64,000 bases of DNA from assembly GCA_965263035.1 (NCBI GenBank), contig OZ253580.1:640001-704000 (forward strand). Direction: 5' to 3'. The stretch comes from Acidobacteriota bacterium. GTDB lineage: Bacteria; Acidobacteriota; UBA6911; RPQK01; JAJDTT01. Numbering within the stretch: the first letter of the stretch is position 1; every line of letters starts with the position of its first letter. Shown here one piece after another: positions 1 to 64,000 of this stretch. The notes beneath the pieces were generated by a model. The model did no database searches. It was not told the DNA's origin and saw nothing but the letters and a program-made list of their open reading frames with translations. The position numbers and the translations under genes are program-made.

Positions 1-393
1 GCGCGTGGCGGCCATCCTCGCCATGAGCACCAACGCCTGCTTGCGGGATCGGCCGGTGACGCCTGTGGCCAGGTAGCGCTGCAGCGACTCCATGGCTTCC
101 GCGGACGCGCCGCACAGGTTCAGGATCTGCCCGTACTTGAGATAGAACCTGGGTGGCAACTCGATCCCATGATCCCGGTGCAAAGCCAGAGCCTCGCTCA
201 TGGCCTCCCGGGCCGCCTGGTTCTTACCTTGGCCCAGGTGTTCATCTGCCTCCGCCAGGAACCGGTCGGCCAATAACTGGGGCGAGTCCTGGGCAAACGG
301 CACTCCGGCAAGCGCCGGCATCAGGGCCGACGCCAGCATCACCAGCGCACAGAGTTCCCGGTTTATTCTTGCGGTTCGATTCCAGTCCCGCAC
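1..393 (-). CDS. Secreted protein with N-terminal TPR-like helical domain (5' part; runs off window edge)
   Basis: Own translation from GTG 393, open to base 1: signal-peptide-like ELCALVMLASALMPALAGVPFAQD, then QLLADRFLAEADEHL...LHRDHGIELPPRFYLKYGQIL...SLQRYL. Not in the ORF track because it has no stop in the window. Confidence 0.6.
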   Translation of the reverse strand, partial: MRDWNRTARINRELCALVMLASALMPALAGVPFAQDSPQLLADRFLAEADEHLGQGKNQAAREAMSEALALHRDHGIELPPRFYLKYGQILNLCGASAEAMESLQRYLATGVTGRSRKQALVLMARMAATR

Positions 394-589
394 ATCTGCT
401 CCGGCCGGCCTTGGGACACACCTCCTGCCGACACCATTTTGACGGCAAGTTTAGCAGTCCCGTTCAAGAATTAGGAAAGAGGAAGGAAAGGCGAGTCGTT
501 TAGGCGTAGCGGGGCTTGGATTCACGTAGAATCTGTCCACGGGTTGTCGGCCCGTCTCACGTTATTGGTGGGTAAGGAAGGCGAAACCA

Positions 590-3298
590 TTGATCCGAGA
601 GCCGAGGAACAGAGTCCGCAAGACGCTGGTGGTTCACAGCCGCTACGGATGGCGGAGTCATCGGACACAAGCGGCTTTGGACGGCGAGCAGGGTCTGGGT
701 TTCCTGACCATGGAGCAGCTTGCGGCCCGTTTGGCCGGAGGCTTCCTGCGACCCATCGACCCGGATGCCCTGAAGATCGCTGTTGCGTCATCGGTCTCCG
801 AACCGCTGGGTGAGCTGGACGGCATCAAGACGCTGCCTGGTTTTCAACGGGCGGCAGCGGCAAGTCTGTCCAAGGCGTGGAGTGCGGGTCTCATGCTGCA
901 AGAGGAAGCCGCCAACGCGGCCAGCGAGCCGGCGGGAGTTCGACTCCATTCGCTGGCTATCCTCGAGCGGGAAGTGCTCTCCCGTCTACGAGACAATCAG
1001 CTCCGCCCGCGAGACCTGGCGGAGGCTGCGGCACAGCGTGCAGCTCATGCCCCCGCGATCCTCGGCCGGGTCGAGATTCACGGCCGCACCGAAATGTCTC
1101 CGGTCTGGCGGCCTCTTCTGTCCCTCATCAGCCGGGAAACGGAAGTGGTTTGGGTAGCCGGAGCGAGGGAGACGCCAGATTGGCTCCGCGAATTCGGCAT
1201 CGACGTGGAGAAAGCTCCAAAGGCAACCCCCACGATCCAGGCTCTCTCCTGCGCCAGTCCACGTCACGAGGTGTTGGAAGCTCTGCGTTGGGCCCGGTGG
1301 CATCTCACCCGAGATGCGTTGCCCCAGCAGATTGCCATCACCGCGGCCTCTCCGCAGAACTGGGACGACCACATGCTGGCCTTGGGGGAAGCGGCCAATC
1401 TGCCGCTTCATTTCATTCATGGCCGGGCTGCGCTGTCGACGGCTGACGGGCAACTTGCCGCGGCCCTCGCCGAGGTCCTGCTGCGCGGATTCTCGCGCAC
1501 TCGCGTCGTCCGTTTGGCGGCACTCCTCCGCTCCCGAAACAAACGCTTTGAAGCGCTTCCGGGCAATTGGTGGCGGTCATTGCCGGAGGAAGCCCCGTTG
1601 CTGGATGCCACCGGTTGGCGTCGGGCAATTGACAAAATGAGCCAATCGGAGTCCCCGGACGGCGACTGCCGGCCGCTTCTGCAGGAGATCATCGGGACTC
1701 TGGCGCAGGGACTGCAAGAAGCATCAACCGTCGGCGAAGGGCTGCTGGAGGGAAGGTCGTTCCAATTGTGGCGCAAGGCGCTGATGGAAGGGCCGCCGGC
1801 GGCGCTCGACATCACCCTGACCGGGCTGCGAGTCGATGACCACGTCGAGCCGGGCGCCGCCATGGTATGGGGTCCCGCTTCGTCCATCGCCGCCGTTCCA
1901 CGACCCTTTTGCTGGCTCCTCGGCCTGACCTCGCGTTCCTGGCCGCGGCGCCCTGCGGAAGATCCTCTGTTGCCGAATCACATCATCGCAGCAGAGAGTC
2001 TCGACCCCCTGCCAGTTCACGAAGCAGATCGGCGCGACTTCGAAACCATCTTGCATTCGACGCGGTCGGAAATCGTCTGCTCCCGGGCCCGACGGGACAG
2101 CGAAGGACGGCTCAACGGAATCTCTCCGCTCTATCCCCATGAACTTGGCGAGACCTATCTGGCGCAGAGCCGGGAGCCGGAGCATGCCGCCACCGAAAGC
2201 GACCGATTGATGGCACGGCCCCAAGAGTTCAGCCGGCGTCGTCGCGCTCAGTCGGCGCTTCAGACCTGGATCGATTGGCATCGGTCCGAACTGACCGGGC
2301 ATGACGGCCTGATCAGGAAGAATCATCCGCTACTCGTCCGTGCCCTAAACCGCCGCCAATCCGCCACTTCGCTGGCCAAGCTGCTGCGAGACCCGTTGGG
2401 ATATCTCTGGACCTATGGGTTCGGATGGAAAGCTCCCGAGGAAACGGACGAGCCGCTCATCCTCGACGCGCTCGCCTTCGGCACCCTCTTGCACGAGATC
2501 CTCCAGGAAACGGTAACCCGGCTGGAGGAGCCTGGAGCTCCTGGTTTTGTAGCCGCTTCAGCTGACGAAATCGAAGAGTTCGTACTCCTGTCCGCGAGCG
2601 GGGTAAGAGCCCGGTGGGATGAATCGCGCCCGGTGCCGCCTCCTGCTATCTGGGCACGGGAACTGGAGGAAGTGGTGGGATTGGCCCAGCAGGCATTGAC
2701 GCTCGATGAGGCCCCCTTGCCAAAGCAGCACAGTTGGGCGGAAGTCCCCTTTGGAGGTGGCCCCTGGATGGAGGCTCTGAGCGACGAGTTCCGCGCCCGT
2801 TTGCCGTGGGACCCCCGCACCCAAGTCGAAATCCCGGGCACCACGATGCGCATCGGTGGATCCATCGACCGTCTCGATCTTGCGGGGAATCTAAGCCGCG
2901 CAAGGGTCACCGACTACAAATCAGGCAAGCTGCGCGGTCGCCCGCCGCAGATCAGGGGTGGAGCGGAACTCCAGCGGTGCCTCTACGCGTTTGCCGTGAA
3001 GACACTGATCGCGGGACGTCCCCAGGTGGATACGCGTCTCCTTTTCCCACGCACGGGGAATCCCCCGTATCCCTTGGATGACCCCGACGCCACACTCGAG
3101 AAGTTGGCGAAATATCTGGTCACGGCGTCAGCCTCGTTCGCGGCGGGAAAGGCCCTGCCCGGCCCCGCCGTCCGTGAGAACTGGTACGGCTTGGACTTCG
3201 CACTGCCGGGAGGGGCCAAGGAGAGTTACGTCGCCGGCAAGCTCCAGTTGGTTGAACTCGCATTGTCCGACCTCGCACCACTGTGGAAAGAACCTTGA
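590..3298 (+). CDS. AddB/RexB-like protein: inactive helicase-like body plus C-terminal PD-(D/E)XK nuclease
   Basis: 902 aa; C-terminal GSIDRLD...VTDYKSG...LQRCLYA RecB-type nuclease motifs; no Walker A; directly upstream of an AddA-like gene. Confidence 0.8.
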   Translation: MIREPRNRVRKTLVVHSRYGWRSHRTQAALDGEQGLGFLTMEQLAARLAGGFLRPIDPDALKIAVASSVSEPLGELDGIKTLPGFQRAAAASLSKAWSAGLMLQEEAANAASEPAGVRLHSLAILEREVLSRLRDNQLRPRDLAEAAAQRAAHAPAILGRVEIHGRTEMSPVWRPLLSLISRETEVVWVAGARETPDWLREFGIDVEKAPKATPTIQALSCASPRHEVLEALRWARWHLTRDALPQQIAITAASPQNWDDHMLALGEAANLPLHFIHGRAALSTADGQLAAALAEVLLRGFSRTRVVRLAALLRSRNKRFEALPGNWWRSLPEEAPLLDATGWRRAIDKMSQSESPDGDCRPLLQEIIGTLAQGLQEASTVGEGLLEGRSFQLWRKALMEGPPAALDITLTGLRVDDHVEPGAAMVWGPASSIAAVPRPFCWLLGLTSRSWPRRPAEDPLLPNHIIAAESLDPLPVHEADRRDFETILHSTRSEIVCSRARRDSEGRLNGISPLYPHELGETYLAQSREPEHAATESDRLMARPQEFSRRRRAQSALQTWIDWHRSELTGHDGLIRKNHPLLVRALNRRQSATSLAKLLRDPLGYLWTYGFGWKAPEETDEPLILDALAFGTLLHEILQETVTRLEEPGAPGFVAASADEIEEFVLLSASGVRARWDESRPVPPPAIWARELEEVVGLAQQALTLDEAPLPKQHSWAEVPFGGGPWMEALSDEFRARLPWDPRTQVEIPGTTMRIGGSIDRLDLAGNLSRARVTDYKSGKLRGRPPQIRGGAELQRCLYAFAVKTLIAGRPQVDTRLLFPRTGNPPYPLDDPDATLEKLAKYLVTASASFAAGKALPGPAVRENWYGLDFALPGGAKESYVAGKLQLVELALSDLAPLWKEP

Positions 3299-3349
3299 AC
3301 CGCCTCGGAACGGACGGCCGGTAAGGGAGTCGAATAAGAGTCTATTTCA

Positions 3350-6300
3350 ATGTCCAGCGTCAGACCGGTAACTCCCCTTCCCGATTCCGCGGCCCGCGTC
3401 GCGGCCCTGACCGACCATGAGCGCACCCTTTTGGTGGAGGCGGGCGCCGGAAGCGGAAAAACAGCTCTCTTAGCCGGACGTGTGGCCCTGATGGTCGGCG
3501 CAGGTGTGCACCCCAGAGAGATCGTCGCCATCACCTTCACGGAAGCAGCGGCGGCCGAGCTCCTGGAGCGAATCGAGACGATGGTGAGAAACCTCTTGTC
3601 GGGTAAGGTTCCCATCGAGCTCGCCGAGCCTTTACCATCGGGCCTCTCTGAGGCGCAGAAGCAGAGTTTGGAGCGTGGATCGAGGGACTTGGACGAGATC
3701 ACCTGCACGACCATACACGGATTCTGTCAACAACTGATCCGGCCCTATCCGGTGGAAACCGGACTGGATCCAGGCGCGGCCATCATCGATCCGGCGGCGG
3801 CCGAACTCGCCTACCAGGATCTGCTGGAGGCTTGGCTTTCGGCGCGGTTCGGGCGGGATCGGGGTGCCGAGGGGTTGGGCCGAATTCCTCCCATCCGGGA
3901 GACCGGAAAAAGCCGGGACTTCCTGGCCACGCTCGTGCTGGCGGCGCCGCGCGAAACGCTGGACCGGGTCAGAAAAACGGCTGAGTTCCTGAAGGAACAC
4001 CGGACCGCACGAGCGGCGGAGCCCGAGATTGAACCGGGGGTCTTCGAACGATTCGTGGAAGCCGCCGACGAGTTTGCCGCCTGGTACCGGAATTGCGGTG
4101 TGACGGAGCCCGGCGCCGCCGAGACGATCGAGGATATCCTGCGGGTCGCCGATGTCGTGCGAGAGGCGGCCACCCAAGCTGCCACCCTGCAAACCTCGAA
4201 GGACCTCCTGTTCCACCAACCGCCGTCGGCCTGCAAACGGGGCGCGGTCCAGTTCAAACAGTGGCGCCGCAAGACCGCGTGGAGGAACGCGGCCGCGGCC
4301 GCCGGCGGGAGCGCCGCCCGGGGGGAGCAGCTCAATGCGGCGGGAAAGGCCCATTACGACGCCTGCTCCGACACTTACTCCGAATTTCGGTCCCAGCTCG
4401 GCGCATTGGCATTTGTCCAGTTCGTGGCGGAGTTCGAACCGTTTCGGGACCTGTACCGGAACTACAAGCGCGATGCCGCTCTTCTGGACTTCGACGACCT
4501 GCTCTATCGGGCTCGGGACCTCCTGAGAGACCACGAGCCGGTTCGCGAAGCTCTATCTCGCCGCTATCCCCGCATCCTGGTCGACGAGTACCAGGATACG
4601 GACCCCCTGCAGTCCGAGATCATCTGGCGCCTCGCCGGTGAAGGCGATCCAGCGTCACCGTGGCACGAGAGAGTCATTCGCCCCGGCGCACTGTTCGTCG
4701 TGGGTGATCCGAAACAGGCGATCTATCGATTTCGCGGCGCGGACGTCAATACCTACCTGCTGGCCAAGAAGGCATTGGAGCAGTTCGATCCGTCCTCGAT
4801 CCTGGACATTACGGCCAACTTCCGGACCCGCGAACCGATCCTGGAGTACGTCAACACGCACTTCGCGACCATGCTTGACGAAAACCGGGGCCAACCCGGC
4901 TTCACGCCACTCGACGCGACGCGCTCCGGCGGCGATGGACCCTGTGTCGCGGCCTTTGACATCGAGCTTGAGGACGAGGACAAGTCTGCCAGAGGGAAAC
5001 CCCTGGTCCATCGAGTTCGCCTGAGGGAGGCCAAAGTTCTGGCCTCCCTAGTCGGCAGTTTGATCGGGACCTACCCGGTTTGCGACGCGCAGGAGAAGAA
5101 ACTGAGATCGGCCCGGGCCGGAGACATAGCTCTGCTCGCCCCCACCGGGACCAGCCTATGGATCTATGAACAGGCCATGGAGGAACTGGAGATCTCCATC
5201 GCCACTCAGGCCGGCAAGGGCTTCTTTCGCCGGCAGGAAGTGCAGGATCTGATCGCCATCGCTCGGATCGTTGCCGATTCCCGCGACACATTGGCGCTGG
5301 GCGCTCTGATCCGGGGACCGCTGGTGGGTCTCACGGAAGAAGAAATCGCCGACGAGATCGAGGCGCTCCACAGTCAAGCTGAGACCAATGCTTCCACCAA
5401 GGATGAGAGCAGGAGCCGCAGCGGCCGGCTTCGCCTCTGGACCGACCTGAAATCCATCGGAAACGCCCCGCTCCGTAGAACCCTCGAGGTGTTGCAGAAC
5501 CTGGCGCGCAAGTCCGGACGGTTGACTCCCTACCAATTGCTGGTGGAGGCGGTCGAAGAGTTGCGCGTGAATTCGATTCTCAAGGCCCGGCATCCGCGGG
5601 GCGCCGAGCGGGCCCTCGCCAACGTGGAGCTGATCCTGGAAATGGCACGCGCCTATGACGGCCGAGGAATTGGTGATTTCGCCCGCGCCGTTTGGCAACG
5701 GTGGAACGACGGGGACATGCAGGCGGAAGGCCGGCCCGACGCTGCGGCCGACTCCGTCTCCATCATCACCATGCATTCCGCCAAGGGGCTGGAATGGCCC
5801 ATCGTGATTCCCATCAACTCAACCACCCGGCCACGTTCCGTATCGGGAATCCTCTACGGACGTCAGGACGACACGATCCACATCAGAACCGCATACCTTT
5901 CAAGCCAGGGATACGAGGAGGTGCGCGAAGAAGAGCAACGGGAACTGCTGGCCGAACGGATCCGTCTCTGGTACGTGGCTCTGACCCGGGCCCGCGATCT
6001 GTTGCTGCTCCCCAGGCAGAACGAAAGGATTCCAGGAGATTGGCTCAGCTTGATCGATATCGATATCGATTCCCTACCCTCTCATTTCTCAATGGGACCA
6101 TTCGGAGGAATACCTGGACCAAGCACCCCCGCAAGCGCCAACCGCCAGGACATCGCCACCTGGAGACGGGAGGCGGCCACGATTCGTGACCACACCCGGC
6201 GGATCTCGTGGGATCAGCCCTCCCTTCACGAGGGTCCCGAGGAGCTGGATGAAGAGGAAGAGACCGTTTTTGCCGGAACCGACGCCATACTGGACGCCGT

Positions 6301-6823
6301 TCCTGAGAAGGTCCAAGAGATGCCGGTCCAGGGCGGACGCCTCCGCGGTCGTATCCTGCACACACTGATGGAGGAGATTCTCACCGGAGAAATCGCGGAC
6401 GACGAAGCGACTTTGCAGGCCAGGGCCAGTCAGCTGATTGCTCAACGGGAACTGACGGATGCGGAAGACGCATCGACGGGACCATCCAGCGTCGAAATGG
6501 CAGCTTCGATGGTACGAACTCTGCAACTCCCGATGGTCGCCGCCCTCCGGCCGCGTCTGGTTCCCGAGTTCCCGGTCTACGCCAGTACCGTCGAGGGTTC
6601 GTCGGTGTCTCTCACCGCGGGGATTGCCGACGCCGTCGCCATCGATGGGAAAGGGCGGATCGAGCTGGTGGTGGACTGGAAGAGCGACGTGAAGCCCACC
6701 AGAAAGGAGGTCGCCAAGTATCACCAACAGGTTCGCGACTATCTCCGGGCGACGGCCGCCCGGACCGGCCTGATCGTCTTCATGAGTACGGGCCGTGTCG
6801 ACAGAATCGTGAAAGGCGGATGA
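3350..6823 (+). CDS. AddA-like UvrD/SF1 helicase with C-terminal nuclease
   Basis: 1157 aa; EAGAGSGKT, LVDEYQD, VGDPKQAIYRFRGA, TMHSAKGLEW, YVALTRARD; C-terminal GIADAV...VVDWKSD...QVRDY. Confidence 0.9.
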   Translation: MSSVRPVTPLPDSAARVAALTDHERTLLVEAGAGSGKTALLAGRVALMVGAGVHPREIVAITFTEAAAAELLERIETMVRNLLSGKVPIELAEPLPSGLSEAQKQSLERGSRDLDEITCTTIHGFCQQLIRPYPVETGLDPGAAIIDPAAAELAYQDLLEAWLSARFGRDRGAEGLGRIPPIRETGKSRDFLATLVLAAPRETLDRVRKTAEFLKEHRTARAAEPEIEPGVFERFVEAADEFAAWYRNCGVTEPGAAETIEDILRVADVVREAATQAATLQTSKDLLFHQPPSACKRGAVQFKQWRRKTAWRNAAAAAGGSAARGEQLNAAGKAHYDACSDTYSEFRSQLGALAFVQFVAEFEPFRDLYRNYKRDAALLDFDDLLYRARDLLRDHEPVREALSRRYPRILVDEYQDTDPLQSEIIWRLAGEGDPASPWHERVIRPGALFVVGDPKQAIYRFRGADVNTYLLAKKALEQFDPSSILDITANFRTREPILEYVNTHFATMLDENRGQPGFTPLDATRSGGDGPCVAAFDIELEDEDKSARGKPLVHRVRLREAKVLASLVGSLIGTYPVCDAQEKKLRSARAGDIALLAPTGTSLWIYEQAMEELEISIATQAGKGFFRRQEVQDLIAIARIVADSRDTLALGALIRGPLVGLTEEEIADEIEALHSQAETNASTKDESRSRSGRLRLWTDLKSIGNAPLRRTLEVLQNLARKSGRLTPYQLLVEAVEELRVNSILKARHPRGAERALANVELILEMARAYDGRGIGDFARAVWQRWNDGDMQAEGRPDAAADSVSIITMHSAKGLEWPIVIPINSTTRPRSVSGILYGRQDDTIHIRTAYLSSQGYEEVREEEQRELLAERIRLWYVALTRARDLLLLPRQNERIPGDWLSLIDIDIDSLPSHFSMGPFGGIPGPSTPASANRQDIATWRREAATIRDHTRRISWDQPSLHEGPEELDEEEETVFAGTDAILDAVPEKVQEMPVQGGRLRGRILHTLMEEILTGEIADDEATLQARASQLIAQRELTDAEDASTGPSSVEMAASMVRTLQLPMVAALRPRLVPEFPVYASTVEGSSVSLTAGIADAVAIDGKGRIELVVDWKSDVKPTRKEVAKYHQQVRDYLRATAARTGLIVFMSTGRVDRIVKGG

Positions 6824-6908
6824 CGGGCCGCAAGTGAATCTCCGCAGGCCGGCGGACACCGGATAACTCCGGTGGCATCCTCTTCGGCATCCTGGGACAA
6901 TCCAGGCC

Positions 6909-7784
6909 ATGTCCGGCCGAGCTTGGCTCTACGCCTTTTCCGCCGTACTCCTCTGGTCCACCGTCGCCACCGTCTTCAAGCTGACCCTGAGGCACGTGGA
7001 CTTCATCCACCTGCTCCTGATCTCCTCCTGGACGGCCTTTCTGGCCCTGCTTCTCGTCATGATCGCCCAGGGAAAGGTCTCCCTCCTGCGTCGGCTGACC
7101 GTCCGTGAACTCCTCTATTCCGCCGGCCTCGGGGCGCTGAATCCGTACGTCTACTACTTGATTCTGTTCAAGGCCTACTCCCTGATCCCGGCCCAGGAGG
7201 CCCTGGCCCTGAACTACACATGGCCCGTTGTCCTGGTCCTCCTCTCGGTGCCTCTGCTGGGACAACGAATCGGGCACGGAAGCGTGGCCGCTATCCTGGT
7301 CAGCTTCTCCGGGGTGGTCCTGATCGCCACGCGGGGGGACCTGGGAACCCTGGGCGTCTCACATCCTTTTGGCGCCTCCCTGGCCTTGGGCTCCTCTCTG
7401 GTCTGGGCCCTGTTCTGGATCTTCAATCTGCGAGACCGGCGCGACCCGGTCCTGAAGCTGTTCCTGAGCTTCGGATTCGGCTCGCTCTTCATCCTGGCCA
7501 CGGTGCTCCTGGGAGAGGGGATCCGGAGCCCCAACTGGCCGGGATTCCTGGGAGGCGTCTACACCGGACTGTTCGAAATGGGACTGACCTTTCTGCTCTG
7601 GCTCAAGGCTCTGGAACTGGCCAATACCACCGCCCGGGTCAGCAATCTGGTGTTCCTCTCCCCGTTCCTCTCCCTGGTCTTCATCCGGGTGCTGGTCGGC
7701 GAGCCGATCCTGCCCTCCACCTTGGCCGGCCTGGTCCTGATCATTTGCGGAATCCTGCTGCAACAGCGCCTGGGGCGATCGTGA
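6909..7784 (+). CDS. DMT/EamA family transporter
   Basis: 291 aa with about ten hydrophobic helices in two EamA-like halves (LNYTWP, LVFLSP, LVGEPI). Confidence 0.85.
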   Translation: MSGRAWLYAFSAVLLWSTVATVFKLTLRHVDFIHLLLISSWTAFLALLLVMIAQGKVSLLRRLTVRELLYSAGLGALNPYVYYLILFKAYSLIPAQEALALNYTWPVVLVLLSVPLLGQRIGHGSVAAILVSFSGVVLIATRGDLGTLGVSHPFGASLALGSSLVWALFWIFNLRDRRDPVLKLFLSFGFGSLFILATVLLGEGIRSPNWPGFLGGVYTGLFEMGLTFLLWLKALELANTTARVSNLVFLSPFLSLVFIRVLVGEPILPSTLAGLVLIICGILLQQRLGRS

Positions 7785-7855
7785 AGCATTCGGTCCATGG
7801 CGACTTTCGCCACGGACTGCTAACCTGAGCCGGCTCGACATCGACGGAGAACGCC

Positions 7856-8917
7856 ATGCGAAGTCATCGGATCACCGCTTACCCCGGCGATGGAATCGGC
7901 CAGGAGGTCACGGCAGAGACGCTGCGCGTACTGGACGCGGCACAAGACGGTTTCGGCGACTTTCGCCTGGAAGTGACCCGGGTCCCCTGGGGCTCGGACT
8001 ACTACCAGCGGCACGGCGCCGTGGTGCCGGACGACTACCTGGAACATTTGGCCCCCAGCGACGCCATATTCCTCGGAGCCGTCGGGGACCCGGCTCGAAT
8101 ACCCGACCACGTGACCCTGGCTCCACTGATCCGCATCCGGCAGAGCTTCGATCAGTACGCCTGCGTGAGGCCGGCCCGGCTCTTCCCAGGGGTTCGAACG
8201 CCTCTGGCCGGGAAGGGGCCAAAGGACATCGACCTGGTGGTGATTCGGGAAAACTCGGAGGGTGAGTACGTCGACAACGGAGGCCGTTTCCGTGTGGGCA
8301 CGCCCGATGAGTTCGCCGTCCAGACCGCCCTGCACACGCGCAAGGGCATCGAGCGGATTCTCCGTTTCGGATTCCGGATGGCCGGCACCCGGCGAGGCCA
8401 CCTGACCATGATCACCAAGTCCAACGCCCAGCGCTACGGCTTCGTGCTCTGGGACGAGGTCCTGGACGAGCTACGGGCCGAGTACCCGGACATCGAAGTG
8501 GCCAAATATCACATCGACGCGGCGGTCATGAACCTGGTCCGGTGGCCCGAACGGTTCGACGTGGTGGTGGCGTCCAACCTGTTCGGCGACATTCTGACCG
8601 ATCTCTCAGGGATCCTGGCGGGGGGACTGGGCCAAGCGCCATCGTCCAATATCAACCCTGAACGGCGCTTCCCATCCATGTTCGAACCGGTCCACGGATC
8701 GGCTCCCGACATCGCCGGTCAGGGCATCGCCAACCCCACCGCAGCCATCCTGAGCGGGGCCAACATGCTCCGTTGGCTGGGTGAGGAGCGGGCAGCGGCC
8801 ACCGTCGAACAGGCCGTGGAAGCGACCTTTGCCCAAGGCCACGGCACCCCCGATCTGGGCGGTGAGCTCACCACCCGGTCGTTCACCGACCGGATCCTGG
8901 AGAACCTGCAGGCCTGA
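7856..8917 (+). CDS. Isocitrate/isopropylmalate/tartrate dehydrogenase family protein
   Basis: PGDGIGQEV, IRENSEGEY, NLFGDILTD, FEPVHGSAPDIAG motifs. Confidence 0.9.
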   Translation: MRSHRITAYPGDGIGQEVTAETLRVLDAAQDGFGDFRLEVTRVPWGSDYYQRHGAVVPDDYLEHLAPSDAIFLGAVGDPARIPDHVTLAPLIRIRQSFDQYACVRPARLFPGVRTPLAGKGPKDIDLVVIRENSEGEYVDNGGRFRVGTPDEFAVQTALHTRKGIERILRFGFRMAGTRRGHLTMITKSNAQRYGFVLWDEVLDELRAEYPDIEVAKYHIDAAVMNLVRWPERFDVVVASNLFGDILTDLSGILAGGLGQAPSSNINPERRFPSMFEPVHGSAPDIAGQGIANPTAAILSGANMLRWLGEERAAATVEQAVEATFAQGHGTPDLGGELTTRSFTDRILENLQA

Positions 8918-9044
8918 CCGCTACGGCGAGAGGCGTGGTCACATTCGAATCGTGGATTCGAGAATGTGGCCGTCCTTCACCGTCCGCTCTTGTGGCCTGC
9001 GCCCGGACACGTCCAACTCTCCATCTTGCCGCATGTCATGGCGG

Positions 9045-9171
9045 AAAAGGCATGGGTCACCACTGTCAGAAGCAGGCTCGATCGTCAACATTCTGCAACC
9101 CATGATGCGATCACTGGATCAGGCCCCAGACTCATCAGCCAAGACACCCCATTGTTACCGAGAATGAACAA
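9045..9171 (-). pseudogene. Decayed 5' remnant of a FitB/VapC PIN toxin
   Basis: Own translation LFILGNNGVSWLMSLGPDPVIASWVAEC*RSSLLLTVVTHA follows the VapC N-terminal pattern (xxLDTNVVSELMRPxPDPxVxxW); catalytic Asp lost, in-frame stop, remainder missing; starts just after the antitoxin stop. Confidence 0.6.
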
Positions 9172-9178
9172 CCGAAGC

Positions 9179-9421
9179 TCAACTGAAATTGGGAGGCTCG
9201 CGCATTGGTTCGCGCGGCGGCAGTTCGAGGTCCACGCCGCCGAAGGGCGCGAAGCATTCTCCGATTAAACTGGCCAGATTCTCCGGTTTGGCTTCCCGGC
9301 TGACCGCCTCGTGCAGTATGACCCTTGCCTCCTCTTCCATCGATCGACCGTTGGAGGCTGCGCGAACCCGAAGTCGGGACTTCACATCGTCGTCCAGATT
9401 GCGGATCGTGATACTTGCCAT
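9179..9421 (-). CDS. FitA/StbC-like ribbon-helix-helix antitoxin
   Basis: MASITIRNLDDDVKSRLRVRAASNGRSMEEEARVIL...FAPFGGVDLELPPREPMREPPNF is the typical FitA-like pattern. Confidence 0.85.
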   Translation of the reverse strand: MASITIRNLDDDVKSRLRVRAASNGRSMEEEARVILHEAVSREAKPENLASLIGECFAPFGGVDLELPPREPMREPPNFS

Positions 9422-9590
9422 TGTGCCGTCTCCCCGCATGGAAGTAGCGTACGCTCAAGGGACCGAGGGTAGCATCGTGGGCTGAATGACGCACCGAGAT
9501 CCACTACGGGATTTTCGACTTGCCCGGGCGAGGGCGCCCAGACCTCCCTATCGAACAGATGGTCCTTCCATGTCGTCGCTGTCATGGCCT

Positions 9591-10760
9591 TCAGGTCAAC
9601 GCGTCGAGAGCATCCAGGAGCCGAAGGATCTCCTCCTGAGTGTTGAAGGCAGCGACGGAAACTCGCAGCGACGGCCGCTCCGGCTGGTACTTGACCACGA
9701 TCCCCTGATCCAGGAGATCGTCTATGAGTCTCCGCAAACCGATTTCTTCCAGCTCTTGGAACTCCAGCGCCACGAGACCCGAGGCGAGCCCCGGCTTGGT
9801 GGGAGTGACGATCCGGATCCCGGGCCGGGCCTTCAGTTCATCGAAAAGAAACTGGACCAGTTCCTGTACGTACAGCTCGATCCGGTCGGGACCCAGTGCA
9901 TCCATGATCTCCAGCGCTCGGCCCAGCCCGATCCGCAGGGCATAGTTGTGGGTTCCCAATTCGGAGCGCAATGCGGCCGTGACTGGCGGAGGGGGATCCT
10001 CCGGCTTCAACCAGGCGCTGGAATCGGGGATGAAGTCGGGGCGAAACTCGGTGAGCCAATCCGGAGCCACCCAGAGAAACCCGACTCCCAGGGGTCCGAG
10101 CAGCCACTTGTGACCCGAGGCGATGTAGTAGTCGCAATCCAGGGCCGGAATCTCCACCGGAAACTGTCCCGCTGCCTGGGCACCGTCCAGCATCAGGGGA
10201 ACCCCTCTCGAACGGGCCAATCCCGCCGCTTCTCGGGCGGGCAGCCTCCGGCCGTCGAGGGTGGAAACCTGGCTGAGACAGACCAGCCGCACCGGACCTT
10301 CCAGCGCCGCCTCCAAACCGCTGAGGAGAGCGTCGTCCCCGAATTCCGCCGGGAAGGTTTTGACCACCACTCCCCGATGACGCTCCAGCGCCCGGCAGGC
10401 GTCTTGTGTGCTCACGTGCTCGGCCGAGGAGACGACGATTTCGTCTCCGGCCCGCCAGTCCACGCTGCGCAGGACGCGTTGCATGGCCTGGCTGGTGTTG
10501 GAGGTCCAGGCCAGATGCTCCGGCAGAACCCCCAGGATTTCGGCCAGTTGCGTACGGACCCGTCGCTCCTGATCGAGCAAAATACCGGTCACCCGCGGCG
10601 AGGCCGACCCGTGACGGCTCTGAAATGCCATCGTCTCGGCGACCACCTTGAGCACCGAATCGGGGGTCGGTCCGTAGGAGCCGGTCTGGAAATAGGCCAG
10701 CCGCCGGGTCAGGGGCAGATCTTCACGGAGTTGTCGGAAGCTCAGGGGGGCTTGGGTCAC
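9591..10760 (-). CDS. Class V PLP-dependent aminotransferase (cysteine desulfurase / isopenicillin-N-epimerase-like), copy 1
   Basis: YFQTGSYGP, SAEH, LDGAQAAG, SGHKWLLGP (PLP lysine), LRVSVAAFNT. Confidence 0.88.
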   Translation of the reverse strand: MTQAPLSFRQLREDLPLTRRLAYFQTGSYGPTPDSVLKVVAETMAFQSRHGSASPRVTGILLDQERRVRTQLAEILGVLPEHLAWTSNTSQAMQRVLRSVDWRAGDEIVVSSAEHVSTQDACRALERHRGVVVKTFPAEFGDDALLSGLEAALEGPVRLVCLSQVSTLDGRRLPAREAAGLARSRGVPLMLDGAQAAGQFPVEIPALDCDYYIASGHKWLLGPLGVGFLWVAPDWLTEFRPDFIPDSSAWLKPEDPPPPVTAALRSELGTHNYALRIGLGRALEIMDALGPDRIELYVQELVQFLFDELKARPGIRIVTPTKPGLASGLVALEFQELEEIGLRRLIDDLLDQGIVVKYQPERPSLRVSVAAFNTQEEILRLLDALDALT

Positions 10761-11899
10761 GCCGTTTCGACCCCGTCACCGCCTCGCGCCAGCGTGCGGA
10801 CCGCACCCCAGAGATTGAGACGCTCGATGCTGTCGGCCCGGTAGACGCCCACCTCGTCGGCCCCAGCCGCCAAGGCGGCATCAGCACCCTGCCGGAGCAG
10901 ATCCGGAGTCACCAGCTTGGGAGGTCCCCAGCAGACCAGTTGGGCCACCAGGGGGACCCGACCGGCGACGGCCCGGGCAGCCGCGCGCGTGTCCTCGATG
11001 ATGTGAGCCAGATTCCCGGTGAGGTGCCGGATGTGGATCTCGTCCACCAAGCCCTCACGGACCCACGTCGGCCAGTCCTGAAGACGCTTCCAGGTCGTCT
11101 CGGGATTGGATGCCACCGCCACCGTCAAGAACACTTTCCGCTCCAGGGCATCCAGCTGCCGCTTAAGCTCCCGCACGAAGCGGGTGACGTACCCGGCCCG
11201 GAACAGCGTCCACTCCCGATCATGATTGGGTCCGGCCATGGGGTCCCGGCCCGTCTCCCGGCGGTAGTCCTCGACGATGGCCCTCTCGTAGCCGTAGACC
11301 ATCACCCCGTGATCGTCCACCTGCCCGGGAACCGATTCGATCTGGAATTCCAGTTGGACACCGTCCACGGCGTAGTCCCGGGCCATTTCCAGAAACGGTC
11401 GCTGCTCGTGGAGGCGAGCCTCACGCGTCCCGTAACTGAGGACCACCGACCCCGAAACGTCGAAGCAGGTCTTTCCGTCCCGCCGCCTCATCCAGAGTTC
11501 GGGGTGATCGTTTGCGAACCGGGTCAGGCGCCATTCGGGCAGCCGGGTTCCGCTCTGGTAGTCGATGCCGGTCATTCCGGTGTAACCGACGGCGTTGTAG
11601 GGATGGACCTCGATTCTTCGCCGATGGGCCTCCTCCACCAGGAACGAGAGGGGGTCCCAGCCGTGAACGGAGTAGAAGCCGGGCACCACGGCGAGGATGT
11701 CTGCCGGATCGTGTCCTCCGCGGCCGTGTTCAAAGCGAAGGCACATCTCCCGGTCTGGGGTATAGCCGGGTATGAAACGGCTCACTCCGGCTTCGCCGCA
11801 TTGGTCCAGAAAGTCGCAGACCATTTCCCGGTTTCCCTCAGTGGGAAATACGCCGTTGTATCCTCCGATCCCTCCCCAGATAGTCAACCGTCTCGACAT
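10757..11899 (-). CDS. Glycoside hydrolase-like family 10 (GHL10/DUF187) protein, copy 1
   Basis: WDPLSFLVEEAHRRRIEVHPY, YAVDGVQLEF, QDWPTWVREGLVD motifs; 4-bp overlap with the aminotransferase. Confidence 0.7.
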   Translation of the reverse strand: MSRRLTIWGGIGGYNGVFPTEGNREMVCDFLDQCGEAGVSRFIPGYTPDREMCLRFEHGRGGHDPADILAVVPGFYSVHGWDPLSFLVEEAHRRRIEVHPYNAVGYTGMTGIDYQSGTRLPEWRLTRFANDHPELWMRRRDGKTCFDVSGSVVLSYGTREARLHEQRPFLEMARDYAVDGVQLEFQIESVPGQVDDHGVMVYGYERAIVEDYRRETGRDPMAGPNHDREWTLFRAGYVTRFVRELKRQLDALERKVFLTVAVASNPETTWKRLQDWPTWVREGLVDEIHIRHLTGNLAHIIEDTRAAARAVAGRVPLVAQLVCWGPPKLVTPDLLRQGADAALAAGADEVGVYRADSIERLNLWGAVRTLARGGDGVETA

Positions 11900-11964
11900 G
11901 GATCATTCTCCTGATCACCGGGCGTAACGCACCTTGAAGCCTTCGTCAGAAGGAACGATTCGAG

Positions 11965-13096
11965 CAACTGCCCGCCGGGACAGTGAAAGCCGTCCCGCTC
12001 CTCGTCGTAACCAAAGGCCGCCTTCACCAGGCGACGGTCACTCTCGTCCAGGCCTCCCTTCCCTTGCTTCTCTCCACGGTCCGTCGCGATGTACGCTTCC
12101 AGCTGACGATCCGACGCCTCCTGCAGGTTGTTCCCCGAATAGTAGCCGTTGTCCAGGCTCAGCTTCTCCGGCAACCGACCGCTCGTCTCCTCCATCTCAT
12201 CCAAGGCTGGAGCCACTTCCTGGGCATCGTTCGCCTGCTGGCTCACGTGCTGACCCACGATCACCTGCGACTTGCCGTCCACGCTGATCTGTGCGTTGTA
12301 CGCGTACTCGAAGTCCCCTTTTTGCTTCATGATCCGCGCCTCGGGGTCCGCAAAGCTGATCTGCTTCTTGTCCTCGATCTTCTGACCCGGTCGAAGCTCC
12401 TGCTCCCGCGCTTCCAGCGCCTGCTTCATCTCCCGAACCTTCTTCAACCGCTGCTTCTTGTCGCGCAGGTCATCGGGCAGCTCATACCCGGTCCGCTCCT
12501 GGTAGACCCGATCCTCTTCCTCGTCGCAGCGGTCCGCCTGCCGGGTCAAGGCTTCGATCTCCTCGCACAATTCCTGCTCCTTCTCCTTCAGCCGTCCGTA
12601 GCTCATCGCCTTGTGCTTCGAGCTGTTCGCCTTGAACTTGGAGCCGTCCAGACTGACGTGTCCCAAACTCACCAGCCCCAGCCCCAGCCCCAGCCCCAGC
12701 GCCAGCGCCAACTGCACCGTCTGTTTGAAGCAAGCTCGGAAGAATTCCCCGCGGTCCTTCCGGAAATCACTCAACACCCGGAAGTTCGGGCAGTTCCTCC
12801 CCGCCAGGTACATGAAGCCGAGATCTTCCCGGCAGCGCTGCTCGATCTGCCGCGAGCTGAACACGCCGTGACTGTAGGCGTAGATCAGGATCGAAACGAT
12901 CTGGCGCGGCGCGTAGGCCCGCTGACCCCGGTGGCTGTACCGCGCCTCCACTTCCGACGTGTCCAGTGGCTCGAACAGTTCCTGATAGAGGAAACATTCG
13001 TGATCTTCCGGCAAGAGGTCGAACACGTTGGTCGCAAACAACTGACTCTGGCAATAGTCTTTTCGATAGGGCTTGAATCGGGGCGCCCTCCGACAT
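11965..13096 (-). mobile_element. IS1182-family transposase, 3'-truncated, N-terminus frameshifted
   Basis: YAYSHGVFSSRQIE, PNFRVLSDFRK, LDGSKFKANSSK, SFADPEARIMK, YNAQISVD, LDNGYYS, FHCPGGQ; similarity stops after CPGGQLL so the DDE C-terminus is missing. Confidence 0.85.
12672..12710. repeat. Hexamer tandem repeat (CCCCAG/CGCCAG) encoding LALGLGLGLG in the IS1182 transposase
   Basis: ccagccccagccccagccccagccccagcgccagcgcca read directly. Confidence 0.8.
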
Positions 13097-13358
13097 TCTC
13101 CTGATGATCTGTTCCCCGTATTCTAGGGAGTATCCATGTTGCAAGTGGTGGGTGCTAATCGGTGTTTCCATCCCGTGTCGTTAGTACGTGATCTGTCCGG
13201 TCCAAGAGGCACAGGGTTAGGAGGAGCGTTCTTCCGCCAGAGGTGAGGCGGAGATCGAGCTGGATCCAGCGGGCGCCGTGGAGGGGGCGATGAGTGGACG
13301 GATCAACTGGATCGAGGGGCCTGAGATCGTCGACGTCAGTCCTCCGGGAGGTCCGGAT

Positions 13359-13441
13359 ACGCCCTGGGGAGCGCCGGGTCAAGCCTCCGGCTCCTCCGCT
13401 TCGCCGCGGCCCTTCGGGTGACCCGGCGCTCCCCAGGGCGT
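13359..13441. repeat. Perfect 23-bp inverted repeat with 37-nt spacer
   Basis: ACGCCCTGGGGAGCGCCGGGTCA (13359-13381) and TGACCCGGCGCTCCCCAGGGCGT (13419-13441). Confidence 0.85.
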
Positions 13442-13553
13442 GAAGAGCTTTCATGGCCGTAAGCAAGCTTCCGGCCAGACCTGACCGGAAGTTCGACAGA
13501 CGGCCATCAGGGGGTCCACACGCTCCCTTTCCTCACGGGGTCTCTCCGTGGCC

Positions 13554-14503
13554 TCAGAAGGTCGCTCGGGGCGCTACGGGCAACCAGGTGCGGTCCTGCC
13601 GGACGAGGGTGTTGGCCAGGACGATGAGCTTGCGCATGACGGCGACGAGGGCCACCTTGCCGGGCTTGCCGCGCTCTCTCAGCCTCCGGTATACACCTCG
13701 GCCAAGTCGGGGTTCCAGCGCAGGGCGGACACGGCCGGCATGTACAGGAGCCGTCGCGCCCGCGCCCGTCCGCCCCGGATGAAGGCCCGGCCCTGCCAAG
13801 TCCCGGACTCGCGGGGAACGGCGGCCAACCCGGCCAGACTGGCGGCGGCCTTGCCGCTGAGGGCGCCCAGCTCGGGCATCTCGGCCAGCAGACCGGCGGC
13901 GGTGGTGGCCGCGATCCCGGGAATGGAGGTGAGGATCTCCAACTTGCGGGCCCGCGCCTCGTCGGCCGCAATCAGCTGCTGCATTTTGCGGTCGATGGCG
14001 CGCAGGTGGCGCTCGAACAAGTTGATCTGGGTCTGGTTCTGCTGTTTGAGAAAGGGTTCGCGGAGCTGTTGGCGGCGGTTGAGCAGGGCCGTGCGCTGGC
14101 GGATCAGCGCGTCCCGGGCCGTCTGCAGTTCCTGGAGCCGGCGTTGCGTTTGGGACGGGGCCGGGGTCCGGCGCGGATCCAGGCTGGCGGCCATCTGGGC
14201 CAGTTTCCGAGCGTCTACGGCGTCGATCTTGGCACGGCTCCCGGTCGCCCGGGCGAAACACCGGGCCTGCCAGGGGTTCACCTTGGCCAACGGTAGCTTC
14301 GCTTTGGACAGTGCTTCCTCGAGGTCCCGGTGGTAGGGGCCGGTGGCCTCGTAGGCGACGCACTCGACCGGAGTTCCGATCCAATCGATCAGCGCCCGGA
14401 AGCCGGCCGGGTCATTGTCGAACTGGGCGGAATGGCCGTCGGCCAGCCGGTGCGCGTCCAGGTGCGCTTTCGAGATGTCGATGCCTACGGTATGCTGTTT
14501 CAT
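13554..14503 (-). mobile_element. IS110-family DEDD recombinase/transposase, frameshifted near C-terminus
   Basis: VGIDISK, YEATGPY, AKIDAVDA, SIPGIA, RESG...GGRARARRLLYMPA; the C-terminal YRRLRERGKPGKVALVAVMRKL is in another frame after ~13692 (gtgTAtaccgg). Confidence 0.9.
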
Positions 14504-14670
14504 CTTTCCTGTCTCCTGTGCTTGTCATTCGGGCCTTGATGCCCTCGTATCCATTCAGGACATCGGGAAAGACGGTGGCCGACCTCACTCCCAAACGGTT
14601 CCTAACAGTCCGCGTCGGTACGGTCCAGCCACCGCCGTCCGGGTCGCTCATGAGCGACCCGGACGGGCCT
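14504..14670 (-). ncRNA. IS110 non-coding left end; candidate bridge/seekRNA region with a 32-bp perfect palindrome (14635-14666)
   Basis: Non-coding ~165 bp upstream of the IS110 ATG; CCGTCCGGGTCGCTCA|TGAGCGACCCGGACGG. RNA role inferred from IS110 biology, boundaries uncertain. Confidence 0.45.
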
Positions 14671-14702
14671 ATTTAAACAGACAAGCGTCGGTGACGGCTC
14701 CA

Positions 14703-14721
14703 TTCTCGGACAGGCTCCTAG
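14703..14721 (-). mobile_element. Solitary IS terminal inverted repeat (GAGCCTGTCCGAGAA) next to CTAG; probable left end of the IS1182
   Basis: 14/15 identical to the ends of the 109-bp MITEs; CTAG 14718-14721 supplies the stop of the protease gene; points toward the IS1182 transposase. Confidence 0.6.
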
Positions 14722-15629
14722 ACAGTACTGATGTGAGGATTTTTCCCTCGCTTGTTCCCCTGGCAGATCGCCTCGATAGCGTCTGTACGCCAACATAGGC
14801 CCAGCGCTGCTTCGCTTGCGTTTGCCCCGGCGCGGCCGCTGTAACAGCCGACAAACTGCGTGCCTTGGCTCCCCCAAAGTGCTAAGTCTTTCCTTTTCCA
14901 AAACCCTGGTTCGTTTGGGTCGACTTCCCGGTAAGGATGTTGCATATCCCACGCACCATGATAGCGAGCAAACACGGGAGACCCCGACATGCCAGCTCGT
15001 GTCAGTGTGTCTATGAAGAACGCCGGTATGCGGCGGCCGCCTTTGAGCCCACCGTAACCCGACAACCTGCCGCCAAGTGTGACATTGAAATGCGGCTCCG
15101 AAGCGATATACCCAGACTTCCATAACGGCAGCCCGAAGCCAACGCTGAGCGAGCGCGGAAAGCCGATCACGAAGACAGTAGATCCAGGCACCATGGGTAT
15201 ATTGTCCTTGCTTATGAGATTTGCCGCATTGTGCATGAAATCTGGACATGAAGCCGGTCTTGCCATGGGGATGGCAACCACATCACATAATGCGCTGAGT
15301 TCCGGATGTTCAAACCACACTGGCTGTTCTCCGCGATAGAGTCGTATGGGGTACGGTGCGATTCCAAACGTGCCGCGTTGTCGGTCACCAACTGCGTACG
15401 AGGACAATTTGGCCGCCAGACTAAAAGGCTCAATGAACGGGTGGACCAACGGTTGGCGGGTCAGAAAGTGACGACCGCTGACGACGTGCCAATTGGTGAT
15501 GATGAACCACCTGCTGTCCATTTCGAAGAAAAAGGCGCTGGCAGCGGAAAGGACAGTCCCATCTTGACCGCATATCAGCAGCTGAAATGGGCATTGGGAA
15601 AAGGTGCTCCTGATACCATGCTCTGGCAC
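14718..15629 (-). CDS. Trypsin-like serine peptidase domain protein
   Basis: Catalytic-triad-like motifs ITNWHVV, CDVVAI, GMSGSPVF; no signal peptide. Confidence 0.7.
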   Translation of the reverse strand: MPEHGIRSTFSQCPFQLLICGQDGTVLSAASAFFFEMDSRWFIITNWHVVSGRHFLTRQPLVHPFIEPFSLAAKLSSYAVGDRQRGTFGIAPYPIRLYRGEQPVWFEHPELSALCDVVAIPMARPASCPDFMHNAANLISKDNIPMVPGSTVFVIGFPRSLSVGFGLPLWKSGYIASEPHFNVTLGGRLSGYGGLKGGRRIPAFFIDTLTRAGMSGSPVFARYHGAWDMQHPYREVDPNEPGFWKRKDLALWGSQGTQFVGCYSGRAGANASEAALGLCWRTDAIEAICQGNKRGKNPHISTV

Positions 15630-15928
15630 GAGTTGTACGACCTCCGCTAGCAGCGTTCATCCATAAGTCTAACGTAAGCTGGGCTACATTGTGCTTAGAT
15701 TTACCTTGATGGGTTTCCGAATTCTAGGGAACTGAGGAGAATCTAATCGAGGCATCTGTTCGGATGACCGTTTGTGAAGCGCCTACTCACCGAGTATGAA
15801 ACCCTTGAGGACGATGCGGGCCGATCTGAAGTGTACTCGGAGAACTGCAACCAGAGGCGGATGCACTGCAGCCGATTGCTAGACTGTCGAAATCATGCGA
15901 TCATCGGAGATTCGAAAAGGAGACGACG

Positions 15929-16201
15929 ATGGAGTTCGAGGAGCTTTCCAAGAAATTGAGTGATACCTACTCTTTGGGTTACGGGGATCGGGACAAGGCG
16001 CTCGGAGACTTTGGTCGGAAGTACAGTGGCGATCTAGTGGCCATGGAGGAGCAGAACCATACGATAGAGGACATTCTGGAGGCGGCACATATAGGGTCTC
16101 CGGTGTACTGGGCGAAGGCAATTAGACAGGGCATGGATGTCCAGGACCGTTTGCGAATCCTTGAACATCGCGTAGGAGAAATGAATCGGGAGAGCGGTTG
16201 A
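15929..16201 (+). CDS. Small hypothetical protein, possibly HTH-like
   Basis: 90 aa, AGGAG RBS upstream, helical amphipathic pattern (FGRKYS...IEDILEAAHIG...KAIRQG). Confidence 0.55.
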   Translation: MEFEELSKKLSDTYSLGYGDRDKALGDFGRKYSGDLVAMEEQNHTIEDILEAAHIGSPVYWAKAIRQGMDVQDRLRILEHRVGEMNRESG

Positions 16202-16228
16202 CGGTCTCCACAATAGGTTTTTGCCTAG

Positions 16229-16337
16229 GAGGCTGTCCGAGAACTCGAAAAATCACGGTCCCGAAAAAACTATCCCCTTATAATTCAATAACTTAAAGAT
16301 ATCGATTTGGACAAAAACCGAATCCTCGGACAGCCTC
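16229..16337. mobile_element. 109-bp MITE (type A, copy 1) flanked by CTAG
   Basis: TIR GAGGCTGTCCGAG / CTCGGACAGCCTC; CTAG at 16225-16228 and 16338-16341; AT-rich interior. Confidence 0.85.
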
Positions 16338-17205
16338 CTAGTGCGAACATGATCGCCAGCGCTCGGCCCAAACCGATCCGGAGGGCGTAGTTGTGGGTCC
16401 CCAGTTCGGAACGCAAGGCGGCCGTGACCGGCGGTGGAGGATCTCCGGGTTTCAACCAGGTGCTGGCATCGGGGATGTAGTCGGGGCGAAACCCGGCGAG
16501 CCGATCCGGCGACACCCAGAGAAACCCGACTCCCAGGGGTCCGAGCAGCCACTTGTGACCCGAGGCGATGTAGTAGTCGCAACCGAGGGCCGGAATCTCC
16601 ACCGGATACTGCCCGACGGCCTGGGCCCCGTCCAGCATCAAGGGAACTCCCCTTTCCCGGGCCAAGCGCGCCGCTTCCCGGGCGGGCAGCCTCCGGCCGT
16701 CGAGGTTGGAAACTTGGCTGAGACAGACCATCCGTGCCCGACCCTTCAGCATCGTCTCCAGGCCGCTGAGCAGAGCGTCGTCCCCTTCTTCCGCCGCGAA
16801 GGTCCAGATCACCACCCCCCGGTGCCGCTCCAGCGCCCGGCAGGCGTCCTGTGTGCTGACGTGCTCGGCCGAGGAGACCAGGATCTCGTCTCCGGGCTGC
16901 CAGTCGACGCTCCGCAGGACCCGCTGCATGGCCTGGCTGGTGTTGGAAGTCCAGGCCAGTTGCTCCGGCTGGGTTCCAAGGAAGTCGGCCAGTTGATGCC
17001 GGACCCGATGCTCCTGATCCAGCAGCACGCCCGTCATCCGCGGAGAGGCCGACCCGTAGCGGCTTTGATAGGCCATCCTCTCGGCGACCACCTTCAGCAC
17101 CGAATCGGGAGTCGGCCCGTAGGAGCCGGTCTGGAAATAGGACAGCCTCCGAATCAGGGGCAGATCTTCGCGGAGTTGGCGGAAGCTTATGGAGGCTAGT
17201 GTCAC
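16338..17205 (-). pseudogene. Class V aminotransferase, copy 2, 3'-truncated at the MITE
   Basis: Closely parallels copy 1 up to GRALAIMFAL; the GPDRIELY... C-terminal third is absent beyond the MITE. Confidence 0.85.
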
Positions 17206-18347
17206 TCCGTTTCCACCCCGGTGTCGCCACCGCGAGCCAAGGCGCCGACCGCGCTCCACAGATTCAGCCGCTCGATGCTGTCGGCGCGATAGACACCCGC
17301 CTCGTCGGCGCCGGCAGCCAGGGCGGCATCAGCTCCCTGCCGGAGCAGATCCGGAGTCACCAGCTTGGGCGGTCCCCAGCAGACCAGTTGGGCCACAAGG
17401 GGGACCCGGCCGGCGACGGCCCGGGCAGCCATCCGCGTGTCCTCGAAGATGTGGGCCAGATTCCCGGTGAGATGACGGATGTGAATCTCGTCCACCAGAC
17501 CCTCCCGGACCCAGGCCGGCCAGTCCTGAAGGCGCTTCCAGGCCGTCTCCGGATTGGATGCCACCGCCACCGTCAAGGAAACTTTCCGCTGCAGGGCATC
17601 CAGCTGCCGCCTCAGCTCCCGCACAAAGCGGGTGACGTATACGGCCCGGAACAGCGTCCACTCCTGATCATGATTGGGTACCGCCATGGGGTCCCGGCCC
17701 GTCTCCCGGCGGTAGCCCTCGACGATGGCCGTCTCGTAACCGTAGACCATCACCCCATGATCGTCCACCTGCCCGGGAACCGATTCGATCTGAAATTCCA
17801 GTTGGACGCCGTCCACGTCGTAGTCCCGGGCCATCCGCAGAAACGGCCGCTGCTCGTGGAGGCGAGCGTCGCGTGTCCCGTAGCTGAGGACCACCGACCC
17901 CGAAACGTCGAACGACGTCATGCCGTCTTGGCGCCGCATCCAGAGCTCGGGGTGATCGTTTGCGAACCGGGTCAGGCGCCATTCGGGCAGCCGGGTGCCG
18001 CTCTGTTAGTCGATGCCGGTCATTCCCGTGTAACCCACGGCGTTGTAGGGATGGATCTCGATCCCTCTTCGATGAGCCTCCTCCACCAGAAACGAGAGGG
18101 GGTCCCAGTCGTGAACGGAGTAGAAGCCGGGCACCACGGCGAGAACGTCCGTCGGATCGTGTCCGCCGCGGCCGTGGTCAAAAAGAAAGCACATCTCCCG
18201 GCCCGGGGTATAGCCGGGAATGAAACGGCTGACTCCGGCTCCGGCGCACCGATCCAGAAAGTCGCAGACCATCTCCCGGTTCCCTTCCGTGGGAAACACG
18301 CCGTTGTTTCCTCCGATGCCACCCCAGATGGTGAGCCGTCTCGACAT
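17202..18347 (-). pseudogene. GHL10 protein, copy 2, internal nonsense codon
   Basis: Colinear with copy 1; GIDYQS (TAC) reads GID*QS (TAA at 18006-18008); both track ORFs are in the same frame. Confidence 0.85.
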
Positions 18348-18660
18348 GGGCCTGTCTCCTGATCACCGAGCGGTCAGACGCTGGAAATCCCGGTTACGGC
18401 GACCGATTCGCATGAGGCGAGCCATGATGACAGCCGACAACAGACTCTGCCAGAGACGGTCTGGAAACTGCGGTCGTCCGGGCCAGCTATATTCGCAGGA
18501 TCGTACCGTGCCACGGATAATTGGCGGAAAGTGGCCCTGGGACTGGCATGGATAGCAGTTCGCAAATCCAGCATTCGTACGACACCAAGAGGAGAAGCGA
18601 ATTTCAAATCATAGGCATTTACAAGTAGGCCGGCAAACTTGCCGGCTAATCGAACACGTA

Positions 18661-18698
18661 TTGAATTTGCACCAATTTAGTCTGGTAGAATCTTTCCA
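18661..18698 (+). promoter_or_regulatory. Putative extended -10 promoter for the BREX operon (likely leaderless)
   Basis: TGgTAGAAT at 18683-18691, 7 nt before ATG 18699; no Shine-Dalgarno; AT-rich upstream. Confidence 0.45.
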
Positions 18699-19484
18699 AT
18701 GCTGAAGTTTCCCGTTGATTCGCAACTAACTCAGTCCGCGGTGAAGGCCGGGCTTCGATACGGTAACAAAAGCACTCACACCAGTCGGACGATGATGCTG
18801 GCCGAACTGAGCGAGCTTCTGGCGACCGTTCCCCCCGATGCTGAACGCGCTGACTACGCGGCGGCCATTATCGACGAGAACGTCCTCGGCAAGGCAACGG
18901 CAGCGACGCGACGTCTGACGAACCAGCGATTGGGTGAGCTTTTTGCGCTCGACTCGCGCGTCCCCATTTTTCGGGTTCTGCGCAAACTCTGGCCGGTGGA
19001 CGCGGCCGGGCGGCCCCTGCTATCAATGCTGTGCGCTCTGGCACGCGATCCGCTGCTGCGTTCGACGGCCGCGTTGGTGCTCGAGTTGCCGGTGGGCGCC
19101 GAACTGATTCGGGCGCGCCTGGTCGACACCATCCGTCAGGCTGTAGGACAGCGCCTCAATGACGCCGTGGTTGACAAGGTGGCCAGAAACAGCGCGAGTT
19201 CCTGGGCCCAGGCCGGCCATCTTGTCGGTCGCGTTCGTAAGACTCGCAGACGAGTGGCCCCGACGCCCGGAACCCTGGCAATGGCATTCTGGCTGGGTAT
19301 GGTCGAGGGACTCGCCGGCAGAGCCCTGCTCGACAGCCGGTGGGCGCAAGTGCTCGATCGAAGTGGAGTGGCGCTGATACCGGTCGCTTTGCGGGCGAAG
19401 CAACTGGGCCTTATTCACGTGCGAACCGGAGGCGACGTCGTCGAGATTGACGCGCGATGGCTGGATCCGGCGATGGAGGTCTGA
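18699..19484 (+). CDS. BrxA-like protein (first gene of the BREX operon)
   Basis: 261 aa helical protein (HTSRTMMLAEL, ENVLGK, ARDPLLR, VARNSASSWAQAGHL); call rests mainly on position before brxB-brxC. Confidence 0.65.
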   Translation: MLKFPVDSQLTQSAVKAGLRYGNKSTHTSRTMMLAELSELLATVPPDAERADYAAAIIDENVLGKATAATRRLTNQRLGELFALDSRVPIFRVLRKLWPVDAAGRPLLSMLCALARDPLLRSTAALVLELPVGAELIRARLVDTIRQAVGQRLNDAVVDKVARNSASSWAQAGHLVGRVRKTRRRVAPTPGTLAMAFWLGMVEGLAGRALLDSRWAQVLDRSGVALIPVALRAKQLGLIHVRTGGDVVEIDARWLDPAMEV

Positions 19485-19486
19485 AG

Positions 19487-20044
19487 ATGGGCAAGATCGA
19501 GGATCTGGCGGCAGTCTACGAGCAGCATGTGAGCGTACCCTGGCAGCGAACCTTGGCGGGCGCGCAACGGGTGATGTTGGTAGTCTACGAAAAGGAATCG
19601 GAGCGGACCATGCGAGCGCGCATCGGGGAGTTCAAACAGGCGACCGAGCGTAGCGGGCACCGTTGGACGCTGGTCGATTGCACACGCTGGTTCACCCAGT
19701 GGCTGGCCGGGGACGAGTACCGGGAAGCTTGGTTTGAAAATCCGGGACTCTTGGGAATGAAAATCGAAGGGGAGTTCCGCGGTCAAGCGGTGCGTAGGCT
19801 AGCGGCGGAGTTGGAGAACGCCGGCGAAGACACCGTGGTGGCGCTCCTGGGGGTAGGTTCACTCTATGGCTTTCTGCGCGTCTCCGATCTGATCCGCTCC
19901 GTGGAGCAATCGATCCGGGGCCGGCTCGTCGTCTTTTTCCCCGGCACCAAGAACGACAACAACTACCGGTTGCTCGACGCACGTGACGGCTGGAGCTATC
20001 TGGCGCAGGGCATCACACTCCACGGCGGAGGTCTGATCCCGTGA
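19487..20044 (+). CDS. brxB: BREX protein BrxB (DUF1788)
   Basis: VGSLYGFLRVSDLI...GRLVVFFPG...NNYRLLDARDGWSYLA; coupled to brxC. Confidence 0.8.
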   Translation: MGKIEDLAAVYEQHVSVPWQRTLAGAQRVMLVVYEKESERTMRARIGEFKQATERSGHRWTLVDCTRWFTQWLAGDEYREAWFENPGLLGMKIEGEFRGQAVRRLAAELENAGEDTVVALLGVGSLYGFLRVSDLIRSVEQSIRGRLVVFFPGTKNDNNYRLLDARDGWSYLAQGITLHGGGLIP

Positions 20045-23000
20045 AGATCCATGAGGTACTCGATCGCGATCCCCGCACGGCACGTCTCGCCAACAACGGC
20101 CAAGCGCGGATCACGGAGACGGCGGACGAACAGGAAATGGCCGAATTACGCGCCGAGCTTGAAACCTTTGTCTGCGACGGACAGTTTGGCGATGCTCTCC
20201 AGCGGATACTGGACAGCTACCTTTCCAACATCGGGAATCCCCGCCAGGACTCGGCCTGGGTCAGTGGCTTCTTTGGTAGCGGCAAGTCCCACCTGCTCAA
20301 GATGCTGACCCATTTGTGGGTGAACACACGGTTTCCCGACGGCGCCCGAGCCCGCGCCCTGGTGCGCCGAGGACTTCCGGACGAGATCCAGGCGCAGCTT
20401 CGCGAACTCGACATCCAGGCACGCCGCACCGGCAAGGCTCCAGTGGCCGCGGCCGGCACGCTCTTGGGAGGCAGTATCGACCACGTGAGGAGCACGGTGC
20501 TCTCGATACTGTTGCGCGCCCGCGGCTGGCCCGCACAGTACCCTCAGGCCCAGTTCTGCTTCTGGCTACGGGAACAGGGTCTCCTGGAAACCGTCCGCGG
20601 CGCGGTCGAAGCGGCAGACAAGGTTTGGCTCAGCGAGTTGAACAATCTGTATGTCAGCCCGGTGATCGCTCGCGCTTTGATCGACGCCGACCCGGGCTTC
20701 GCGGCCGACCTCCAGAGCGCTCGCCAAGTGCTGATTCATCAGTTCCCCCAGCTCACCACTGATATCAGCACCGAGCAGTTCATCGAATCGGCTACAAAGG
20801 CGCTCGCCGATGATGGGTCGCTGCCGTTGACCGTCCTGGTTCTGGACGAGGTCCAGCAGTACATCAACGAGGTGCAGGACCGATCGGCCGCCATCACCGA
20901 GGTCGCCGAGGCGGTCCAGACGGAGTTCGACAGTCGCGTCATGCTGGTCGGGGCCGGCCAGTCGGCCCTTTCCGCCGACACGCACGCCCTGATGTGGTTG
21001 CGCGACCGTTTCCGGATCGCGGTGGAGTTGAGCGACTCGGACGTCACGGCGGTGACCCGCAAGGTGCTGCTGCACAAGAAGCCGAGCGCCGTCCAGGAGG
21101 TCGAGCGGATGTTCGAGGCGCACTCCGGCGAGGTGGCGCGCCATCTCCAGGGTACCCGTCTCGGGTCACGGACCGAAGACCGCAGGATCGCACCCTCGAC
21201 TACCCGCTGCTCTGTTCCAGGCGCCGCTTCTGGGAGGCCTGCTTCCAGGCGGTCGACACGGCCGGGAGCCAGAGCCAACTCCGCTCGCAACTCCGTATCC
21301 TTCACGACTCGCTCCACCGAGTCGCCGAACGGCCCCTCGGCGGCACCATCCCGGCAAGCGATCTCTTCGACGCGCTGGCGCCGAGTCTGGTTAACACCAG
21401 CGTGCTCCTGAACGAGATCAACACCCGCATCCGGAAACTCGACGACGGCACGGAGGAAGGCCGCCTCCGGTGTGATCTGTGCGGGCTCGTCTTCCTGATC
21501 GGCAAGCTCCCGCGCGAGGCGCTGGTGGACGCTGGGGTGCGGGCGAACGCCGTCACGCTGGCCGACCTGCTGGTTGTCGACGTGACCGCCGACTCCGGTC
21601 CATTCCGCAAGAGGGTGGCCGATACCCTGGACGGCCTGGCCCGCGAAGCCATCATCATGCGCGTGGGGGACGAATTCCGCCTCCAGACCACCGAGGGCGC
21701 CGAATGGGACGGGGAGTTTCGCGCGCGGCAGGCCGCGCTAAGACAGACCGAGGTCGAAATCGCGTCCCGCCGCGATCAGCATTTCGGCGCTGCGGTCCAG
21801 GAGATCCTGAACGGAATCAGACTCATCCACGGGAAACCCAAACTCCGGCGTACACTCTCGCTGCACGTCGGCAGCGACCTTCCCGGACCGGGAGGCGACA
21901 AAGTCGCCGTGTGGCTGCGCGACGGCTGGTCGGCGCGCCCATGGGATATGGAAAGCGAAGCTCGGCGGCTGGGGACCGAGGATCCGATCCTCCATGTCCA
22001 TCTGCCCAAGAAGAACGCCGATCTGCTTAAGGATCGGATCATCGACATCGAGGCCGCCCGCCAAGTCCTCGACCACTATGGGACACCGACGTCCTCCGAG
22101 GGCAAGGAGGCGCGTGAGAGCATAAAGAGCCGGCAAGCACTTGCCGAGCATGAGCGGGACGACATTATCGGCGAGATCATCCGCTCCGCGACAGTCCTCC
22201 AAGGGGGTGGCAGCGAGATCTTCGGGACGGACCTCTCGGAGAAGCTGACTACCGGCGCCAAGGCGTCCCTTGCGCGCCTCTTTCACCGGTTCGGCGACAG
22301 CGATCACAAGGCATGGGAAGCCGCCCTGCACCGCGCCAGGGACGGTTCGGACCAGCCGCTTAAGGTGGTCGGTTGGGATGGCGCTACCGATGCCCACCCT
22401 GTGGCCAAGGAAGTGCTCAGCGTCATCGGCACGGGCGCGCGCGGCACGGCGATCCACAAGAAGCTCAAAGTGGCTCCTTATGGCTGGCCCCAAGACGCCA
22501 TCGATGCGGTGCTGATCGCGCTTCACCGCGCCGGATACCTGCGCGTCACTCGAAACGGGCAGCCCGTACCCACGGGTGGGCTCGACCAAGCCGGGATAAA
22601 GGGGGCGGAGTTCCGCCCAGAGAAAGTCCGCCTGACGACGAGCCAACGGATCGCCCTTCGCGGCCTATTCGCTAAGCTCGACGTGACGACAAGACCGGGG
22701 AAGAGGAGATCCGCGCGCCCGAGTTCCTCGATGCCCTCGCCGATCTCGGAGGCCGCGCGGGCGGCCCGGCTCCGCTTCCAGCCGTACCGGACACCACGTT
22801 CGTCGATGACCTGAAGCTTCTGGCCGGCAGCGAGCAGCTCGCCGCCATTCACACCAGCAAGGATCATCTGGAGCAACAGATAGAGGTCTGGACCGAGCTG
22901 GAGAGAAGGGCTCGCCGCCGCAACCCAACTTGGAACCTCGCGACCGCACTTCGCCGCCACGCCGACGGACTTCCGGTGGCCGCTGAAATCGGACCGGATC

Positions 23001-23509
23001 TCGACGCCATCCATGCACAACGTTCGCTGCTGGCCGAGACCGACCAGGTCCGGCCGCTTGTAGCGACCCTTGCAGGCGCATTGCGCGATGCCCTAAGTGG
23101 GATGCACTTAAAGCTGACCGGGAAGATCAAGACCGCTGGAGCCACGCTGGTCAGCGACGCCAGTTGGTCGGCGTTGGACGCCCGTGATCAACAGGAGATC
23201 CGCCGTCGAACCGGCCTCGAAGCGCCGGCGGCTCCCGCCATGGCGACGGACGACGATTTGAGAAGGACACTCGACGCCCGCCCGCTCGACGCTTGGCGCG
23301 CCGAGATCGACGCCGTGACTGCACGGATCGACCGGGCAATGGAGGAGGCCGCCAAGCGGCTGCAGGAGATTAAGCCGGACCTTCGCACGACGACGGTCAA
23401 GGTTCGCCGGGGAACCCTGGCCGATGAGATGGCGGTGCGGAATTGGTTGCAGGAGCAGGAGGAGAAACTGGTCGAAGCAGTAAAGAACGGACCTGTGATC
23501 GTACGTTGA
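20041..23509 (+). pseudogene. brxC: BREX P-loop ATPase BrxC, split by two -1 frameshifts (~21190, ~22697)
   Basis: WVSGFFGSGKSH, LDEVQQY, DYPLL..RRRFWE, APYGWPQDAIDAVL; three track ORFs join to ~1156 aa if one base is added at each junction; second break is in a GGGG run, so sequencing error is possible. Confidence 0.85.
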
Positions 23510-23539
23510 TTGCGATGCATGGACACAAGGAACGGCAAC

Positions 23540-23890
23540 ATGCTCGGCACGCTCAAACTGGACAATTTTCGCGGATTCGACGCGTACGAATTGACTGATC
23601 TGACACGCGTCAATCTGCTCGTCGGCAAGAACAACTGTGGTAAGACGTCGATTCTCGAAGCGATACATCTTCTCGTTTCGGGCGGCGATCCCCTCGTCCT
23701 TGTGCGGATGGCGAATCGGCAGGGTGAAGTGAGTGACACGGACGCTGCGTCCGGACGAGGATGGGAACCCGACATCTCCCACTTCTTCTCCGGTCATCGT
23801 GTGACGCCGGGCATGGGTTTTCGTCTTTCTTCAGGTGACGGGAACGGAACGTACGGACAAGTGTCCGTCATGGTTGAACATGCCGCCCTT
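23540..23890 (+). pseudogene. N-terminal fragment of an AAA_15/AAA_21-type ATPase
   Basis: LKLDNFRGF...RVNLLVGKNNCGKTSILEAI Walker A; no Walker B follows and the frame runs into unrelated relic sequence. Confidence 0.65.
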
Positions 23891-24594
23891 GAAGACCCGG
23901 TCCAACGTGACCTTGGTCAAAAATATGCTGCAACGCTTGGCAACACCGCATCCGACTATGCAAGCGATCAACGCGCTCCGTTCATGAATCCTGCGCGTGC
24001 TGACGCTCTTCAATCTCGATGCGGAAGCTGGGTCGGCAGAATACTCACGCAATACGAGCCTTCTTTGGCCTCTAAGACTATAGTCGACGTGAAACGAGGG
24101 AGCTTGAACGCCGCCAAGAGGCTGATGGATTGGGCTCGCGCATCTCCCGTCTCCGGTTTTCCGGACGGTCAAAAGAAGGAGGGATATGAAGTCCCTCATC
24201 GAGACATGAAGCCCGTTGTTGAGTCGACGACCGCGCCCTTGGTGGCGACAGACAACGACCTGAGACGGCCGCTCCCGATTCGACGGGGTTGGTGTTGTGA
24301 AAGCTGAGCGTGCTGATTGGGCAGAACGGATCCGACAAGTCGAGAGCGCCGCTGGCATGGCCGTGTATTCTTCCAGGCCGTGGCGTGTGCCGGTGATTCG
24401 CTGACCACACTTTCGCCAGAGGTCAAACAACGGCGAAGCACATGGATGATGCAAGAGACGGAAACGAGAAACCCCGTCGCGATCTCGGTACGGGATCAAA
24501 TAGGACTGGACGCCAGAACGTTGATGCCCATTATTTAGTTTAGTGGAAATTCTGTCGCGCACAACCGCACCCAATAAGAATCAGGAGCAATTTC

Positions 24595-26367
24595 GTGGAC
24601 CACGGTTGGTTTGAAATGCGCGCGGTTCGCCGCCGTAAACTCGCAAATGCAGTGTGGATACCATTAAGAGCTATCCACCGCATCGAAGAAATCGGACGTA
24701 AAGGACACGCTGGATACAGGACGGAGTTTTATGGCGTTGGAACTTTGGCCGTTCCTACAAAATACAGGCGAGATGCCGAGAAGCTAGGATGGAGCGAGAT
24801 CGGGATAAGGTACCAGCATTCCGGATGTGTCGACAACGGCAAGTATCTTCCCGCAGACACATATAACGATTATCGTAGCGAGCTGTCCGGCATACATTTG
24901 GTACTGCATCAAGTTTTCAATAGTGTAGATCCTTCGGAATGGCATCTACATCAGGACTTGGTTATTACGCTCGGGCTGAAGCGAGAAGGCGATGTCTGGG
25001 TTCGTCCAGATGAAGGTTACGATTCGATTGCCCGGCTCTCCAAGGGAGAAGACGGCACCCCCTATCTTCTCGAAATACGTTCATCACACTTGAGAGATTA
25101 TCTCTCCGCCCGCGGGATGGGCCTGTATGTCACGTCCTATCGTGAACGAGTCGAGATACGTGAAGAGGTCGGGCAAACAGCATGGGCGGAGAAGCAGGCC
25201 GATGAAGTTAGCAGTAACGATCGTTGGCAGGGTCGTATCCTGACAATACATGAAGGTGGCATGCCTTATGGTGAAAAAACAGCCGTTATCCATGTCGCCA
25301 GAACCGATGTGGATCCAAAAGAAGATGTTCCGGTTATTTGCGGGCCACCGACGAACGATAAAGTAACCTCGCAGTCATGGACCGTAGAACACACTGGGGC
25401 AAAGCTGTATCGGGTCACCGGAGAATTGTGGCGTACTGAGTGGATCGAACCTTTGTCTCGCAGTCCGATTGTTCGCGGTGATGACGTATCACCGACGGTC
25501 TTCTTCATCACCGATGCAGAAGGGAAGCGAGAGAACAGAGAAACATTGGTTGAAGGAGGGCGATGGCTTTGGTTTCGTCCCGAGGTAATGACCGCGCTTG
25601 CACATCGGAGAGGAGGCTCGCTCAATTGGTACACAAAGGATACGGGAGGAGTAGGCTGCTCGCCGGACAGCACCGTGCACTTTGGGGTCAACTCTCTTGG
25701 TTTGATTAACGTCTATGCAAAAGATATAGCGATTTTACCCGAGTGGGAGCAGAAAATCTGGGCTGGCTACAACATAAGCCCCGAAGGCAAAGTTTCTAAT
25801 GAGTTACTCGCATCGCAAGTCAAAGCCGATCCAGCGAACACACAAGCACCAGAAAATTTTTTGGACAAGAGTTTATCCAGGTTAAATGACCTTGCAAACG
25901 AAAAACTCGGAATCGATCTGATCAGACCGCACAAACAGATTCCACACCTGATTACACGTGCCCATCGTTTTCGAGCTACGGACCAAGACGGGCTATTTGC
26001 ATTGGGGAAAGATCTGACCCGGCTAACAGCCGATAGCCTTGATACCGCTGAACTCAAGAAACTAGTAGTCCCTCCTGAGGGTAAGAAATGGGGCTCCCTC
26101 AAGTTGTTGCAGAATCTTCTAGCGACCAAGATTCCCCCGGAGTCTGCCCAAAGAATTCTGAGTCCACTATTTTGGATATACGAACTCCGGCTTGCAGATG
26201 CACATCTTCCCAAGCAGAGGCTTGGCGATGTCTTGAGTTCATTGGGAGTGGATCAAGACGCACCCTACGTTATCCAGGGCTATCAGCTATTACACGCTTG
26301 TATCAGCAGCATTTATAGCATTTGTCAAGTTATTGAGAACTGGTGTGACGAAGAAATTGAGTCGTAG
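24595..26367 (+). CDS. Hypothetical 590-aa protein with C-terminal HEPN-like Rx4H motif
   Basis: Intact ORF with AGGAG RBS, visibly more AT-rich than flanks; helical C-terminus with YELRLADAHLP. Confidence 0.7.
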   Translation: MDHGWFEMRAVRRRKLANAVWIPLRAIHRIEEIGRKGHAGYRTEFYGVGTLAVPTKYRRDAEKLGWSEIGIRYQHSGCVDNGKYLPADTYNDYRSELSGIHLVLHQVFNSVDPSEWHLHQDLVITLGLKREGDVWVRPDEGYDSIARLSKGEDGTPYLLEIRSSHLRDYLSARGMGLYVTSYRERVEIREEVGQTAWAEKQADEVSSNDRWQGRILTIHEGGMPYGEKTAVIHVARTDVDPKEDVPVICGPPTNDKVTSQSWTVEHTGAKLYRVTGELWRTEWIEPLSRSPIVRGDDVSPTVFFITDAEGKRENRETLVEGGRWLWFRPEVMTALAHRRGGSLNWYTKDTGGVGCSPDSTVHFGVNSLGLINVYAKDIAILPEWEQKIWAGYNISPEGKVSNELLASQVKADPANTQAPENFLDKSLSRLNDLANEKLGIDLIRPHKQIPHLITRAHRFRATDQDGLFALGKDLTRLTADSLDTAELKKLVVPPEGKKWGSLKLLQNLLATKIPPESAQRILSPLFWIYELRLADAHLPKQRLGDVLSSLGVDQDAPYVIQGYQLLHACISSIYSICQVIENWCDEEIES

Positions 26368-26400
26368 GGGTTTTTCCGGTCGCCGTTTGCGTAAGTCAGT

Positions 26401-29400
26401 ATGTTGATGAACACAATGTCACCAAGTCTACGAAAGCAACTCGAGCGGACTGTCGTTGACGCCCGCGAGGTTGCGGAGACCGGCGCTCGTGCGGCGCTGG
26501 AGGCGCTCGCCGTGCACCAGCACAAACCCTACAAACCCATGGCACCTAAGCAGCGCGGCCTGCGCCGACGACTACGCGCTCATGGCCGGCAGCTTGGCGA
26601 CCGGCGCGACGGGCGTGGAACCCAGACCATCGACCGCTTGGCGCATGAATGCGCGTATGAGCACTGGCACCGGATGTTGTTCGCGCGCTTCCTGGCGGAG
26701 AACCAGCTTCTGATCGAGCCGGATTCGGGCGTTGCCATTTCGCTGGACGAGTGCGAGGAGTTGGCACGCGAGCGGGCACAAGATCGCTGGACCCTAGCTG
26801 GTCGCTTTGCCGAACGGATGTTGCCGCGTATCTTTCGGCCCGACGCCCCCGCTCTTGAGGTCAGGCTTGCTCCGGAGATCCGACAAGCACTGGAGCGGCT
26901 GGTTGACTCGCTGCCGGTCGAGGTGTTTGCGGCGACGGATTCTCTCGGTTGGGTCTACCAGTTCTGGCAGTCCGAGAAGAAGAAAGAGGTGAACCGCTCC
27001 GAGGTCAAGATTGGGACGGACGAACTGCCTGCCGTGACGCAACTGTTCACCGAGCCGTACATGGTGAGTTTCCTGCTCGACAACGGCCTCGGAGCCTGGT
27101 GGGCGGCCCGCCGTCTCAACGATGCCGACCTGGAGAAAGCCGGATCCGAAGCCGAATTGCGCCGAAAAGCTGCGGTCCCCGGGGCGCCACTCGATTACCT
27201 GCGCCTAGCGCGACACGAAGACACCACAGGAACGACAAGGTGGCGACTCGCCCCCGGCAACTTCGACGGCTGGCCGGAGCATCTTGGGGAGCTGAAGATC
27301 CTGGACCCCTGTTGCGGTTCAGGGCATTTCATGGTCGTCGCCTTCTCGATGTTGGTTCCCATGCGCATGGCGCGGGAGCATCTCACGGCTCCCACCGCTG
27401 TAGATGCGGTATTGCGAGAGAACCTGCACGGCCTGGAGTTGGACCCGCGTTGCGTCGAGCTGGCCGCGTTCGCACTCGCTCTCGCCGCATGGACCTATCC
27501 CGGCGCCGGAGGGTATCGGCCACTGCCGGAGCTGAACCTCGCCTGCTCGGGTCTGACGCCCAACGCGACGAAGGAACAGTGGCTGGCGTTGGCGGAGCCG
27601 GCCGCGGCCGCCGGCGGGATGCCGACGGAGCGGAACCTGTTCGCCGTGCGGGATTCGCTGCTCTCCGCACCGCTCCGTAACAGCTTGGCCGCGCTCTACG
27701 ATCTTTTCTCGCAGGCCCCAGAACTAGGTTCCCTTATCGGGCCGCATGCTCTGAAGGCCAATCTCTTCCAGGGTGATTTCGAGTTGGTTCGGGGCCTGTT
27801 GGCAGCCACGCTGGAACAAGAGCGAACGACCGAGGAGCAGGCCGAGCGCGCCGTGGCTGCTCAGGGGATGGCGCGCGCAGCGGAATTGCTGGCGGGTCGT
27901 TACCACTGGGTGATCACGAACGTTCCCTACCTCACTCGCGGCAAGCAGGACGAAAAGCTGCGCACCTTCTGCGCGCAGCACTACCCCGCCTCCAAGAACG
28001 ATCTGGCCACGGTGTTCCTCGAGCGCTGCTTGGAGCTGTGCACGGAAGGCGGAACTGCCAGCCTCGTGCTGCCGCAGAACTGGCTGTTTTTGACCAGTTA
28101 CCGGAAGTTGAGGGAAAAACTGCTAAAGACGGAGATTTGGCATTTGCTCGCTCGGCTGGGTCCAGGTGCTTTCGAGACCATCAGCGGTGAGGTCGTCAAG
28201 GTGATCCTGCTCACCCTGATCCGCGGCCATCCCGCCGGCCACCCGATCGGTTTGTCAGACGAAACAAAGGCGTCCGGAATAATGTACGGCCTGGATGTTT
28301 CCGAATCCCGCACCGCTGGCGAGAAAGCTGCGCGGTTGCGGGTGGCGGAAATCCAAAGAGTTGAACAGGCCAGACAATTGAATAATCCGGATGCGCGGAT
28401 GGCATTGGAAGAGATCCCCACCGAAGCAAGATTGGATAACTATTGCGCAAGCATTGAAGGCCTGACAACCGGGGATATGGAGAGATTTGTCAGTAAATTT
28501 TGGGAGGGAGCACTTTCAAGAGGTTGGGACCCATACATTCAAAACGTAGATTACAATACACATTTCGGAGGCCGTACCGATCGTATTCTGTGGGAAAAAG
28601 GAGACGGTGTATTGTCCCGATTTCCGACCGCACATAATTTTCCCGGAGAAATCATGAATGGAAAGAGGATTCTGGGAAAATCCGGACTACGCGTTACCCA
28701 AATGAGAAAACTCCCTGTAACAATTTATACGGGTGAGGTATTTGGGAAGAGCGGAGCAACAGTAGTACCGGACGATTTGAAACATCTTCCTGCCATATAC
28801 TGCTTCTGCTCCTCCCCAGATTACAACCAGTTGGTGCGGCAAATCGACCAGAAACTCAACGTCACGAACGCCACGCTGGTCAAGGTCCCCTTCGACCTCG
28901 ACCGCTGGACCAGAATCGCACGAGAGAGATACCCCAACGGCCTCCCCTGCCCCTACTCCGATGATCCCACCCAATGGATCTTCCACGGCCACCCCTGCGG
29001 GTCTGTGGTCTGGGACGAGACGGAGAAACGAACCGAGCAGGGTCCGATTCGCACAGACTCAACAGTGTTGCAGATCGCCGTCGCCCGGCTGCTAGGAGGC
29101 TGTCCGAGAACTCGAAAAATCATAGTTTTTGAAAACTTAACCCTTTATAAATCAATAGTTTACAAACAAGACTTTTTTAAAATAGTCTATTCTCGGACAG
29201 CCTCCTAGGCTACCGCTGGCCCGCAGAGCAGGATGTCGATATGGAGTTGGCCACAGAGCAACGCGAATGGGTCCGGAGCTGCGACGCTTTGCCTGCCTGC
29301 GCGGACAAGGATGGCATCGTCTGCGTCCCATCGGTGCGAGGCGAGCCACCGGCCTGGGAACGGCTGCTCCGATTGCTGTCAACCTCCTACGGAGATTCAT

Positions 29401-30134
29401 GGAACGACGCTGTGCTCGGCAAACTGCTTTCCGGAGCAGGCAGTCCAAATCTTGATGAGTGGCTGCACGACCGTTTCTTCGACCAACATTGCAAACTGTT
29501 CCGCCAGCGCCCCTTCATCTGGCACGTCTGGGACGGCCGGCGGCGTGACGGCTTCCATGCACTGGTCAACTCCCACAAGTTGGCCAAGAGCGGCGGCAAA
29601 GGCCGCCGATGCCTGGAATCCCTCACCTACAGCTATCTCGGCGACTGGATCAACCGGCAGCAGGACAGCGTGAAACACGGCGAAGGCGGCGCGGAAGGCC
29701 GGCTGGACGCGGCACTGGAACTGCAAAAGCGGCTCGTTGCCATTCTTGACGGCGAGCCGCCCTTCGACATCTTCGTCCGCTGGAAATCCATCGACCAACA
29801 GCCCATCGGCTGGGAGCCGGACATAAACGACGGCGTGCGGCTCAACATCCGCCCATTTATGGCCGAAGACATCCCCGGCGGGAGGAAGGGCGCCGGCATC
29901 CTGCGCACCAAGCCGAACATCCACTGGCGAAAGGATCGCGGAAAAGAACCCTACCGTGAGAAGGAGTATTTCCCCTGGTTCTGGAATTGTCCCGGCAACG
30001 GCACACGCGCCGAGCGAGTCGACTTCAGAGGTCGCCGTGACTTCGACGGCAATCGCTGGAATGACCTGCACTACACGAACGCCGCCAAGACAGCCGCGCG
30101 GTCGCGAAGGGCGGCCGAGGCCGCGACCTCGTGA
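26401..30134 (+). pseudogene. pglX: BREX adenine methyltransferase PglX/BrxX interrupted by a MITE
   Basis: TQLFTEPYMV, DPCCGSGHF (SAM), TNVPY (motif IV); removing 29096-29208 restores ARLLGYRWPAEQDVDMEL... and one 1206-aa ORF including RPFIWHVWDG and DINDGVRLNIRP. Confidence 0.9.
29096..29204. mobile_element. 109-bp MITE (type A, copy 2) with CTAG target duplication
   Basis: TIR GAGGCTGTCCGAGAA / TTCTCGGACAGCCTC; CTAG 29092-29095 and 29205-29208; first 27 nt identical to copy 1. Confidence 0.92.
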
Positions 30135-30700
30135 GGACGCCGTTGTTCACCGAAGTCGAGTTTCGAGATTTCCTCTCCCGAGGAGCGGACCCGTTTCTGG
30201 AATTCAAGTCGGCACGGAACCGGGGTGACGCGAGGTCGGGACAAGTCAGTCCATCCGCGGGTCGAGATGCAATGGCTGAGTCTGTCCCGGCTTTTGTCGA
30301 TGCCGATGGCGGCCGATTCTTGATCGGCGTCGAGAAAGATGCCCCGCCCACGGGCCTCGAACATGCGAAGACAGTCATCACGGAAGGAATCGTCGACCAA
30401 GTCAGACGCGCAGCTACGCAACGGCTGCTCCTCCTGCCGCACGCAGTTCGTCAGATGGCCCACCCGGACAGAATGATCACACCAGGCGAGATCCGAGCGG
30501 TCATCGAGCAGGGTGCCATCATGGAGGATTGTCCGGGGGATTCACGCGGCCACAGTGGCTTGCTTAATGGACGAGGAAACAAAGGGCGGAACATCGACGT
30601 GGTCTGCTCTCCCAAGGAAGACTTTCTCGCCATCATCATAGCGTATCTTCCTTCGCAGAAAGAAAGGGAGCGAGGGCTGAGCACGAGGAAAACGTTATGA
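30131..30700 (+). CDS. Chimeric, degenerate ORF: AlbA_2 N-terminal fragment fused to a DUF4258 toxin-like domain
   Basis: LEFKS...AFVDADGGRFLIGVEKD..TGL then LPHAVRQM...EDCPGDSRGHSGLL...DVVCSPKEDFLAIIIAYLP. Confidence 0.55.
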   Translation: MRTPLFTEVEFRDFLSRGADPFLEFKSARNRGDARSGQVSPSAGRDAMAESVPAFVDADGGRFLIGVEKDAPPTGLEHAKTVITEGIVDQVRRAATQRLLLLPHAVRQMAHPDRMITPGEIRAVIEQGAIMEDCPGDSRGHSGLLNGRGNKGRNIDVVCSPKEDFLAIIIAYLPSQKERERGLSTRKTL

Positions 30701-30924
30701 ACTACTTCCACTGCCGCGGAGAAATGCAGCGCTCGACGGCACCCTTCCACGTCATTCGGAACAGTTACCATTTGGCACTCGACAGCGTCCCCGCCTGGGT
30801 CTGCAACCAGTGCGGTGAAACATATTTCGAGGAACCGGAGGTGGTCGCCATCCAGACGGCGATCCGCACTCTCGATGACCAGACCCGACAACTTGCGGCA
30901 GAACCGGCAAGGCAAGATCGATGA
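30697..30924 (+). CDS. YgiT/MqsA-type zinc-finger protein (first Cys lost)
   Basis: MNYFHCRGEM...VPAWVCNQCGETYF; coupled to the DUF4258-like ORF. Confidence 0.7.
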   Translation: MNYFHCRGEMQRSTAPFHVIRNSYHLALDSVPAWVCNQCGETYFEEPEVVAIQTAIRTLDDQTRQLAAEPARQDR

Positions 30925-31099
30925 CGGGCGAAAAAGAAGCGCCGGGTCTCATTCCCCGCCAGGCTCGAGGATGACTGACAGGAGCCGCTCTGGACGGATA
31001 GATTCAGTGGCTGTTCAGGAATCCTGTGAAGTTAATGCTCACACGCAGGTCCCTGTCGTCATTCGTTCAGTGCCTTGTTCCGTGGACCTGGGCGACAAG

Positions 31100-31345
31100 C
31101 TCGAAGATTATACGTGGCTGCGGAAGCGTCCCGGCGCCGACACAGGAGTTGAGTGCACCAACTTTCCCGGCGGCCGCGACTTCGACGGCAACCGCTGGAA
31201 CAACTTGCACTACACATACGCCACTAAACGAGTCGCACGTTCGCAACGAGCCGCCAAGGAGGGATCACCATCTTGAGGACGTTAGGATCCACGGACGTGG
31301 AGTGTCGCGATCTCTTTTCCCGCGGCCACGACCTGTTCTCCCAGT
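31100..31345 (+). repeat. Diverged direct copy of pglX 3' end plus start of next gene (original ~29960-30205)
   Basis: RDFDGNRWNNLHYTYATKRVARSQRAA vs RDFDGNRWNDLHYTNAAKTAARSRRAA; MRTLGSTDVECRDLFSRG vs MRTPLFTEVEFRDFLSRG. Confidence 0.85.
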
Positions 31346-31679
31346 TGCAGTTAGTCAGGAATCTGAATGGCTACAGGCCGACCGAGAACATACTCCAGGT
31401 GATTCGAAACACGATTGCCGAGATGTACGAAAGAAATCCGGAATTAAGCCCACGGTATCACCTCGTCCCAGCGTGTTTCATTACATTGCGGTCACGACGT
31501 ACTCGGCGCCGAGCTGCATTCCTGCTCGGCAGACAGATCTTCTTAAGGCTCCAATCCACCAGCAAGATTCGATCTCACTTTTTCCTGAACGAAGACGAGT
31601 CCCCGGGAGAACAGGTCAACGACATGCGTATAACGACTGCGAGACAGTAAATGCAGCGCCCACGAGTCGAGGCACAATC

Positions 31680-34544
31680 ATGACATCCGTTCAAAGCCGA
31701 AATTGGCGATACCCGGGAGCCCGTTGGTGGAAGTTTGACTTCCACACGCATACGCCTGCCTCACACGACACACATTGGTACAGAAGCAACCAAAACAGAC
31801 TGACGCCGCATCAATGGTTGCAACGCTTCATGGATGCAGGAATTGATTGTATCGGCGTAACCGATCACAACAGTGGAGCCTGGATCGACGAACTCAAAGC
31901 TGCTTATGAGGAAATCCAACAGGACAGAGCGGATGGGTTTCGAGAACTGCATCTCTTCCCAGGCGTGGAAATTTCCGTCAACGGCGGCTTCCACCTATTG
32001 GCACTCTTCGACACGGAAAAGACCACGTCGGATATCGACACACTTCTCGGGGCAGTTGAATATGACGGAACTAAGGGAGATAGCGATGGCGTGACACGAA
32101 AATCCGCTGTTGAGGTCTTGGAAGCTGTCGTGCGCGCCGGCGGCATTCCCATTCCCGCCCATGTCGAATCTAATAAGGGCCTATTGCGATTGAGAGACGA
32201 CACATCCGCAATTTCGGCGCTGGACGCCAATACATTGCGTCAGATCTTCAAATGCCAGGACATTGTCTCAATGGAGGTGATTGACCGATCCAAGCCAAAA
32301 CCTGCGTTGTACGAGGAATCAAAACTCTCATGGTCTGAGGTCTTGGGCTCGGATTGCCACAGTTTCCGAGGACAAGATCCACCGGGATCCCGCTATTCAT
32401 GGGTAAAGATGGAAGACCCGTCTCTGGAGGGGCTGCGTTTGGCCATGATGGATGGAGAAGGGTTTTCAATCCGACGGAGCGATGATCCGGAAACTTTCGA
32501 TCCCTTCCAATTTCCAAGCCGATTCGTCGAGTCGGTGGAAATCGAACAGGCGCGATTCATGGGCAACGGAGAAGCGACCCGGCTCCCGTTCAGCCCGTGG
32601 CTCAATGCGCTGGTCGGGGGTCGTGGCACGGGAAAGTCCACCGTTGTTCACGCAATACGGCTGGCGGCGAGGCGTGAGCACGAACTAACGGGTTTCGACA
32701 AAACCAGCGAGCCGCGCTTGACGTTTGAGCGATTCAATCAGGCGCCAACGGATCGTGTAGATACGGGCGGATTGACCACGTCGACCTCGATCGCCCTTAC
32801 CAAGATGCGTGATGAGGTTCGGTATCGCGTGCTTTGGCGGTGCGGCAAAGGACGATACCGCAAAGATCATCTGGTCGTCGAGGAGGAAACCGGCAAGGAC
32901 GAATGGAAGAGGTCCTCAATTCAAGCGGTCACACCTGAACGCTTTCCCATACGTATTTTCAGCCAGGGGCAAATCGCTGCACTCGCAGGTGAAAATCAGC
33001 AAGCATTGCTGCAAATCATCGACGACGCAGCAGGCGTCAAAGCCCGCCAAGAAAAGCTAAACGAAGCGAGGAACGCATACTATGCGTCAAGAGCTCGGAT
33101 TCGGGAACTTGACAGCAAGCTGGGCAATCGCGACGACCTCGTTGTCCAGCGTCAGGATGCAGGGCGTAAGTTGAAGCGCTTCGAGGAATCGGGCCATACC
33201 GAAATCCTCATAGCCTATCGGCTGCGGAGCCTTCAGCGCAGGGAAGCGGACCGGCAGTTCCATGCAGCCGAAGCGGCCACCGAATACATCGATGCGGCGG
33301 CGGCACAGCTGCAACCGGAAGACCTGCCCGAGGGACAATTCGTTACGGAATCGGATGAAGATCGCGAAGTGACGGCGATCATGGATGCTCTGGCCGCCGC
33401 CGTGCGTGGCGCAGCCACAAACCTGCGCAAGAACGCACAGCAGCTCCGGAGCGTCGTCGAGACGCAACGCAAAGAATTGGCCAAGAGTGCATGGCAAGAG
33501 GCTGTGGACCAAGCTGCCGTCGACTACCGGCGTCTGGTCGAAACGCTTCACGCGGAAGGCGTCTCCGACCCGAGCGAATATGGTCGATTGGTGCAGGAAC
33601 GGCAACGTCTTGACAGCGAGTTGGAACGCCTGGAATCGATGCGGAAAGAGCGTGACCGATTGATTGCGCAAACACAGTCGAAGCTCCATGAGGTCTTGGA
33701 AACTCGCCGCGAAGTGAGCACAACTCGCGACCGCTTTCTGACTGATATGTTGGCGCAGAACACTTTCGTTCGCATTCGCAGCAGGACGTATGGCGAGGAT
33801 GCTCGTGTCATTGAACGATCCTTACGCGAGGCGCTAGGTGTTCTCGACGATCGTTTCCAAAGCGACATCCTAATCATTGAGGACGAGCGCCCAATAGCGG
33901 GAGCCGTGGCAGAACTGCTGGAAAGCTTGCCAGAGGCACCGGAAGTACGACGGGAGGAGTTCGAAAACCGCATCTGTCGACTCAAGCAAGGCCTTGTTGC
34001 TGCCTACTTCGGTGAGCGTCCCTTCGGAGGTCATTTCAACAACTATCTCAAGAACGAATTCACCAAGAATCCGGAGTTTCTCGACAAACTGATGACTTGG
34101 TTTCCCGAAGACGGGTTGTATGTGGAATACAGCCGTCGCGGAGACGGCACGGATTTCCGGCACATAACCCAGGCTTCAGCAGGACAGCGGTCGGCGGCCA
34201 TGCTGGCTTTCCTGCTCGCACATGGCGAGGAACCTCTGGTGCTGGATCAGCCGGAGGACGACCTGGACAATCATCTGATCTACGACCTGGTCGTCCGCCA
34301 GATTCGAGAGAACAAGCTGAGACGCCAGATCATCGTCGTGACGCACAACCCCAACATCGTTGTGAACGGCGATGCGGAGATGCTCCATGCGCTCGATTTT
34401 CGGGCGGGGCAGTGTGTCGTGGCGCAGTCGGGCTCCTTGCAGAAGGAATCCATGCGAGAGGAAGTCTGCCGAGTGATGGAAGGCGGACGCGAGGCATTCG
34501 AGCGGCGCTACCGGCGGCTGGGACCGGAGTCCTCACATGTTTGA
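31680..34544 (+). CDS. PHP phosphoesterase + SMC/ABC-type ATPase (Ppl/TrlF-like)
   Basis: WWKFDFHTHTPAS, VTDHN, PGVEI, PAH, GSDCH; Walker A GGRGTGKST, long coiled coil, SAGQ, LDQPEDDLDN, VTHN. Confidence 0.85.
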   Translation: MTSVQSRNWRYPGARWWKFDFHTHTPASHDTHWYRSNQNRLTPHQWLQRFMDAGIDCIGVTDHNSGAWIDELKAAYEEIQQDRADGFRELHLFPGVEISVNGGFHLLALFDTEKTTSDIDTLLGAVEYDGTKGDSDGVTRKSAVEVLEAVVRAGGIPIPAHVESNKGLLRLRDDTSAISALDANTLRQIFKCQDIVSMEVIDRSKPKPALYEESKLSWSEVLGSDCHSFRGQDPPGSRYSWVKMEDPSLEGLRLAMMDGEGFSIRRSDDPETFDPFQFPSRFVESVEIEQARFMGNGEATRLPFSPWLNALVGGRGTGKSTVVHAIRLAARREHELTGFDKTSEPRLTFERFNQAPTDRVDTGGLTTSTSIALTKMRDEVRYRVLWRCGKGRYRKDHLVVEEETGKDEWKRSSIQAVTPERFPIRIFSQGQIAALAGENQQALLQIIDDAAGVKARQEKLNEARNAYYASRARIRELDSKLGNRDDLVVQRQDAGRKLKRFEESGHTEILIAYRLRSLQRREADRQFHAAEAATEYIDAAAAQLQPEDLPEGQFVTESDEDREVTAIMDALAAAVRGAATNLRKNAQQLRSVVETQRKELAKSAWQEAVDQAAVDYRRLVETLHAEGVSDPSEYGRLVQERQRLDSELERLESMRKERDRLIAQTQSKLHEVLETRREVSTTRDRFLTDMLAQNTFVRIRSRTYGEDARVIERSLREALGVLDDRFQSDILIIEDERPIAGAVAELLESLPEAPEVRREEFENRICRLKQGLVAAYFGERPFGGHFNNYLKNEFTKNPEFLDKLMTWFPEDGLYVEYSRRGDGTDFRHITQASAGQRSAAMLAFLLAHGEEPLVLDQPEDDLDNHLIYDLVVRQIRENKLRRQIIVVTHNPNIVVNGDAEMLHALDFRAGQCVVAQSGSLQKESMREEVCRVMEGGREAFERRYRRLGPESSHV

Positions 34545-35799
34545 CAGCCGGAAAGAGTTGCTGGAGAAGATTCGTCTGGGTGAGGCCACGTTTCTGGAAC
34601 TCAAGGAAGTGCGCTTTTCCGGCAGTCGGATCCGCGGACCGGGGCGTGACGAATTGGCCGACGAACTGGCGGCTTTCGCCAACAGTCGCGGAGGTGTCTG
34701 CCTGCTTGGAGTTGAAGACAAATTACGCGAAATCGTGGGTATTCCCGTGGATCGTGTGGATACAGTGGTGCGTTTCGCCCGCGAAGTCTGCACGGACTCG
34801 ATCGAACCCCCACTGAGTCCCGTGATTGACCCGCTGTGGTTGCCGGCGACGACGGGTGAGGAACTCGCCGTCGTCAAGATCGACGTGCAACGCAGCCTGT
34901 TCGTGCACAAGAGCCCCGGCGGCTACCTGCACCGAGTCGGCGATGCCAAGCGAGGGATGTCTCCCCAGTATCTCGCTCGATTGTTTCAGCAACGCAGCCA
35001 GACCCGCATCATTCGGTTCGATGAGCAGACCGTTTCCGGTGCCAGATTAGATGACCTGTCTCCCGATCTCTGGGAGCGATTTCGGACCCCTCGCACCGGG
35101 GCCACTAGAAACGATCTGCTTTCAAAACTGCGTTTGGCGCGTCCTGATGAGCGCGACGAACTGAGGCCGACCGTTGCCGGCGTACTGATGGCAACCAACG
35201 ATCCGCGCCGTTGGGTTCCCAACGCCTACATTCAAGCCGTTGCCTACCGGGGAAGCCAAATCCGGCCGGAAGCGTTCGGCGATCCATACCAACTGGACGC
35301 CGCCGATATTTCAGGACCCTTGGACGTTCAAATCGCGAATGCGTGTCATTTCGTCTTGAAGAACATGAAGACGGCCGCCTTCAAGTACCAGGGACGCAGG
35401 GATCGACCACAATTCGATATGATGGGCGTCTTCGAGGCTATCGTCAACGCCGTTGCGCACCGGGATTATTCGATCCATGGATCCAAGATCCGGCTGCGCC
35501 TCTTTGACGACCGGTTGGAGCTCTACTCGCCGGGTGGCATTCCCAACACGATGACTGTGGAAAATCTCGTACATCTTCAATCGGCCCGGAATGACGTGAT
35601 CGCGAGTCTGCTCGCCAAGTGTCCTGTCCCGGCCGCTGGTCCAGGATTACACACCGATCGTGTGACCTTCATGGACAAGCGGGGAGAGGGTGTACGGATC
35701 ATCTTGGACTACAGCGAACGGCTCTCCGGGATTACGCCTGTGTATCGATTGATCGGCGACACAGAACTCGTCCTGACGATTTTTGCGCCCACCAGGTGA
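34537..35799 (+). CDS. Schlafen/AlbA_2 + HATPase_c_4 protein
   Basis: GEATFLELKE...LAAFANSRGGVCLLGVED; FEAIVNAVAHRDYS...DRLELYSPG; 8-bp overlap with the PHP-ATPase. Confidence 0.85.
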   Translation: MFDSRKELLEKIRLGEATFLELKEVRFSGSRIRGPGRDELADELAAFANSRGGVCLLGVEDKLREIVGIPVDRVDTVVRFAREVCTDSIEPPLSPVIDPLWLPATTGEELAVVKIDVQRSLFVHKSPGGYLHRVGDAKRGMSPQYLARLFQQRSQTRIIRFDEQTVSGARLDDLSPDLWERFRTPRTGATRNDLLSKLRLARPDERDELRPTVAGVLMATNDPRRWVPNAYIQAVAYRGSQIRPEAFGDPYQLDAADISGPLDVQIANACHFVLKNMKTAAFKYQGRRDRPQFDMMGVFEAIVNAVAHRDYSIHGSKIRLRLFDDRLELYSPGGIPNTMTVENLVHLQSARNDVIASLLAKCPVPAAGPGLHTDRVTFMDKRGEGVRIILDYSERLSGITPVYRLIGDTELVLTIFAPTR

Positions 35800-35805
35800 A
35801 GGAAC

Positions 35806-36240
35806 GTGTTTCTCATCCAGGACAATGAAAAACCCTTCGATGTGCTGGACGATCAAGTGCTCCCTGGCCCGTTGGTCGCTTGCCGGCAAGAATCGTCCGC
35901 CAGCAGACGAAAATGGGTTGAAATAGGTCGTGTCAAATCCTCGCGGACTCGATGCGTCCAATCGTTTGAGAGGACAGTGGCGAAGTCGCCGAGTCAAGGT
36001 GCCACGAGTACCGTTGGCACTAGGCTGATCGTAGCCCATGAAGAGTCTTCGTGAGGCCGTCCTGAACGCGCTCGCTCATCGCGATCGGACCCGCTAAGAG
36101 GAGATTGTAATGGTCGGCTATGTTGACGCGTGGGGCATGAGCGTTCGCGAAGGGATATTCACTCTGCTACCCAAAGTGAATGGCGCGGACCTCGATCTCG
36201 GAGCTACTGAGGACTATCTGAATGTGACTAGGCGGAAGAG
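35806..36240 (+). pseudogene. Deleted remnant of a second AlbA_2/HATPase_c_4-type gene
   Basis: Own translation: VLDDQVLPGPLV..., PMKSLREAVLNALAHRDRTR*EEI...GYVDAWGMSVR...ATEDYLNVT. Confidence 0.6.
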
Positions 36241-36255
36241 GCGTGCGGGGGACGA

Positions 36256-38577
36256 ATGAGCGAAGAGACCGTCCTCGATCAGTTGATCTCCAGTCTTCGA
36301 TCCAAGGGTACACCCATCGACGGCCAAGACCGACCGGCCGCCATCCTCTGGACCGACCCGAAGCGGGAGTGGGTGCCGCTGATCGAACTGTTATTGCAAC
36401 GCGTCGGTGAATTTCTCGTCCTGGGAGATTACCAACCCGAGCGGCGCACCGGTCCCGCCGTCTGGGTACGCTGCGTCGTCGACCGCGCCGTCGACGAGCC
36501 TGATCTCCCCGCTGATCGACCGCCGATCGTTTACCTGCCTGACGTTGCGCGCCAGCAGCTCCGCGCCGGGACGGTGTGCCCGGACCGGTTGAAGCCGATG
36601 GTGGAGCTTCTGTTTCGGGGCGCACTCTGGCATCACCCCAACGGCAACGACTGGACGGTGAACGCCTACTTGACTTCACGATCTACCCTGGCCCTTGACA
36701 TCGCCGGTGATCGGGCGACCAGCGACGCGCTGCTGCGAGCGTTGTCCGAGGTGGCCCTCAGCCCGGTGAAACATCTCGCACGCCGTCACCTGGCGGCAGA
36801 CGACTTCGATCGTATGCTCGCCGGCGACGTTGTCAGAGACCTCCTGAGGTGGATGGGGGACCCGGACGGCGCGCGGAACCGCTTGGGATCGAACGAATGG
36901 GAAGCCTTCTGCAGCCGTTGCCGGGACGAGCTGGAGTTCGATCCGGCGACGGAGGCGGATGTCGTCGCAGGCGGGCTTATGGCTCAGGGCGAGGGCCCGT
37001 GGTCGGCAGTGTGGGACCGTTTCGCCGAGGCACCCCGTAGCTACGGCGACATTTCCGGACTACTTCGGCGCAGCAAACCGTCCGGCGGATTCCGCTTCGA
37101 ACGTGAACGATGGCCTGACCTGAATGACGAGGATGAGGAAACCGTTCGGCGCAGGCTCATCGCGATACCGACGCTCTTGCACGATGAGGCTTGCGAGACG
37201 GTCATCGGACTCGAAGAGAACCATGGCGTACGCCGGAAGTGGGTCTGGGCTCGCATGGGGTCGGCTCCAATGGCACGGGTCTTGACGCCTCTCTCCAATC
37301 TTGCCAAGGGGGCGCGGAATGCCTTGGGAGGAACGACCCCCGATGATGTGGCCCAAGCCTATCTCGATCGGGGCTGGCAAGCGGACCTTGGAGCGTGGGA
37401 GACGTTGGCCATCGCGCCGTATGAAGACGAAGAGTGGATCAAAGCGACCGTACGCCACCTCCTTGAGCCGTGGCTCGAGGACTCGGCGCGAGCGTTTCAG
37501 ACAGCGGTCGAGCGAGCATCCCTGCCAAGTCGCGGCGATCAGCCGACCGTAGTGGCTGCAGATGACGGCTGCATCCTGTTCGCCGACGGGCTGCGGTTCG
37601 ACTTGGCACAACGTCTGGCGGAGCGGCTGGAAGGCCATGGTCTCCGCGTTGAGTTGGACCGGCGGTGGGCGGCGCTGCCGACGGTTACGGCTACGGCGAA
37701 ACCGGCGGTGACTCCAGTTGCAGAGCAGGTCGAGGGCGACATGCTCGATCCCGCGTTCGGCGTACGGTTGAAGACCAGCGGGAAACCGGCTGACGCATCG
37801 GGTCTCCGCGCGGCGATGGAGGCACATGGGTATCAACTCGTTGGCGGCTCCGGCTCGTACGCGCCTCGTTCCCATCCGGCACGCGGCTGGCTTGAAATGG
37901 GAGCGTTCGACAGGCGTGGTCACCAGATGGGGGTTGGGGTCGCGCGCCAACTGGGCAACGAAATTAAGCGTGTGGCGGAACGGATCATCCGTGTCCTCGA
38001 CGCTGGATGGAACACGGTGCGCGTCGTTACGGATCACGGGTGGCTGCTGTTGCCGGGAGGGCTTCCGAAGGTGGGCCTACCGAAGCACTTGACCGAGAGC
38101 AGTTGGGCTCGTTGCGCAGTCATCGCGGGTGAGTCGACGCCTGACGTCACCCGTGCCCCATGGCACTGGAACAGCTCACAGTGGTTTGCGACGGCGCCCG
38201 GTATCGCCTGCTTCAACAAATCCGATGAATACGCCCACGGCGGGTTGAGCATTCAGGAATGCCTCATCCCGGATCTCCTCGTGACACGCGGAGGTGAGAC
38301 GAAGTCGACCGGCCGCGTCAAGTCGCTGACTTGGCGAGGCCTGCGCTGTTTCATCGAATCCGAGGTCCGTGGCGGGCCAGTGACCGCCGACCTTCGGCTG
38401 AATCGACCGAACGGTGAATCGGTTGCAGCGACGCCGAAGCTCCTCGACACCGAGGGGACCGTCAGCTTGGTCCTAGCCGATGACGAGCATGAAACTGCAG
38501 CGCTGGTTCTGGTTCTGCTGGATGAAGCGGGCGGGATCTTGACCCATCAATCGACTCGAGTGGGAGTGGACACATGA
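36256..38577 (+). CDS. pglZ: BREX phosphatase PglZ (type B-like)
   Basis: AILWTD, RTGPAVW, LFADGLRFD, LPTVTATAK, VVTDHGW, YAHGGLSIQEC. Confidence 0.9.
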   Translation: MSEETVLDQLISSLRSKGTPIDGQDRPAAILWTDPKREWVPLIELLLQRVGEFLVLGDYQPERRTGPAVWVRCVVDRAVDEPDLPADRPPIVYLPDVARQQLRAGTVCPDRLKPMVELLFRGALWHHPNGNDWTVNAYLTSRSTLALDIAGDRATSDALLRALSEVALSPVKHLARRHLAADDFDRMLAGDVVRDLLRWMGDPDGARNRLGSNEWEAFCSRCRDELEFDPATEADVVAGGLMAQGEGPWSAVWDRFAEAPRSYGDISGLLRRSKPSGGFRFERERWPDLNDEDEETVRRRLIAIPTLLHDEACETVIGLEENHGVRRKWVWARMGSAPMARVLTPLSNLAKGARNALGGTTPDDVAQAYLDRGWQADLGAWETLAIAPYEDEEWIKATVRHLLEPWLEDSARAFQTAVERASLPSRGDQPTVVAADDGCILFADGLRFDLAQRLAERLEGHGLRVELDRRWAALPTVTATAKPAVTPVAEQVEGDMLDPAFGVRLKTSGKPADASGLRAAMEAHGYQLVGGSGSYAPRSHPARGWLEMGAFDRRGHQMGVGVARQLGNEIKRVAERIIRVLDAGWNTVRVVTDHGWLLLPGGLPKVGLPKHLTESSWARCAVIAGESTPDVTRAPWHWNSSQWFATAPGIACFNKSDEYAHGGLSIQECLIPDLLVTRGGETKSTGRVKSLTWRGLRCFIESEVRGGPVTADLRLNRPNGESVAATPKLLDTEGTVSLVLADDEHETAALVLVLLDEAGGILTHQSTRVGVDT

Positions 38578-40634
38578 CTCAGTCCGTAGAGATGGATCAC
38601 CTGGACAACATCGCCGCGAGCGCATTTCCAGGCTATCTGGTCCGTAAGGACCTGGTTCGACGCTACGCGCGCCAATACCCCGTTCCGACCTATGTCGTGG
38701 AATTCCTCCTCGGGCGCTACTGCGCGAGCGTTGACGAGGAAGAGATCGAGGAGGGGTTGGCCATTGTAGAAAAGCAGCTCCAAGGCCGGACGGTCCGGAC
38801 GAGTGATCGCGAGATCTTCAAGTCACGGGCGCGGGAGCGTGGTTCCGTCAAGCTGATCGATATCGTTCGTGCGCGCTTGGACGCTCGGAACGACTGTTAC
38901 GTCGCCGAGCTTCCGAGTCTGCATCTGAAGGACGTCCAGGTCGCAGATTCCATTGTCAAAGACAACGAGAGGATGCTCGCAGACGGATTCTACGCGGAGG
39001 TCAAACTCACGTACGACCCCATCACAGCCCAGGAGAAAAAAGGCCGACCGTTTCACATCGGCCTGCTGCGCCCGATTCAGATGTCGAACCCGCACGTACT
39101 CGACGTTCTGGCCGCGGGGCGCCAAGCATTTGATACGGAGCAGTGGCGTGACTTTCTGATCCGCTCCACCGGCCTCGAACCTGAAGCGTTGGGAGAGCGG
39201 GCGAAACGGGTCGCCTTGCTGCGTATGGTTCCATTCGTCGAACGCAACTACAACCTGGTCGAACTCGGTCCTCGCGGGACGGGCAAGAGCCACGTTTACC
39301 AGCAGATCTCGCCATACTCCCATTTGCTTTCAGGCGGCAAAGCCACGGTTGCCAAGATGTTCGTCAACATGGCGAACGGTCGTCGTGGCCTGGTCTGCCA
39401 ATACGATGTCCTCTGCTTCGACGAGATCGCCGGAATCTCCTTTGACCAGAAGGACGGTGTCAACATCATGAAGGGCTACATGGCCGCCGGTGAGTTCAGC
39501 CGGGGAAAGGAGAGCATCCGTGCCGAGGGTTCCATCGTGATGGTCGGCAATTTCGACGTCGATGTTGAGCAACAGCAGCGGATTGGACATCTCCTGAGCC
39601 CGCTACCCAAGCAGATGCGCGACGACACCGCGTTTCACGATCGGATACACTCCTACGCCTCCGGATGGGACTTCCCCAAACTCAATCCCAACGAGCACCT
39701 GACCCATCACTTCGGACTCGTGAGCGACTTCCTGAGCGAATGCTGGTCACGGATGCGTCAGACCAGCCGTCTCACAACGCTGCAGAACCGTGCGTTTTGG
39801 GGTGGGGCTCTTTCGGGCCGCGACATCGAGGCCGTGCACAAGACTACGTCCGGGCTGATCAAGTTGCTGTATCCGGACCCGGAGATGCCCGTTCCCGACG
39901 AAGAGCTCGAGTGGATTCTTCGCTTGGCGTTGGAGTCACGCCGCCGGGTCAAGGAGCAGCAGAAGCGTTGCCTCAAGAGTGAATTCAGAAACACACATTT
40001 CTCGTTCACGCTTGGGGTTGACGGTGTCGAGCAATTTGTCGCGACCCCGGAGCTGCACAGTGACGAGGCTATCGACTCGGACCCGTTGCCTCCCGGGCAA
40101 GTCTGGGCGGTGGGACCGGGTAGCGCTGAAGCGGGAGTCGGACTTTATCGAATCGAGGTGGCCGTCGGTCCAGGAGGAGGCAGCAAGATCCTGAACCAGC
40201 CATCGCCCCCGGCGTTCCGGCAGAGCGTGAAGGTGGGTGAGCAGAATCTCTACGCCCGTGCCAAGGAGCTGGTGGGGAATCGCGATCCCCGCTCCCACGA
40301 ATATACGATCCAACTTCGTCCGTTCGATGCGGACAAATCGGGCACAGGACTGGGCCTCCCGGTCCTGGTGGCTTGTGTCGGCTCGCTTTTGGAACGGAGC
40401 ACACGCGGTGGCGCCATCATCGTGGGACCGCTCAACCTGGGTGGATCCCTTGACCTGATCTACAACCCGATCGCAATAGCGGAGTTGGCGGTGGACAAGC
40501 AGGCCGCCACACTGCTCATGCCCGTGTCGTCCCGGCGTTCCCTCATCGACCTCCCCGATGAGCTATGGACCAAGATCAACATCGAGTTCTACAGCGATCC
40601 CGCTGATGGCGTCTTCAAGGCGCTTCTGGACTGA
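38574..40634 (+). CDS. brxL: BREX Lon-related AAA+ protein BrxL
   Basis: VRKDL, VPTYVVEFLLGRYC, ELGPRGTGKSH, FDEIAG, IMKGYM, AFHDRIH; Lon-like C-terminal domain. Confidence 0.92.
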   Translation: MTQSVEMDHLDNIAASAFPGYLVRKDLVRRYARQYPVPTYVVEFLLGRYCASVDEEEIEEGLAIVEKQLQGRTVRTSDREIFKSRARERGSVKLIDIVRARLDARNDCYVAELPSLHLKDVQVADSIVKDNERMLADGFYAEVKLTYDPITAQEKKGRPFHIGLLRPIQMSNPHVLDVLAAGRQAFDTEQWRDFLIRSTGLEPEALGERAKRVALLRMVPFVERNYNLVELGPRGTGKSHVYQQISPYSHLLSGGKATVAKMFVNMANGRRGLVCQYDVLCFDEIAGISFDQKDGVNIMKGYMAAGEFSRGKESIRAEGSIVMVGNFDVDVEQQQRIGHLLSPLPKQMRDDTAFHDRIHSYASGWDFPKLNPNEHLTHHFGLVSDFLSECWSRMRQTSRLTTLQNRAFWGGALSGRDIEAVHKTTSGLIKLLYPDPEMPVPDEELEWILRLALESRRRVKEQQKRCLKSEFRNTHFSFTLGVDGVEQFVATPELHSDEAIDSDPLPPGQVWAVGPGSAEAGVGLYRIEVAVGPGGGSKILNQPSPPAFRQSVKVGEQNLYARAKELVGNRDPRSHEYTIQLRPFDADKSGTGLGLPVLVACVGSLLERSTRGGAIIVGPLNLGGSLDLIYNPIAIAELAVDKQAATLLMPVSSRRSLIDLPDELWTKINIEFYSDPADGVFKALLD

Positions 40635-40734
40635 AGACCTCGCCGCCGTCCAGACGGATTACGCTGGGACAGCCGCAGTCGCTGTACAGCCGGAATCTTC
40701 AGGGGCCGCTTCTTGCTCCGATTCGGACCGAAGA

Positions 40735-41402
40735 GGGCACCCACAAGGTCGCGGTAGGGACGCCGGTTGCCCAGCGCCCCCCCGCGCAGATCCGTGCGTG
40801 CCCGCTAAGGCACACGGCTCCTACTTCAGGTAATGACGGCGGGTCGTGACACCCGCCATATCCGACCCCCACCTGGGTCACGGCTGCCCGGCTCTGAGTC
40901 CGGTCCGTGCTTTGGTGTGCCGAATTCCCCTTGGTTCCACCCCTTCGCTCCACCGACTCCGCAGAGAGTTCCCCCTCCTTGTTCGCCCGCTTCATCACTA
41001 CTATGGGTGAATCCGATTGCTTCCTCTCTCCCCTCATGGGTTACGGCTTTCTCCTTTCTCACAAGGCCCCGGCTCTCGCCGGGGGAGAGAAAGCCCTCCC
41101 AGGTCCCGACACAAGACGTACGTGCGTGCTTGGATTCCTCGACACCGCGGAGCCCGACTGGCCCTCACCTTCCCGGTCCAGCCGGTATTGCCTTCGACCG
41201 CACCCACAGCCTCGGCACTTCCGTTCATGTAGGTTTCGATGCTCCATAGCCCCGCCCACACGCGCCGCTACCGATGCTTCGCCGACACCCTCACGAGTGC
41301 CGACGCACGGCTCGCGGAGAAACGTGGATGGTTACTCCTTCGTTTCAGCGGACTTTCACCGCTTGTCTTGTGCCAGTTAGCCTGGCACACGGGCACCCCT
41401 AC
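40735..41402 (-). repeat. GTAG-type REP hairpin split by the intron
   Basis: Joined flanks give GTAG-GGGTGCCC|CTTGT-GGGTGCCC (41402-41391 + 40747-40735). Confidence 0.7.
40748..41390 (-). ncRNA. ORF-less group II intron (643 nt)
   Basis: 5' GTGTG at 41390; domain V GAGCCGTGTGCCTTAGCGGGCACGCACGGATC (40789-40820); domain VI ending CCCTACCGCGAC at 40748; no RT ORF, domain IV closed by GGCGGGT/ACCCGCC hairpin. Confidence 0.88.
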
Positions 41403-41446
41403 CAAAATTTCTTCGTACAATTGCACAAGATTTTGGGAATAAGGAA

Positions 41447-44400
41447 CTAACCTGGCGCATCCTGAGGGGCAGGATCCAGGGATGACGACGGGTCGCTGGC
41501 TTGCCAGCTCCGCCTGAGCCACATGGTCAAGTCGTCGAAGAGGGTGTAGTAGGTGGGCAGCACCACCAGAGTCAGCACCGTGGAGGCGATGAGACCCCCC
41601 ATGACGGTGCGGGCCATGGGAAAGTACCGCATGTCGAACAGGCTGCTGTAACTGTAGGCCAGCGGGATCAGGCCCACCACCGTGGTGGTCGCCGTCATCA
41701 CGATGGGACGAAAACGATCGCGGCAACCCTCCAGAATGGCGCGGCGACGGTCGATGCCCCGGCGGCGAAGGGTGTTGATATGGTCGATGAGGACGATGCC
41801 GTTGTTCACCACGATGCCGATGAGCACCAGGCATCCGATCTTGGCCATCAGATTGAAGGGCGTCCCGGTGATGAGCAGAAAGCCGGCGATTCCCACCACC
41901 GAAAAGGGCAGCGAGAGCATGATGGCCAGGGGATGAGTCAGGGATTCGAACAGCGCGGCCATGACGAAGTAGACCATGAAGAGCGCCAGCAGGATGTTGA
42001 AGATCCACTCTTGATTCTGCTGCTGGCCCCGTCTGGTCCAGAAACCCAGCGACCACCCATAGCCGTCCGGGTAGTCCAACCCATCCATGACCGCCTTCAC
42101 TTGCTCGATGCCCTCGTCCCTCTTGTCTCCCGTGTAGGTGACGAAGAGGTTGGAATAGGTCTGCCGATCCTCCCTCTGGAGCCGTGCCGCCACCTTCTCG
42201 ACCCGAAGGTCGGCGACCTGAGACAAGAGAATCTCCTCACCCTCGTCTCCATAACCCACCACCGCCGCGCGCAGGTCCTCCAGTCCACTCCGATCCTCCG
42301 GCCGTAGCCGGATGATGACATCCACCTCCCCCTCCGCCGTGCGAAAGCCCCGAACTTGCCGGCCTCGCATCAGGATGCCCAGAATCTCGGAGACGGATTG
42401 GGAGGAGACGCCGTAGCGGCGGGCCAGATCCCGGCGCAAGCGGATCTGAACCTCCTCGCGCGTGCTGTCCCGAGGCGCCGACACCTGGGAAAAGTCCTGG
42501 TGTTCCCGAAGGCGGGTCCGGGCCTCACGCAGCAGTCCGTCCAGGACTCGATGATCGTCGCCATAGAGGCTCACATTGATCCCTTCCCGATTCTGCCTTC
42601 CACTCTGGCCGGACAACTCGATCCGGCAACCCGGTATCACGGGGAGACCGCTCGAGATCTTCCGGCGGATCTCCTCCATCTCTTCCAGCCCGACCTCATC
42701 GCCATGGAAATAGATTTCGGTCGACGCATTGTTGTTGGAGAAGGAACTGAAGACCTGGTCGATCTTGAAGGCCTCCCTGTTCTCCGCAAGAAAGGACTCG
42801 ACCGGATCGACGTAGTCCTTCTCGATCTTGGCGTAGTGATAGTTCTCGGTGAATTCATACCGGATCTGGAAGCTGCCCGGCTCCTGAGCGTCGGGAGCGT
42901 TGTCGGGAACCAGGTTGAGAAGCATCCAGCCGGAGCCGGCGACCGCCAGCGGAACCAGCAGGCCCCCGACCAGGACCCGGTGTCTCAGGGGCCAGGCGAC
43001 GAGTCTCAGGTAGAAATCCATGATCCGCCAGAGGTCCGGTTCCCGCCGTTCCCCGGCGCCCGGCCCGTCATCGCCACCTCCGGTGGGCGACGGTTTGGCG
43101 GCGGCGGGACCCACGTCCAGCTTCAGGAAGCGTCCCATGGCCACTGGGATCAGGGTCAGAGAGAGAAACAGGGAACAAAGGAGTGCGAAGATGATGGCCA
43201 GTCCACAGTGGCGAAGCCAGAAGCTGAGAAAGCTCTCGGCGCCAAAGACCAGGGGAACGAAAATGATGATGGAAGTGAGGGTGGCTGCAATCACCGCCAT
43301 TTGCACCTCCTGGGTTCCCCGTTTGACCGCCTCCAGGCGATCCACACCCTGCTCCAGTTTCCGATAGATCGATTCCAGCACCACGATGGCATTGTCCACC
43401 AGCATTCCGGTGGCCAGCATGAGGCCCATCATGGAGAGGACGTTCAGGCTCAGGCCTCCGAAATACAGGAACCCGACACTCCCGACCAGCGAGAAGGGGA
43501 TGGCCAGAGCGACCGCCATGGCCGCCCTCCATTTGCGAAGGAAGAGGATCAGAACGCCTAGAGCCAGGAGTGCGCCTACGGTCCCGGCCGTGAGGAGACC
43601 CTTGAGGGCCTTGACGATCTCGTCGCCGGCGTTCCGGAGGTATTCGAACTGGATTCCCTTCAAGGCGGGATCCGACCTGATCTTCTCCAACTCCTCCTCC
43701 ACACCTCGCACCGTCGTGACAGTGTTGGCCTCGGCGGCCTTGCGAACCCAGAGCCCCACCGCGTACTCGCCGTTGAGGTGCTGGCTGGCATGGGCCACGG
43801 GACTCTCGTAGCTCACATTGGCGACGTTCTCCAGCCGAAGGCCCCGCTCGTTCACGGGGAAGACTTTGAAGTCCGTCAGAGACCGGAACATTCCCCGGGT
43901 CATGGCTCCGTAGCGGACTCCGCCGTCCGTGAACCTGCCCAGGGAGCGGTCCAGGTTGATGCCGGACAGGTTTCGGAAGAGCCGGCCCACGTCCACCCGG
44001 TACCTTCTGAGTTCATCCAGACGCAGATACACGCCGATTTCGGGTCTCTGGGTTCCGAAGAGCTCCGCTTCGGCCACCCCCGGGACCCGTTCGATCCGTC
44101 TTCTGACCTTCAGGTCCAGAAACTCGTAGGCGGTCTGCAAGTTCCTCCCGGACGCGATCCGCAGTCCCAGGATGGGCTGGTCGTCGGTACTGAAGTTGAC
44201 CACCTCGATCCGCTCCACGTCTTCCGGAAGCTCACCGCGGATCCGCTCCACCTTCTCCCTGACCTCTCCGCGGAGCCGTTGCACGTCCATTCCCATGTCG
44301 AAGAAGGTTTGTACCCCGGCCATGCCGCTGCTGGAGAAAGACTGCATCCATTGAACTCCAGAGACCGTGCTCACGACCTCTTCCACCGGTTTGGTAATGG

Positions 44401-44641
44401 TCTCCAGGACGTGAGCCGGCGTGGCGTTGGGATAGGGGACCCGCACCATCACAAAGGGGAAGTCCAGGTTGGGAAACAACACCAGGGGAATCTTGAACAG
44501 GGACACCACTCCGACCAGGAGCAGCAAGGAAAAAACGGCACAGATGGTCACCGGATAGCGGACCGAGAAACTGGCCAGCGCCGACGAGTTCGCGCGGCCA
44601 ATCGGATTCGATGACGAGTTCGGCTTCCGGTCAACCTGCAT
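41447..44641 (-). CDS. AcrB/AcrD/AcrF-family RND permease subunit
   Basis: GMLVDNAIVVLE, GIVVNNGIVLID, RFRPIVMT; start chosen at ATG 44641. Confidence 0.92.
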   Translation of the reverse strand: MQVDRKPNSSSNPIGRANSSALASFSVRYPVTICAVFSLLLLVGVVSLFKIPLVLFPNLDFPFVMVRVPYPNATPAHVLETITKPVEEVVSTVSGVQWMQSFSSSGMAGVQTFFDMGMDVQRLRGEVREKVERIRGELPEDVERIEVVNFSTDDQPILGLRIASGRNLQTAYEFLDLKVRRRIERVPGVAEAELFGTQRPEIGVYLRLDELRRYRVDVGRLFRNLSGINLDRSLGRFTDGGVRYGAMTRGMFRSLTDFKVFPVNERGLRLENVANVSYESPVAHASQHLNGEYAVGLWVRKAAEANTVTTVRGVEEELEKIRSDPALKGIQFEYLRNAGDEIVKALKGLLTAGTVGALLALGVLILFLRKWRAAMAVALAIPFSLVGSVGFLYFGGLSLNVLSMMGLMLATGMLVDNAIVVLESIYRKLEQGVDRLEAVKRGTQEVQMAVIAATLTSIIIFVPLVFGAESFLSFWLRHCGLAIIFALLCSLFLSLTLIPVAMGRFLKLDVGPAAAKPSPTGGGDDGPGAGERREPDLWRIMDFYLRLVAWPLRHRVLVGGLLVPLAVAGSGWMLLNLVPDNAPDAQEPGSFQIRYEFTENYHYAKIEKDYVDPVESFLAENREAFKIDQVFSSFSNNNASTEIYFHGDEVGLEEMEEIRRKISSGLPVIPGCRIELSGQSGRQNREGINVSLYGDDHRVLDGLLREARTRLREHQDFSQVSAPRDSTREEVQIRLRRDLARRYGVSSQSVSEILGILMRGRQVRGFRTAEGEVDVIIRLRPEDRSGLEDLRAAVVGYGDEGEEILLSQVADLRVEKVAARLQREDRQTYSNLFVTYTGDKRDEGIEQVKAVMDGLDYPDGYGWSLGFWTRRGQQQNQEWIFNILLALFMVYFVMAALFESLTHPLAIMLSLPFSVVGIAGFLLITGTPFNLMAKIGCLVLIGIVVNNGIVLIDHINTLRRRGIDRRRAILEGCRDRFRPIVMTATTTVVGLIPLAYSYSSLFDMRYFPMARTVMGGLIASTVLTLVVLPTYYTLFDDLTMWLRRSWQASDPSSSLDPAPQDAPG

Positions 44642-47600
44642 TTCTGGATGGCTCCGCCTTTCGGTCCAGGCCCTCATAAAGCACTGGCACCAGGATCAAT
44701 GTCAGGAGCGTGGCGAAGAGCAGTCCGCCCATGACGGTGACGGCCATGGGGGCTCGCACCTCCGATCCCTCGCCCCAACCCAGGGACATGGGAAGCAGTC
44801 CCAAAACAGTCGTCAGGGTGGTCATGAGGATGGGCCGCAGCCGCACTCGCCCCGCCTCGACCAGGGCCTCCCGGCGACCCAACCCCGTGCGGCGGAGTTG
44901 ATTGGTGTAGTCGATCAGGACGATTCCGTTGTTGACCACGATCCCGACCAGGATGATCACGCCCAGCAAGACCATGACGCTGACGGTGGATCCGGTCACG
45001 AAAAGGGCGGCCACCACACCGACCAGGGCCACCGGCACCGTGAACAGGATGACGAGCGGGTGGACCAGGGACTCGAATTGCGACGCCATCACCAGATAGA
45101 CCAGGAGTACCGCCAGAGCCAGGGCGAAGAGCAGACTGCTCCGGGAACGGTCGTACTCCTGGTGTTGCCCCCCCAGAGTCACCACCGCATCGGGCGGTAG
45201 CTCCCGGGACATGCCGGAGAGTTCGGCCTCGATCTGCCGGGAGACGGTGCCCAGGTCGGCGCCCGTCAAGTTGGCCGAAACCACGGCCGCGCGTTGGGAA
45301 CCCATCCGGCGTATCTCACCGGGTCCCCGCGACAACTGCACCTGGGCCACGGATCCCAACCGGATCGGCACTTGGGAATTCTCTTCCTCGCTGTCGGATT
45401 CCACCTCAGTCCGCGCCGGATTCGAATTGGACTGCGTTCCACCCGCGCCGAAGCGGGAACCTCCCACGCCGGACCGCGCGGTGTCTGCGGCGCCACCCCG
45501 GTTCCCGCCGGCGCCGTCCATCCGAGTGTTGATGACTAGATCGCGAATATCCTGAATCGCGTTCCGATCCGATTCGGCCGCCTGGACGAGAATGTCGAGC
45601 TGTCTCTCCTGGTCCCGGTAGCGAGAGGCCACCTCGCCGCGGATCTTGCTCCTCAGGATCTCAGCCGCCTGACCTTCGTCCAGGCCCAGCCGAGCCAATT
45701 GCTCCCGCCGAAACCTGATCTGGACCTCGGGGTTCCCCAATCGGGTCGAACTCTGAACATCGGCCAAGCCGTCGATCCCGGAAAGCCGAGCCATCACTTT
45801 CTCGGCGATGCTCCGCTGCTCCGCGAGGTCGTAGCTGTAGATCTCCACCTCCACCGGCTGTCTGAAGCTGAACAGGGTGGGACGGCCGAACAGGTGGGTA
45901 AGTCCCGGATATTGTCCCAGCAGACTCCTGGTGCGGCCGATCACACGCTCCTCGCCCGCCTTGTCGCGGCCGTCCTGCATGGAGACGTGAATCCAGCCCC
46001 GGTGCTCCTCGAGCGGACCCGTCGCGAACTGGTCATCGGCCCCTCCTCCCACGCTGGAGAAGACGGTGTCCACCCCGTCCAGCGCCAACACCTGGCTCTC
46101 GACCTCCCGGATGATCCGATCGGTCTCTTCCAAAGGCTTTCCTTGGGGAAGCTGGATCTCAAAGGAGAACTTTCCCTGAACCAGGGATGGGATCAACTCG
46201 GTGCCGAGGAACTGGGCCAAACCGGCGCTGACACCCACCAGGCCCAAGGTGAGAGCCAATACGCTCCCCTTGTGGTCGAGAGACCAGGCCAGGAAGCGGG
46301 GATAGGTTCGCCGCAGAGACTCGAAGCCGGAATCGAACCGCCCCAGCAAGGGGTTCAGGGGTATCAGCAGGCCTCTCCCCAGAGTCCTGAGCAAACGTCT
46401 CAGGTCGCCAACGACGACGAGAATCAGATCCACGGTGAGGAACTTCCAGACCCGCGCCCCGCCGCGTCCCGCGGCTCGGAACAGACGCGCCAGCCGGGCT
46501 TCCTCGCCGCCTGCCGCCGGGACCTGCCCGTTGCCGGACCGGGGGACCGGTTCCACCGCGATCCGCCGCCGGGACAGGAGCATGGGAATGACGGTGAGGG
46601 CGACGGCCAGGGAGGCGAGGAGGGAGTAGGTGATGGTCAGGGCCTGATCCTTGAAGAGCTGGCCCGCAATCCCCTCCACGAAGATCAGGGGCAGAAAGAC
46701 GGCCACCGTGGTCAAAGTCGACGCCGCCACGGCCTGCCCCACCTCTCGGGTGCCCTGATAGACGGCCTCCGCCAAGTCCCGGTTCCGCCTTCGGTGCCGG
46801 TGGATCGATTCCAGCACCACGATGGAATTGTCCACCAGCATGCCGACTCCCAAGGCCACTCCGCCCAGCGACATGATGTTCAGGGTCACGCCGGTCTGGT
46901 ACATCAAGGTAAACGTGGCCATGACGGAAATCGGGATGGAGAGGCCGATGGTGGCGGTGCTGCGAAGGTCCCGAAGAAAGACGAACAGGACGAACGTCGC
47001 CAGCAATCCTCCCAGGAGGGCCGCCGCCGCCACGTTCCGGACCGCCAGACTGATGAACTGCGCCTGGTCGTAGACGATCTCGTGGGTCAACTCGCCGGGA
47101 TAGGTCTTCTGCTGCTTGAGCTTCTCCAGGCGTTCTCTCACCGCCTCGGAAACCGCCACCGCGTTGGCGTCGCCTTCCTTGTAGATGCGCAGCTCCACAC
47201 TCTCCCGGCCGTTGAAGCGGGATATGACCTCCCGCTCCTTGGTCCCCCGCCAGACTCTGGCCACGTCTCCCAGAACCACTTGGCGTCCATCCAGATTCCG
47301 AACGATGAGGTTCCGAATCTCCTCGACCGATTGGAACTCGTTGAGCACCCGGACCAGATAGTTGGCGTCCAGGTCATACAGGCTCCCGCTCGCCTGATTG
47401 AGGTTCGCCTCGCGAATGACGCTGCTGACCTCGCTGATTGGAAGGTTCAGCTCGGCCAGCCGTTTCTCGTCGATCTCGATCCGGATCTGCTCCTCGCGGC
47501 CGCCGGCCACTTTGACCGCCGCCACTCCCGAAGTCGATTCCAGACCTTGCTTCACCTTTCGCTCCGCCAGGTCCCGGACTCGGCTGAGGGGGGCGTCCCC

Positions 47601-48026
47601 ATACAGATGGAGCCTCATGACCGGGTCATAGGCGGGATCGAAGCGCAGGATCACCGGCTTCTCCGCGTCCGTCGGGAGGTTGGCCAGATCCAGCTTCTCC
47701 CTCACGTCCATGACCGCCAGGTCCATGTCCGTGTCCCAGCCGAATTCCAGGATGACTTCCGATTGGCCCGGCCGGGAAATCGAGCTGATCCGGGAGAGAC
47801 CCGGAACCACCCCGACGTTCTCCTCGACGGGACGGGTGACCAGCGCCTCGACTTCTTCCGGAGCCGCGTCCTCGAACTCGGTCTGAATCGTCAATGAGGG
47901 ATAGGAGATGTCGGGCAGGAGATCCAGCGAGAGGCGATCGACCGAAACCGCTCCGAAGAGACAGACGGCCACCACGAACATGGAGACGGTGACCGGGCGG
48001 CGGATCGCGGTCCTGACGATTCTCAT
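44631..48026 (-). CDS. AcrB/AcrD/AcrF-family RND permease subunit
   Basis: AIRRPVTV, GMLVDNSIVVLE, RLRPILMTT; Gly/Ser-rich insert near 45390-45530. Confidence 0.92.
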   Translation of the reverse strand: MRIVRTAIRRPVTVSMFVVAVCLFGAVSVDRLSLDLLPDISYPSLTIQTEFEDAAPEEVEALVTRPVEENVGVVPGLSRISSISRPGQSEVILEFGWDTDMDLAVMDVREKLDLANLPTDAEKPVILRFDPAYDPVMRLHLYGDAPLSRVRDLAERKVKQGLESTSGVAAVKVAGGREEQIRIEIDEKRLAELNLPISEVSSVIREANLNQASGSLYDLDANYLVRVLNEFQSVEEIRNLIVRNLDGRQVVLGDVARVWRGTKEREVISRFNGRESVELRIYKEGDANAVAVSEAVRERLEKLKQQKTYPGELTHEIVYDQAQFISLAVRNVAAAALLGGLLATFVLFVFLRDLRSTATIGLSIPISVMATFTLMYQTGVTLNIMSLGGVALGVGMLVDNSIVVLESIHRHRRRNRDLAEAVYQGTREVGQAVAASTLTTVAVFLPLIFVEGIAGQLFKDQALTITYSLLASLAVALTVIPMLLSRRRIAVEPVPRSGNGQVPAAGGEEARLARLFRAAGRGGARVWKFLTVDLILVVVGDLRRLLRTLGRGLLIPLNPLLGRFDSGFESLRRTYPRFLAWSLDHKGSVLALTLGLVGVSAGLAQFLGTELIPSLVQGKFSFEIQLPQGKPLEETDRIIREVESQVLALDGVDTVFSSVGGGADDQFATGPLEEHRGWIHVSMQDGRDKAGEERVIGRTRSLLGQYPGLTHLFGRPTLFSFRQPVEVEIYSYDLAEQRSIAEKVMARLSGIDGLADVQSSTRLGNPEVQIRFRREQLARLGLDEGQAAEILRSKIRGEVASRYRDQERQLDILVQAAESDRNAIQDIRDLVINTRMDGAGGNRGGAADTARSGVGGSRFGAGGTQSNSNPARTEVESDSEEENSQVPIRLGSVAQVQLSRGPGEIRRMGSQRAAVVSANLTGADLGTVSRQIEAELSGMSRELPPDAVVTLGGQHQEYDRSRSSLLFALALAVLLVYLVMASQFESLVHPLVILFTVPVALVGVVAALFVTGSTVSVMVLLGVIILVGIVVNNGIVLIDYTNQLRRTGLGRREALVEAGRVRLRPILMTTLTTVLGLLPMSLGWGEGSEVRAPMAVTVMGGLLFATLLTLILVPVLYEGLDRKAEPSRNAG

Positions 48027-48036
48027 CGGCTGGCGG

Positions 48037-49251
48037 TCACTGGCCTTGGCCGGTTACCCGGACCTTGGAGCCCTCGTTCAACTGGCCGTGACCGGCCACC
48101 ACGAGCGGGTCGCCGGGGTCGACGCCCTCCAGGACTTCGACCTCCTGGTCCCGCTGATAGCCCAGGCGCACGGGACGCCGGTGGGCCACTCCATCCCGGA
48201 CCAGGAAGACGAAACTCTCGCCGTCCTGCTCCCGAAGCGCCCTTCTGGGGACGATGGTGGCCTGCTCCCGAGTGTCGGTGCGGATGTCCACCCGGACAAA
48301 GGCTCCCGGCTTGAAGAAGGAATCGGAGGAGACCAATTCGATGGTGACCTTGACCGTTCCGGTGGACTCGTCCACGACGGGGCTGATGCGGATCACCCGT
48401 CCCTGGCTCGACTCCGTCCCGCCGGCGTCGAGCGCGACCGCCGCCGCCTGTCCGGGACGCACCAGGCGGGCTTCCCGCTCGGCCACGTGGACGTCGGCAT
48501 ACAGGGGAGAAAAGGCGCCCAACCGGAACAACGCGTCCGATCCGCGGACCGTCTGGCCAAGCTCCACGGTCCGCCGGGTGAGGTGGCCGGAAAAGGGGGC
48601 ACGAAGCTCACTGCGGGAGATCTCCAACTGGACCTGCTCGATTTCGGTTTCCAGCTCGCTGACCCGGTGGGTGAACTCCCTCACCTCGGAAGCGGCGGCG
48701 CGCTCGTCGTGCTCCAATTCGGCGATCCGGTAGCGGAGCGTGGCCACCTCCTCCTCGCTGACCAGGTCATCGGCGTAGGCCCGCTCCTTCCGGTCCAACT
48801 CCAAGGCTGTGTTCTTGATCTGGACCTGGGCCTTCTGTCCCCGGATCCGGGCCTTCTCCAACTGGATTCGGGTCTGCGACACCTTCTCCTCGGTGAGCCG
48901 GCGGCGGATCACCAACTCCCGGTCGTCCAGGACACACAGAAGCTGTCCCTCTTGGACATAATCGCCCTCTTCGGCCGAAACGCTGCGCACGGTCCCTTCC
49001 GTCTGGGCCATGAGATCCACTTCACGAAGGGCCCTCAGGTTGGAGGTCGAGGTCAGGAACGAGGAGATGGAACCCTGACGCACTCGCTCCAACTGGACCG
49101 GGATCGCCCCTTCATCCGATTTTTCCTCTTGAGAGGCATCGGCGGACGGATTATTGGAGTCCTGGTCCAGGTAGGGATATCCAAAGTGCCAAGCGGCGGC
49201 GAGAATCGCGACAATAGCCAGGAAACCGTAGACCTTCACCCGGATTTTCAT
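48037..49251 (-). CDS. RND periplasmic adaptor (membrane fusion protein)
   Basis: N-terminal anchor, EEGDYVQEGQLL, LRAPFSG, ISPVVDESTGTVKV, FKPGAFV. Confidence 0.9.
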   Translation of the reverse strand: MKIRVKVYGFLAIVAILAAAWHFGYPYLDQDSNNPSADASQEEKSDEGAIPVQLERVRQGSISSFLTSTSNLRALREVDLMAQTEGTVRSVSAEEGDYVQEGQLLCVLDDRELVIRRRLTEEKVSQTRIQLEKARIRGQKAQVQIKNTALELDRKERAYADDLVSEEEVATLRYRIAELEHDERAAASEVREFTHRVSELETEIEQVQLEISRSELRAPFSGHLTRRTVELGQTVRGSDALFRLGAFSPLYADVHVAEREARLVRPGQAAAVALDAGGTESSQGRVIRISPVVDESTGTVKVTIELVSSDSFFKPGAFVRVDIRTDTREQATIVPRRALREQDGESFVFLVRDGVAHRRPVRLGYQRDQEVEVLEGVDPGDPLVVAGHGQLNEGSKVRVTGQGQ

Positions 49252-49447
49252 TGCGGACCACGAGAGGAGCCGCCGATAGCTGGTGAATTCCAAACCGGGG
49301 CGGCGCTTCGGGATTCAGAATACTATACGACACGCCGAGTCTGTTCGTTCCCTGGGAACCGGAATCCCAGGCCTCGCTCTTCCGGTTTCCTGACCCGAAG
49401 CGTCAGGTGGTACGATCGCTCCCATATTCCCCGATGAGGAGGCCTCC

Positions 49448-51091
49448 ATGAAGGATCCGTTTCACCGACCCGCCCTGGCGATAAACGTCCTGGTGCCGGC
49501 GGTCCTGATGCTGTTGGTTCCGGTCCGGGCGCACGAGAGCACCCGGGCCGCCTTTCTCAAGCGGCACAACGTCGCCGCCCTGGCGCGTCCCGTGGGAACC
49601 GGGGCCTTGGCCGGTCACGAGGTCTGCAAACTGAAGGTGGCCCTGACGGAGGAGGGATCCGGGGTCGAGCTCCCCGGGTTGATCCGGGTCACCCCCGAAG
49701 GCCGGGAGGAGGCGCTGGAGCTCCCGGGGCTCTTTCACCGGGCTCGAGGCTGGCACACGCTGCCTCCGTCCGCCGAGATTGCGGTGCCCCGGACCCGGCT
49801 CCGGATCGAGGCGCTGCATGGATTGGAGACGGAGAAGACGGAACGGTCCTGGGATCTGTCCGGGAAGAACCGGGCGGAGATCCAGTTGCCTCTTCGCCGC
49901 ATTTACGACCCGCGGGCCAAAGGGCTGAAGTCCGGCAATACCCATCTCCACCTCATGAACGTCACCTTCCGGGACGCCGAGCGCTACTTGCGCGAGGTCC
50001 CCCTGGGGGACGGCCTGGATCTCCTGTTCGTCTCCTACCTGCGGAGGATGCCGGACGAGGCGCGCTATACGACCAACGGGTTCACCCGAAGGGATCTGGA
50101 ACGGCTTTCCGGGGACGGGATCGTCCTGGGCTGGGGCGAAGAGCACCGCCACAACTTCGGCCGCGGAGAGCAGGGGTACGGCCACGTGATGCTCCTGAAT
50201 CTGCTCAAGCTGATTCGCCCGGTGAGCATCGGAGCCGGAATCATGGGTGCGGGCACCGATGGACGCCCCCTGCAGACCGGGATCGTGCAGGCCCGGGCGG
50301 ACGGCGGCACTGTCATCTGGTGTCACAATGCCAACGGTCTGGAGGACATCCCCAATTGGATGGCCGGTCAGGTGGACGCCCAGAACATCTTCGACGGCGG
50401 AGCGGAATCGGAGTACGACGAGACCTACTACCGCTACCTGAACCTGGGACTGAAGACGCCGTTCTCGACCGGGACCGACTGGTTCATGTACGACTTCGCC
50501 CGGGTCTACGTACCGCTTGAGGGACCGGTCACGGAGCCGGAATGGCTGAAGGTCCTCTCCCAGGGACGCTCCTACATCACCAACGGCCCCTTCCTGGAAT
50601 TGGATGCGGGGGGACGTCAGCCCGGCAGTACCGTCTCTCTGGCCGGGAAAGAGACGGTGCGGGTCCGGGGCCGGGGAGTGGGGCGCCTGGATTTCACGGC
50701 TCTGGAACTGATCGTCAATGGCCGCGTCGTCCATTCCGTATCGAGTCGGCCCTCGGGAGACCACTTCGTGGCCGACCTGGACTTTCCATTGGAGGTTTCC
50801 GAGCCCGGATGGGTGGCTCTACGAATCCCTCGCGAACTCCCCGACAACGAGCTGGCCCGTCCTCTTTTCGCCCACACCAGCCCCGTTTACCTCCAGCTGG
50901 AAGACCGGTCCGTCTTCCAGCCCGAGGTCGCCCGATCGCTGTTGTCGGAGATGGAGGAGAGCGTGGCGAAGATTCGCTCCCGGGCTTCGTTCTCCAGTGC
51001 CCGGGACCGGGAATCGGTGCTTCGAGTCTACCGGGAGGGCATCCGGATCCTGAACCGGCGGCTGGCGGATTTCAGAAACGTCCCCCACTGA
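49448..51091 (+). CDS. Secreted CehA/McbA-type PHP-like metallohydrolase
   Basis: Signal peptide; SGNTHLH, GEEHRH, YGHV, WCH, TGTD, GRSYITNGP, FAHTSPVY. Confidence 0.7.
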   Translation: MKDPFHRPALAINVLVPAVLMLLVPVRAHESTRAAFLKRHNVAALARPVGTGALAGHEVCKLKVALTEEGSGVELPGLIRVTPEGREEALELPGLFHRARGWHTLPPSAEIAVPRTRLRIEALHGLETEKTERSWDLSGKNRAEIQLPLRRIYDPRAKGLKSGNTHLHLMNVTFRDAERYLREVPLGDGLDLLFVSYLRRMPDEARYTTNGFTRRDLERLSGDGIVLGWGEEHRHNFGRGEQGYGHVMLLNLLKLIRPVSIGAGIMGAGTDGRPLQTGIVQARADGGTVIWCHNANGLEDIPNWMAGQVDAQNIFDGGAESEYDETYYRYLNLGLKTPFSTGTDWFMYDFARVYVPLEGPVTEPEWLKVLSQGRSYITNGPFLELDAGGRQPGSTVSLAGKETVRVRGRGVGRLDFTALELIVNGRVVHSVSSRPSGDHFVADLDFPLEVSEPGWVALRIPRELPDNELARPLFAHTSPVYLQLEDRSVFQPEVARSLLSEMEESVAKIRSRASFSSARDRESVLRVYREGIRILNRRLADFRNVPH

Positions 51092-51169
51092 GAGATCCGG
51101 CTCGAGCGTCGCGGTCCCGTCGAAGATCTCCCTCGCCGAGCACTCCCCAGAAAAATGTAGGGACGACTT

Positions 51170-51260
51170 GAAGGGGCGACTTCCAGCCGCCCCTTCCTCC
51201 CCCGTGCGCTCATTCCCCCAGGCTTCGTCCGGAGTTCGGCGGTTGGAAACCGCCGCTTCC
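51170..51260. repeat. Pair of REP-like hairpins
   Basis: GGGGCGACTTCCAGCCGCCCC and CGGCGGTTGGAAACCGCCG in an intergenic region. Confidence 0.55.
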
Positions 51261-51296
51261 CGCACCCGGTTTCCAGCTCCTCCCAAAGAGACGGTG

Positions 51297-51335
51297 TTTA
51301 CTATCAGTAGACAATTTTTCTCTATTGATAGTAAA
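51297..51335. promoter_or_regulatory. AT-rich dyad (14/15-bp arms, 9-bp spacer), candidate operator
   Basis: TTTACTATCAGTAGA-N9-TCTATTGATAGTAAA about 130 bp upstream of the TauE gene. Confidence 0.5.
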
Positions 51336-51464
51336 AACTTCGCCACGGACCCCAAAATGACCACACAGGAAGGGTGATTCACCTGGCGCCGAACTGCCTC
51401 TCCCGGTTGTCGGTTCGGGATCTTGAATTTGCGATTCGGAATTTTCGCCCTATGATGGTGCGTC

Positions 51465-52214
51465 GTGACCGATCCGTGGCTGTATCCCTTGCTGGTCCTG
51501 GCCGGTGTCGTCGCCGGCGCCTTGAACGTCATCGCCGGAGGAGGCTCCTTCCTGACGCTGCCGATTCTCATCTTCATGGGCCTTCCGGCCAGCGTTGCCA
51601 ACGGCACCAACCGGGTGGGGATCTTCTTCCAGAACGTGGGCGCCGTCTGGGGATTCCACCGCAACCGTCTGATGGACTGGAAGTCCATCCTCTGGGCGGC
51701 TCTTCCCGCCAGCCTGGGAGCCATCGCGGGCACCGTCCTCGCTCTTTCCATCGGAGATGCCACCTTTCGCCAGGTCCTGGCCTTCCTCATGATCGCCGTG
51801 ACCCTGTGGACCCTCTGGGACCCTCTTGCCAAGAAGGATCCATCGAGCCGTGCGGGGAGCGTTCGGCTGCCGTTTCTGGCATTCGGTTTCTTCCTGACCG
51901 GCGTCTACGGAGGGTTCGTCCAAGCCGGCGTCGGGTTCCTGGTGCTGGCCGCCACCACCCTGGCCGGTCTGGACCTGGTGCGTGGGAATGCGGTCAAGGT
52001 GTTGAGCATCCTGGCCTTCACCATCGTCTCTCTCGCCATTTTCGTCTCTCAGGGAAAGGTCCTGTGGCTCCCCGGCCTGGTCCTGGCCCTGGGCACCTTT
52101 CTGGGAGGACAGTTGGGCGTCCGGTTCACCGTCCTGAAGGGCCACGCCTGGGTCAAGCGGGTGGTGACGGTCACCATCATCGTCTTCGCGGTCAAGCTGT
52201 GGGTCGCCGGCTAG
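51465..52214 (+). CDS. TauE/SafE (TSUP) family transporter
   Basis: NVIAGGGSFLTLP, ANGTNR, GVYGGFVQAGVG. Confidence 0.85.
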   Translation: MTDPWLYPLLVLAGVVAGALNVIAGGGSFLTLPILIFMGLPASVANGTNRVGIFFQNVGAVWGFHRNRLMDWKSILWAALPASLGAIAGTVLALSIGDATFRQVLAFLMIAVTLWTLWDPLAKKDPSSRAGSVRLPFLAFGFFLTGVYGGFVQAGVGFLVLAATTLAGLDLVRGNAVKVLSILAFTIVSLAIFVSQGKVLWLPGLVLALGTFLGGQLGVRFTVLKGHAWVKRVVTVTIIVFAVKLWVAG

Positions 52215-52251
52215 CGTTCCCCGCGCAAACGATTTCCACGGAGGGCTTCGC

Positions 52252-53742
52252 TTGAAGAGGGTCGGTCTCGCCTCCCTGATGCACGAATCCAACACCTTCT
52301 ATCCGGTCCCCACCACCCGGGAGATGTTCCAGGACACCTGCCTGGTGTCGGGTCCGGAGGTCTTCTCCCACTGGGGTGAGGCCCATCACGAGCTCGGAGG
52401 CATGCTGGAGTCGTTGCCGGCTCTGGGACTGGAGACGGTCCCACTCGTCACCGCCACGGCCATGCCCTCGGGTCCCGTCGAGGAAGAAGCCTACGAGGGG
52501 ATTCTGGAGGAAATCCTGGACCGGATCTCGGGCCAGTCCCTGGACGGCCTGCTCCTGGCCCTGCACGGCGCCATGGTGGCGCAGCACGTCCGGGACGCCG
52601 ACGGCCGGACCGCTGCCAGGATCCGCCAGTTGGTGGGGCCGGATCTACCCATCGTCATGACGCTGGACCTTCACGCCAACGTCTCCCCGCTCATGATCGA
52701 GAGCGTCACCGCCGCCACCATCTATCGGACCTACCCCCATCTGGATCAGCGGGAACGGGGCCGGGAAGCGGCTCGGATCCTGGCGGAGACGATTGCAGGC
52801 AGGATTCGCCCGGTGCAGTCCCTGGTCAAACCTCCCCTCTGCATCAGCATTCTGGCCCAGGGGACCCACCAGGATCCCATGGCCGGCCTCTACCGGCGGA
52901 TGGAGGACCTGATCGAGCAGGACGGCGTCATATCGGCCAGCATCGCGCCCGGGTTCGCCTACGCCGACGTGGAGGAGATGGGCCCGGCGTTCCTGGTGGT
53001 GACCGACGGCGATCGGGATCTGGCCCGGAAGGAGGCATTGGGCCTGGCGCGCCGGGCCTGGGAACTTCGGGACCAACTGACCCTCCTGGGGACTCCCATC
53101 AGGGAGGCCGTCGCAGCAGCCATGGACACCGATGCAGGCCCCGTCACGCTGCTGGACGTGGGCGACAACGTGGGCGGCGGCAGCCCCGCCGACGGCACCC
53201 TCATCCTGCAGGAAGTGATTCGGACCGGGTCCGGTCCTGCCCTGGTGGTCCTGTTCGACCCGGCCGCCGTCCAGGCTTGCGTCGCCTCCGGAGTGGGAAC
53301 CGAAGTCTCGCTGCTAGTGGGCGGGAAGAGCGATGACCTGCACGGCCCGCCCATCCCCATTCGGGGCCGGGTCCGTTGCCTGCACGACGGCGCCTTCGTG
53401 GAGGATGAGCCCCGTCACGGCGGCGCCCGTTTCAACAACCAGGGGCTCACCGCACTGGTGGAGACGGACGCTGGTCACGCCATCGTTCTGACCTCGCTCA
53501 GGATGGCGCCCATGAGCCTGGAACAGGTCTTGAGCCTGGGCATCAAGCCGAAGTCGTACCGGATTCTGGTGGCCAAGGGGGCCATCGCTCCGGTGGCGGC
53601 CTACGAGCCGGTTTCCAGCCGGATGGTCTACGTGGACACGCCCGGCATCACCTCGGCCAATCCCGCTCACTTCGACTACCGGCATCGTCCCCGCCCCCTC
53701 TATCCATTCGAGCCGGAGACGGTCTGGGAAGCGTCCCAATGA
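52252..53742 (+). CDS. M81-family metallopeptidase (MlrC-like)
   Basis: HESNTF, LHGAM, LDLHAN, YRTYPHLD, DVGDNVGGG, RPRPLYPFE. Confidence 0.9.
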   Translation: MKRVGLASLMHESNTFYPVPTTREMFQDTCLVSGPEVFSHWGEAHHELGGMLESLPALGLETVPLVTATAMPSGPVEEEAYEGILEEILDRISGQSLDGLLLALHGAMVAQHVRDADGRTAARIRQLVGPDLPIVMTLDLHANVSPLMIESVTAATIYRTYPHLDQRERGREAARILAETIAGRIRPVQSLVKPPLCISILAQGTHQDPMAGLYRRMEDLIEQDGVISASIAPGFAYADVEEMGPAFLVVTDGDRDLARKEALGLARRAWELRDQLTLLGTPIREAVAAAMDTDAGPVTLLDVGDNVGGGSPADGTLILQEVIRTGSGPALVVLFDPAAVQACVASGVGTEVSLLVGGKSDDLHGPPIPIRGRVRCLHDGAFVEDEPRHGGARFNNQGLTALVETDAGHAIVLTSLRMAPMSLEQVLSLGIKPKSYRILVAKGAIAPVAAYEPVSSRMVYVDTPGITSANPAHFDYRHRPRPLYPFEPETVWEASQ

Positions 53743-53759
53743 TCAGCCCGGCGGCTTGA

Positions 53760-53919
53760 CAGTCCGTGGCGAAAGTCCCGCGAGCACCGAGACCGGTCCT
53801 GCGCCCGCCGGACCAGGCGCAACGGAGGGAGCATGCCGGGAGTATGTGAGCCGATAGCAACGCAGTCCGCGCACGATGCAGGGCCGGTCGAATGCCGTGA
53901 CGACTTTTGCCACGGGCTG
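53760..53919. mobile_element. 160-bp MITE (type B) with TTGA direct flanks
   Basis: TIR CAGTCCGTGGCGAAAGTC / GACTTTTGCCACGGGCTG (16/18); TTGA at 53756-53759 and 53920-53923. Confidence 0.75.
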
Positions 53920-54008
53920 TTGACTGCGAGGGGAAAACCGTCGTAGTAGACTGGCCCCGGGTCCGATTGGCCAGAACGGCCAACCGAAAACATTCAAGGA
54001 GAAGTGGA

Positions 54009-54938
54009 ATGCTGACAAGAGAGAACATGGATGGTCTTTACATCCTCGTGGTCACCCCCTTCGACGACAGGTTCCGTCTCGACACGGAAGGGTTTCGTTA
54101 CAACATCCGGAAGCTGGTCCGGATGGGAGTGGACGGGATCATCACCACCGGGACCAACGGCGAGTTCTTCGTCGTCAACGACGAGGAACTGCGCACCATC
54201 AGCCGGATCACGGTGGAGGAATGCCAGGGAACCCGGACCAAGGTGGTCGTGGGAGCCAGCGCCGTCAATACCGAGGTGTCGATTCGCCGCTCCCGCATCG
54301 CCATGGAGGAAGGCGCGGAGGGGGTCATGAACGTCGTCCCCTTCTACCAGACCCTGACCAAGGCGGAAGCCTACCAGTACTTCCAGGATCTTGCGGAAGC
54401 CTGCCCCGGCCTGGGCATCATCGTCTACAACAACCCCGGCACCACCAAGCTGCTGCTGAACGACTCGGACTTCGTGGAACTCCAGAAGATCCCCACCGTG
54501 GCCGGCGTGAAGATGATCGGCGCCGACATGAATCTCTATTTCAACTGCCTGAGGCGAACCGAAATCCCCCACTTCCCCCTGGAACAGCTCTGGAGCGTGA
54601 GCCACCTGGTGGGGGGCAACGGAGTCATGGCCAGCTTCGTCTACGCCTTCCCCGCCTTCATGCAACGATGGTGGAAGGCGATCCGCGGCGGGGACGTGGC
54701 CCAAGCCATGGCCTACCAGCACCAGAGCAACGAGATCTTGCAGGAAGCCATCATTCCCCTGGCGGGTGAGGGCTACAACGACACTTCTCTTACCAAGGCC
54801 ACGGTGAACGCCGCCGGCTTCTTCAAGGCGGGGCCGCCCCGTCCTCCATCGGAAGCGGCGCCGGCCGAGAGGATCGAGCGGCTCCGGGCCACATTGGAGG
54901 AAAAGTTCGCCCACTTTCTGGAGGACGAGATCGGCTGA
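54009..54938 (+). CDS. Dihydrodipicolinate synthase (DapA-like) family aldolase
   Basis: VTPF, GTNGEF, VYNNP, GVK Schiff-base lysine; AGGAG RBS. Confidence 0.85.
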   Translation: MLTRENMDGLYILVVTPFDDRFRLDTEGFRYNIRKLVRMGVDGIITTGTNGEFFVVNDEELRTISRITVEECQGTRTKVVVGASAVNTEVSIRRSRIAMEEGAEGVMNVVPFYQTLTKAEAYQYFQDLAEACPGLGIIVYNNPGTTKLLLNDSDFVELQKIPTVAGVKMIGADMNLYFNCLRRTEIPHFPLEQLWSVSHLVGGNGVMASFVYAFPAFMQRWWKAIRGGDVAQAMAYQHQSNEILQEAIIPLAGEGYNDTSLTKATVNAAGFFKAGPPRPPSEAAPAERIERLRATLEEKFAHFLEDEIG

Positions 54939-54978
54939 TTGCGGCCGGCGGGCGTCCGCCAACGGAATTGAGGAGACC

Positions 54979-55872
54979 ATGAATTCACTTCGAGGAACGC
55001 TTCAAGGCGTGGTGACTGCGCTGGGGACACCCCTGGATCGGAACGAGGACCTCCATGAGGCGGGCATGAGGAAGCAGATCCGGATGCAGGTGGCCGCCGG
55101 CGTGGACGGCCTTCTGGTCCTGGGTTCCATGGGCTGCATGCAGATGCTCAAGGATGAGGTCTTCGTGGAGGCCGTGGAGGTGACTATCGACGAGGTGAGG
55201 GGGGCCGTGCCCGTCATCGTGGGATGCGGCGACACCAGCACGGAACGCACCCTGGCGCGTATCCGGCTCGCGGAGAACTATCCCCTGTCCGGGGTGGCTC
55301 TGATCCCCCCTTTCATCTTCCGCTTCAGTCAGACCGAGCTCCACGACTACTTCACCGGCGTGGCTTCCCAGACCAGCCTCCCGGTCTATCCGTACGACAA
55401 CCCGGGACTCACGGGCCATTCGCTGGAATTCGAACTGGTCCAGGAGTTGGCCCGGCACCCCAATATCGTGGGGTTGAAGGCGTCCGGAGACTTTCTCGCC
55501 TTTCGACGTTCCGCAGAACATTTCCGTGGGTCGGAATTCGCGGTCCTCTCCGGACACACCACCTTCTTCGACCTGGCTCTGAATTTGGGAGCCAAGGGAA
55601 TCATCGAGGGGCTCTTCGCACTGGCGCCCGAGTTTGGAGTCGAGATCTACCGAACTTTCCGGGAGGGAGACCGGGAAGGGTCCGCGGCAGCCCAGAGGAA
55701 GCTCCTGCGTTTGAGGGAGGTCGTGGCGTACGACTCGGTATTCGCCGGTTTCACCTCCGCCATGAACCTGAGGGGCGTCCCCGGAAACTTCACTCCCCGT
55801 CCCTTTGCTCAGCCGACGGAGCGGGGCCGCGAGCAGGTGGAGACGGTGTTGCGGGGGCTGGAGCTGGTTTAG
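54979..55872 (+). CDS. Dihydrodipicolinate synthase (DapA-like) family aldolase
   Basis: LGTP, LGSMG, PYDNP, HPNIVGLKAS. Confidence 0.85.
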   Translation: MNSLRGTLQGVVTALGTPLDRNEDLHEAGMRKQIRMQVAAGVDGLLVLGSMGCMQMLKDEVFVEAVEVTIDEVRGAVPVIVGCGDTSTERTLARIRLAENYPLSGVALIPPFIFRFSQTELHDYFTGVASQTSLPVYPYDNPGLTGHSLEFELVQELARHPNIVGLKASGDFLAFRRSAEHFRGSEFAVLSGHTTFFDLALNLGAKGIIEGLFALAPEFGVEIYRTFREGDREGSAAAQRKLLRLREVVAYDSVFAGFTSAMNLRGVPGNFTPRPFAQPTERGREQVETVLRGLELV

Positions 55873-56031
55873 GAGCCTGCGCCGCAGAAATTGATCTACT
55901 GCGAAAGCGGTAGAATCGGTCCATATTTCCCCGATTTCTCGGCGAATAGAACAACTATGCACCTCCAAATCGAGAAAATCTGGCCTCGATTCCCCACTTT
56001 CTCGCTACGATCATTTCTACCGCGCAGACTC
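55873..56031. mobile_element. 159-bp fold-back MITE (type C) between TTAG and CTAG
   Basis: Ends GAGCCTGCGCCGCAGAAAT / ATTTCTACCGCGCAGACTC; imperfect palindrome over its length centred on ATAG-AACAA-CTAT; abuts the TAG stop of the upstream gene. Confidence 0.7.
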
Positions 56032-56090
56032 CTAGCTCCTATCCGACGTCTTTCGCCGGGGCCATTGAACGCCCGGTTCGCCGCGGAAGT

Positions 56091-56852
56091 TCACCCCCGG
56101 ACGGCCGAGAGGAAGGCCGAGGCCTGGGCCCGGACCATGCCGGTGGCCTCTCCGAACGACAGGAAGTGAAATCCCCGTTCGATCCAGAAACGGCCCTGCT
56201 CCAGGCTTCCCACCACCATGCCGCAAGGTTTCCCGGCGGCTCGAGCCCCTTCGAGAACCCTCAGAATGGCATCGACCACCACCGGATGATCCCACTCACC
56301 GCAGTGCCCCAGATTGAGTGAGAGATCGTAGGGACCCAGCAGGACGGCATCGATCCAGTCGCGGTCGGCCAAGCGGGGGAGCGCCTCGATGCCTTGGGGA
56401 GTCTCCACCTGGAAACAGACGAAAAAGTCGTCCTCCACCTCCTGCCAGCCTTGCAGGTCCAGGCTGCGCGCACCCATCACGGACGGCCCCCCCGGTCCGC
56501 GGCGCCCCCGGGGCGGCACGTAGATGGCGCTCTTGACCGTTTCCAGTTGTTCCTCACTCTGGGTCCACGGAATCATGAATCCGGACGGGCCCATGTCCGC
56601 ATAGCGGCGCAGAAGGTGGTAGACGCTGTCCTCGGGACGCAGGATCAGGGGCAGGTCCAGCAGCCGGGCGGTGCGGCAAAGTTCCTCCGCCTTGGCCAGG
56701 TCGGCGGACCCATGTTCCATGTCCAGGAACACGAAGTCCATGCCCACCTGCTTGTAGATTTCCAGGTATCCGGCCCAGAAATCGAAGGTCATGAGGGTCC
56801 CCACCACCAATTCGCCCCGGGCCAGCTTCTGTTTCAGGGAAGCATTGACCAT
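56091..56852 (-). CDS. HpcH/HpaI aldolase family protein
   Basis: FLDMEHG, YVPPRGRRG, QVETPQG, LGPYDLS; start at ATG 56852. Confidence 0.88.
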   Translation of the reverse strand: MVNASLKQKLARGELVVGTLMTFDFWAGYLEIYKQVGMDFVFLDMEHGSADLAKAEELCRTARLLDLPLILRPEDSVYHLLRRYADMGPSGFMIPWTQSEEQLETVKSAIYVPPRGRRGPGGPSVMGARSLDLQGWQEVEDDFFVCFQVETPQGIEALPRLADRDWIDAVLLGPYDLSLNLGHCGEWDHPVVVDAILRVLEGARAAGKPCGMVVGSLEQGRFWIERGFHFLSFGEATGMVRAQASAFLSAVRG

Positions 56853-56853
56853 G

Positions 56854-57189
56854 TCAGGAATCCTTGTACTCTTCCCGAACCGGATAGAAGACCTCCAAGA
56901 CCTCCGAATCCGCCTGAACCTGGCAGCCATGGAACTTGTAGGGATCGAAGACGTAGGAATCGCCCCCTTCAGCCATGAAAGTGTCCGCTTCTTCCTTGCC
57001 CACAAACTTGAGGGACCCGCTGACCACGTATCCCACCTGGCTGGCCCGGTGATTGTGCAGGGGAATGGTAGCCCCTTGTGACATGGAAAAGTGGCAGAGC
57101 ATGACTTCCTCGTTATAGGCGAGCGTCTTGCGCAGAATCCCTGGAATGCTGTCGTTTCCCTGAACTTCACCCACCGAATTCTTCTTCAT
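56854..57189 (-). CDS. Cupin domain protein
   Basis: IPLHNH..SQVGYVVSG...GDSY...FHG...EVFYPVREEY; GGAGG RBS. Confidence 0.85.
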   Translation of the reverse strand: MKKNSVGEVQGNDSIPGILRKTLAYNEEVMLCHFSMSQGATIPLHNHRASQVGYVVSGSLKFVGKEEADTFMAEGGDSYVFDPYKFHGCQVQADSEVLEVFYPVREEYKDS

Positions 57190-57318
57190 GGATCCTCCCT
57201 TTTTCTCTTTCTGTGAGTGGTTTTTCCGACGACCCCCAAGTCGCACCCAGTCTACTACGGCCAGAGGGAGAGGCGATCCGAACCAGGTTCCAAGACCCCC
57301 GGCCAGCGGCATCGCGTG

Positions 57319-58050
57319 TCAAGAATAACTTTGAATCGTGGGCGTGACGACGATTTCGGGAACGCAGGCGCGTGGCGGAAGCCCGGCCACCAGCAAGGCG
57401 CACGCCGCCACGTCCTCGGATCGGAGAATCCGCTCTCTCCACTCGCGGGGAACCGGCTCCGGGCGGACGTCCAGAATGGGGGTATCCACCTCGCCGGGAA
57501 GGATCACGGTGGAGCGGATCCCGTTGACCCCTTCCTCCCGGTTTGTGGAGTGGGTCAGTCCCACCATCCCATGCTTGGAGGCCACGTAGGCCACTCCCGC
57601 CACTTTGCTGGCCCGCTTCCCGGCGATGGAAGAGACGTTGATGATGACGCCCCCGCCCAGCTCCCGCATGCCGGGCAGGACGGCGCGGATGCAGTTGAAG
57701 GCGCCGGTCAGGTTCACGGCCAGGACATGGTCCCAATCCGAAGGTTCGATATGCGCCAGATCCCTCACCACCGTGTTGATCCCGGCGTTGTTCACCAGCA
57801 GACTCGCCACTCCCAACCGCTCCCGGATCCGCGCGAAAACGCCGTCGACCTGATTTCGGGAGGAGACGTCGCAAGCACAGGTCAAGACCCGGTCTCGAGG
57901 CAACTGAGCCGCCACCTCCCGAAGTGGTTCTTGCCGGCGCCCGAGCAGAGCCACTGCGGCGCCCTCGCGAGAGAACGTCTCGGCCACGGCCCGGCCGATG
58001 CCCGTACCCGCCCCGGTGACCACCGCCACCTGATTTTCCAGAACACTCAT
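57319..58050 (-). CDS. SDR family oxidoreductase
   Basis: TGAGTGIG, NNAG, YVASK, PGEVDT. Confidence 0.92.
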   Translation of the reverse strand: MSVLENQVAVVTGAGTGIGRAVAETFSREGAAVALLGRRQEPLREVAAQLPRDRVLTCACDVSSRNQVDGVFARIRERLGVASLLVNNAGINTVVRDLAHIEPSDWDHVLAVNLTGAFNCIRAVLPGMRELGGGVIINVSSIAGKRASKVAGVAYVASKHGMVGLTHSTNREEGVNGIRSTVILPGEVDTPILDVRPEPVPREWRERILRSEDVAACALLVAGLPPRACVPEIVVTPTIQSYS

Positions 58051-58167
58051 GGACCGTCTCCCTTAGCTGATCCCAATACCATCACCACTTCGCGAAAATA
58101 CATTTTTCTCATGGTTTCTTCTTGCAGTCCTGCCATCCGCACCCTAACCTCGGGGTGGAGGATAACC

Positions 58168-59709
58168 TTGAAAAAGCTCTCAACCAAGTTCTTGCTTCGA
58201 GTCTCTTTCCTGCTGGCGGGCGTGGCTTGCTGGTTTTTCCTGCAGCATCCGGCCACGACCCTCTCCTCGCACGATCAGGGGCCCGACCCGGACGAGCGCT
58301 TCGTCCTGGAGACGGGCCAGCCCGTGGGTGAGCTCTCGTTCGAGGTTCTGGAGGACAAGACCGGAATCCATCTGCCCTCCCGGCTCTACTTCGCCCACGC
58401 CGACGGCCGGCCGGAATCGCCTGTGGTCGGACGCTTCAAGAACTTCCTGGTGACGGCTTCCGGCCGGGAATTGAAGACCATTCCGGTGGGCCGGTACGAT
58501 GTTTACGTGAGCCGCGGAATCGAATACACCCTGGACCATCAGGAGGTGGAGATCCTGGAAGGGACACGGAGCCACTTCACCTCCACGCTGTCGCGGGCCA
58601 TCGACACCAGCGGCTTCATCTCGTCCGACTTCCACCTGCATCTCCAGTTCGCCATGCGGGACGGCGCCATCGTGTCGGCCGCGGCCGGACTGGACCTGCT
58701 CACCGCGACCGATCACAACATCCTCAAGGATTACTCTCCCTACATCGAGCAACTGAACCTGGGCCGCTTCATGTCCTCGGTGGTGGGGTCTGAGATTGAC
58801 ACGGTATTCGGCCACTTCAACAGCTTTCCCATGTCGCTGAACCGGTGGCAGGAACGTTCATATCGCCACTCCATTCGCACTCCGGGAGAATTCCTCCGGC
58901 TGATGCGGCGGAACCCGGGCGACGAGATCGTCCAGATCAATCATCCCCGGTACGATGCGTCCAAGGGAGGCTACTTCAACACGCGGCTCAACCGGGACAC
59001 CGGGGAGATCGAGTATCCCTTCTTCGAAACCGGTTTCGACCAGATCGAGGTTTACAACGCCCTGACCGTGGTTGAGGACGGGGAAAATCCTCAATTCGGC
59101 CGGAACCACAAGCTGGACCAGAATCTGAAGGATTGGTACAGCCTGCTCAACCGGGGGATCGCCATCACCGGCGTGGGCAACACCGATGCCCACCGGTACC
59201 CCAGCGAGTTGCCCGGATACCCTCGCAACTACGTCCTGTCGGACACGGACAATCCCTGGGAGATCGATCCTTACAAGGTGGTCGACGCGTTGAAGCGGGG
59301 CGCGTCATCCGCTTCGCTGGGTCCCTTCATCCGCTTCACCATCGACGACGGCGTCCAGATGGGCTCCACCCACACCGCCAGAGACGGGTCGGTGATGCTG
59401 CACGTCAACGTCCAGAGGGCTCCCTGGATTCCGCTGGACCGGGTGGAGATCGTGGCCAACGGCAAGGTGCTCAAGACGCTCTCGACCCTCGAGGCGACGG
59501 AGGACACCCGACACCATTGGGACATCGAGGTCAAAGCCGACCAGGACACCTGGATTCTGGTGCTGGCCACCTCCGACCGCCCCTGGGAGACGCCCTTCTC
59601 CCATTTCACCTCGTTCGCCTTCACCAATCCCATCTGGGTGGATTTCGACGGGAACGGCTATTTCGACCCTCCCAATCCCGGCTATCCCGCGAACGAGACC
59701 TCTGAGTAG
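58168..59709 (+). CDS. Secreted CehA/McbA-type PHP-like metallohydrolase
   Basis: TTG start after GGAG; SRGIEY, SSDFHLH, TDHN, GHFN, INHPR, GNTDAH, AFTNPIWVD. Confidence 0.75.
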   Translation: MKKLSTKFLLRVSFLLAGVACWFFLQHPATTLSSHDQGPDPDERFVLETGQPVGELSFEVLEDKTGIHLPSRLYFAHADGRPESPVVGRFKNFLVTASGRELKTIPVGRYDVYVSRGIEYTLDHQEVEILEGTRSHFTSTLSRAIDTSGFISSDFHLHLQFAMRDGAIVSAAAGLDLLTATDHNILKDYSPYIEQLNLGRFMSSVVGSEIDTVFGHFNSFPMSLNRWQERSYRHSIRTPGEFLRLMRRNPGDEIVQINHPRYDASKGGYFNTRLNRDTGEIEYPFFETGFDQIEVYNALTVVEDGENPQFGRNHKLDQNLKDWYSLLNRGIAITGVGNTDAHRYPSELPGYPRNYVLSDTDNPWEIDPYKVVDALKRGASSASLGPFIRFTIDDGVQMGSTHTARDGSVMLHVNVQRAPWIPLDRVEIVANGKVLKTLSTLEATEDTRHHWDIEVKADQDTWILVLATSDRPWETPFSHFTSFAFTNPIWVDFDGNGYFDPPNPGYPANETSE

Positions 59710-59792
59710 GGCTATCGAACCGGGTCCGTCCGGATCGGTATTTTGGAGCCATTGACGCGGTTTGGTGTTGGGCGGTCCGGGAGCAGCTTCGC

Positions 59793-61235
59793 CTACTCTG
59801 AATTGTCGGTTGCGATGCGGTTGGACAGGTCGTCCGCGATCTTCTGCGCTTCGGATACTTGATCGGGGGACATCTTCGGGCTGAGCCAAGCCTTGGTCCT
59901 GTTCGCGGCTTCGTTTCCTTGCGACGCAGCCAGAATAATCCAGGCGAAGGCTCTCACGTTGTCCTCCGGCACCCCCCAACCGTTGGCGTACATGACTCCA
60001 AGATTATTTTGGGCGCGGGCCTCTCCCTGCCCGGCGGCTTTCCGGTACCACGTCACGGCTTCGCGATCATCCTCCGGCACCCCCCAACCATTGGCGTACC
60101 TGAAGCCGAGGTTGTATTGAGCGTTGGCGTCTCCCCGCTCGGCGGCCCTTCGATACCATTTCAACGCCTCGCCGGCGTCCGCTCGCACTCCTCGACCATC
60201 GGCGTACATATCACCCAAACTGAATTGAGCGCCGGCTTCCCCCTGTTCCGCGGCCTTCAGATACCACTTCGCGGCTTCGCCAACGTCCGCCGGCACGCCC
60301 CGACCCGCGGCGTACATGTCACCCAGGTTGAACTGGGCTCCGGGGTCTCCCTGCTCGGCGGCCTTCAGATACCACTTCATGGCTTCCTCGTCGTCCTTCG
60401 ATACCCCGCGACCGCTGGCGTACATGACGCCGAGGTTGTTCTGAGCGCGGGACTCTCCCTGCTCGGCGGAGTTCCGATACCACTTCAAAGCCTCGGCGGC
60501 ATCCTCCGCAACCCCCTGACCATCCGAGTACATGTCGCCCAGAAACAACTGTGCGCGGGCGTGTCCCTGCCCGGCGGCGAGCAAGTACCACTTCGCGGCC
60601 TCGGCGGCGTCCTCCGGCACCCCCCAACCGTTGGCGTACCGGAATCCAAGGTTGTATTGAGCCCGGGCGTCTCCCTGCTCCGCCGCCTTCAGATACCACT
60701 TCACAGCCTCGGCGGCGTCCTTCGTTACGCCCCGGCCGATGACGTACATCAGGCCCAGGTTGTATTGAGCGCGGGCATGCCCCTGCTCGGCGGCCTTCCG
60801 ATACCATTTCGCGGCCTCGGCGGCGTCCCTCGGCACGCCCTGACCGTTGGCGTACCGGACTCCAATGTTGTACTGGGCGCGGGCGTCTCCCTGTTCGGCA
60901 GCCCTCAGGTACCACTTCGCGGCCTCGGCGGGATCCCTTGGCACCCCCCGGCCGGTGACGTACATGACGCCAAGATTGTATTGAGCGAGAGCGTCACCCT
61001 GCTCCGCGGCCTTCCGATACCACTTCGCAGCCTCCTCAGGGTCTCTCGGCACGCCCCGGCCGGTGGCGTACCTGAAGCCCAGGTTGAACTGAGCGCTGAC
61101 GTCTCCCTCTTCAGCAGCCTTGCGCACCTCTTCGACGTCCTGGGCCCGGGGGGATCCGAGTTGAAACACAGCCAGAACGGCAAGAGAAACGAGCCAGAGC
61201 GTAACTTGGCGCGGGCGGATACGATGCTGCGTCAT
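59793..61235 (-). CDS. Secreted Sel1-repeat protein (11 x 36-aa repeats)
   Basis: Signal peptide then AEQGDARAQYNLG.MY..G.GV..D..EA.KWY.KA repeats. Confidence 0.95.
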   Translation of the reverse strand: MTQHRIRPRQVTLWLVSLAVLAVFQLGSPRAQDVEEVRKAAEEGDVSAQFNLGFRYATGRGVPRDPEEAAKWYRKAAEQGDALAQYNLGVMYVTGRGVPRDPAEAAKWYLRAAEQGDARAQYNIGVRYANGQGVPRDAAEAAKWYRKAAEQGHARAQYNLGLMYVIGRGVTKDAAEAVKWYLKAAEQGDARAQYNLGFRYANGWGVPEDAAEAAKWYLLAAGQGHARAQLFLGDMYSDGQGVAEDAAEALKWYRNSAEQGESRAQNNLGVMYASGRGVSKDDEEAMKWYLKAAEQGDPGAQFNLGDMYAAGRGVPADVGEAAKWYLKAAEQGEAGAQFSLGDMYADGRGVRADAGEALKWYRRAAERGDANAQYNLGFRYANGWGVPEDDREAVTWYRKAAGQGEARAQNNLGVMYANGWGVPEDNVRAFAWIILAASQGNEAANRTKAWLSPKMSPDQVSEAQKIADDLSNRIATDNSE

Positions 61236-61457
61236 CGTGGGCTCCAAATATACCGGAATTCAGCCCGTTTTTCCGAGGGGCGCCGCCCCCTGGTCAATCC
61301 AGAATAGCCGCGACGCAATGGGGGAACATCAAGGAGCCTGGAAGTCAAAATGAACGCGACTGACGCAACCCCTCGTATCGGTCCATCGTCACCCTGAGTC
61401 CCCCCCGTCTCACACCTTTCGGGGTCCTGCCGGTCACGGCGCAGATTCATGGGAAGG

Positions 61458-62150
61458 TCACCTGGACCGCATTTCCGCCGGCACCGATTCCCGGTTGCGC
61501 CGCCACTCGATCTGGAGTCCGCATCGGGCACAGAGCGCATTCTTCCACATTCGGCGGTGGAGCCGCCGGCGGAACCATCGTTGCCCGCAACCGCACGTGC
61601 CCACCCATTGGGGAACGCTGTGAGTGACCTCGTGACAGCGTTCTCCACTGCAGCCGATCTCCCGAGCCTTGGCCTTCCAGACGGTGTCGTGATGGTGACC
61701 TTGACCGACGATGGCGTGAGCGATCTCGTGGAGCAGAGTGTCCTCGATCTGGGTCCGTGTTGCCCGGAGGCAGTAGCTCACGGAGAGTTCGATTCTCTTT
61801 CGGACGTACCGGCAGATTCCCGCACGCACGGGAGAAAGGTCGAATCCGAAGGTCCAGCCGGCATCCAGGCCGCCGACCCGCCGGTGGCGTTCCAGCAGCT
61901 TCTGGGCGCGGTCCTCGACCTCCCGGAGTGTAAACTCTGCTGCCCGGGCCCGCTCGATGACGGTCACGGCCCCGTAGGGGACCCTCCAGCGGGTGCCGTC
62001 CATTGCCGCGACGACGGCATACCGGAGTCTCAATCCGGTGACGGCGCCCTCGATCCACCCTTCGGCGGATGGAAAACGCACGCGACTTCCCGGGGGACAG
62101 GCGGCCCCGGGAAAATCGGCTGAGATCACGGTCTTGTAACGCGGGATCAT
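61458..62150 (-). CDS. SprT-like zinc metalloprotease domain protein
   Basis: RAGIC, TLLHEIAHA, HHHDTVWK, C-terminal CxC...CxxC. Confidence 0.8.
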   Translation of the reverse strand: MIPRYKTVISADFPGAACPPGSRVRFPSAEGWIEGAVTGLRLRYAVVAAMDGTRWRVPYGAVTVIERARAAEFTLREVEDRAQKLLERHRRVGGLDAGWTFGFDLSPVRAGICRYVRKRIELSVSYCLRATRTQIEDTLLHEIAHAIVGQGHHHDTVWKAKAREIGCSGERCHEVTHSVPQWVGTCGCGQRWFRRRLHRRMWKNALCARCGLQIEWRRNRESVPAEMRSR

Positions 62151-62344
62151 GGGGCAGAGGTCGAAAGATCCTCCTCGTCCTCCAGGTGAACGGGGGTGTC
62201 AGCCGGTCCCGGAGTCGCATTCATGATGCCACAGACGACTGCTAAATCGAGGTTATCGGGTTGACGCCGGCGGTGGTCTCTTGAAAGCGCCCCGTTGCTC
62301 CGATAACATGATCGGTTGAGTCCCGGCTTGCGGGCCCGAGACCA

Positions 62345-64000
<1,656 letters not shown>

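Follow-up and report, generated by a model that had tools for sequence, protein, structure and literature searches.

Target specificities listed for bacterial group II introns in a 2015 review (PMC4424553) comprise unique homing sites, terminators and attC sites. According to the same review, few bacterial introns are without an ORF, and almost all of those occur together with a related intron-encoded protein (IEP). The closest precedent for the element described here is the TeI3 introns of T. elongatus. As portrayed in the relevant passages of PMC2882425, these share with it a single ancestral ORF deletion, with identical breakpoints and a remnant left at each terminus of the protein, a compact derivative that multiplied into families with diverged EBS1, EBS2 and EBS3 for different sites, and insertion into non-essential repeated DNA. 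Trans mobilisation, demonstrated for TeI3, is a further likeness, which we infer for the REP introns. There are also differences. TeI3 helpers are closely related IEPs of the same genome (En-plus, CL/IIB), whereas the IEP of the REP introns has no En match and the host has no cognate IEP. Finally, TeI introns target other introns, IS elements and unique sites, whereas REP introns target the REPs of their host, with EBS variants that follow REP variants across species.

Several other systems share part of this behavior. Class C (IIC) introns, for which the landing site is an attC site or the sequence behind an intrinsic terminator, are likewise associated with DNA stem-loops, lie between genes and have an IEP without an En domain (as outlined in PMC4424553). 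However, they have no EBS2 and an incomplete EBS1 (as outlined in PMC3753933), and their position is downstream of the hairpin, whereas the REP intron pairs at 6+5+1 positions, interrupts the hairpin where the 5' arm meets the loop, and falls in Rfam class D1D4-6. Small IIB-like, En-minus introns of classes IIE/IIF and unclassified varieties also have a small ribozyme, an RT match without an En match, a DId that contains both EBS1 and EBS2, and AC as the last two bases; the passages on them in PMC3753933 and PMC3552965 do not mention REP targeting, and the literature searched gave no assignment of the REP intron to a class (A-F, CL or ML). RmInt1 of Sinorhizobium meliloti (class D) has an En-minus IEP and homes into a repeated mobile sequence, but is autonomous and targets an IS element, whereas the REP intron is non-autonomous and targets REPs. 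As multicopy, harmless landing sites, REPs are also used by the insertion sequences ISPpu9, ISPpu10, IS1397 and ISPa11, which, in the portions of PMC1525189 that cover them, are DNA transposons with protein-based recognition, unlike the REP intron. The same portions record a group II intron of P. putida KT2440 with two of its nine copies associated with REPs, which is therefore not REP-specific. In the literature searched (subscription-only papers and supplementary tables lay outside its view), we found no REP-specific group II homing and no precedent for guide sequences that track REP variants, the P. putida table entry being the nearest. We consider it probable, at roughly 85%, that the element reported here belongs to an ORF-deleted, non-autonomous, IIB-like group II intron family that homes into host REP hairpins by base pairing.

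The window, the whole stretch of 64,000 nucleotides that was analysed, carries on its minus strand a 643-nt group II intron without its RT gene (5' end at 41390, 3' end at 40748), delimited by covariance models, sequence reading and homologous copies. The domain I region matches group-II-D1D4-6 (RF02005) at 41356 to 41133 (minus strand, cmscan, 155.4 bits, E 9.9e-45; gathering score 49). Domains V (40789-40820) and VI (40748-40788) were found with Intron_gpII (RF00029) at 40822 to 40748, minus strand, where the 35.1 bits (E 5e-05 on a 901-nt stretch) fall below the gathering score of 40. The 5' boundary GUGUG (41386-41390) fits GUGYG and is GUGCG in the other six copies of the genome. At the other end the intron reads ...CCGCGAC, its final GAC closing at 40748, and the candidate branch A at 40755 was assigned by eye. 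The DV stem shows paired changes between the window lineage and its 1917-nt parents in the alignment. In domain I, 93.5% of cells are paired over the 62 model pairs across 23 unique family sequences. Changes on both sides occur at five of these 62 pairs among sequences that are close kin, which is modest covariation, too shallow to prove selection on the helices. With domain I architecture, DV/VI, the boundary motifs (5' GUGYG, 3' AY, a candidate bulged A) and EBS-IBS pairing all present, these features confirm the earlier note's proposal of a 643-nt intron with both termini and domains V and VI. The element is thus a genuine group II intron of compact size, and its RT gene is gone.

The earlier note had also stated that the RT ORF was replaced by a short hairpin, which proved half right. 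The deletion junction does form a hairpin (40833-40859, minus strand; sequence reading and folding), but the deletion took out codons ~57-484. Still inside DIV are the first ~56 codons of the IEP gene with its ATG at 41037 (40870-41037, minus strand, presumed to be the DIVa region) and ~35 C-terminal codons (aa ~485-519). The N-terminal remnant was located by tblastn with a congener IEP, of which residues 6-55 match it at 76% identity, and diversity in the remnant region is low among ORF-less copies (pi 0.04 at positions 361-440). DIV as a whole folds no better than shuffled sequence (z -0.94), and we claim no structure there beyond obvious hairpins. These remnants are all that DIV retains of the intron-encoded RT/maturase that characterizes an autonomous mobile intron. 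The breakpoints are identical in nine of nine ORF-less copies aligned and the ORF-less copies form one clade, showing, at the level of the alignment, that the deletion had a single origin in these copies.

The intron interrupts a REP hairpin at its stem-loop junction. Its flanks, GTAGGGGTGCCC on the 5' side and CTTGTGGGTGCCC on the 3' side, are exactly as the earlier note wrote them. The 5' exon contributes a GTAG tag and the 5' arm (41391-41402), and the 3' exon the loop CTTGT and the 3' arm GGGTGCCC (40735-40747), both on the minus strand. The hairpin is carried in a longer repeat (40703-41450, minus strand), of which ~60 nt lie upstream of the intron and 45 nt downstream. Elsewhere, at empty sites, this repeat runs on without interruption (as at G007:C2:1228437-1228540 and G006:C36:276515-276618, in two of the congeneric genomes G001, G004, G005, G006 and G007). 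The orthologous locus in congeners has no intron. The site is extragenic and lies between convergent ORFs, one of 1076 aa (41447-44677, minus strand) and one of 686 aa on the other side that ends at 40634.

The flank motif is repeated in the host genome (G000), with 13 loci of GGGCACCC-N3-7-GGGTGCCC and ~20 loci that match the reconstructed empty GTAG site. Exact 25-mers of the GTAG family number 7+1 in the host, 107+84 in G005 and 38+17 in G001, and reversed-pattern controls gave 0 matches. By eye, from coordinates, two GTAG subtypes in G005 stand in opposed pairs tens of nt apart. A multicopy REP target, as the earlier note had it, is thus present, but the main family in this genome is another: while the window copy splits a GTAG-tagged REP, six of the seven copies split GGAG-tagged (family-1) hairpins of the type GGAG[G/C]GGCGACT followed by TTCTTGTCGCCC, and these six have AGUCGC as EBS1. 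The host census gave 192 matches to GGAG[CG]GGCG[AG]CT and 253 family-1 hairpins; a looser pattern gave 435 matches, with 151 neighbouring pairs no more than 100 nt apart. The target repeats are short imperfect palindromes, high in copy number and often clustered, as expected of REPs.

Target pairing is complete in the window copy. EBS2 (CCUAC, 41229-41233, minus strand) is single-stranded in the Rfam structure and pairs with IBS2 GUAGG at exon positions -12 to -8 (GTAGG, 41402-41398). EBS1 (GGGUGC, 41200-41205, minus strand) is part of GUGGGUGC, the 8-nt loop that closes a D1 hairpin in the Rfam alignment, and faces IBS1 GTGCCC (41396-41391), and EBS3 (G, 41140, minus strand) pairs with the first 3'-exon base, C (IBS3, 40747). 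All 12 positions pair without mismatch, 10 as Watson-Crick and two as G-U pairs, the latter because the 5' arm of the window reads GUGCCC and not GCACCC. The earlier note had proposed these two wobbles and had named GCACCC as the perfectly paired arm. Both points hold: GCACCC is the usual 5' arm, and the exact perfect site holds two sister copies in congeners (G007_L037 and G006_L054).

We compared EBS and IBS sequences in 39 copies from six congeneric genomes. Whenever IBS1, IBS2 or the base that opens the 3' exon differs, EBS1, EBS2 or EBS3 differs in step with it, with no mismatch over the 12 pairs in 19 copies, one in 18 and two in two. Six EBS1 variants (AGUCGC, AGUCCC, AAUCGC, GGGUGC, GGUCGC and GGAUGC) each face their complement, and a seventh, AACCCC, is matched to its IBS1 in one further copy outside this table. 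There are three EBS2/IBS2 pairs (GCUCC/GGAGC, CCUAC/GUAGG and CAUGC/GCAUG). EBS3 was identified from the alignment: among the columns that vary, a single one is complementary to exon +1 in 37 of the 39 copies (A/T in 30, G/C in 4, U/A in 3), the other two not being covered because sequence was taken to 350 nt. This three-way covariation indicates that GGGUGC is the true EBS1, as the earlier note supposed, and that targets are chosen by base pairing. In the sublineage of the window copy, EBS1, EBS2 and EBS3 have all changed to match the GTAG-tagged REP. EBS2 would read the REP tag of 4-5 nt (GGAG or GTAG), EBS1 the 5' arm of the palindrome, so that it mimics the 3' arm, and EBS3 the first loop base; this division would place the insertion at the boundary between 5' arm and loop.

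Both REP families are entered at that same structural position, which could instead mean that the hairpin is recognised as a shape, in the manner of IIC introns, with base pairing secondary. We regard this as highly unlikely. The two families differ by few bases and are bridged by an intermediate (G005_L045), so stepwise EBS change explains the shared position. Moreover, a full 6-nt EBS1 and an EBS2 are present, insertion is inside the hairpin and not after it, the parent introns in G004 sit after a different palindrome with matching EBS, and in more distant D1D4-6 relatives, inspection by eye of the flanks at six loci revealed no hairpin split by the intron. Class C identity of the intron itself was a separate candidate that we rejected, because EBS2 and the 6-nt EBS1 covary with their targets and the insertion lies within the hairpin.

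The host genome (6.2 Mb) contains seven full ORF-less copies and one 67-nt fragment, with seven RF02005 matches over the cut-off. A single copy with non-REP flanks, which the earlier note held would refute it, is therefore not what we found: there are seven, with REP flanks. Two sets are 100% identical (c3066k and c2436k over 642 nt; c3743k and c3351k), and the identical copies occupy different REP variants (GCGGCGACT, GGGGCGACT and GCGGCGGCT) with unrelated flanks. Orthologous genes in congeners are 87-90% identical to the host genome; compared with this species divergence of 10-13%, identical copies in different REPs indicate that the last moves in the host genome were recent. However, 184 empty sites match GGAG-N-GGCG[AG]CTT and six are occupied, which points to activity that is low or has stopped.

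Identical introns could also arise at the DNA level, if RAYT/REPIN transposition duplicated the intron and its REP as one piece, or if REP arrays recombined or underwent gene conversion with each other. One copy does adjoin a RAYT-like gene within a REP array, and two copies in G007 (L038 and L038b), separated by 563 nt, share their 3' flank. This route nevertheless seems very improbable, because identical introns stand in different REP variants with unrelated flanks, and because EBS1, EBS2 and EBS3 follow the local IBS over seven variants, which would not be expected from a DNA-level copier.

It should also be noted that the sense strand of all eight copies (seven plus the fragment) is the leading strand by GC skew. 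Retrohoming of RmInt1 is linked to replication-fork strands. Since 125 of the 184 empty targets are already leading-sense, the probability of seven out of seven family-1 insertions in this orientation is ~0.07, and given the bias of the REPs themselves the replication-strand bias is suggestive only.

Full-length parents (1912/1917 nt) were found only in congeners, and among the genomes searched the family is, by sequence match, confined to one genus. The parent IEP has 519 aa and an RVT_1 domain, with no Pfam endonuclease domain matched. The earlier note had called for a helper RT to be found; the host genome holds none of the same lineage. Searches by blastn (word size 7), tblastn with the remnant peptide and a congener IEP, Pfam RVT_1 and RF02005 returned no cognate IEP and no full-length D1D4-6 intron in the host assembly, a single chromosome contig from which a helper on a plasmid or unbinned contig would escape. 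Of the marks of TeI3-like trans mobilisation, one ORF deletion common to the copies and well-matched EBS/IBS pairs at numerous sites are present, while a related IEP of the same genome is absent from the host assembly.

The host does have five intact intron RTs of other classes (D1D4-4, D1D4-3) and one split in two, and it is conceivable that these unrelated IEPs splice and move the ORF-less copies. Identical copies imply recent movement without a cognate RT, and relaxed IEP specificity is documented, in the passages on them, for 'driver' IEPs of T. elongatus (PMC2882425). We nonetheless think such help improbable, since the cross-mobilisation reported in those passages is between close relatives, whereas identity between the resident IEPs and that of the family is only 31-36%, and the resident introns have no DNA similarity to the window intron detectable by blastn, DIV included.

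A stronger alternative is that the copies are stranded relics, immobile leftovers of a lost cognate full-length intron that at most still splice, with the window copy as a fossil. The missing cognate IEP and the excess of empty targets fit this. In addition, the window copy is the sole member of its sublineage in the host genome despite available GTAG sites, and two sister copies in congeners start with GAGCG, a damaged 5' end. We consider this quite possible, though at somewhat less than even odds. The identical copies speak of very recent moves, the window copy retains GUGUG, DV and all 12 EBS/IBS pairs, and the assembly would miss an extrachromosomal helper.

If the introns do home into REPs by base pairing, they would be transcribed by read-through from an upstream gene, and splicing would restore the REP; to spread, the intron RNA would reverse-splice into REP DNA and then be reverse-transcribed by an IEP that acts in trans. 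We infer both splicing and mobility from sequence. The 1076-aa ORF, the C-terminus of which reads by eye like a multi-pass membrane (RND-type) transporter, stops 56 nt before the intron and is therefore the likely source of read-through. A promoter/terminator scan of the locus found no promoter-like site, and one terminator-like match inside the intron at chance level. We looked for an exon-exon joint at the window locus in contigs from four runs, three of RNA and one whose kind was not recorded, and found none; one head-to-tail intron joint in a single RNA run (X15) is a hint only. An RNA contig that carries the upstream gene follows the window sequence with 3 differences in 244 nt and departs from it at 41457; the organism from which the RNA came therefore does not have the window arrangement. 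Summed RNA depths over the intron were not used, because they derive from many related copies.

The earlier note had also suggested a search for a RAYT. Two Y1_Tnp loci were found in the host genome by Pfam profile search. One is an intact ORF (34.9 bits; cut-off 23), which a family-1 REP array borders on the 3' side but not on the 5' side; it ends inside the REP that holds intron copy c2482k, which thus lies directly after the stop codon of this RAYT-like gene. The second contains a stop that disrupts it and has a GGGGGTT...AACCCCC variant at its flanks, and neither of the two could be tied to the GTAG family. A three-tier nesting may be imagined, in which a RAYT maintains REP/REPIN, the intron lives in REPs and re-tunes EBS1, EBS2 and EBS3 to the locally abundant variant, and the intron still moves without a cognate RT. 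We offer this full picture as speculative and rather unlikely. Were it true, the driver would be a distant IEP (31-36% identical) or a helper visiting on a mobile replicon, and the intron would be a natural minimal guide-programmable ribozyme cargo, decoupled from its own RT.

Homing into the host's own REP family would be a further strategy beside the three target specificities listed for bacterial group II introns. It would offer hundreds of neutral sites per genome, which splicing would restore scarless and which the REP/RAYT system would renew. The guide states that fit REP variants, seven for EBS1 and three each for EBS2 and EBS3, may be regarded as a natural retargeting experiment in a 643-nt ribozyme. 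Seven copies, some identical, in a genome without a cognate IEP raise directly the question of which RT supplier would serve them.

The window intron lies at 41390..40748 on the minus strand and, as read from the sequence, spans 643 nt from 5' GUGUG to 3' ...CCCUACCGCGAC. Its D1 region (41356..41133, minus strand) matches Rfam group-II-D1D4-6 at 155.4 bits (gathering 49; E 9.9e-45), and DV/DVI (40822..40748, minus strand) match Intron_gpII at 35.1 bits, below the gathering cut-off of 40 (E 5e-05 on a 901-nt stretch). The exon flanks, ...GTAGGGGTGCCC before the intron and CTTGTGGGTGCCC... after it, agree with those in the earlier note. The intron lies between two convergent ORFs that are 812 nt apart. 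One of these, a 1076-aa ORF on the same strand, has its stop at 41447, 56 nt 5' of the intron; judged by eye, its C-terminus looks like that of a multi-pass membrane (RND-type) transporter. The flanks of the window copy are uninterrupted in several congeners, and the orthologous locus 3' of the same 1076-aa ORF is found without the intron (e.g. G006 C36:227405 to 227477). A TPP riboswitch (RF00059; 57.3 bits, gathering 54.3) at 62341-62447 on the plus strand is unrelated to the intron.

BLASTn identified seven full ORF-less copies in the source genome (one contig of 6,198,070 bp, 62% G+C), consistent with the mobile element proposed in the earlier note. The six other copies are 89-92% identical to the window copy, and exactly seven RF02005 hits exceed the cut-off. 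There is also one 67-nt 5' fragment (L008, G000:C1:4424636-4424702), seated in a correct GGCGACT target with its downstream part missing. A sub-threshold RF02005 hit outside the window (G000:C1:2513011-2513270, minus strand; 34.9 bits, E 5.6e-8), with no RT match near it, could represent an intron that has diverged or degenerated.

Across 61 genomes, including the source genome, the intron was matched in 8/8 genomes of the same genus and 0/6 of the sister genus. In five genomes from other families of the order, only the 3'-terminal ~90 nt were matched, and weakly (73-78% identity). Among congeners, G005, G006 and G007 have ORF-less copies of 640-648 nt, G006 and G007 also have a 755-nt ORF-less variant, and full-length copies measure 1917 nt (G002, G007 and one in G005) or 1912 nt (G004). 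The 755-nt variant has a ~112-nt insertion near intron position 93, and its two copies (L039, G007:C2:1903534-1904888; L055, G006:C27:73760-75114) look like the same locus in two genomes. The parent intron encodes a 519-aa intron-encoded protein (IEP) with RVT_1 at residues 137-369 and no endonuclease or GIIM match (Pfam, E <= 0.01); the ORF extends across DV/DVI up to the intron's last bases. Close relatives of this protein are encoded in records titled Acidobacteriota MAGs.

Six of the seven copies in the source genome split a hairpin one base into its loop, between GGAG[G/C]GGCGACT and TTCTTGTCGCCC. This hairpin belongs to a GGAG-tagged REP family with 192 hits to GGAG[CG]GGCG[AG]CT and 253 to the hairpin pattern. 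A looser pattern gives 435 hits, and 151 neighbouring pairs lie less than 100 nt apart, showing that these REPs form arrays. Since 184 family sites are empty and 6 occupied, the element is far from filling its niche. A RAYT candidate, which the earlier note proposed to look for, is present: an ORF of 238 aa that encodes a Y1_Tnp domain (34.9 bits against a cut-off of 23) and, by eye, HVH and YWDR motifs. It ends within the REP holding one of the intron copies (c2482k), and three tandem REPs follow. A second Y1_Tnp gene is interrupted by a stop and flanked by a GGGGGTT...AACCCCC variant.

The hairpin of the window copy is a member of a second REP family with the tag GTAG (for the GTAG-tag concept, see the excerpted text of PMC3733652). 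Its flank motif is indeed repeated, with 13 loci of GGGCACCC-N3-7-GGGTGCCC in the source genome. The reconstructed empty site matches ~20 loci there, including the stem-centre variants CG/CG, CA/TG, TA/TG and TG/CG. Exact 25-mers GTAGGGGCACCCCTTGTGGGTGCCC / GTAGGGGCGACCCTTGTGGTCGCCC occur in 107/84 copies in G005, 38/17 in G001 and 7/1 in the source genome; G003 and G004 lack the first, G004 and G008 the second, and reversed-sequence controls gave zero. Several GTAG loci share a longer repeat of ~100-150 nt, which may be a REPIN or MITE-like unit. Window positions 40703-40747 and 41391-41450 (minus strand) are part of this repeat, which recurs near positions 4812012, 171074, 3852454 and 4137687 of the source genome and also occurs elsewhere as 3' halves.

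To relate guides to targets, we tabulated IBS2 (-12..-8), IBS1 (-6..-1), exon +1 and three intron segments for 39 copies, 7 from the source genome and 32 from five congeners. Six forms of EBS1 were found, each opposite its complement in IBS1: AGUCGC with GCGACU, AGUCCC with GGGACU, AAUCGC with GCGAUU, GGGUGC with GCACCC, GGUCGC with GCGACC, and GGAUGC with GCAUCU. A seventh, AACCCC against GGGGUU, comes from the G005 full-length copy, outside this table. EBS2/IBS2 takes three forms (GCUCC/GGAGC, CCUAC/GUAGG and CAUGC/GCAUG). EBS3, at 41140 on the minus strand of the window, is the only varying alignment column that pairs with exon +1 in 37/39 copies (A/T 30, G/C 4, U/A 3); in the remaining two, the 755-nt copies, EBS3 falls beyond the 350-nt cut. 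Over 12 positions, pairing is free of mismatches in 19 copies, with one mismatch in 18 and two in 2; both 755-nt copies count among the 18 only because of that cut.

In the window copy, EBS1 GGGUGC (41205-41200, minus strand) is part of GUGGGUGC, which forms the 8-nt terminal loop on a D1 hairpin in the Rfam alignment, and EBS2 CCUAC (41233-41229, minus strand) lies in an unpaired D1 stretch. The proposal that GGGUGC is EBS1 is thus upheld by its position and by its covariation with IBS1 across the family. The window copy forms 10 Watson-Crick and 2 G-U pairs with its target. GGGUGC had also been predicted to match GCACCC, the fully paired REP arm, perfectly, and two sister copies (L037, G007:C2:3223216-3224453; L054, G006:C36:158767-160005) occupy exactly such a site. 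These two, which are 2/3 of the window copy's clade-mates, start with GAGCG rather than GUGYG and are probably splicing-defective despite their perfectly matched target sites. Another copy, G005_L045, combines GGUCGC against GCGACC with the GTAG tag, and is intermediate in sequence between the two REP families. An IIC-like intron was considered and rejected, as EBS2 and a 6-nt EBS1 are present and covary and insertion is inside the hairpin.

Two loci show other arrangements. L038 (G007:C2:4405117-4407565) holds two ORF-less copies within one REP array, separated by 563 nt; they share a 22-nt 3' flank and differ in their 5' flanks. Three 1912-nt full-length copies in G004 (L056-L058) lie directly 3' of another palindrome (AGATGC-ATGG-GCATCT) with matching EBS1/2/3; their 24-nt 5' flanks are identical and their 22-nt 3' flanks nearly so, and the target here could be some other repeated or mobile element.

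The earlier note described the RT ORF as replaced by a short hairpin. A hairpin is present at ~40859-40833, but it is the folded deletion junction, and the ends of the ORF are kept in DIV. The remnant still has an ATG (41037) and an open frame; the first ~56 residues are 71-76% identical to the N-terminus of the full-length relatives' IEP, and the last ~35 are 60% identical to its C-terminus. In an alignment covering four genomes, with 3 full-length and 9 ORF-less copies, the latter all had the same breakpoints, with ~1.27 kb gone. Diversity of the remnant is low (pi 0.04 at positions 361-440, near the 0.035 of DV), which is compatible with, though not proof of, a retained putative IEP-binding site.

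A FastTree built from the ribozyme parts and rooted at its midpoint (support values not inspected) places ORF-less copies in one clade relative to full-length copies. This grouping, combined with the shared breakpoints, indicates that all ORF-less copies go back to one old ORF deletion, after which the guides of the non-autonomous lineage would have diversified and the lineage spread to at least four species. Identity of the ORF-less copies to each full-length lineage is 82-89% across the first 545 nt and 79-83% in the DIV remnant. The source genome contains two pairs of copies with 100% identity, c3066k/c2436k and c3743k/c3351k, and c6114k is 1 nt away from the first pair. As the identical copies occupy different REP variants with unrelated flanks, and orthologous genes are only 87-90% identical between species, these insertions are recent.

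No cognate IEP was found in the single contig of the source genome from RVT_1 matches, adjoining ribozymes or DNA similarity. The eight RVT_1 matches comprise five intact intron RTs, two halves of one RT gene ~2.2 kb apart, and one other. The split gene belongs to a D1D4-4-class intron (L014/L015, G000:C1:5053672-5054094 and 5056300-5056566), suggesting an insertion within the ORF, perhaps of a nested element. The eighth match (L016, G000:C1:1811265-1811774) is weak (30.7 bits) and lies in a 1253-aa ORF without a group II ribozyme hit; its product is an RT-domain protein of another kind. Resident intron RTs are 31-36% identical to the family IEP, their adjoining ribozymes are D1D4-4 or D1D4-3/-1 and never D1D4-6, and no DNA similarity to the window intron was detected beyond the seven copies and the fragment. 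Bacterial ORF-less introns nearly always coexist with a related IEP, according to a passage of a review (PMC4424553). The source genome is an exception to this rule, unless the helper is on a replicon outside the contig.

Read-through transcription of the upstream gene would make the intron RNA, and splicing with IEP help would restore the REP. The RNP would then reverse-splice into REP DNA, with the tag read by EBS2, the 5' arm by EBS1 and the first loop base by EBS3, and a replication fork would prime cDNA synthesis, as the same passage of PMC4424553 describes for other introns whose IEP lacks an endonuclease. The sense strand is the leading strand in 8/8 insertions (GC skew; cumulative minimum 2.86 Mb, maximum 5.84 Mb). 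However, this bias is only weakly informative, because 125/184 empty targets are already leading-sense. In two metatranscriptome runs, a contig with the upstream ORF differs at 3/244 positions and leaves the locus sequence at 41457; the third run does not cover this ORF. No exon-exon joint at the locus of the window copy was seen in the metatranscriptome contigs. In one contig of RNA run X15, 41390 and 40749 are joined through a single additional letter (summed depth 18.8); this joint is listed for neither of the other two RNA runs nor X1, a run of unrecorded kind. Such a head-to-tail intron junction could come from an RNA circle or from a tandem copy in a related organism, but with a single metagenome contig behind it, it is only a lead.

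Of known systems, TeI3/TeI4 of T. elongatus comes closest. As described in PMC2882425, it likewise has one ORF deletion, guides that diverged to form families, and expendable repeats as insertion sites; mobilisation in trans, too, is common to both, although for the intron family described here we infer it. In contrast to TeI3/TeI4, insertion here is into host REPs, near which a RAYT-like gene lies; guides change in line with REP variants across species, the IEP has no endonuclease hit, the ribozyme is small, and the source genome lacks a cognate IEP. The small ribozyme and endonuclease-less IEP are reminiscent of IIE/IIF introns as excerpted from PMC3753933. We found no description of REP-specific group II homing in the literature searched (supplementary tables excluded); the nearest precedent is a table of Tobes & Pareja 2006 (PMC1525189), part of which places a P. 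putida intron at REPs in 2/9 copies.

The observation in the earlier note is confirmed; the interpretation given there is supported, subject to corrections. D1D4-6 introns that are less closely related (IEP 41-57% identical), from other Acidobacteriota and other phyla, showed no split hairpin by eye at the six loci with both flanks read. REP homing thus looks like a specialisation of the intron lineage in this genus.
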